Source: Formosa sp. Hel1_33_131 (GTDB taxonomy: Bacteria; Bacteroidota; Bacteroidia; Flavobacteriales; Flavobacteriaceae). From it: a DNA stretch of 32,000 nt. This document shows positions 1 through 32,000 of the stretch, in pieces. The notes under the pieces are model-generated. The model made no database searches, was not told the DNA's origin, and worked only from the letters and a program-made list of their open reading frames with translations. The stretch lies in the NCBI RefSeq assembly GCF_001735745.1, contig NZ_CP017260.1:600001-632000 (forward strand), given 5' to 3'. The position numbers and the translations under genes were made by a program. The stretch's first letter is position 1; every line of letters begins with the position of its first letter.

Positions 1-2
1 TT

Positions 3-275
3 TCAGAAGGATTTATTTATATGGTGAGTAGTGCCAGCACGACGGGAAGCCAAAGTGGTTTTGGAAACGAACAAACGGATTATTTTAAACGGATCGCCGA
101 CCTCCAGCTAACCAACCCACAGATTATTGGATTTGGAATTTCTGATCATGAGACGTTTAGCCAAGCCACGCAGTATGCCAAAGGCGCCATCATTGGAAGT
201 GCGTTTATAAAGCATGTGACGGCTCATGGAGTGAATGATTTGGGAGCGTTTACGCAGCCGCTATTGAGAGGCTAG
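3..275 (+). CDS. trpA: tryptophan synthase alpha chain, C-terminal part (5' end outside window)
   Basis: The frame is open from the window edge. GFIYMVS..IIGFGISDHETF..GAIIGSAFIKHV matches the conserved C-terminal TrpA barrel/phosphate-binding motifs. Confidence 0.85.
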   Translation, partial: SEGFIYMVSSASTTGSQSGFGNEQTDYFKRIADLQLTNPQIIGFGISDHETFSQATQYAKGAIIGSAFIKHVTAHGVNDLGAFTQPLLRG

Positions 276-408
276 AAAACTATTAAAATCACGTATTTCT
301 TTGGAAGTACGTGATTTTTTTATACATTTATAACTGATTTTAATCCCCAGATCTAAATCTTCATAAGCGACTTAACCCGTTGTAAGCAATTATTTTATTT
401 GAATTTTA
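276..408 (+). repeat. ~134-bp intergenic repeat, copy 1 of 3 (terminator hairpin plus ~85-nt conserved tail); the most diverged copy
   Basis: AAAACTATTAAAATCACGTA..TACGTGATTTTTTTATACATTTATAAC.GATTT..CCCA..TAAATCTTCATAAGC.ACTTAAC....TAAGC.ATTATTTTATT aligns along its whole length with 6954-7087 and 7791-7924. Confidence 0.85.
285..321 (+). terminator. rho-independent terminator of trpA (inside repeat copy 1)
   Basis: Stem AATCACGTA / TACGTGATT with a 12-nt loop, followed by a T7 run and preceded by an A run. Confidence 0.75.
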
Positions 409-483
409 GATATGGGGGAGCAAACAAGATGTTTGCACTAAAATCAGTGACGTATAATGACAAGCAAAACGGTGTGTTTTCCC

Positions 484-536
484 GGGATATATAGCCGTTA
501 ACACATCTTTTTATTTGGATATAACTAGTTACCACC
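484..536 (+). repeat. two tandem attC right-arm-like segments ending in GTT cores (GGGATATATAGCC-GTTAACACA at 484-505; GGATATAACTA-GTTACCACC at 517-536)
   Basis: Both resemble the right arms of repeats B and C (CCATATACTATCC-GTTGGCAAC). GTTACCACC (528-536) is the exact reverse complement of GGTGGTAAC (1307-1315). Confidence 0.4.
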
Positions 537-542
537 AATTGA

Positions 543-821
543 ATGAAAGACATTGAGAGACATATGAAAATTAGGATTACAAAGTCTGAATTTGATTTAA
601 TTAGCGGAATTTTGGACGAGAATAAAAATTTATTTACACCAAGTCAAATAAATGATTCTGAATATATTTTATCATTTGTGGACTTTGAGCAAGCAATGGA
701 ATTTGACGAATTAATTAAAGACAAATTGGTTTATCAAGGCTTTGATAGAGAATATAATCCGAACAAATTTGGATTAATGTGTGAAAATGTAATTGACAAA
801 ATGTACGAGATTTTAAAATGA
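543..821 (+). CDS. hypothetical small cytoplasmic protein (92 aa)
   Basis: The ORF has no signal peptide. Its stop overlaps the next start (ATGA at 818-821). No family recognised. Confidence 0.5.
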   Translation: MKDIERHMKIRITKSEFDLISGILDENKNLFTPSQINDSEYILSFVDFEQAMEFDELIKDKLVYQGFDREYNPNKFGLMCENVIDKMYEILK

Positions 822-1291
822 AAAAAATAATAACCATATTTTTAATTTCACTTTTGGGTTTAAATATCAATGCTCAAGAAATTTCTGACGAACAGTATAT
901 GAATGCCTATATTGTAGTATCTGACACTTCACAAAACTATTTTGAATTAAGACAAAAAATGCTTAACCTAAATGAGAAACTGAAGACGGAAATTGACACA
1001 ATGGGAAGAGGGTTTAATAAAAAGAAAAACCTTATTTGCTTACCTGAAAATGACGAAGACGAAATTTATGCAGGTGATTATTTCCCGAGACGTTATCCTT
1101 CCGAGACTTTAAGTTTAGAATATTTGATTTATTACACAAATGGAAAGAAACCGACAGAAGGAACTATCGCATTAGTTACAATCATAACTGACAACAAGGA
1201 AAAGGCGGAAAAAAAATTGGCAGAAGTGAAAAAATATTCTGACAGAGCATTTATTGTAAACAGTCAGATTTATATGGGATGTATGCATTAA
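818..1291 (+). CDS. hypothetical secreted protein (157 aa)
   Basis: Signal peptide MKKIITIFLISLLGLNINA|QE. Translationally coupled to the upstream ORF. No family recognised. Confidence 0.6.
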   Translation: MKKIITIFLISLLGLNINAQEISDEQYMNAYIVVSDTSQNYFELRQKMLNLNEKLKTEIDTMGRGFNKKKNLICLPENDEDEIYAGDYFPRRYPSETLSLEYLIYYTNGKKPTEGTIALVTIITDNKEKAEKKLAEVKKYSDRAFIVNSQIYMGCMH

Positions 1292-1306
1292 AAAATAACA
1301 ACAAAA

Positions 1307-1441
1307 GGTGGTAACACTGTATATAGTTTATGGCGGGTGAAGTGCTAATTATGAGCGATTTAACAATTAATAAACATCGGTGCAAGTTGAAAGTTTTGTG
1401 TTTCAAAACCGCCACAAAACCATATACTATCCGTTGGCAAC
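1307..1441 (+). repeat. attC-like structured imperfect inverted repeat 'B' (135 bp)
   Basis: Layout: AAC(1313-15), 3-nt spacer, GTATATAGTTTATGGCGG (1319-36), ~72-nt centre, CCGCCACAAAACCATATAC (1409-27), 5-nt spacer, GTT(1433-35). 16 of 18 arm positions pair, with two mismatches and one bulged C. Confidence 0.55.
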
Positions 1442-1466
1442 AATATCTAAACGAGACGCAAAACGA

Positions 1467-1946
1467 ATGGAAAAGAAATTAAAACAAAGTATTCTGACTT
1501 CTTATCTGATTGGAGCACCAATTGGCATTATTGTTGTTTTCGCTACGATTTTTGTTCCGAGTTTTTTATTTGGAAAAGGACTAATGATAATTGTTATTCT
1601 TGGAACATACGGCATTTCAACAATCGGACTTGTAGTTGCGTTTTTGATTGCTCTTTGGATTGGTGGAAAATTAGCCTATAAGGATATTGAAAATGGAAAA
1701 TCATTAATTCTGACCTCTTTTAAATACTCAACTGTTGTGAATTTAATAATCTGGACAACTTTTTGTCTGATTATAGGACTGACTGCTACAGAAGAAAGGT
1801 TTCTAATGATGATTCCACCTATTATTGCTTTTGTTGTTTGTACGATTCTAACAACATTTTCAATCGGACTTTTAATTTCATATGTAATTAGACGAATAAA
1901 TAATAAACCGACTGAATTAAAAAATACAGTTGCCAACTCCGTATAA
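1467..1946 (+). CDS. hypothetical integral membrane protein (~159 aa, 4-5 TM helices)
   Basis: The ORF track starts at GTG 1380, inside repeat B. The first ATG (1467) lies just inside the unit boundary. The protein has long hydrophobic segments, and its last codons (..VANSV*) overlap repeat C. Confidence 0.6.
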   Translation: MEKKLKQSILTSYLIGAPIGIIVVFATIFVPSFLFGKGLMIIVILGTYGISTIGLVVAFLIALWIGGKLAYKDIENGKSLILTSFKYSTVVNLIIWTTFCLIIGLTATEERFLMMIPPIIAFVVCTILTTFSIGLLISYVIRRINNKPTELKNTVANSV

Positions 1947-2083
1947 AACTAATTGCTGGTTTTAGTCTACTTACGGAAATCTCTGCCTACCACAGGCAAG
2001 CTCACGGATTTTCTATTCAGTATTTATTTGCTAACTTTAGTGCTTAAAACACGCCACTAACCATACACAAACATGTTGCCCAC
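1929..2083 (+). repeat. attC-like structured imperfect inverted repeat 'C' (155 bp, more degenerate)
   Basis: Layout: GTTGCCAAC-TCC-GTATAAAACTAATTGCTGGTTTTAG ... CTTAAAACACGCCACTAACCATAC-ACAAACAT-GTTGCCCAC. The right arm aligns in sequence with that of B. GTTGCCAAC (1929-37) is the exact reverse complement of GTTGGCAAC (1433-41). Confidence 0.5.
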
Positions 2084-2134
2084 AATACGTGAAAAAATTC
2101 GTGGATTTACAGAAAATTGGAATTTAATTTGAAT

Positions 2135-2159
2135 TTAGTTAACTAATTAGTTAACTTTG
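2135..2159 (+). promoter_or_regulatory. putative TA promoter/operator: direct repeat TTAGTTAAC-TAA-TTAGTTAAC overlapping a TAACTTTG -7 box
   Basis: Two 9-mers (2135-43 and 2147-55), each containing the GTTAAC palindrome. TAACTTTG (2152-59) fits the Bacteroidetes -7 consensus TAnnTTTG and sits 5 nt before the annotated GTG start. Confidence 0.5.
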
Positions 2160-2163
2160 TAGT

Positions 2164-2508
2164 GTGACAAGGAAGGTGATTATATATAAAGAATATTTCA
2201 CTAAATTCTATAAAGCTCAAGACGAAAAGGTTCGAAAAAAAATTGGATACGCTTTAGATTTAGTTCGGTTTGAAAGACAAGTACCAAAAAAGTTTTTTAA
2301 GTATTTGGAAAATACAGACGGAATTTATGAAGTACGTGTAATTACAAGTTTTAAAAGTATAAGAATATTGTGCTTTTTCGATGGTGGCAATTTAGTTGTC
2401 CTTGGGAATTGTTTTGTGAAGAAAACTCAAAAAACACCAAAAAAGGAAATTAAGCTTGCTGAAAAAATCAAGAAAGAGTATTTAAAAGATAAAAACAAAT
2501 ATGAATAA
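2164..2508 (+). CDS. type II toxin, RelE/ParE superfamily (Gp49/HigB-like)
   Basis: 114 aa, toxin-first order, 8-nt overlap with the downstream XRE antitoxin. The pattern ..DGIYEVRV....IRILCFFDGGNLVVLGNCFVKKTQKTPKKEI.. is typical of the phage Gp49-like family. The start codon is uncertain (GTG 2164 or 2176). Confidence 0.8.
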   Translation: MTRKVIIYKEYFTKFYKAQDEKVRKKIGYALDLVRFERQVPKKFFKYLENTDGIYEVRVITSFKSIRILCFFDGGNLVVLGNCFVKKTQKTPKKEIKLAEKIKKEYLKDKNKYE

Positions 2509-2791
2509 TATAAGAGATTTCGAAGATTTACTAATTGCAGAACACGGAAAAAAAGGAACAGAAAAGCGTGATAAATATGACGCTGACTCTCTTGCTTTTC
2601 GATTAGGGATTATGCTAAAAGAAGCTAGAAAAGAAGCGAATTTAACACAAGAAGAATTGGCTGAAAGAACTGGAACTAAAAAAAGCTATATATCACGAAT
2701 TGAACGTGGATTAAGCGATATTCAAGTTTCTACTTATTACAAACTAATTGAATTAGGTCTTGGGAAACATCTGAATATTGAAATAGCATAA
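2501..2791 (+). CDS. XRE-family HTH antitoxin (HigA-like)
   Basis: LTQEELAERTGTKKSYISRIERG is a Cro/C1-type HTH. The gene overlaps the toxin stop. Confidence 0.85.
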   Translation: MNNIRDFEDLLIAEHGKKGTEKRDKYDADSLAFRLGIMLKEARKEANLTQEELAERTGTKKSYISRIERGLSDIQVSTYYKLIELGLGKHLNIEIA

Positions 2792-3050
2792 GAAAATAGA
2801 TTGGACACTTTTAATTTTAAGAAGTACCCGAATTGTTCCAGAAAAATTTTTAAAAAACCTTACGAATACAGACGGACTTTGGGAATTGCGAATTTCAGCA
2901 GGAAATGGAATATTTAGACTATTCTGTTTTTTTGACAAAGGAAACTTAATAATTCTCTTGAATGGATTTCAAAAAAAAACTCAGAAAACGCCCAAAAATG
3001 AAATTAAAAAAGCGGAACGGTTAAAAAAAGAATATTATGAAAACACATAA
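2787..3050 (+). pseudogene. 5'-truncated paralogue of the Gp49/HigB-like toxin (no start codon)
   Basis: The frame opens right after TAG 2784-86 and reads ..KKIDWTLLILRSTRIVPEKFLKNLTNTDGLWELRISAGNGIFRLFCFFDKGNLIILLNGFQKKTQKTPKNEIKKAERLKKEYYENT*. It aligns with residues ~27-110 of the 2164..2508 protein. There is no ATG or GTG in frame. The ORF track does not list it. Confidence 0.8.
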
Positions 3051-3339
3051 AAGAATCACATCATTTGATGACCATTTAGATACACAGTACGGAAAAGTCG
3101 GAACTGAATCTCGTCAGGGATTTCAAGAAGAATTTGAAACCTTTAAAATTGGCGTGCTCATTCAAGAGGAAAGAAAGAAACAACATTTAACACAACAACA
3201 GCTTGCTGAAAAAGTTGGAACAACTAAAAACTATATTTCTCGAATTGAAAATAACGCAAGTGATATACGACTTTCAACTCTTATGAGAATTATCCGAGAA
3301 GGATTAGGAGGCAGTTTAAAATTATCACTTGATGTTTAA
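3037..3339 (+). CDS. XRE-family HTH antitoxin, paralogue of 2501..2791
   Basis: LTQQQLAEKVGTTKNYISRIENN is an HTH. The gene overlaps the stop of the truncated toxin by 14 nt. Confidence 0.85.
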   Translation: MKTHKRITSFDDHLDTQYGKVGTESRQGFQEEFETFKIGVLIQEERKKQHLTQQQLAEKVGTTKNYISRIENNASDIRLSTLMRIIREGLGGSLKLSLDV

Positions 3340-3363
3340 GAATGAACGGAAAGTAAACACCCG

Positions 3364-3388
3364 CTAGCGCCACGCTTTAGTGTGGTGC
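3364..3388 (+). repeat. GC-rich hairpin repeat U1 (CTAGCGCCACGC-TTTA-GTGTGGTGC)
   Basis: Imperfect palindrome, conspicuous against the AT-rich background. Related to 3442-3466 (inverted) and 4144-4169 (same orientation). Confidence 0.7.
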
Positions 3389-3441
3389 CGAGTATGCGAA
3401 AGAGAAATAAATGAGTTACTGAATTATTTGAATTTGTTAAC

Positions 3442-3466
3442 GGCATCACGCCAAAAGCGTGACGCC
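3442..3466 (-). repeat. GC-rich hairpin repeat U2 (GGCATCACGCC-AAAA-GCGTGACGCC), inverted relative to U1
   Basis: Its reverse complement aligns with U1, including the loop polarity. It lies 53 nt from U1, giving a REPIN-like doublet. Confidence 0.65.
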
Positions 3467-3607
3467 AGCCAGAAGTAAATATTTTGGGAACTCAGCTCAA
3501 TTTTGGTTGGGCTTCAAAATGATTTTGACATTGAGCAAGAACATACTGAAAAACTCTTTTTTTATAAAAAATATAAGTTTAACAACGCTTTTTGTACTTT
3601 TGTGTAA
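3459..3607 (+). pseudogene. remnant of a HigA/VapI-type antitoxin C-terminus (N-terminally truncated and frameshifted)
   Basis: ..KYFGNSAQFWLG is read in one frame. After a 1-nt gap near 3512 it continues as LQNDFDIEQEHTEKL.., together forming the conserved HigA C-terminal signature (YFG.SA.FWL.LQ..YDL). There is no HTH or start upstream. The ORF-track ORF 3459..3644 is an artefact of this remnant. Confidence 0.6.
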
Positions 3608-3618
3608 AATAAAATATT

Positions 3619-3837
3619 ATGTACACTATTCAATTAAAAATTAGCGATAAAGTTTACGATAAGTTTATTTGGTTACTAAGTAAATTCAATAAAGAAGAAA
3701 TAGAGATTGTTAGTGAAAGTTCTGATTTCACTTGGACTAAAGAATACTTAAACAATGAATTGAATGAAATTAAGAATGGCAAAGCTACTTTTATCTCTCA
3801 AGAAGATTTTGAAAAACGATTAAATGAAATAGTGTAA
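3619..3837 (+). CDS. putative antitoxin (72 aa) of the downstream ParE/RelE-like toxin
   Basis: A small acidic ORF 11 nt upstream of a ParE-like gene, in antitoxin-first order. No family confidently recognised. Confidence 0.5.
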   Translation: MYTIQLKISDKVYDKFIWLLSKFNKEEIEIVSESSDFTWTKEYLNNELNEIKNGKATFISQEDFEKRLNEIV

Positions 3838-3848
3838 GTGACTTTTTT

Positions 3849-4132
3849 ATGAAAATCATTTATAAAGAAACCTTTGTTGTGAGGCTAGAAAAACAACTAA
3901 AATATATTTCTGAAAACAGCCCTAAATCCGCAAAAAAAAATTAAAGACTGAATTTATTCAACGGATAAAAACGATTCCTGATAACCCATACTTATTTAAA
4001 AAATCAATCTACTTTGAAAACGATTCTGTTCGAGATTTAATTCATAAAGGATATACGATAGTCTTTCGAATTAATAAAAATCAAATTGAAATATTTGGTC
4101 TGACGAGGTTTCAAGAAAAACCTACGGACTAA
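3849..4132 (+). pseudogene. ParE/RelE-family toxin interrupted by a frameshift in an A9 run
   Basis: ATG 3849..TAA 3942-44 gives MKIIYKETFVVRLEKQLKYISENSPKSAKKN*. Shifting -1 within A9 (3932-3940) continues as ..KLKTEFIQRIKTIPDNPYLFKKSIYFENDSVRDLIHKGYTIVFRINKNQIEIFGLTRFQEKPTD* (stop 4130-32). The ~94 aa product has a typical ParE-like layout. Confidence 0.75.
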
Positions 4133-4143
4133 AAATCTCCCCA

Positions 4144-4169
4144 CTAGCGCCATACGCTTTAGCGTGGTG
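4144..4169 (+). repeat. GC-rich hairpin repeat U3 (CTAGCGCCATACGC-TTTA-GCGTGGTG)
   Basis: Same core and orientation as U1. It lies directly after the ParE-like pseudogene. Confidence 0.7.
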
Positions 4170-4294
4170 TACAGTAAAAATAAATATACCAAACCTTAAA
4201 ACCCTAACGAAACCTAAATGTTAGTTGTTAGAATATTTAAACATTAATACCTCCTTAACGCATTTAAGAATTCTATATCCCGATATTTGTAAGA

Positions 4295-5443
4295 ATGACA
4301 GGAATAGATTTTAATTATGGAAAAGGGTTTACGTTCAGTAAGCACATCCCAAAGGACGTATCGGATTTTGATCGGGTGTTTGGGGTGTTTAAAGAACTCC
4401 TCACACATACCTCAGGCGATATTGAGGAAGCGTTTGAATGGCTAAACACACTGGACAACGAATACAATATTTTTAACGAGAACTATACCCTCGAAAATTT
4501 CGAAGACGACCTTAAGAAGCGAGGTTATATCAAAGAAGACATTGATCCCGATGCGGTCAAATCAGGAAACGGAACTGGAAAAGGAAAAAATATACTCACT
4601 GCCAAGCTAGAATCTGCTTTGCGCGACTATGCCCTGAACCAGATTTTTGGAAAACTAAAAAAGAGTGGACTCGGAAATCACAACACCAAAAAAACAGGTG
4701 TTGGTGATGAACGTGATGGCGATAACCGATCGTTTCAGTTTGGTGACGATTTATCTCGGGTCAACATGACCGAGAGTTTGAAAAATGCACAAATCAATAA
4801 TGGTATCTCAGACCTTCGCTTAACAGAAAACGATTTAATTGTAGAAGAGACAAAGCACAAAGCACAGATGAGTACCGTATTGATGATTGACATCAGTCAC
4901 TCTATGATATTGTACGGCGAAGACCGCATCACACCCGCCAAAAAAGTCGCCATGGCATTGGTGGAGTTGATCCATCGAAAATACCCAAAAGATTCCATCG
5001 ATATTATTGTGTTTGGAAATGAAGCCTGGCCCATTAAAGTAAAGGACCTCCCCTATTTAAAAGTAGGCCCTTACCACACCAATACCGTGGCTGGACTGGA
5101 ATTGGCCATGGACATTCTCCGTCGAAAACGAAATACAAACAAACAGATTTTTATGATCACGGATGGGAAACCGAGTTGTATTCAGCTGCCATCGGGTGAG
5201 TTTTATAAAAACAGTAACGGCTTGGACGATATGATCGTTTCTAAATGCCTTAACAAAGCAGCACAAGCACGGAAATTAAAAATTCCAATCACCACCTTTA
5301 TGATTGCCCAAGACCACTATCTCCGTGAATTTGTGGAGGTATTTACGGCGCAAAATCAAGGAAAGGCCTTTTTAACGGGACTGGATGGTTTGGGAGAAAT
5401 GATATTTGAAGATTACGAAAAAAATAGAATTAAAAGAATATGA
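4295..5443 (+). CDS. vWA (von Willebrand factor A) domain protein with a ~190-aa N-terminal region of unknown function
   Basis: MIDAS motif MIDISHS (DxSxS), downstream T (HTNT) and ITDGKPS. Its stop overlaps the next start (ATGA at 5440-43). Confidence 0.85.
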   Translation: MTGIDFNYGKGFTFSKHIPKDVSDFDRVFGVFKELLTHTSGDIEEAFEWLNTLDNEYNIFNENYTLENFEDDLKKRGYIKEDIDPDAVKSGNGTGKGKNILTAKLESALRDYALNQIFGKLKKSGLGNHNTKKTGVGDERDGDNRSFQFGDDLSRVNMTESLKNAQINNGISDLRLTENDLIVEETKHKAQMSTVLMIDISHSMILYGEDRITPAKKVAMALVELIHRKYPKDSIDIIVFGNEAWPIKVKDLPYLKVGPYHTNTVAGLELAMDILRRKRNTNKQIFMITDGKPSCIQLPSGEFYKNSNGLDDMIVSKCLNKAAQARKLKIPITTFMIAQDHYLREFVEVFTAQNQGKAFLTGLDGLGEMIFEDYEKNRIKRI

Positions 5444-6900
5444 GCAAAGAAATAACGTTTAAAGAATTGAAAAATTCTGATTATAAAAACCAAACCATTA
5501 ACCAAGAAATTCAGGCGAATTTAATTGCGCGCATCAAAGCGAAGCAGCCTGTTTTTGAAGGGCTTTATGGGTATGAAGACACGGTTGTGCCTCAATTAAA
5601 AAAGGCGATTATTGCTGGGCATCATATTAATTTATTAGGATTACGCGGGCAAGCGAAAACCAAAATAGCTAGAAGTATGGTGGACTTGCTCGATGAATAC
5701 ATGCCAATTGTGAAAGGCTCTGAAATCAACGACAGTCCCTTTCAACCGATTTCGAAATATGCAAGAGATTTGATCTCAGAAATGGGTGATGAAACACCAA
5801 TTTCATGGGTACATCGTTCGAATCGGTTCTTTGAAAAATTAGCCACTCCCGACGTGAATGTGTCGGATTTAATTGGGGATATTGACCCTATTAAAGCCGC
5901 GACTTTAAAGTTGCCTTATTCCGATGAACGTGTCTTGCATTATGGAATGATTCCGAGAGCGAATCGATCTATATTTGTACTAAACGAACTGCCGGATTTA
6001 CAGGCGCGCATTCAAGTATCTTTGTTTAATATTTTGCAAGAAGGTGACATTCAAATACGTGGATTTCAACTAAGGATGCCCTTGGATATTCAATTTGTAT
6101 TTACCGCAAATCCGGAAGACTACACCAACAGAGGCAGTATTGTAACGCCACTAAAAGATCGAATTGGGTCTCAGATTTTCACACACTATCCAAAATCAAT
6201 TGCACTGGCTCGAGAAATTACAGCACAAGAAGCAAACGTCTCTAAAGAAGATAAAGCAAGTATAATGGTTCCTGAATTGGCAAAAGACCTTCTGGAACAA
6301 GTGGCCTTTACAGCTCGTAAAAGCGAATACGTCGATGCCAAAAGTGGTGTGAGTGCACGGCTAACGATCAGTGCGATGGAAAACCTAATGGCGGCAGCTA
6401 AATTGAGATTGATTGAAAAAGAGGTCGCGAAAACAACCATTCGTTTGGTTGATTTCATGTCCATCATTCCGTCTATTACTGGGAAAATTGAACTGGTGTA
6501 CGAAGGTGAGCAAGAAGGTGCCGATGAAGTTGCCAAAATACTTATTGACAATGCTGTCATGATACAATTTGGTCAGCTATTTCCCCGCATTTCGAAACTA
6601 GAAAAAGAAGGTGTTAAAACTCCTTACACGGATTTGATTGATTGGTTCGATAACAATTTTATTGAACTGAACTATACGGACACGGATGACGAATTCTTTA
6701 CCAGCCTTCAATCTATAAAACCCTTAGTCGCTATTGTGGAGGAACATGCTTCTAAATTAAGTAAAGAGGATCAAACTTTTTGTATGGAACTGGTTTTATG
6801 GGGATTGACCGTCCACAATAAATTGGATAAATCGGAAAATAATACCGCTTTTAAATTTGATTCTGCTGGGATCAATCAATATTTCAATAGAAATAATTAG
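5440..6900 (+). CDS. ChlI/BchI-like AAA+ ATPase (Mg-chelatase subunit I-like family)
   Basis: GLRGQAKT (Walker A-like), IFVLNELPDL (Walker B-like) and FTANPEDY..GSIVTPLKDRIG align with the ChlI motifs GDRGTGKS / ILYVDEVNLL / GSGNPEEG..LLDRFG. Confidence 0.8.
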   Translation: MSKEITFKELKNSDYKNQTINQEIQANLIARIKAKQPVFEGLYGYEDTVVPQLKKAIIAGHHINLLGLRGQAKTKIARSMVDLLDEYMPIVKGSEINDSPFQPISKYARDLISEMGDETPISWVHRSNRFFEKLATPDVNVSDLIGDIDPIKAATLKLPYSDERVLHYGMIPRANRSIFVLNELPDLQARIQVSLFNILQEGDIQIRGFQLRMPLDIQFVFTANPEDYTNRGSIVTPLKDRIGSQIFTHYPKSIALAREITAQEANVSKEDKASIMVPELAKDLLEQVAFTARKSEYVDAKSGVSARLTISAMENLMAAAKLRLIEKEVAKTTIRLVDFMSIIPSITGKIELVYEGEQEGADEVAKILIDNAVMIQFGQLFPRISKLEKEGVKTPYTDLIDWFDNNFIELNYTDTDDEFFTSLQSIKPLVAIVEEHASKLSKEDQTFCMELVLWGLTVHNKLDKSENNTAFKFDSAGINQYFNRNN

Positions 6901-6953
6901 GGCATAATTTAATGTTTTTTAGGCTTGTGATTATGCATCACAGTCATAACTCT

Positions 6954-7087
6954 AAAACTGTTAAAATCACGTATATCTTTGTATCTACGTGATTTTTTTA
7001 TACATTTATAACCGATTTCGACCCCAAGTTTAAATCTTCACAAGAAACTTAACCGAAGTTAAACGATTATTTTATTGTGAATTATTA
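6954..7087 (+). repeat. ~134-bp intergenic repeat, copy 2 of 3
   Basis: Near-identical to 7791-7924 outside the terminator loop. It starts 54 nt after the ATPase stop and ends 27 nt before the next ATG. Confidence 0.9.
6963..6999 (+). terminator. rho-independent terminator (inside repeat copy 2)
   Basis: AATCACGTA / TACGTGATT stem followed by a T7 run. Confidence 0.75.
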
Positions 7088-7114
7088 CCACTTTTGGAGT
7101 TGTAAAATAAAAAA

Positions 7115-7750
7115 ATGACAACTATGATGAATGAGTTAATCACAAACTTTACAGTTATCATTGACTTTCTTGGTACTTTTGCATTTGCAATAAGTGGCAT
7201 TAAGCTTGCTTCTGGCAAAAACATTGACCTGTTGGGCGCCTATCTAATTGGATTGGTAACCGCAATTGGAGGGGGTACAATAAGAGATTTATTACTGGAC
7301 GCAACTCCGTTTTGGATGCTTGACTCTAGATATATTATTATTACAGGGATGGCCCTATTAGCCATAATTTTACTTAAAGAAAAACTATTTAAATGGGGAA
7401 ACACCCTATTTATTTTCGATGCTATTGGTCTTGGATTATTTACAATAGTTGGCATAAGCAAAAGCTATGACGCTGGTCTCTCTATTTGGGTCTGCATATT
7501 AATGGGCACAATAACAGGTTGTCTAGGGGGTGTCATGAGAGATGTTCTAATTAATGAGGTTCCCTTGATTTTTCGTAAAGATATTTATGCGCTCACATGT
7601 ATTTTGGGAGGAATTATATATTTCATTTGTCTCAAATTAGAACTACAAGGTTTTTTACCTGAAGTAATCGGGGTATTAACGGTCATTGTTTTCAGAATTA
7701 TTGCTGTAAAATTTCATCTCAAATTGCCTGTTTTAACTTCTATAAGGTGA
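7115..7750 (+). CDS. trimeric intracellular cation channel (TRIC/UPF0126, YadS-like) membrane protein
   Basis: Two UPF0126 repeats carrying GGGTIRDLLL and GGVMRDVLINEVP. Confidence 0.85.
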   Translation: MTTMMNELITNFTVIIDFLGTFAFAISGIKLASGKNIDLLGAYLIGLVTAIGGGTIRDLLLDATPFWMLDSRYIIITGMALLAIILLKEKLFKWGNTLFIFDAIGLGLFTIVGISKSYDAGLSIWVCILMGTITGCLGGVMRDVLINEVPLIFRKDIYALTCILGGIIYFICLKLELQGFLPEVIGVLTVIVFRIIAVKFHLKLPVLTSIR

Positions 7751-7790
7751 ATAAAATTGGACGATTTAATAAAAGCTAAATTAAAGTACA

Positions 7791-7924
7791 AAAACTGTTA
7801 AAATCACGTATATCATTGGATATACGTGATTTTTTTATACATTTATAACCGATTTCGACCCCAAGTTTAAATCTTCATAAGCAACTTAACCGAAGTTAAG
7901 CGATTATTTTATTGTGAATTATTA
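7791..7924 (+). repeat. ~134-bp intergenic repeat, copy 3 of 3
   Basis: Direct repeat of 6954-7087. The two copies flank the TRIC gene. Confidence 0.9.
7800..7836 (+). terminator. rho-independent terminator (inside repeat copy 3)
   Basis: Perfect 12-bp stem ATCACGTATATC / GATATACGTGAT with loop ATTG, followed by a T7 run. Confidence 0.8.
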
Positions 7925-8116
7925 GTACACACAGATGTAACACTTGGGGGAAAGTGGTTTATACGCAGTGGCTGTATCCAATTTAAGATACTTAAATATG
8001 AAAAAAAATGATTTAAAAAACACGAAATAATGACATAAAATAACTTCTAACTTTTACCTACTTTAAAAATTTAGAAACAAACTTTACATAACCTCAACAA
8101 AATACCTACACCCCCA

Positions 8117-8734
8117 ATGAAAACACTCATCCCCTCATTTTTAATGCTCATATCGAGCCTATGTTTTTCACAAGGTTACTCAAATGATCGTCAAGTATAT
8201 TCAGATTATTTATTAGATAAAAACAACAAAAAAATCTCCTGTAACATTCGAGAAATAAAAAATGGAAAAATAAAGTTTCAACAAGAAGGTAACATTTTTA
8301 TTAAAACAGAAGACCTCAGTAATTTTAAGGATGTTAAGTTTAGTAAAACGGATATTGTTAAAAACCCTTTAAACATAAAAGTTGAAAAACCTAATAAAAA
8401 ATACTCATACATCTATTTTTATGCTGCGAATGACCGCCCTTACACTGTCATGCAAAATAAAAAGAAAGTAGTAAGGATTACTAAACACAGCTATTACTTA
8501 TATAGAGTTGAGGCAAATAAAACGTATGAATTGTATTGCTCAGGGAATTCTAGAAAAAAGGAAAAATTAACTTTGAAAGCTTTGGGTGGAAAGACCTACA
8601 TCGTGAAAGGAATACGTGCAAAAAAGACGCAAGCACAAATGTACAATAGTGGAATTTTATCTAAACTCGTTGTCGATAATAGTAAATTATCAAAATATGC
8701 TTTATTGACGATGTCAAAAAAAGCTAAAAAATAA
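8117..8734 (+). CDS. hypothetical secreted/lipoprotein-like protein (205 aa, Lys-rich)
   Basis: N-terminal signal sequence MKTLIPSFLMLISSLCFSQ. No family recognised. Confidence 0.6.
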   Translation: MKTLIPSFLMLISSLCFSQGYSNDRQVYSDYLLDKNNKKISCNIREIKNGKIKFQQEGNIFIKTEDLSNFKDVKFSKTDIVKNPLNIKVEKPNKKYSYIYFYAANDRPYTVMQNKKKVVRITKHSYYLYRVEANKTYELYCSGNSRKKEKLTLKALGGKTYIVKGIRAKKTQAQMYNSGILSKLVVDNSKLSKYALLTMSKKAKK

Positions 8735-8740
8735 ATAAAT

Positions 8741-9355
8741 ATGGAAAATTTAGTCACTTATGGATTAACAGTATTTATGGGATTTTTTGCGATTATGAAT
8801 CCAATAGCAAACACCCCCGTTTTCTTAGGTCTTGTGGAAGGCGAGTCTAAAGAACAAAAAAAACAGATTGCTAAGACGGCTTCCATTACAGCGTTTGTGA
8901 TTGTTGTTGTGTTTGTAATTGCTGGAAAATATATATTTGAGTTGTTCGGAATTACAATTCCCGCCTTTAAAATAACAGGTGGAATACTGATATTTTATGT
9001 TGGATTTGAAATGCTCATGTCTAAGAAATCTGAAATCCATACCAACAGCAGTCAAGAAGAAAAAAGCAGTCTTGCGATATCGCCGCTAGCCATCCCAATT
9101 CTTGCAGGCCCAGGCACAATTGTCACAGCTATGAACTTTGTTCCTAATGCGGAGTTCATTCATATTGGAATTGTGATTACAATTTTTGCCTTCATGATAT
9201 TTCTAACTTATTTAGCATTTAGTTTAAGTGATTTAATCGTTAAAAAAGTAGGTGTAAATTTAATTTCTGTAATTGGAAAGTTAATGGGTTTAATTCTTGC
9301 GATCATGGGAACAGTGATGGTTACCGAAGGAATTAAGCTCACATTCAAATTATAA
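8741..9355 (+). CDS. MarC family (UPF0056/NAAT) membrane protein
   Basis: N-terminal FAIMNPIANTPVFL motif and six hydrophobic segments. Confidence 0.8.
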   Translation: MENLVTYGLTVFMGFFAIMNPIANTPVFLGLVEGESKEQKKQIAKTASITAFVIVVVFVIAGKYIFELFGITIPAFKITGGILIFYVGFEMLMSKKSEIHTNSSQEEKSSLAISPLAIPILAGPGTIVTAMNFVPNAEFIHIGIVITIFAFMIFLTYLAFSLSDLIVKKVGVNLISVIGKLMGLILAIMGTVMVTEGIKLTFKL

Positions 9356-9417
9356 AAAACAAAACTTGACGACCAACAAAAGTGCGATTGTATAACAATA
9401 TCTAACATCAAAATTTC

Positions 9418-9855
9418 ATGGACTACCTTAAACTAGGACTTCTTTTTTCCGCTTTTGGATGTTTTTTTGAAGTGGTTTTCACATCCATTTATGACAGTAT
9501 CGTGCAATACATCAAAGAGGGGCGGAAAAAAGTGGATGTACGATTTTTCGGGTACTGGAGTATTTTATACATCCTCGTGTATGGCGTTGTACTGAGTAGC
9601 TTTTGGATCCTTGTAGCCGTTCCTTATGTATATCCGCTTGATTGGGGACTGAGAGGGTTTATCTATGGGCTTTGTTTCCATGCAGGCGAATACATTTGTA
9701 TGTACACATTACACCTTATTTTTGGGGAATCGCCTTCAGAATCGCATTACAGAGGTAAATATGATTCTGTACATGATTTTATTCGGTTGAGCTATTTTCC
9801 TATTTTTATAATTGAAGCCTTCGCTTTTGAATTGATTTATGCTTGGTTCATGTGA
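9418..9855 (+). CDS. hypothetical integral membrane protein (145 aa)
   Basis: Four hydrophobic helices. Possibly the DUF1113-like small permease family, which I could not verify. Confidence 0.55.
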   Translation: MDYLKLGLLFSAFGCFFEVVFTSIYDSIVQYIKEGRKKVDVRFFGYWSILYILVYGVVLSSFWILVAVPYVYPLDWGLRGFIYGLCFHAGEYICMYTLHLIFGESPSESHYRGKYDSVHDFIRLSYFPIFIIEAFAFELIYAWFM

Positions 9856-9981
9856 CAAAGAGTCTTTGAACAAACAGATTACAATCTCCAATACTTCTGT
9901 CCGCTGTACTTTAAATAAATTGTGTTAGTTTTATACTTTAATTGCTTAAACAAAAAGTCAAGCAATTATATAAATCATACC

Positions 9982-10491
9982 ATGACCATCACCCACAGTA
10001 ATTTAGAGGATATTTCTGAGATTTTCAGATTGTATAAATTGGCAACCGATTTTCAGAACCTAAAATTCCCCGAAAACCAATGGCCTGAATTTGATCAAAA
10101 ACTCATTAAAACTGAAGTCCTAGAAAACAGACAATTCAAATTAATAATTGACAGTAAAATAGCCTGTATATGGGCACTCACATTTAGCGACATTCAGATC
10201 TGGGAAGCACGTGAAAACCATGCTTCAATCTACATTCACCGCATTGCCACAAACCCAGAGTTTAGAGGCAATAACTTTGTGCAAACAATTGTGGACTGGG
10301 CTAAAAATTATGCTCTAAAACATAACAAGCAGTTCATTCGGATGGACACCTGTGGAAATAATCAAAAACTCATTAGCCATTACACGAACTCTGGGTTTGA
10401 GTTTTTGGGAATGAAAAAACTCAAAAATACTTCTGATTTACCTTCGCATTACCACAAAGCAGACGTGTGCTATTTTGAAATAAAATTATAG
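9982..10491 (+). CDS. GNAT family N-acetyltransferase
   Basis: IYIHRIATNPEFRGNNFVQTIVDWAK is the acetyl-CoA binding motif A. The ATG at 9982 is preferred over the ORF-track start 9922. Confidence 0.8.
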   Translation: MTITHSNLEDISEIFRLYKLATDFQNLKFPENQWPEFDQKLIKTEVLENRQFKLIIDSKIACIWALTFSDIQIWEARENHASIYIHRIATNPEFRGNNFVQTIVDWAKNYALKHNKQFIRMDTCGNNQKLISHYTNSGFEFLGMKKLKNTSDLPSHYHKADVCYFEIKL

Positions 10492-10619
10492 CACAAAACT
10501 ACCCAAATAAATGATAATAAAGGAATTATAAATTTATTTTGTTGAATTAATTTGTTTTTTACTTAAACATTTATTAAATTTATTTTTAGGAAAATAGAAC
10601 TATAACCCAATTTAAGTTT

Positions 10620-12269
10620 ATGAACAAGCCTACATATCAAGAATTAGAAAATCAAATCTTAGCTCAAAAAACAACTATTGAGCATTTGAAAGAGAGAAAA
10701 AAGCAGTACACTGACTTACTGAATTCAACTCCAAAAATGTTTAAAATTATTGAGTTAATTTATGACGAAAATGGAAAAGGCATAGACTACTATTATCGAC
10801 AAACAAATCCGGCATTCGAAATGTTCATTGGAAAGTCAAGGGAACAACTCATAGACAAACGATCAACGCAATGCTTTGAGCCTTTAGAGAATTACTGGTT
10901 GGAAACCTACAATAAGGTCATGAAGACAGGAATGCCCGTTACTTACCAAAATAATGAAACAAATAACGGACACTATTTTGAAATATTTGCTTGGAAGGTA
11001 GGCATCAACTTAATTGCTGTGATTTTTGAAGACATTACAAAGCGCAAACAAATTGAATTAAAACGAGTATCGGATAAAGAAAAAGCAGAAGAGAGCAAAA
11101 AACTTAGCAATGATTTTATAAGCAATCTATCCCATGAAATCCGCACTCCCATGAATGGGGTTTTAGGGTTTACAAAATTTCTTAGCGACCCAAATTTAAC
11201 GGATATTAAAAGAAAACATTATGTGAGTATCATTCAAAACAGTGGAAAACAATTGATGCGTACCATGGATGATCTTTTAGAATTCTCAAAACTAGGAACC
11301 AAACAAGTGAAAGTCATTGAAAAAGAAGTTTGTTTAAATGATTTTTTCTTTGAATTGTTTACCGTTTTTGATGTGAAAGCCAAAGAAAACAAAATCCCTT
11401 TATATTTAAGGAAAGGGCTTTCCGATAAAGAAAGTACCGTTTTAATTGACGAAACTAAATTAAATAACGTCCTAGGCAATTTACTGGAAAATGCGCTGAA
11501 ATTTACAAGAAATGGATTTATAGAATTTGGCTACAAAAAAATAGGTTCTAATTTAGAGATTTATGTAAAAGACACAGGAATTGGCATTAAAAGCGATCGT
11601 CAAAAATCCATTTTTGGGCGGTTTTCAAAAGAAGAAAAAGAATCCTCAAAGAATATTGGAGGGCTCGGTTTAGGGCTGTGGATCGCTAGAGAAAACACTA
11701 ATTTACTGGGTGGGGAAATCACACTTAAATCGAAAAAAGACAAAGGAAGTACTTTTTTTGTGACACTTCCATACAACCCAGCACTTAGCTACTTAGACAA
11801 CAATAGCTCAACTTCTAATTTAAAAGAAGAAGAAGAAGAAGAAGAAGAAGCGCACAAATGCAACATTTTAATTGCTGAAGATGAAGAAATAAATTTTTTA
11901 TTCCTTGAAATTTTATTAAAAAATGAAGTGGATTTAAATTGCAGTATTGTTCATGCAAAAAACGGAGAAGAAGCCGTTGCTATTTGTCGAAAAAACCCTG
12001 AAATTGACTTCGTATTAATGGACTTAAAAATGCCTGTCATGGATGGGTTTGAAGCTATAAAATTGATAAAAGAATTTCGTCCAGAATTACCAATCGTTGC
12101 GCAAACAGCCTTCTCATCAGCCGAAGATAAAGAACGCGTATTTGCCGCAGGCTTCAACGATTTTCTTTCAAAACCCATAGGTCAAGAAGCTCTCAGAGAA
12201 GTCATCAACAAACAAAAAGAACAAAAAAGAATTAACGAAAATATAGTCTTTAAAAATTCACAAACGTAA
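10620..12269 (+). CDS. hybrid sensor histidine kinase/response regulator (PAS - HisKA - HATPase_c - poly-Glu linker - REC)
   Basis: H-box SHEIRTPMNG; N/G boxes LLENALKF and DTGIGI..GGLGLGL; receiver domain with DFVLMDLKMPVMDG. Confidence 0.9.
   Translation: MNKPTYQELENQILAQKTTIEHLKERKKQYTDLLNSTPKMFKIIELIYDENGKGIDYYYRQTNPAFEMFIGKSREQLIDKRSTQCFEPLENYWLETYNKVMKTGMPVTYQNNETNNGHYFEIFAWKVGINLIAVIFEDITKRKQIELKRVSDKEKAEESKKLSNDFISNLSHEIRTPMNGVLGFTKFLSDPNLTDIKRKHYVSIIQNSGKQLMRTMDDLLEFSKLGTKQVKVIEKEVCLNDFFFELFTVFDVKAKENKIPLYLRKGLSDKESTVLIDETKLNNVLGNLLENALKFTRNGFIEFGYKKIGSNLEIYVKDTGIGIKSDRQKSIFGRFSKEEKESSKNIGGLGLGLWIARENTNLLGGEITLKSKKDKGSTFFVTLPYNPALSYLDNNSSTSNLKEEEEEEEEAHKCNILIAEDEEINFLFLEILLKNEVDLNCSIVHAKNGEEAVAICRKNPEIDFVLMDLKMPVMDGFEAIKLIKEFRPELPIVAQTAFSSAEDKERVFAAGFNDFLSKPIGQEALREVINKQKEQKRINENIVFKNSQT
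11826..11849 (+). repeat. (GAA)8 trinucleotide repeat encoding E8 in the kinase-receiver linker
   Basis: Eight perfect in-frame GAA codons. Confidence 0.95.
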
Positions 12270-12924
12270 TCAGATTGAATTGATCACGACTGGAGTTTTC
12301 AAAAAGCTGATTCATATACCCCGCTTCTATACGGACATTTTTGTGAAGCTGATAGCCCAATCCGGCATAGACACGGTTGCGATCAAACACCGAACTCTCG
12401 GTATTTAAAAACACTTCGTTATACGCCGATATATAAAGCTTTGACGGCAATGTGTCAGTTTTAATTATTGGCACTTTAAATGCTAAAAAATAGCGCAAAC
12501 GCAGTTTAAAATCGGCTTCCACAAAACGCTGTTCAAATCGGTAGCGGTGACTCAAAGACATACTTCCTATTTTTTGTTTCGATGTAAATTGCTGAAAAAT
12601 ACGATGCTCGTTAACGTCTGATTTTTCTTGGGCATCTGCCACATAATTTTGAGATAGTATATAACCATAGCCTAACAATACATTGTGATTGTTTTCAGAC
12701 AAATTATAACCCACTCCCGTACGGAGTAACAATTGTTCTAAATCGCCAATGGCATCATAATTACGGTACTGAACCTCGTTGTGAATGTTCCATTTGCTGT
12801 TTACTTTTTTACTGCCTATATAAATCAGCCAATTTCCAAAATCACTGCTTTGAGCGGTTGCAATATAAGGCAGCAGTAACATACCTGTTAATGCTGCCAT
12901 AAAGAAGTTTGATTTTTTAAGCAT
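12250..12924 (-). CDS. DUF2490-family outer-membrane-like protein
   Basis: Signal peptide ending ..ATAQ, then SDFGNWLIYIGSKKVNSKWNIHNEVQYRNY, typical of DUF2490. It overlaps the carbonic anhydrase stop by 8 nt. Confidence 0.75.
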   Translation of the reverse strand: MLKKSNFFMAALTGMLLLPYIATAQSSDFGNWLIYIGSKKVNSKWNIHNEVQYRNYDAIGDLEQLLLRTGVGYNLSENNHNVLLGYGYILSQNYVADAQEKSDVNEHRIFQQFTSKQKIGSMSLSHRYRFEQRFVEADFKLRLRYFLAFKVPIIKTDTLPSKLYISAYNEVFLNTESSVFDRNRVYAGLGYQLHKNVRIEAGYMNQLFENSSRDQFNLITFVNF

Positions 12925-13546
12925 AAAACGTCACTTTCCCGTTGGCAATGTCATACATCCCACCAACAATGATCAACTCGCCTTTGGCTTCCATTTCGTT
13001 AAGAATGGCACTGTTGCTACGAATATTACTCAATGTCATTTCAACATTTTTAGCCGCTACGGTGTTTACAAAATCAATATTCCCAGAAGTTCTTGAAGCT
13101 TCATCCGCAGGAAGCGGCACAGCCTCAACTGCAGGTTCAATTTTGTTGATCAACGCCGTTAGATTCCCCATTCGTGCATGGTCGCAAGCGCCTTTCACAG
13201 CCCCACAAGCGGTGTGTCCTAAGACCACCAATACTTTGGTTCCTGCAAGTTTACATGCAAATTCCATGCTTCCTAAAATATCTTCATTGACAAAATTTCC
13301 CGCAATACGAATACTGAATAAATCGCCAATCCCTTGGTCAAAAATATGTTCGGCTGATACGCGTGAATCAATACAATGCAAAACGGTTGCAAAAGGATAC
13401 TGTCCACTGCTCGTCGCATCTACTTGTGCGTTTAAATTTCTTGCAACTTGGGTTGCAGTTAAAAAGCGATTGTTTCCATCTTTTAAGGATTGTAAGGACG
13501 TTTCTGGTGTCATTGCTGACTGACTTTCTTTAGTGTGTGCTTTCAT
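12917..13546 (-). CDS. beta-class carbonic anhydrase
   Basis: Zn-ligand motifs CIDSR and GHTACGA. Confidence 0.9.
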   Translation of the reverse strand: MKAHTKESQSAMTPETSLQSLKDGNNRFLTATQVARNLNAQVDATSSGQYPFATVLHCIDSRVSAEHIFDQGIGDLFSIRIAGNFVNEDILGSMEFACKLAGTKVLVVLGHTACGAVKGACDHARMGNLTALINKIEPAVEAVPLPADEASRTSGNIDFVNTVAAKNVEMTLSNIRSNSAILNEMEAKGELIIVGGMYDIANGKVTFYA

Positions 13547-13578
13547 AATTTTAAATATTAATTTAGTTGTGTTGTTTA

Positions 13579-15174
13579 TTAAATTGTTTGTGGTCGTAAT
13601 TGGAAAAACTTTATAAAACTCTCAGGGTTTTCCACAACACCTCTGACAGATATTAATTTGATATCAATGTTTCTTTGACGTGCTTTCTCAGAAAAATCTT
13701 CTAAAATCTCAATGATATCATTATCAAGATAGCGCGTTTTGGTGACATCTAATTCCAAATAACTTTTGCGTGCTAAGTTATCCAATTCTTTTAGAATGGC
13801 TCCTTTGTTAAAAAAGGTCACTTCTTCCGCTAAGGTCATTTTAATTTTCTGGACTCCGTTACTCTTATCTTCAATGTGTAAGAAATGTGAATTTTGAAAA
13901 CTCTTTATCAGAATGACAACAATTCCAACGGCAAGTCCCAATGAAATTCCAATCAAAAGATCGGTGAAAATAATTCCTAAAACCGTTACAATAAAGGGCG
14001 TAAATTGTTTCCATCCTGATCGGTAGATCTCTATAAACAAAGTAGGTTTCGCTAATTTATAACCTACAATAAAAAGTATCGCCGCCAAAACGGAAAGCGG
14101 TATTTTGTTTAATAAATTAGGAATCAAAATTACTGAGATCAACAATAAGAATCCATGAATAATGGCTGACATTTTTGTTTTTCCTCCCGATTGAATATTG
14201 GCTGAACTGCGAACAATCACTTGCGTCACTGGCAACCCTCCTATCAATCCCGAAAATATATTTCCAATACCTTGCGCTAGTAATTCTCTATTGGTGGGTG
14301 TCACACGTTTTAAAGGATCAATTTTATCAGTAGCCTCTACACATAACAAAGTTTCTAAACTTGCTACCAAGGCGATGGTAAACGCCACAATCCATACTTG
14401 GGGATTGCTAATGGCTCCAAAATTTGGAAAACTAAACTGTGCGAAAAAAGAAGTGGCATCTTCTGGAACAGGTACACTCACAAGTAAGTCCGATGAAATC
14501 CCCCACTGTGTACTGCCTTTGGTGCTTATAAAATAAATGATCCCCGTAGCAACAGCTACCAAAGGCCCTTGCACCAATTTAAAGAATTTTCCTTTGTCGT
14601 CTAAGACCTCACTCCATAACAACAAAATAGTCAATGCCAAAAGTGCAATAATTGTCGCTCCTGGACTGATAAAGTTAATCGTATTTAATATGGCAGAAAA
14701 CGTGTTTTCTCCATCCACTTGAAAAAAGGCAAAACTCCCTTCTGGATTGGAATTATAGCCAAAAAAATGCGGAATTTGCTTGAGGATGATGATGATCCCA
14801 ATTCCGGTAAGCATCCCTTTAATTACGGAAGACGGGAAATAATACCCAATCACACCAGCTTTTAAGATGCCAAATAGAAATTGAATGGCGCCTCCTAATA
14901 CGACGGCTAATAAAAAGTTCTCGAAACTCCCGAGAGTTCCAATTGCGGTTAGGACAATCGCAGCCAAGCCTGCTGCGGGTCCACTCACCCCTACTGTGGA
15001 TTTACTGATACCTCCTACGACAACGCCGCCAACAATCCCCGCAATAAGTCCCGAAAAAAGCGGTGCGCCACTAGCAAGGGCGATCCCTAAACACAAGGGT
15101 AGCGCCACAAAGAATACGACAATACTAGAAGGTAGGTCTGATTTTAAATTTTTAAATGGGTTTGAACTGTTCAT
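13579..15174 (-). CDS. SulP family inorganic anion (bicarbonate/sulfate) transporter with C-terminal STAS domain
   Basis: Polytopic SulP core (..LVASLETLL..AQGIGN..GGLP..) followed by a STAS-like tail. Confidence 0.9.
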   Translation of the reverse strand: MNSSNPFKNLKSDLPSSIVVFFVALPLCLGIALASGAPLFSGLIAGIVGGVVVGGISKSTVGVSGPAAGLAAIVLTAIGTLGSFENFLLAVVLGGAIQFLFGILKAGVIGYYFPSSVIKGMLTGIGIIIILKQIPHFFGYNSNPEGSFAFFQVDGENTFSAILNTINFISPGATIIALLALTILLLWSEVLDDKGKFFKLVQGPLVAVATGIIYFISTKGSTQWGISSDLLVSVPVPEDATSFFAQFSFPNFGAISNPQVWIVAFTIALVASLETLLCVEATDKIDPLKRVTPTNRELLAQGIGNIFSGLIGGLPVTQVIVRSSANIQSGGKTKMSAIIHGFLLLISVILIPNLLNKIPLSVLAAILFIVGYKLAKPTLFIEIYRSGWKQFTPFIVTVLGIIFTDLLIGISLGLAVGIVVILIKSFQNSHFLHIEDKSNGVQKIKMTLAEEVTFFNKGAILKELDNLARKSYLELDVTKTRYLDNDIIEILEDFSEKARQRNIDIKLISVRGVVENPESFIKFFQLRPQTI

Positions 15175-15302
15175 TATAATATATGGTGTTGAAGCGCTAC
15201 AGCTGTGCAGTGCTCACATTTGATTTGTTTAATTTTTTGTAATTGAAATGACTTAAAAGTCGCTAACCTTTCTAATGGAATACGCTTTTAATGACGGAAG
15301 GA

Positions 15303-15635
15303 TTATACGTCTTCTGGAGGTGGGTCGTGAGTGTCAATGGTTACCTCGGATTTTAGATACTGTTTACCGTAAATAGATTCTTTTTTGACAAAGACCCTGG
15401 AAGTCGTTTCTTCAATTACAAATCGAAGTTCCACTTTTTTCTCTTTAGAGTCTTCTATTTCTTGCGTTTCTTTTTCACTCGAATCGTTTTCAGTTTCTAA
15501 ATCGAGCCAAGAAAATGCTTGTGGTTCAGATACCGCCAGCGATTCAACCACAGGTTGTAAAATGATGGATCCAAATACCAATGCAAAAATGAGGACTCTA
15601 AACCCGAGGGCTATGATGTATGAAAACTGCTTCAT
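15303..15635 (-). CDS. hypothetical membrane-anchored protein with an acidic region (110 aa)
   Basis: N-terminal TM helix. ATGA overlap with the upstream TetR gene. Confidence 0.55.
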   Translation of the reverse strand: MKQFSYIIALGFRVLIFALVFGSIILQPVVESLAVSEPQAFSWLDLETENDSSEKETQEIEDSKEKKVELRFVIEETTSRVFVKKESIYGKQYLKSEVTIDTHDPPPEDV

Positions 15636-16306
15636 TTTTCGGAAAGGGTATTAAAAACTAAATCGGTATAAAACCGTACAATATTATTTTTTCCTTCTTC
15701 AAAATCGGTTAAAGAGGGCAAGTGTTTTGAAAAATACCGCTGATGGTGGGCCCCTTCAATCACGGTTGAAATTAACATATGTGGAAACTCATAACTCGGA
15801 TTGATTTCTGTTACAAGATCGCTGACCCGTTGCACCACGCGTTTGTAGGTTTTGTAATAGCCTTTTTTATTTTCACTGTCGATCGCCTTGGTGTGGTAGG
15901 CTTTCGAAGATTCTGAAATGATGATTTTGTTTAATAACACTTCATTGATGTATGAAAACGCATTGTCTTCTGTCACTTCGGCTGTAAGTATCAAAACTGC
16001 TTGGGTAAGGCGGTCGTGAGCAGAGGGTACATTTAAGGTGGAAAACACCAATTTATACTCAATCCAACTCCAATACCAATTGATTAAATAGACCAAGAGT
16101 GCATGTTTACTATCAAAATAACGGTACACCGAACTTTCGTTGGAACCAATTTCAAGACCCAACTTCTTAAAAGTGAAATCTTCAAAGCCCAAAGCATCAA
16201 TCATCTCAATACTTTTAGAGACAATTTTCTGTCCTAAAACCGACGATTCTGGATTCTTTGTATAAAGATCTGGGCTAATGGTGATATGTAATTGTAGTTT
16301 TTCCAT
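15632..16306 (-). CDS. TetR/AcrR family transcriptional regulator
   Basis: HTH FTFKKLGLEIGSNESSVYRYFDSKHALL. The ATG at 16306 (MEKLQLH..) is preferred over the ORF-track start 16360. Confidence 0.85.
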   Translation of the reverse strand: MEKLQLHITISPDLYTKNPESSVLGQKIVSKSIEMIDALGFEDFTFKKLGLEIGSNESSVYRYFDSKHALLVYLINWYWSWIEYKLVFSTLNVPSAHDRLTQAVLILTAEVTEDNAFSYINEVLLNKIIISESSKAYHTKAIDSENKKGYYKTYKRVVQRVSDLVTEINPSYEFPHMLISTVIEGAHHQRYFSKHLPSLTDFEEGKNNIVRFYTDLVFNTLSEK

Positions 16307-16436
16307 TGTAATACTCAGCAAATATAATAGTAATACTATTAATGTTAAATAGTTTAACATTTATTTCACACCCCGAAGTGTTAAAAAACAATGCCATATT
16401 GGTTGAAAGTCATTTTTTTTTGTACGTTTGTGATGG

Positions 16437-16560
16437 ACTTAGACCTCAAATCTGATTCTTCATAACCAATGAACCTAGAGTAACATATTTTTTACTGTAA
16501 CGTAAGACGCTTGTATAGGCGCCTATTTTTGACACATCCTTCTGTTTAGAAGGTGTTTGG
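16437..16560 (+). repeat. ~122-bp leader/promoter repeat, copy R1 (upstream of the PEGA lipoprotein gene)
   Basis: About 3 mismatches to 17161-17281 over the first ~95 nt, and a shared 3' end GAAGGTGTTTGG. Confidence 0.9.
16515..16531. promoter_or_regulatory. 12-bp perfect palindrome ATAGGCGCCTAT overlapping a TATTTTTG -7 box
   Basis: Palindrome at 16515-26. TATTTTTG (16524-31) fits TAnnTTTG. The R2 equivalent is ATAGACGCCTAT / TATTTCTG at 17239-55. Confidence 0.5.
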
Positions 16561-16601
16561 AAAGTTACTTAACTAGTAATCTAAACAATAAATTAAATAT
16601 T

Positions 16602-17102
16602 ATGAAAATCAAAATTATTACGCTCGGAGTTTTAACATTAATTTTATCAAGTTGCGCTTCAATTATTCACGGCCCAACTCAATTAGTAGATTTTAGTAGT
16701 CAACCAAGTGGGGCAACGATCAAAATTGACGGAAAAGACTATGGCAAAACACCTCAATCAATTTCATTAAGGCGAAAAGGAAAAGCAAAAGGAGATAAAT
16801 CCAATAAAAAAAGTTATGACATTCAAATTTCATTAGATAAATACTACCCATATGAAATGAAAATTAAACGCGAAATGGACGAGTGGTTCTTAGGAAATAT
16901 ATTATTTGGTGGGATTATTGGGATTATTGTTGATGCATCAAATGGAAGTATGTATAAATTGACACCAGACCAAGTTATTGCACAAATGAACAACAATTCA
17001 TCTGCAATGATTGATGCTAATGACAATCGAGTTTATGTTGCCGTTACAATGAAAACAGATCCAAACTGGGAAAAAATAGGGCAATTAAAACGAATAGAAT
17101 AA
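16602..17102 (+). CDS. PEGA domain lipoprotein
   Basis: Lipobox ..LILSSC|AS. SQPSGATIKIDGKDYGKTPQSISL is a PEGA motif. The ATG at 16602 is preferred over 16557. Confidence 0.8.
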   Translation: MKIKIITLGVLTLILSSCASIIHGPTQLVDFSSQPSGATIKIDGKDYGKTPQSISLRRKGKAKGDKSNKKSYDIQISLDKYYPYEMKIKREMDEWFLGNILFGGIIGIIVDASNGSMYKLTPDQVIAQMNNNSSAMIDANDNRVYVAVTMKTDPNWEKIGQLKRIE

Positions 17103-17160
17103 ATCTAAAAAATTATTAATTACGTTTACTGAATATGGCTTGTTTGTAGTTGAAAAAAGT

Positions 17161-17281
17161 ACTTAGACCTCCAATCTGATTCTTCATAACCAATGAACCT
17201 AGAGTAACATATTTTTTACTGTAACGTAAGACGCTTGTATAGACGCCTATTTCTGATGCACTATTTTTCGAAGGTGTTTGG
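17161..17281 (+). repeat. ~122-bp leader/promoter repeat, copy R2 (upstream of the second lipoprotein gene)
   Basis: See R1. Confidence 0.9.
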
Positions 17282-17335
17282 ATGGGCTTTTTACACTAAG
17301 TGATTAAAAAAAACATCAACAACTAAATCAAACAA

Positions 17336-17956
17336 ATGAAACTCATTAAAATCACCCTTTTATGTATTGTAATCTCCACATTGACAAATTGTGCCTCTGG
17401 TTACAAAATGATTAAACCAACATCAATAAATTACATTTCAACTTATGAAACTGATGGTGTGAAGCTTGAATATAAATACGACTTACTTGATAAAAAATAT
17501 GCCAAAAAAGAATATACTAAAGGAGTCAAACTTGTTGCTATAAAAATAACCAACAACTCTAACAGAGATTTAATGTTTGGCAGAGACATTACATTAGCTT
17601 ACAAAGGTGGAGCAGAAGTTTATATCTTAGAAAATGAAAAAGTATTTAGTACGCTAAAACAAAGTCCTGCATCGTATTTATGGTACTTACTTTTAACACC
17701 TGTAAATTTTCATACAACAAAAACAAACTCAAATGGATTTACGGAAAATACGAGTTCAACTCCAATCGGATTGGTTTTAGGACCTGGATTGGCTGGAGGA
17801 AATATGATTGCTGCTGGGTCTGCTAATCAAAAATTCAACTCTGACCTGATGGATCATAACATCAATGGAGTGATCATTAAAAAAGGGGAGACAAAACATG
17901 GATTGATTGGAATTAAATCTGATTCATTCGATGCATTGAAATTGAAAATTGAATGA
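17336..17956 (+). CDS. hypothetical lipoprotein (206 aa)
   Basis: Lipobox ..STLTNC|AS. No similarity to the PEGA lipoprotein. Confidence 0.7.
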   Translation: MKLIKITLLCIVISTLTNCASGYKMIKPTSINYISTYETDGVKLEYKYDLLDKKYAKKEYTKGVKLVAIKITNNSNRDLMFGRDITLAYKGGAEVYILENEKVFSTLKQSPASYLWYLLLTPVNFHTTKTNSNGFTENTSSTPIGLVLGPGLAGGNMIAAGSANQKFNSDLMDHNINGVIIKKGETKHGLIGIKSDSFDALKLKIE

Positions 17957-18039
17957 CATTGGGTTAAATTAACCAAATCAGACAAACTCTCCCAATTTTA
18001 TAAACACTAAAATTTAAAAAAAATCTAAAACCTTAAACC

Positions 18040-18480
18040 ATGAATGACGTATTAGTAGTAATGATCCTATTTATCATGGGTGCACAATTTGGAATAGCAT
18101 TAACAGCCACAGTCATTGTCCATCCAATTTTGGTAATGGCAAAAAAAGCAACCGCCATTGAAATTTTTAAACCCTTTTTTGACAAAACGCATATTTGGGT
18201 TTTGGTGTCATCAATCATTGTAACAGTCTTGGCATTGGCATATTCAATATTTACAGGAAACTTGTGGTGGTTTGGGGTGTCCTTGCTCATGCATTTAAAC
18301 GGCCCTTATACCATAATTTTTATGATGCCATTAAACAGGCGACTCATGGACAAAAATGTGGACCCACTTTCTGAACAAACAGCAAACGACATCAAAAAAT
18401 GGGGAAGACTGCATTTGGTAAGAACACTTCTAAATGGAACCATATTGTTTGCGTTTATCGTATTGGCAGTTTATATGTAA
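18040..18480 (+). CDS. DUF1772 (anthrone oxygenase-like) membrane protein
   Basis: Four TM helices and the IIFMMPLNRRL motif typical of DUF1772. Confidence 0.7.
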   Translation: MNDVLVVMILFIMGAQFGIALTATVIVHPILVMAKKATAIEIFKPFFDKTHIWVLVSSIIVTVLALAYSIFTGNLWWFGVSLLMHLNGPYTIIFMMPLNRRLMDKNVDPLSEQTANDIKKWGRLHLVRTLLNGTILFAFIVLAVYM

Positions 18481-18495
18481 AAAAAGAGAAGCCAA

Positions 18496-19209
18496 ATGAA
18501 AAAAGCAATCATCGTTGGAGCAACTTCGGGAATTGGAAATGCCTTGGCAAAAATTCTTGTTGAGAATGACTATATGATTGGAATTACGGGAAGACGAAAA
18601 ACGGAACTTCAGAAGTTAAAAAAATTAAATCCAAAAAATTTCAGCATCAGTGCTTTTGATTGCACTAGAGAAAATAATTCTGAAAAACTGGAGGATTTGG
18701 TGGCGCAACTTGATGGTTTAGACCTATTAGTTTTGAGTGCTGGCACAGGCGATTTAAATGAAAACCTAGAATATGAAATAGAGCATGCTACAAATCAACT
18801 AAATGTGATTGCCTTCACTGAAGTTGTGGACTGGGCATTTAATTATTTTGAAAAACAAGGCAAAGGACATTTGGTCGCCATCAGCTCTATTGGAGGACTG
18901 AGGGGGAGTCGAATGGCGCCCGCCTACAACGCGTCTAAAGCTTATCAGATAAATTACCTAGAAGGACTCAGACAAAAGGCTAAAAACTCTAAAAAACAAA
19001 TTTATGTGACGGATATCAGACCCGGTCTTATAGATACCGACATGGCAAAAGGCGAAGGACAATTTTGGGTTGCCACCAAGGAAAAAGCAGCCAAACAGAT
19101 TTATGGACTCATAAAAAGGAAAAAGACTGTAGGATACGTGACTAAAAGATGGCGACTGATTTCGTTACTCCTTAAAACCGTTCCTAATGGAATTTATAAA
19201 CGGATGTGA
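18496..19209 (+). CDS. SDR family oxidoreductase
   Basis: Cofactor motif GATSGIG and catalytic YNASK. Confidence 0.9.
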   Translation: MKKAIIVGATSGIGNALAKILVENDYMIGITGRRKTELQKLKKLNPKNFSISAFDCTRENNSEKLEDLVAQLDGLDLLVLSAGTGDLNENLEYEIEHATNQLNVIAFTEVVDWAFNYFEKQGKGHLVAISSIGGLRGSRMAPAYNASKAYQINYLEGLRQKAKNSKKQIYVTDIRPGLIDTDMAKGEGQFWVATKEKAAKQIYGLIKRKKTVGYVTKRWRLISLLLKTVPNGIYKRM

Positions 19210-19252
19210 AAGTCTATGCTAACTCGAGCGTCACGCTCCTGAACAGAATAAC

Positions 19253-19275
19253 AGCACAAGCAAGATACTTGTGCT
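19253..19275. terminator. hairpin between convergent genes (possible bidirectional terminator)
   Basis: AGCACAAG-CAAGATA-CTTGTGCT, an 8-bp stem. Flanking U runs are weak. Confidence 0.35.
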
Positions 19276-19295
19276 AGCAAATTTAATAGCACCCC

Positions 19296-19517
19296 CTACT
19301 GCGTCTTCAACCACCTCAAATAAAGATTCTCCACTTTGGTGCGTGCCCAAGGCGTTCGTCTGAGAAACTTAAGACTGGATTTTAGTGTGGGACCATCTGT
19401 AAAACAACGGATATTGATTTTCTCGCCCATCACTTCCCAGCCATAATGGGCTTCGAGTGCGACGAGAATTTGTTCCAATTTCACCCCATGTAAGGGATTG
19501 TTAGGTTGCGTTTCCAT
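19296..19517 (-). CDS. VF530/DUF2132 family small DNA-binding protein
   Basis: NPLHGVKLEQIL..LEAHYGWE..L...INIRCF...PTLKSSLKFLRRTPWAR.KVE.LY. Confidence 0.8.
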   Translation of the reverse strand: METQPNNPLHGVKLEQILVALEAHYGWEVMGEKINIRCFTDGPTLKSSLKFLRRTPWARTKVENLYLRWLKTQ

Positions 19518-19522
19518 AAAAA

Positions 19523-20779
19523 TTAACGGCGACGGTTGTGGTTCGATCGGTTGCCACCACCAGCAGACCCCTTACGGTTGTTGCTTGGACGTCCTCCGCC
19601 ACGTTGACGACCACCTCCTTGTTTTGGCGGCACAGTGGACGCATTTGGATCAGGTTCAAAACCTTCAACAATTTCTTTCTTAAAACGTTGCTTGGTCAGT
19701 TTTTCAATAGACGTCAAATAAGACGTTTCTTCTGCACATACCAACGATAAGGCAACGCCGTTGGCGCCTGCCCTTCCTGTACGCCCAATACGGTGCACAT
19801 AATCTTCTGGAATGTTCGGAAGCTCGTAATTCACCACATGCGGCAACAATGGAATGTCCAAGCCACGTGCAGCAATATCAGTTGCGACCAAGACTCTAAC
19901 GTCTTTATTTTTAAATCCAGCCAAAGCTTTGGTTCGTGCTCCTTGACTTTTATTTCCATGAATAGCCATCGCAGAAATGCGTGCATTTTCTAGTTTTTTA
20001 CAAAGATTATTGGCACCGTGTTTGGTACGTGTAAACACCAATACTTGTTGCCAATTTCCGTCTTGTATTAATTTGATAAGAAGGTTTGTTTTCTTCTCTT
20101 TGGCTACTCTATACACCTGTTGTGCAATTGCTTCAACGGTTGTGTTCTCTGGCGTCGCTTCTACAAGAGTAGGAGTGCGTAAAATGGTTTGCGCCAAGCT
20201 TTTGATCTCTCTAGAAAAAGTTGCCGAAAACATTAAATTTTGACGTCTGGACGGGATCAACGATCTGATTTTATCAATATCACGTTTGAACCCCATATCC
20301 AACATACGGTCGGCTTCATCGAGTACAAAAATCTCTACTTTGGCTAAGGACAAATGCCCTTGGTTTTCCAAATCGAGCAATCGGCCTGGAGTGGCCACTA
20401 AAATATCAACTCCATTGCGGAGGTGTTTGATTTGTGGATTTTGATTTACACCACCAAAAATAACGGCAGCACGCAAGTCTAAAAACTTACTGTAATGCTT
20501 CACATTTGTATACACCTGATCTGCCAACTCTCGAGTTGGGGTCAACACCAACGCGCGTACTGGACGGCGGTGTGGTACAGGATTTTTAGATAAAATTTGC
20601 AGCATTGGCAGGGTAAATCCTGCGGTTTTCCCTGTTCCTGTTTGAGCCGATGCTAACACATCGAGGCCTTCAAGAATTGGAGGAATGGCTTTTTGTTGTA
20701 TTGGAGATGGCGTCTCATAGCCCTGTAAACGGACTGCTTTAAGTAGGGCTTCGATGAGTCCTAAAGATTGAAATGTCAT
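19523..20779 (-). CDS. rhlE: DEAD-box ATP-dependent RNA helicase (RhlE-like) with an RGG-rich C-terminal tail
   Basis: Q-motif, [15 protein letters not shown] and [10 protein letters not shown]. Confidence 0.9.
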
Positions 20780-20862
20780 ATATTATGTTTTGAAAATGAC
20801 AATATACAATACGATAGGTCATTCTGAACGATGCCACAAAGGTACGTCTTATTTTAAAAAAA

Positions 20863-21621
20863 TTAACGCGTAAATACTAATTTTGTATCCGTTGATAAAT
20901 TCGCATCATACGCATAGCCATCTGTCGTAAAGGTTTTTAAACCTTCGGTAGTTTCCACAGTGTTTTCAATGATGTGACGTGTCATATAGCCACGTGCAAG
21001 TTTGGCGAAAATGGCAATGGTTTTATACTGTCCATTTTTAAACTCTTTAAAATCGACATGAATAACGGGCACTTTAAGAACTTTGACATCTATGGCCTTA
21101 AAATATTCTTGACTTGCTAAGTTCACAAACAACTCCCCTTCTTTCAGTTCTTCATTCAGAGCAGTCGTCACTTTTTGGCGCCAAAATTCATAAAGGTTTT
21201 TAGATTTTCCAACAGGGAATTTTGTCCCCATTTCCAAGCGGTACGGCTGCACCAAATCCAAGGGTTTTAAAAGCCCATACAGTCCAGAAATTATTCGAAC
21301 TGAGTTTTGTAAAGACTCTAATTTTGATTCTTCAATGGTATAAGCATCTAACCCCCGATACACATCACCATTAAATGCATAAATAGCCGGTCGGGCATTT
21401 TGAGTTGTAAAAGGAATTTCCCACTCTTGGTTGCGTTCATAATTGAGTTGTCCCAAATTGGGTGAAATATGCATCAATTCCGAAAGTGCTTTGGCGGATT
21501 TCTTTTTAAGAAGTGTATTGAGTTTCTGCGCTTCGCCCAAAAAACAACTGTCGGTGCTTAAAGGCGTTGGTAAATCACTATCGTAATTTAATGACTTTGC
21601 GGGTGAGATGACTAGTTTCAT
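20863..21621 (-). CDS. yaaA: peroxide stress protein YaaA (UPF0246/DUF328)
   Basis: MKLVISPAKSLN.. and full-length resemblance to the YaaA family. Confidence 0.85.
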   Translation of the reverse strand: MKLVISPAKSLNYDSDLPTPLSTDSCFLGEAQKLNTLLKKKSAKALSELMHISPNLGQLNYERNQEWEIPFTTQNARPAIYAFNGDVYRGLDAYTIEESKLESLQNSVRIISGLYGLLKPLDLVQPYRLEMGTKFPVGKSKNLYEFWRQKVTTALNEELKEGELFVNLASQEYFKAIDVKVLKVPVIHVDFKEFKNGQYKTIAIFAKLARGYMTRHIIENTVETTEGLKTFTTDGYAYDANLSTDTKLVFTR

Positions 21622-21722
21622 TTATTGCTAATTTTATAACTCAAAGTTAAGGACTATCGTTAAATTCTAAAAAAAAATTAGATTCATAATTTCTATGTTC
21701 CAATACTTAAAGTTGATACTTC

Positions 21723-22766
21723 TTAGTTCTGATCTTCAACCAAATGATTCGAATAGCTTTCCCATTTTTTGATACAGCTTTGCATATCCTGAGGAATCTC
21801 AGTGGTAAAAGACATTTTTTCGCCTGTGGTAGGATGCACAAATCCTAAGGATTTGGCATGCAAGGCTTGACGTGGTAAGGTTTTAAAACAGTTGTCCACA
21901 AACTGCTTGTATTTGGTAAACGTCGTACCTTTTAGAATGCGTTCGCCACCATAACGCTCGTCATTAAAAAGCGTGTGCCCAATGTGTTTCATGTGCACCC
22001 GTATTTGGTGGGTACGTCCCGTTTCCAATCGGCATGCCAACAAAGTGACATAGCCCAAACGTTGTAATACTTTATAATGAGTCACTGCGGGTTTACCTTT
22101 ATCAGCTTCATCTCCAAAATAGACGGTATTCTGCAACCTATTTTTAGGGTGACGTCCAATATTTCCTTCAATCGTACCTTCTTCTAAATCTACATTTCCC
22201 CACACCAAAGCCACGTATTCGCGTTCACTTGTTTTGGCTTTGAATTGTGCTGATAAATGCGCCATCGCTATTTCAGTTTTAGCAACCACCAACAATCCAC
22301 TTGTGTCTTTATCAATCCGATGCACCAATCCCGGACGGTTGCTGCTGTTATTCGGTAAATTGTCAAAATGAAACATCAAAGCATTGATCAAAGTGCCTGA
22401 ATAATTTCCATGTCCCGGATGAACGACCATTCCTGGGGCTTTATTGACCACCAATAAATCGTCATCTTCATAAACAACATCAATAGGAAGATCTTCGGGA
22501 ACTAATAAGTTTTCATAAGGCGGATGCTCAAACAACACGCGAATTTTATCAAATGGTTTTACCTTATAATTTGATTTGACTGCGATTTCATTCACTAAAA
22601 TACTTCCATCCTTTGCCGCTGCTTGGATTTTATTTCGAGTGGCATTTTCAACAAAATTCATGAGGTATTTATCGATTCGTAAAGGCTGTTGCCCTTTTTC
22701 GACCGTAAATGTGTAATGCTCATGCAATTCATTGTCATTCACTAATAATTCATTTGACTCTTCCAT
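21723..22766 (-). CDS. rluD: RluA-family 23S rRNA pseudouridine synthase (RluD-like) with an S4 domain
   Basis: Catalytic motif HRIDKDTSGLLVVAK and an N-terminal S4-like RIDKYL.. Confidence 0.9.
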   Translation of the reverse strand: MEESNELLVNDNELHEHYTFTVEKGQQPLRIDKYLMNFVENATRNKIQAAAKDGSILVNEIAVKSNYKVKPFDKIRVLFEHPPYENLLVPEDLPIDVVYEDDDLLVVNKAPGMVVHPGHGNYSGTLINALMFHFDNLPNNSSNRPGLVHRIDKDTSGLLVVAKTEIAMAHLSAQFKAKTSEREYVALVWGNVDLEEGTIEGNIGRHPKNRLQNTVYFGDEADKGKPAVTHYKVLQRLGYVTLLACRLETGRTHQIRVHMKHIGHTLFNDERYGGERILKGTTFTKYKQFVDNCFKTLPRQALHAKSLGFVHPTTGEKMSFTTEIPQDMQSCIKKWESYSNHLVEDQN

Positions 22767-22772
22767 GGTTAA

Positions 22773-23330
22773 TTATTGCTTTCGAATCCCGTTTCCTAAA
22801 ACTAGGTCGATTTTCGAGGTTTTTGGAAGCATCGTACCTGCTTCAATGATTTTACCGTTGTGGCGAATTTCTAACACTTCATCTTTCCCCAAGTCATCTT
22901 TATAAATTGTAGTTCCTATTTGAAACCCCAATGCTTCAAGCGAGGGTTTTGCTTGTCTGAACGTACGTCGAATGACATCCGGAACTGCCAGTGTTCTGTA
23001 GGCAGAAGGATTGAGAATTAAATATATTTTTCGATCTTCTTTGACTTGACTTCCCGCCAAAGGATCTTGTTCGATCACCGCCCCTTTGGGGTAGTTCGGA
23101 TTGTAGTTTGAGGAATCTTGAACTTCACTTCGGAGTTCGTGTTCTTTAATAAGCATTTGAGCGGCTTCAAAAGTTTGACCCGTAAGTACGGGTACCGTCA
23201 CAAACGTACCGTGATTGGTATACGATTTGAGCCATTTGAGGGCTAAAAACCCAAAAATAACCAAAGCGATAAATGCAAAGATTAATTGCTTTATAAACAA
23301 TTTACTGAATAAGAATTTAATGAAATTCAT
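22773..23330 (-). CDS. PASTA domain-containing membrane-anchored protein
   Basis: TM anchor followed by PASTA repeats. Conserved neighbour of rluD in Flavobacteriia. The ATG at 23330 (MNFIKFLFSK..) is preferred over 23363. Confidence 0.75.
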   Translation of the reverse strand: MNFIKFLFSKLFIKQLIFAFIALVIFGFLALKWLKSYTNHGTFVTVPVLTGQTFEAAQMLIKEHELRSEVQDSSNYNPNYPKGAVIEQDPLAGSQVKEDRKIYLILNPSAYRTLAVPDVIRRTFRQAKPSLEALGFQIGTTIYKDDLGKDEVLEIRHNGKIIEAGTMLPKTSKIDLVLGNGIRKQ

Positions 23331-23473
23331 GCTGCTTTTTAATAATGTAACAAAGCTAATCAAATATTTGTGTCCTTAAAATCTTTAGCTTGTTTAGTTT
23401 GAAGTAAATATATTTGGTTTAAAATGATTTTGATTTGAGATAAAAGTAATATTTTTACTGTATAAACGTAGAA

Positions 23474-24457
23474 ATGAAAAAAAATATTGCCATCATCATG
23501 GGCGGATATTCTAGCGAATATTTAATCTCTTTAAAAAGCGGAAGCGTTGTCTATGACAGTTTACCCAAAGACGCCTACAATGCGTATTGCGTCCATATTT
23601 TTAAAGATAAATGGGTATATGTCGCGGATGATTTAAAAGAATACCCCGTAAATAAAGCTGATTTCTCCATCTTAGTTGAGGGTTCAAAAATCAATTTTGA
23701 CTGTGTATTTAATGCCATTCACGGCAGTCCGGGGGAAGATGGAACCATCCAAGCCTATTTTGAATTGTTATCCATTCCACACACCAGTTGTGGCATGTAT
23801 CAAGCAGCGCTCACCTTTAATAAACGAGACTGTTTAAGTGCCTTAAAGCCTTACGGAATTCTCATGGCAGACTCCTATTTTTTGAATGTCGGCGATGCGA
23901 TTGCCCCTACAGCCATTGAAAAAGCGGTCGGATTTCCTTGTTTTGTGAAAGCCAATAAGGCCGGAAGTAGTTTTGGAATTACAAAAGTTTATTCAAAAGC
24001 GGACTTGCCAAAGGCTATAGAAGTTGCTTTTAAGGAAGATGATGAGCTCATTATTGAATCGTTTTTAGATGGGACCGAAGTGTCGGTTGGCGTCATTCGT
24101 TATAAAGGAGTTACTACCGTACTCCCAATCACTGAAATTGTAACGGATAATGACTTTTTTGATTACGAAGCAAAATATTTAGGCAAATCACAAGAAATTA
24201 CTCCCGCACGTTTGAGCGCAACGCAAGAAGCAGACGTCCGAAAGGCCGCAAAACATATTTATGAGGTTTTGAAATTAGATGGGTTTTCTAGAAGTGAATT
24301 TATTTTTAAAGATGGTCAACCGCATTTTTTAGAAGTCAATACAATACCAGGGCTTACCAAGGAAAGTATCTTACCACAGCAAGCAGCACAGGCGGGAATT
24401 TCGATGTCCGACTTGTTTGACAACGCCATTCAGCAAGCACTTCATAAAAATCCTTAA
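23474..24457 (+). CDS. ddl: D-alanine--D-alanine ligase
   Basis: ATP-grasp; ..HGSPGEDGTIQ..FVKANKAGSSFG..LEVNTIPG.. Confidence 0.92.
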   Translation: MKKNIAIIMGGYSSEYLISLKSGSVVYDSLPKDAYNAYCVHIFKDKWVYVADDLKEYPVNKADFSILVEGSKINFDCVFNAIHGSPGEDGTIQAYFELLSIPHTSCGMYQAALTFNKRDCLSALKPYGILMADSYFLNVGDAIAPTAIEKAVGFPCFVKANKAGSSFGITKVYSKADLPKAIEVAFKEDDELIIESFLDGTEVSVGVIRYKGVTTVLPITEIVTDNDFFDYEAKYLGKSQEITPARLSATQEADVRKAAKHIYEVLKLDGFSRSEFIFKDGQPHFLEVNTIPGLTKESILPQQAAQAGISMSDLFDNAIQQALHKNP

Positions 24458-24466
24458 CTTTACAAA

Positions 24467-24928
24467 ATGAAGAAAGCAATTTTTCCAGGCTCATTTGACC
24501 CAATTACTCTAGGACATGTAGATATCATTAACAGAGGCGTGACCTTGTTTGACGAAGTGATTGTAGCCATTGGCGAAAATTCTTCTAAAAACTATATGTT
24601 TTCATTAGAAGAACGCAAACGGTTTATTGAGAATACTTTTAAGGACAATCCAAAAGTATCAGTGGTATCCTACAGTGGTTTGACCACCGATTTTTGTAAA
24701 GAGATTGGAGTGGAATTTATTCTAAGAGGCTTGCGGAATCCTGCAGATTTTGAATTTGAAAAGGCCATCGCACAAACCAATCGGCATTTATCAACCTTAG
24801 AAACAGTCTTTTTGCTCACCTCTGCACAAACCTCGTTTATCTCCTCCTCTATTGTGAGGGAAATTATTCGCTTTGATGGTGATTACCAAAAACTAGTGCC
24901 CAACTCCGTACGTGTTAAAAACCCCTAG
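24467..24928 (+). CDS. coaD: pantetheine-phosphate adenylyltransferase
   Basis: FPGSFDPITLGHVDII and SSSIVREI. Confidence 0.92.
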   Translation: MKKAIFPGSFDPITLGHVDIINRGVTLFDEVIVAIGENSSKNYMFSLEERKRFIENTFKDNPKVSVVSYSGLTTDFCKEIGVEFILRGLRNPADFEFEKAIAQTNRHLSTLETVFLLTSAQTSFISSSIVREIIRFDGDYQKLVPNSVRVKNP

Positions 24929-26547
24929 AGTTTGTACTCTGAAAGTGCTTTTGTAAAAGCTTCTGGATTTTCGGCCAAATGGTAGCGTGGATCGTCAATC
25001 GCTTCAACTATAACCTCTTTAAATAAGGGGCTAGATTTGTACAACAAAATCTTACAATCTTCGCTCAGGTGTTTCAAGTGAATTGCTTTGCCTTCTTCTT
25101 TATACTTCGCCACGAGATTCGATATTGCTTCAATAGCCGAATGATCGCTTATACGTGACTCCACAAAATCAATTTCAACAGATTGAGGGTCGTTTTTAAC
25201 ATCAAACTTATCATTAAAAGCGGTGATACTTCCAAAGAATAATGGACCCCAAATTTCGTAAACTTTCGTACCATCTTCTTTGATGCGTTTTCGAGCACGA
25301 ATGCGCTTTGCGTTTTCCCAAGAAAATACAAGTGCACTCACAATGACACCAGAAATCACAGCGATTGCTAAATCAAAAAAGACCGTCATTGACGACACTA
25401 ATATCAATACAAACACATCTGTCTTTGGAATTTTATTGATGATTCTAAAACTAGACCATGCAAACGTACCTATTACGACCATAAACATAACGCCTACCAA
25501 AGCTGCAATCGGCACTTGTTCTATAAGACCCGATGCAAATAAGATAAAGGCTAAAAGTGCCAATGCGGCTACAATCCCTGAAAGACGTCCTCTTCCGCCT
25601 CCTTTAATATTGATAATCGACTGTCCAATCATTGCACAACCACCCATTCCACCAAAGATTCCGGTGATAATGTTTGCGCCTCCTTGGGCCATACATTCTC
25701 TATTGGAATTTCCTCGTGTTTCAGTGAGTTCATCAATTAAATTTAAGGTCATTAAAGATTCAATCAACCCAATCGCAGCAAGAATCAATGCATAGGGCCC
25801 GATGAATTTTAGAGTTTCAAAATTAAGGGGGATCTTTTCAAAAATAGCCCATTGTGGAAGTGGCAAGCCCCCTTTTAAACCGTCGCCACCACCATCTCTA
25901 ATAAAGCTTCCAACAGTAGCAACATCTAAATCTCCAAAAATAACAATTGCAGAAACCACCAAAATAGCCACAAGTGCCTCCGGTAATTTTTTAGTGAGTT
26001 GCGGCAGCCCAAACATAATGGCAATGGTCAATCCCACCAAACCAATCATGGTCCATAAAGACGCACCTTGCATCCATACCATTTCGCCATTTTCAGACGT
26101 CATAAACATACTTAATTGAGAGAGGAAAATAACAATTGCCAATCCGTTTACAAAGCCCATCATCACAGGGTGTGGAATCAAACGGACAAATTTACCAAGT
26201 TTAAAAACACCTGCTAAAACTTGAATAATTCCCATTAAAATAACGGTCAAAAACAGATAGTAAAGTCCCATTTCATCACCTTCGGCTCCCATTGCATTTC
26301 CACGCGCTACCAGACTTACCATGACGACGGCTAAAGCTCCTGTAGCACCACTGATCATTCCTGGACGTCCTCCAAAAATAGAGGTGATTAATCCAACCAT
26401 GAACGCTGCATACAATCCTACCAAAGGATCAACTCCTGCAACAAAGGCAAATGCCACGGCTTCTGGCACTAAGGCCAATGCAACCGTGAGGCCACTTAAA
26501 ATATCATTTTTAACATTACTAGAACGCTTACTTATAAACTCCATCAT
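24925..26547 (-). CDS. SulP family inorganic anion transporter (second paralogue) with STAS domain
   Basis: ..LSGLTVALALVPEAVAFAFVAGV.. core plus a STAS tail. 4-nt convergent overlap with coaD. Confidence 0.88.
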   Translation of the reverse strand: MMEFISKRSSNVKNDILSGLTVALALVPEAVAFAFVAGVDPLVGLYAAFMVGLITSIFGGRPGMISGATGALAVVMVSLVARGNAMGAEGDEMGLYYLFLTVILMGIIQVLAGVFKLGKFVRLIPHPVMMGFVNGLAIVIFLSQLSMFMTSENGEMVWMQGASLWTMIGLVGLTIAIMFGLPQLTKKLPEALVAILVVSAIVIFGDLDVATVGSFIRDGGGDGLKGGLPLPQWAIFEKIPLNFETLKFIGPYALILAAIGLIESLMTLNLIDELTETRGNSNRECMAQGGANIITGIFGGMGGCAMIGQSIINIKGGGRGRLSGIVAALALLAFILFASGLIEQVPIAALVGVMFMVVIGTFAWSSFRIINKIPKTDVFVLILVSSMTVFFDLAIAVISGVIVSALVFSWENAKRIRARKRIKEDGTKVYEIWGPLFFGSITAFNDKFDVKNDPQSVEIDFVESRISDHSAIEAISNLVAKYKEEGKAIHLKHLSEDCKILLYKSSPLFKEVIVEAIDDPRYHLAENPEAFTKALSEYKL

Positions 26548-26649
26548 TTTCAGTCAATTTTGCTGGCAAAAATAAACTTATTGAAAGTGATAACAACTGT
26601 AAAGGGCGTTTATTTGAAGATTTTTATAAAAACACGGAATCCATTTCTC

Positions 26650-27231
26650 TTAAATGAGCAGTTTAATATTCGCATAAGAATTATTTAAAACTTTTTGAAG
26701 TTTGGTTTCGGGAATCCATTTGACTTTAGTGATGCCTTCTTTTTCTTGTGGAATTAGTTTTCCGTCATATTCAGAATACATTTCGAACCAATAGGTGACT
26801 TTAATATAGTTCCGATCATTTCTTTTAAATATATGGTAGGTGATTTCTAAGGGCTTGGTAATGCTCAAGCCTGTAATGCCTGTTTCTTCTTCTACCTCTC
26901 GAAGTGCGGTGAAATTAATCGTTTCCTTTGCTTCTGCTTTTCCTTTGGGCAAATCCCATTTTCCATTTCTGAAAATAAATAAAATTTCATTTTTTGGATT
27001 ATAAACCTTTCCACCCCCTGCAATCACATTTGGTAATAAGGAAAGGAATTTTTTCAGGAGTACATCTTTATCGGGTCCAATTAGACGCACCGAATTATAT
27101 TTATCTTTTCTAAGTTTTGAAAGTACTTTGTTAATATCCACTGAATCAATCAGAATGTTCTTGAAATCTGTTTCAGTTTCTAGTTTGGTTGTGAGGACTA
27201 TTGGTTTATTACCAACAAATATTTTATACAT
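26650..27231 (-). CDS. NUDIX hydrolase
   Basis: Nudix box GKWDLPKGKAEAKETINFTALREVEEETG. Confidence 0.85.
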   Translation of the reverse strand: MYKIFVGNKPIVLTTKLETETDFKNILIDSVDINKVLSKLRKDKYNSVRLIGPDKDVLLKKFLSLLPNVIAGGGKVYNPKNEILFIFRNGKWDLPKGKAEAKETINFTALREVEEETGITGLSITKPLEITYHIFKRNDRNYIKVTYWFEMYSEYDGKLIPQEKEGITKVKWIPETKLQKVLNNSYANIKLLI

Positions 27232-27290
27232 TGTTAATTAAAAACTAATTAATAGAAAGTAAAAGTAGTTATTTTTAGTAATTTTGACAC

Positions 27291-27935
27291 ATGATTTTCA
27301 ACAAAAGTACCGCCAAAAAAACTGCAGAAGTTTTACTTCAGATAAATGCCATCAAATTAAACCCGAAAAACCCCTTTACATGGGCTTCGGGATGGAAGTC
27401 TCCCATCTATTGTGACAACCGTTTGGTCTTATCGTTTCCAGTCGTTAGAAACTATATCAAAGAAGAGATTGCTAAAAACATAGAAATCGAGTTCGGAAAA
27501 CCGGATGTGATTGCAGGCGTTGCAACGGGTGCCATTGGTATTGGAGCTTTGGTTGCAGAATATCTTGGGCTTCCTTTTGTATATGTGCGTCCAGAAGCAA
27601 AAAAGCATGGCCGTCAAAATCAAATTGAAGGATTTATCGAGAAAGGTCAGAATGTAGTAGTTGTAGAAGATTTGATCAGTACAGGAAACAGTAGCTTGGT
27701 GGCGGTAGATGCTTTAAAAGCTGCCGAAGTCAATGTAAAAGGAATGGTTGCTATTTTTACTTATGGCTTTGATGTTTCAAAAGAAAATTTTAAAACTAAC
27801 AATGTCAATCTTTTTACACTCAGTAATTACGAAAGTTTGTTAGAGCAAGCTTTAGACACCAACTTCATCAACCAAGCTGAAGTGGATGTGTTGTCAAAAT
27901 GGAATTCAAATCCATCGGAATGGTCCGGCAAATAA
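27291..27935 (+). CDS. pyrE: orotate phosphoribosyltransferase
   Basis: PRPP-binding loop VVVVEDLISTGNSS and full-length PyrE-like sequence. Confidence 0.9.
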   Translation: MIFNKSTAKKTAEVLLQINAIKLNPKNPFTWASGWKSPIYCDNRLVLSFPVVRNYIKEEIAKNIEIEFGKPDVIAGVATGAIGIGALVAEYLGLPFVYVRPEAKKHGRQNQIEGFIEKGQNVVVVEDLISTGNSSLVAVDALKAAEVNVKGMVAIFTYGFDVSKENFKTNNVNLFTLSNYESLLEQALDTNFINQAEVDVLSKWNSNPSEWSGK

Positions 27936-27943
27936 ATTTAGAT

Positions 27944-28339
27944 ATGAAATTAGAATCAACAAAAGTAAGTCTTGACAAATCAGCTCAAGAAGTGTTTAAT
28001 TTTTTAACGAATGTTGAGAATTTTGAACAATTGATGCCCGAAAACATCAGTAAGTTTAAACTCATAGACGCGGACACCTTCTTATTTGCCTTGAGTGGAA
28101 TGCCAGAAATTGTTTTGAAGAAAAAATCAATGGAATCTCCACATACGATTGTATTGGGAGCTGCTGGTGGGAAAATAGATTTTTCATTAACAGCTAAAAT
28201 TGATTCCCCTACGAAAACTCAAAGTGAGGTTCAATTAACATTTGAAGGAGATTTTAATACAATGATGGCGATGATGATCAAAGCCCCAATCTCTAAATTT
28301 ATTGAAACCTTAGCGCTTAATATTCCTAAAGAAATTTAG
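27944..28339 (+). CDS. SRPBCC (START/Bet v1-like) family protein
   Basis: ~131 aa. The ATG at 27944 lies after the pyrE stop and is preferred over the overlapping 27899. Typical flavobacterial neighbour of pyrE. Confidence 0.6.
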   Translation: MKLESTKVSLDKSAQEVFNFLTNVENFEQLMPENISKFKLIDADTFLFALSGMPEIVLKKKSMESPHTIVLGAAGGKIDFSLTAKIDSPTKTQSEVQLTFEGDFNTMMAMMIKAPISKFIETLALNIPKEI

Positions 28340-29064
28340 TACAACAGCTTCAACTCTTTTAAGTCAAACTCTTTTGTAGCGTCTTCCATTTGCACACGCA
28401 ATTTTCCGGCGTCTGTCACTCCTCTGATGATCCCTGTAAATAGGGTTTGATCGGGCAATTCAAACGTAGAGGGCTTATCATTTCGGAACAGATACGATTC
28501 ATATTCTGTATTCAGAATCCCCTCCCCCGTATCGGCAAACAATCTAAAATAATATTGAAGATTCTCGATGAGTTTATGAAGTAATTCATCGGTATCAATA
28601 GGCATTCCTAAAATAGATTTCAAGGAGCTTACCTTGGACAATCCTTTAAATAATTCTTGATTGACATTAAGTCCAATACCAATCACAGAATATTCAATTC
28701 GATTCGTTTTAATTAGATTTTCAATTAAAATGCCTGCAATTTTGTGATGGTCTGACAATATGTCGTTAGGCCATTTGATCGCTAAATTTGGGACATTATA
28801 ACCTTCAAGTGTTTTCACAATCGACAAGGAAACGAGGATATTCAACAGAAATTGGCGTCGTAATCCTAGAGACGGCTTAGTCTTTAAGACGCTAAACGTA
28901 AGGTTTTTACCTTTTTCAGAGATCCACTCAGACCCCATTTGTCCTTTCCCCTTAGTTTGGTGATTGGTTGCCACCACACAAAAATCTTCTAACGCAGTGT
29001 CTATCAACAATTGTTTTAAATAATTGTTGGTAGAATCAGTGGCATTAAGTTTGATTATCTGCAT
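28336..29064 (-). CDS. birA: biotin--[acetyl-CoA-carboxylase] ligase
   Basis: ..TNHQTKGKGQMGSEW.. (GRGRxGR.W-type loop) and KWPNDIL. Confidence 0.85.
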   Translation of the reverse strand: MQIIKLNATDSTNNYLKQLLIDTALEDFCVVATNHQTKGKGQMGSEWISEKGKNLTFSVLKTKPSLGLRRQFLLNILVSLSIVKTLEGYNVPNLAIKWPNDILSDHHKIAGILIENLIKTNRIEYSVIGIGLNVNQELFKGLSKVSSLKSILGMPIDTDELLHKLIENLQYYFRLFADTGEGILNTEYESYLFRNDKPSTFELPDQTLFTGIIRGVTDAGKLRVQMEDATKEFDLKELKLLY

Positions 29065-29158
29065 AGTTCAAAATGTGGGTCTAAATTATAATATTATTAA
29101 GACAATATAAGGGGTTTAGAGCCAAAAAAGTAATAAATTTGCACAGTAAAATTAATTC

Positions 29159-29530
29159 ATGACAAAAAACATACCTAGCGCAGACGAACTCATCACTTTC
29201 ACGATTAATGGAATTGAAGACGTTAAAGGTCAAAATATTACTATTTTAGACCTGAGAGCTATCGAAAATACAGTTTGCGATTATTTCATCATTTGTGATG
29301 GAACCTCTAATACGCAAGTAAATGCTATTGTTAGTTCAATACAAAAAAAAGTTAGTAAAAACACCAAAGACAAACCTTGGCATGTTGAAGGTAGTGAAAA
29401 CGGTGAATGGGTACTGATGGATTATGTCCATGTAGTCGTTCATGTGTTTCAAAAACACATTCGTGAATACTACGATATCGAAAACCTTTGGGGCGATGCT
29501 AAGATTACCGAAATAGAAACTAGTTACTAA
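29159..29530 (+). CDS. rsfS: ribosome silencing factor RsfS
   Basis: ..DYFIICDGTSNTQV.AI.. and WVLMDY..VVVHVFQ...REYYDIE.LW. Confidence 0.9.
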   Translation: MTKNIPSADELITFTINGIEDVKGQNITILDLRAIENTVCDYFIICDGTSNTQVNAIVSSIQKKVSKNTKDKPWHVEGSENGEWVLMDYVHVVVHVFQKHIREYYDIENLWGDAKITEIETSY

Positions 29531-29544
29531 ATAAAATACGACTC

Positions 29545-31533
29545 ATGTCTAAAGATAAAAAACCTAAAAATACAAAGTTTAATGCGTACTGGATCTACGG
29601 AATTGCCATTGTACTTTTCTTGGCTTTCAATGTGTTTTCTGGCGGTTTAGGAGATTCTTCAGGGATCTCTACAACACCTTCGCAATTTTTTAAATACTTA
29701 AGAAATGGCGATGTCAAAAAAGTTGAAATCGTCAACAAAAGAGAGGCTTTGGTGTATCTAACCACAAAGGCTGCTAATAAAGACGTTCATAAAAAAACTA
29801 AAAAGGAACAACTTTTCCAAGTGGGATCAGGAGGTCCTAGTTATCAGTTTGAATTTGGTGATGTACAATTGTTTCAAAAACAATTAGAAGACACCATACA
29901 AGAAGAACAACTGGATACCGTTTTGGACTTTAAAACGGAAACCAATGCTTGGGGTGATATTTTATCCTCATTGATTCCTTTTATTTTAATCATCGGTGTT
30001 TGGATATTTATCATGCGACGTATGTCAGGTGGTGGTGGTCCAGGCGGCGGCGGCGGTCAACTCTTCAATATTGGGAAATCGAAAGCGAAGTTATTTGATG
30101 AAAAATTAGAAACCAAAACAACCTTTGAGGATGTTGCTGGACTGGAAGGTGCTAAAGAAGAAATTCAAGAGATTGTAGACTTCCTGAAACACCCCGAAAA
30201 ATATACCGCTCTTGGTGGTAAAATTCCTAAAGGTGCCTTATTAGTGGGCCCTCCAGGAACAGGTAAAACCTTGTTGGCCAAAGCAGTGGCTGGCGAAGCA
30301 AAAGCTCCTTTTTTCTCATTGTCAGGATCTGATTTTGTTGAAATGTTTGTAGGTGTTGGTGCTTCTAGAGTTAGAGATTTATTCAAGCAAGCGAAAGATA
30401 AATCGCCTTCAATCATTTTTATTGATGAAATTGATGCGATTGGACGTGCTAGAGGTAAAAATAATATGTCAGGTTCGAATGACGAAAGAGAAAATACCCT
30501 CAACCAGTTATTGACTGAAATGGATGGATTTGGCACCAATACAAATGTGATTGTTTTGGCAGCAACCAACCGAGCAGATGTCCTTGACAAGGCATTGATG
30601 AGAGCGGGTCGATTTGACCGTCAAATTTATGTTGACTTGCCAGATATCAGAGAACGAAGAGAAATTTTTGAGGTGCATTTGAAGCCCTTGAAAAAAGCGA
30701 AAAACTTAGATACTGACTTTTTATCAAAACAAACTCCAGGATTCTCTGGAGCAGATATTGCGAATGTGTGTAACGAAGCGGCACTTATTGCAGCTCGAAA
30801 TAACAAAAAAGCAGTTGAAAAACAAGATTTCTTAGATGCAGTCGATCGAATTATTGGAGGACTTGAAAAGAAAAATAAAATAATTACACCAAGTGAAAAA
30901 AGAGCGGTTGCCTTTCATGAAGCTGGCCATGCAACCGTAAGTTGGATGCTAGAACATGCGTCTCCTTTGGTTAAAGTAACCATTGTTCCAAGAGGACGTT
31001 CATTGGGTGCTGCATGGTATCTTCCCGAAGAACGACTTATTGTAAGACCTGAGCAAATGTTAGATGAAATGTGTGCTGCCTTAGGAGGTCGTGCCGCTGA
31101 AAAAGTCATCTTTGATAAAATATCAACAGGCGCTTTGAGTGATTTAGAAAAAGTAACCAAGCAAGCAAGAGCGATGGTGACTGTTTATGGATTAAGTGAT
31201 AAAATCGGGAACTTGACGTATTATGATTCTTCAGGTGAGAATGAATTTGGATTCTCGAAACCCTATAGCGAACGCACTGCTGAACTGATTGATCAAGAAA
31301 TATCAAGCATTATTGAAACACAGTACGAACGCGCTATAAAACTCTTAGAAGACAACAAAGACAAGTTAACAGAGCTGGCAGAAGTACTTCTTAAAAAAGA
31401 AGTTATTTTTAAAGACAACTTAGAAGCTATCTTTGGAAAACGTCCTTTTGTAGTCGAAGAAGCCGTCACTCCAACGCCTAAAAAAGAAGAAGCGGTAAAA
31501 CCAACTCCTAAAAAAGAGGAAGAGGAAGAATAA
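29545..31533 (+). CDS. ftsH: ATP-dependent zinc metalloprotease FtsH
   Basis: Walker A GPPGTGKT, Walker B IIFIDEIDA, SRH, Zn site HEAGHA. The tail is a tandem EEAV(T/K)PTPKK repeat. Confidence 0.95.
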   Translation: MSKDKKPKNTKFNAYWIYGIAIVLFLAFNVFSGGLGDSSGISTTPSQFFKYLRNGDVKKVEIVNKREALVYLTTKAANKDVHKKTKKEQLFQVGSGGPSYQFEFGDVQLFQKQLEDTIQEEQLDTVLDFKTETNAWGDILSSLIPFILIIGVWIFIMRRMSGGGGPGGGGGQLFNIGKSKAKLFDEKLETKTTFEDVAGLEGAKEEIQEIVDFLKHPEKYTALGGKIPKGALLVGPPGTGKTLLAKAVAGEAKAPFFSLSGSDFVEMFVGVGASRVRDLFKQAKDKSPSIIFIDEIDAIGRARGKNNMSGSNDERENTLNQLLTEMDGFGTNTNVIVLAATNRADVLDKALMRAGRFDRQIYVDLPDIRERREIFEVHLKPLKKAKNLDTDFLSKQTPGFSGADIANVCNEAALIAARNNKKAVEKQDFLDAVDRIIGGLEKKNKIITPSEKRAVAFHEAGHATVSWMLEHASPLVKVTIVPRGRSLGAAWYLPEERLIVRPEQMLDEMCAALGGRAAEKVIFDKISTGALSDLEKVTKQARAMVTVYGLSDKIGNLTYYDSSGENEFGFSKPYSERTAELIDQEISSIIETQYERAIKLLEDNKDKLTELAEVLLKKEVIFKDNLEAIFGKRPFVVEEAVTPTPKKEEAVKPTPKKEEEEE

Positions 31534-31614
31534 GTTTGAAAATAACTTTTTATTAAACCTTTATTTTTTATCTTTGGAAAGATGTAAGTTCAAAGTTTAT
31601 ATTTCAGATGAAGA

Positions 31615-32000
31615 ATGAGTGTGTTTCGTAAAATATTTGGTTCAAAAACGGATGCTTCTAAAGACAAAACTGATGAAAAAAATCAGGATCAGTTTTTAGA
31701 CTCCAGCAGCTTGCCTGTAGATGAAGCCTTTACAATCAACTTTAATAAAAATGGCGGTAAGTTTCTTTACTGCGAAAATAACGATGAAGTTCAAAGTTTT
31801 CTTGAAAATATTATTGAAGAAAATAATTGGGACAAAAAAAAGGCACTCATCCTTAATAAACATCTAAAAGAAAAATTTAAAAGTTTCAAATTTGGCTCGA
31901 CTCAAAAAACAAAAGATGCAGATTTTCTATTTACATCTTGTGAGTCTCTGATCGCAAAAGACGGATCGCTGCTTATATCCTCCAATCAAATTGCAGAAAA
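31615..32000 (+). CDS. LUD (LutC/YkgG-like) domain protein, N-terminal part (3' end outside window)
   Basis: ATG at 31615 and open to the window end; not in the ORF track. ..FTSCESLIAKDGSLLISSNQ resembles the LutC-family core. Confidence 0.6.
   Translation, partial: MSVFRKIFGSKTDASKDKTDEKNQDQFLDSSSLPVDEAFTINFNKNGGKFLYCENNDEVQSFLENIIEENNWDKKKALILNKHLKEKFKSFKFGSTQKTKDADFLFTSCESLIAKDGSLLISSNQIAE

Follow-up and report, generated by a model that had tools for sequence, protein, structure and literature searches.

The region between positions 529 and 2075 of the 32-kb window (the whole stretch of 32,000 nt of Formosa sp. Hel1_33_131 DNA that was analysed) is probably an array of two cassettes, which belongs to an integron-type gene-cassette system widespread in marine Bacteroidota. 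The two sites of this array, B and C, are members of a large family of ~135-nt sites (~135-155 nt including those of the C type), of which up to ~60 copies are arrayed in one orientation, both in marine metagenomes and in cultured Bacteroidota such as Persicobacter psychrovividus (pPP2) and Tenacibaculum finnmarkense (plasmids). Related arrays are headed by a Xer/XerA-like tyrosine recombinase of ~280 aa and an attI-like site. The initial annotation, made from the sequence alone, had proposed integron-type cassettes with attC-like sites and a crossover at G|TT, at best of the CALIN type. The integron-like nature of the locus stands, whereas strict membership among the integrons, as these are defined at present, does not, because the recombinase is devoid of the IntI-specific domain and the sites are devoid of extrahelical bases.

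Sites and cassettes at the locus

The features of the locus are compiled in Table 1. The coordinates and sequences given previously for sites B and C and for the outer 9-mers were rechecked and found to be exact to the base. GTTACCACC (528-536) is the exact reverse complement of GGTGGTAAC (1307-1315), the R'' box of B, and GTTGGCAAC (1433-1441), the start of cassette 2, is the exact reverse complement of GTTGCCAAC (1929-1937), the R'' box of C, the start being therefore complementary to the R'' of the cassette's own site in both cassettes of the window (2/2). Site C terminates with GTTGCCCAC (2075-2083). The pairing described for the arms of B was borne out base by base in the fold of this site: GTATAT (1319-1324) pairs with ATATAC (1422-1427), A1325 lies opposite C1421, GTTT (1326-1329) pairs with AAAC (1417-1420), A1330 lies opposite C1415-A1416, and TGGCGG (1331-1336) pairs with CCGCCA (1409-1414), with ACT as the left spacer and TATCC as the right one. 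Site C represents the C subtype, which has an additional 19-nt hairpin in the centre; taken alone it folds poorly, yet it is a clear member of the family.

Table 1. Features of the cassette locus, in coordinates of the window
Feature	Position	Strand	Description or basis
Non-coding flank before the first junction	405-527	+	Candidate attI-like or secondary insertion site
Left junction	528-536	+	G|TTACCACC; cassette 1 starts at 529
Cassette 1	529-1433	+	Two overlapping orphan ORFs and own site B; G|TT junctions confirmed by strain variants
ORFs of cassette 1	543-821; 818-1291	+	92 aa; 157 aa, lipoprotein-like N-terminus
attC-like site B	1307-1441	+	Family covariance model, fold, strain L218
Boxes of site B, left half	1307-1408		R'' 1307-1315; spacer 1316-1318; left arm 1319-1336; variable centre 1337-1408
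Boxes of site B, right half	1409-1441		Right arm 1409-1427; spacer 1428-1432; R' 1433-1441
Cassette 2	1434-2075	+	ORF 1467-1946 (159 aa) and own site C
attC-like site C	1929-2083	+	R'' 1929-1937; R' 2075-2083
Downstream block without family site	2076-4181	+	ORFs, Pfam, model scan
Toxin-antitoxin-type genes of the block	2164-2791; 2886-3339		HigB/Gp49-like and HTH pair; truncated second pair
Hairpin D	3357-3470		
72-aa ORF and frameshifted ParE-like gene	3619-4132		
Half-repeat E	4141-4176		

A family covariance model trained on 40 sites from other contigs, with the window sequence left out, matched B (1307-1441) with 109.8 bits on the + strand (E 9e-24) and 16.9 bits on the - strand, and C (1929-2082) with 45 bits on the + strand (E 1e-8). 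The match of B and C to the site family is far beyond chance. When the 32-kb window was scanned, the model matched these two sites on the + strand only and no further family site was found above 18.6 bits, the score of a weak match at 31566-31670 that was discarded as noise (a partial match to the model, without AAC/GTT boxes). No relevant Rfam family was found for the repeats, either at the gathering threshold or at E up to 10. The poor conservation of the outer boxes beyond the triplets, which had been raised as a caveat, is a property of the family, which keeps only YAAC/GTTR: 134 sites have AAC and GTT without exception, with Y and R at the adjoining positions.

Neither ORF of cassette 1 could be ascribed to a Pfam family. 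The ORF of cassette 2, whose stop codon overlaps the R'' of site C, encodes a predicted membrane protein with a weak match to DUF7027. None of the cassette proteins of the window was found in other arrays (tblastn against all the loci retrieved), and exact-protein look-ups rendered this locus only.

The downstream block, which L004, L235 and L237 share and L006 lacks, could represent either a last cassette minus its site or native DNA beside the insertion point. It had been observed that no clear site follows the toxin-antitoxin genes, and indeed neither sequence nor model search detected a family site there; GTGGGCAAC, which would be the R'' of a third unit running from 2076 onward, was not found even with one mismatch allowed. 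Hairpins D and E were considered as a second type of attC and rejected, D being unmatched by the family model and rare in arrays. Hairpin D starts with AAC-ACC, like the C subtype, its right end is GTA and it breaks the rule of complementarity. Repeat A (276-409), considered as a degenerate site, is a separate dispersed repeat with copies at ~6955 and ~7790. The dispersed repeats of the window are the A repeat, in three copies, and hairpins D and E.

Distribution and organisation of the site family

A pattern scan rendered at least 120 metagenome contigs with sites of the family, a profile search 261 sites in 125 loci, with at most 10 per contig and never on mixed strands, and the covariance model 122 sites in 20 loci, ~59 of them in Persicobacter pPP2. 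The ORFs of the arrays are nearly all in the same orientation as the sites. That B and C might have turned out to be generic dispersed repeats had been contemplated from the start, and the family was seen only as co-oriented arrays between co-oriented ORFs. By the rule of complementarity, the hexamer that follows GTT in one site has its exact reverse complement in the hexamer that precedes AAC in the next one. This rule was obeyed 6/6 in 52 of 78 neighbouring pairs of other arrays (67%), as compared to 1.3% upon random pairing, and in pPP2 six perfect matches in succession can be read by eye. Of the remaining 26 pairs, most are separated by over 1.5 kb or contain triplets that have decayed, as for instance in L235. 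The right spacer is of 5-6 nt in 137 of 148 sites and the left spacer of 3 nt, as compared to about 5 nt in canonical attC sites. No description of such flavobacterial or Bacteroidota arrays was found in the published literature, and this large integron-like system of marine Bacteroidota is apparently undescribed.

Exchange of cassettes between strains

Comparison with strains whose flanks are 96-99.8% identical to the window showed unit-wise variation at all three junctions that had been predicted (G|TT at 528, 1433 and 2075), at which other cassettes are joined in L004, L236, L237, L241, L218 and L235. In L004, a single cassette of 596 nt takes the place of window positions 529-2075 (1547 nt, cassettes 1 and 2), and its start, GTTGGCATT, pairs with its own R'', AATGCCAAC. 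Site C is 81% identical to its counterpart in the L004 cassette, and identity rises to 99.6% directly after G|TT, which indicates that the site stays with the upstream ORF. A flipped orientation, in which the site would belong to the downstream unit, was rejected, since the site body varies with the upstream cassette and the downstream DNA is constant. L218 bears a different cassette after G|TT 1433, replacing cassette 2, and L235 a third first cassette, G|TTAGGCAC, at 528, replacing cassettes 1 and 2.

The flank at 405-527, which has no adjacent recombinase gene, is kept in L004, L235, L236 and L237 as far as G528, homology of the window with L004, L235 and L237 stopping at 530-531, and is followed across strains by three different cassettes, starting with TTACCACC, TTGGCATT and TTAGGCAC. 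When the flank was considered as an attI, no resemblance to the attI regions of L149, L207 and L210 was seen. The flank is absent from L006, in which the whole trpA-to-vWA gap differs and is without any family site, so that variation at this locus is in part not cassette-wise. The copy of B in L218 differs from that of the window solely in the L'-R' spacer, a difference that is not predicted by a crossover taking place strictly at G|TT. No empty insertion site was found among the contigs retrieved.

Folding of the sites and strand asymmetry

The arm helix of the family is 88.6% paired, with compensatory changes in 11 of 14 pairs; pairing fell to 26-39% when the arms were slid, and none of the shuffles (0/500) reached the observed values. 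The arms covary freely, as in ATTT/AAAC, AGCT/AGCT, AAAA/TTTT, GCTC/GAGC and CGTA/TACG. The A.C mismatches on the top strand, noticed previously in B, extend to the whole family: two A.C oppositions are conserved, in 68/71 and 60/71 sequences, and the non-Watson-Crick cells of the stem are, on the top strand, A.C in 43 cases and G.T in 2. The bottom strand is the more stable one in 117 of 134 sites (p about 3e-18), B being a counter-example (top -17.1 vs bottom -13.1 kcal/mol). The occurrence of these mismatches as A.C on the top strand suggests that it is the bottom strand which folds. The stem alignment contains no conserved extrahelical bases or bulges, the B subtype having one extra base, on the right arm.

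It is conceivable, but unlikely, that the same cassettes are exchanged as double strands, by a Xer-type reaction at a short core made of the right arm, the spacer and the GTT box, the inverted repeat being used otherwise, e.g. in transcription termination, mRNA stability or binding of a protein dimer. Such a reaction would suit a Xer/XerA-like recombinase without the IntI domain that is linked to recognition of folded sites, as well as attI-like sites that are ordinary double-strand palindromes, and the fact that L218 differs from the window only in the 5-nt spacer beside G|TT fits a heteroduplex overlap region. The free covariation of the arms, however, points to base pairing rather than to recognition of a fixed sequence, the asymmetry between A.C and G.T points to selection acting on one DNA strand (or on an RNA of the antisense strand), and the hairpins are not followed by a T-run.

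Recombinases and attI-like sites

In accordance with the initial annotation, which had seen no integrase, no tyrosine recombinase was found in the 32-kb window by tblastn and Pfam scans of 38 ORFs, and the window has no attI at an integrase gene. Such attI-like sites are found in the related loci L149, L210 and L207/L208/L209. In L149, a tyrosine recombinase of 297 aa adjoins the array, and an attI-like palindrome is followed by G|TTAGGCAC, the R'' of the first site being GTGCCTAAC. L207, L208 and L209 do not differ in their recombinase or in the DNA as far as ...GCAAGAC-G|TT, beyond which three different cassettes follow; insertion at an attI-like site is seen also at L210, and the attI-like site of recombinase P0056 reads ...GCTATACGCAATGCGTATAGCAAGAC-GTT. 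Further array heads with a recombinase are those of L206, L210, L145, L191, the T. finnmarkense plasmid and pPP2, and remnants of the gene were found in L160, L117 and L166. The homologues are 68-86% identical across classes of Bacteroidota, which seems at odds with a housekeeping gene inherited vertically.

Integron integrases are tyrosine recombinases with an IntI-specific additional domain near patch III (IntegronFinder; Messier and Roy 2001; PMC4889954, PMC9668308). The L149 recombinase has 22 residues where VchIntIA (2A3V) has the 65-residue IntI-specific region, and it scores below the cut-offs of TIGR02249 (205.5 bits; cut-off 265) and PRK15417 (148 bits; cut-off 435). Over its full length it passes the curated NCBIfam model of the XerA type, NF040815 (232.6 bits; cut-off 220), aligns contiguously with XerA 5HXY over residues 19-284, and bears the RHRY catalytic residues in the aligned motifs.

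It is quite unlikely that we are dealing with an ordinary integron, in which B and C would be canonical attC sites served by a canonical IntI encoded elsewhere in the genome, the Xer-like gene being incidental or having another job. The AAC/GTT cores, the crossover at G|TT, the rule of complementarity and the asymmetric spacers are exactly as in attC, arrays without integrase are common in other phyla (PMC4889954), and IntI1 recombines very diverse attC sites (PMC9892861). Nevertheless, no tyrosine recombinase other than the Xer-like one was found in the ~120 listed array contigs by tblastn with the L149 protein, a query that should detect IntI too, because its similarity to VchIntIA amounts to 141 bits. 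The Xer-like gene is located 36-90 nt from the insertion point in at least 10 independent loci, different first cassettes are found beside an identical copy of it, the extrahelical bases bound by IntI are missing from the sites, and surveys of Bacteroidetes have rendered almost no integrons (PMC9024848). As to B and C being a dispersed REP/MITE-like repeat or a terminator hairpin with 9-mers that match by coincidence, a reading for which the A repeat and hairpins D and E provide a precedent in the window, it is effectively refuted, since the sites are not single copies scattered in either orientation but just two adjacent copies in 32 kb, belong to a family that is always arrayed and co-oriented in 125 loci and that follows the complementarity rule at 67% vs 1.3%, and are exchanged exactly at G|TT in three places.

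Discussion

The integron-type system described here resembles sedentary chromosomal integrons, such as the Vibrio cholerae superintegron with its VCR-type attC sites, in its long co-oriented arrays, its small and mostly orphan ORFs accompanied by toxin-antitoxin pairs, and its homogeneous ~130-nt imperfect palindromes with AAC...GTT inverse cores and crossover at G|TT. It also shares with them cassette starts complementary to their own R'', an asymmetric unpaired central spacer that lies between the outer and inner boxes and is longer on the R' side, a bottom strand that is apparently the folded one, and a tyrosine recombinase and attI at the head of the array. Unlike the V. cholerae superintegron, it has a recombinase of ~280 aa that aligns end to end with XerA and falls below the cut-off of TIGR02249, sites without extrahelical bases in the inner (L) boxes and with two conserved A.C/G.T positions instead, and outer boxes that keep only YAAC/GTTR. 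The host phylum also sets it apart from known integrons, surveys having found almost none in Bacteroidota (PMC9024848).

The window itself, with two sites within 4 kb, no recombinase nearby and a location beside housekeeping genes, is similar to a CALIN (2016, PMC4889954). CALINs are, in contrast, defined by the attC model of IntegronFinder, whereas the sites of the window are matched by a family-specific model, and the reuse of the first junction by three different cassettes suggests that the insertion site is still live and not what is left of a decayed array. With Xer/XerA-dif systems, the system has in common a recombinase that passes NF040815 and has the RHRY residues, and an attI-like site that is a short palindrome, but the gene heads cassette arrays and is not located at a chromosome dimer-resolution site. 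Integron cassettes can also insert at secondary genomic GTT sites (attG-type insertion). An array located in an intergenic gap without an integrase resembles such an insertion, and the window minus its cassettes would read ...ATAACTAG|TTGCCCAC..., a plain GTT; what sets it apart from an attG-type insertion is that a single G|TT has taken up at least three different cassettes within one population.

We propose that each cassette consists of one or two promoterless ORFs followed by a site of ~135-155 nt, in the order R''(N5-Y-AAC), 3 nt, left arm, variable centre, right arm, 5-6 nt and R'(GTT-R-N5). A tyrosine recombinase would cut and rejoin R' at G|TT; a cassette would thereby start with bases that once belonged to its own site and that stay complementary to the R'' of this site. 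The cassette would leave as a circle and re-enter at a G|TT, either of another family site or of an attI-like site. Because there is no recombinase in the window, the enzyme would have to act in trans, the likely candidate for catalysis being the ~280-aa Xer/XerA-like recombinase of related array heads, and we infer that the system is active in this genome. The site would most likely be active in vivo as a folded bottom strand, as in integrons, with strand choice apparently set by the two conserved positions that are G.T on the bottom and A.C on the top strand, and not by extrahelical bases. A choice of strand based on wobble pairs would be consistent with the missing IntI domain, which in canonical integrases binds the extrahelical bases.

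It seems to us an evenly balanced question whether Bacteroidota (Flavobacteriia, Cytophagia and relatives) have an integron lineage of their own, with arrays of ~60 cassettes, a Xer/XerA-like integrase without the IntI domain and sites with G.T wobbles. If they do, the integrase would either never have gained the IntI-specific domain or have lost it, and the lineage would either have invented the integron principle independently or be an intermediate between Xer recombinases and IntI that has survived.

Integrons are regarded as nearly absent from Bacteroidetes, yet abundant marine Flavobacteriia and cultured strains show the complete integron logic, with a plain Xer-like integrase. The system can be tested directly in two culturable hosts, P. 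psychrovividus NBRC 101262 and T. finnmarkense. If confirmed, it would widen the definition of the integron, provide a natural test of which features single-strand recombination and strand choice really require, and bear on the origin of IntI from Xer. It would also expose a large pool of cassette genes in ocean bacteria, which may escape the detection tools now in use, as these depend on the IntI-specific domain.

The cassettes and sites of the window

The initial annotation described small gene units of cassette type separated by two attC-like inverted repeats, B (1307-1441) and C (1929-2083), and every one of its coordinates proved right on checking. As it had claimed, GTTACCACC (528-536) is the exact reverse complement of GGTGGTAAC (1307-1315), and GTTGGCAAC (1433-1441) is that of GTTGCCAAC (1929-1937); the terminal bases of site C are GTTGCCCAC (2075-2083). 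Fold prediction gave site B a long, imperfect hairpin that pairs as originally described, and site C alone folded poorly. None of the three cassette ORFs matched a Pfam family above threshold, and an Rfam search of the window gave no match. A Gp49/HigB-like and HTH pair is found 3' of the cassettes, followed by more toxin-antitoxin remnants; this block, from 2076 onward, may represent a cassette without its former site. Of the remnants, a second Gp49-like gene (2886-3050) is truncated in the window and intact (122 aa) in contig L243, and a ParE/RelE-like toxin gene (3849-4132) is frameshifted within an A9 run (3931-3939) and is intact in L236 and L243 (93-94 aa, PF05016). The vWA protein matches that of an "uncultured Formosa sp." MAG at 99%.

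Features of the window and of related loci (window numbering unless a record is named)
Feature	Position	Orientation	Remarks
Cassette ORF	543-821	+	Co-oriented with the other cassette ORFs
Cassette ORF	818-1291	+	Co-oriented with the other cassette ORFs
Cassette ORF	1467-1946	+	Co-oriented with the other cassette ORFs
Dispersed repeat A	276-409; about 6955-7088; about 7790-7925		Intergenic, ~130 nt
Inverted repeat D	3357-3470		GC-rich, imperfect, -21.5 kcal/mol; 3' of second HTH gene
Half copy E	4141-4176		Half of D; 5' of vWA
L006 insert	L006 6858-9886 (= window 404 to 4182)		3 kb between trpA and vWA, wholly different
L149 recombinase	L149:9329-10219	Divergent	Beside array; 297 aa
pPP2 array	NZ_AP025294.1 about 357-404.6 kb and 1-389		Genes annotated as hypothetical proteins only

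A family of sites in Bacteroidota

A pattern scan with the right-arm motif common to B and C matched at least 120 metagenome contigs, mostly marine, and a profile search detected 261 family sites across 125 loci. These form arrays with spacings of 0.6-1.5 kb and at most 10 sites on one contig, never on mixed strands, and nearly all ORFs inside the arrays have the same orientation as the sites. A covariance model made from 40 sites, all from other contigs and none from the window, recovered 1307-1441 (109.8 bits) and 1929-2082 (45 bits), both on the + strand; site B scored 16.9 bits on the minus strand, and no match above 18.6 bits was found in the remainder of the window. Cultured carriers include Tenacibaculum finnmarkense plasmids, a Flagellimonas plasmid and plasmid pPP2 (NZ_AP025294.1) of Persicobacter psychrovividus NBRC 101262, a cultured strain with a complete genome, in which small co-oriented ORFs extend over at least 47 kb and the covariance model identified ~59 sites among them. 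Single sites were found in MAG contigs labelled Kordia and Polaribacter. Tenacibaculum phage JQ (MT002873.2, 715-786) gave a weak partial C-type match, with 53% query coverage at 76% identity.

The family comprises two conserved subtypes, B-like and C-like, with a conserved interior. Among 134 sites, the hexamers 5' of AAC and 3' of GTT are hypervariable (84 and 90 distinct 9-mers), the fixed part of the outer boxes being YAAC/GTTR only. In 52 of 78 neighbouring site pairs, versus 1.3% by random pairing, the hexamer 3' of GTT in the upstream site can pair over all six bases with the hexamer 5' of AAC in the next site. Most of the pairs without a full match either are separated by more than 1.5 kb, probably with undetected sites in between, or involve decayed sites.

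Two other repeats of the locus were considered. Repeat A, in which a conserved tail follows a terminator-like hairpin (285-318), occurs three times in the window and four times in L006, the species-representative Formosa MAG (83-89% identity), and is unrelated to B and C. Repeat D resembles a C-type site in its AAC-ACC start, but was rejected for its GTA end and the lack of a family-model match; its left arm appears again in L006 8319-8378 and L133 3794-3848.

Cassette exchange at G|TT

At the trpA-to-vWA locus, other cassettes were found in contigs of this population whose flanks are 96-99.8% identical to those of the window. In L004 (also in L236, L237 and L241) window 529-2075, with its two cassettes (1547 nt), gives way to a single 596-nt cassette, which starts with GTTGGCATT and whose own site starts with AATGCCAAC; identity to the window is 81% within the site, and 99.6% once the TT of R' is reached. 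L218 retains cassette 1 and B and differs in the cassette after G|TT 1433, and L235 has a further first cassette at 528, G|TTAGGCAC, with sites whose core triplets have decayed. Since L004, L218 and L235 carry other cassettes there, the three proposed junctions are confirmed, and a site moves together with its upstream ORF.

In site B of L218 (about 4605-4612; window 1428-1432) the spacer beside G|TT reads TCACC versus TATCC in the window, about 1430 other bases being 99.8% identical, a hint that this spacer belongs to the exchanged or heteroduplex region. One 127-aa cassette ORF occurs with two site versions, with and without an extra 19-nt hairpin in the variable centre (L237 3782-3920, L004 1618-1774). 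Contig L214 diverges from the window at 4894 (window 1711), within the cassette-2 ORF and not at a site; this may be another rearrangement or an assembly chimera. In L006 the whole trpA-to-vWA gap differs and has no family site; it contains three ORFs, one of them Abi-like (226 aa) and the others of 152 and 385 aa, which makes the locus a more general hypervariable island as well.

Recombinases and attI-like sites

No tyrosine recombinase was found in the 32-kb window, in line with the initial observation that no integrase was in view. Two were detected among the ORFs upstream of arrays. That of metagenome contig L149 passes NF040815 (232.6 bits, cut-off 220), a model of the XerA type that bears the name "site-specific tyrosine recombinase/integron integrase", and falls below the integron integrase model TIGR02249 (205.5 bits, cut-off 265). 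It aligns contiguously with XerA, and in two pieces with VchIntIA (2A3V), with 22 residues versus the 65 of IntI, a gap that corresponds to the IntI-specific domain. This domain is treated as defining for integron integrases (PMC4889954, PMC9668308). Relatives or remnants of the recombinase, not uniform in orientation, head the arrays of L145, L191, L160, L117, L166, L206, L207-L209, L210 and the T. finnmarkense plasmid, and at the pPP2 array head the recombinase gene lies across the record origin. Its homologues (~280 aa) number thousands and bear generic names only, such as "site-specific integrase", XerD or that of the NF040815 model.

An attI-like layout was recognised, in which a palindrome beside the recombinase start codon is followed by 1-5 nt and then G|TT. 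The first cassette starts with GTTAGGCAC in L149 and GTTATGGGC in L210, and the respective sites start with GTGCCTAAC and GCCCATAAC. In L207, L208 and L209 the recombinase is identical, as is the DNA through ...GCAAGAC-G|TT, after which three different cassettes follow.

Fold and strand asymmetry

Pairing in the arm helix (6 + 4 + 4 bp), scored over 71 distinct arm pairs, reaches 88.6%, versus 26-39% for slid arms; 11 of the 14 base pairs of the helix have changes on both sides, and none of 500 shuffles reached the observed values. The A.C mismatches first noticed on the top strand of the window sites extend to the whole family, in which the three helical segments are parted at two conserved positions where A of the left arm faces C of the right arm (68/71 and 60/71). 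Non-Watson-Crick cells in the top-strand stems comprise 43 A.C versus only 2 G.T; A.C on the top strand being G.T wobbles on the bottom one, the latter is predicted to form a continuous helix. The bottom strand has the greater stability in 117 of 134 sites. No conserved bulged bases were found in the family sites. In the VchIntIA structure, the IntI-specific domain contacts extrahelical bases, and we infer that the lack of this domain and the lack of such bases would go together.

Comparison with integrons

A 2016 survey reported Bacteroidetes with integrase-alone elements (In0) only, and one of 2022 a single complete Bacteroidetes integron, in Salinibacter (PMC9024848). Bacteroidota are not among the taxa covered by taxon-specific attC models, and one Tenacibaculum genome paper reported zero integrons with IntegronFinder. 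No published description of such a Bacteroidota system was found, in a literature coverage that was not exhaustive. The system departs from the integron as defined on two defining points: the recombinase lacks the IntI domain, and the sites have no extrahelical bases. Its cassettes, its folding AAC...GTT sites with crossover at G|TT, its attI site and its tyrosine recombinase would nevertheless make it functionally an integron, judged from sequence features, and the element in the window is an integrase-less mini-array.
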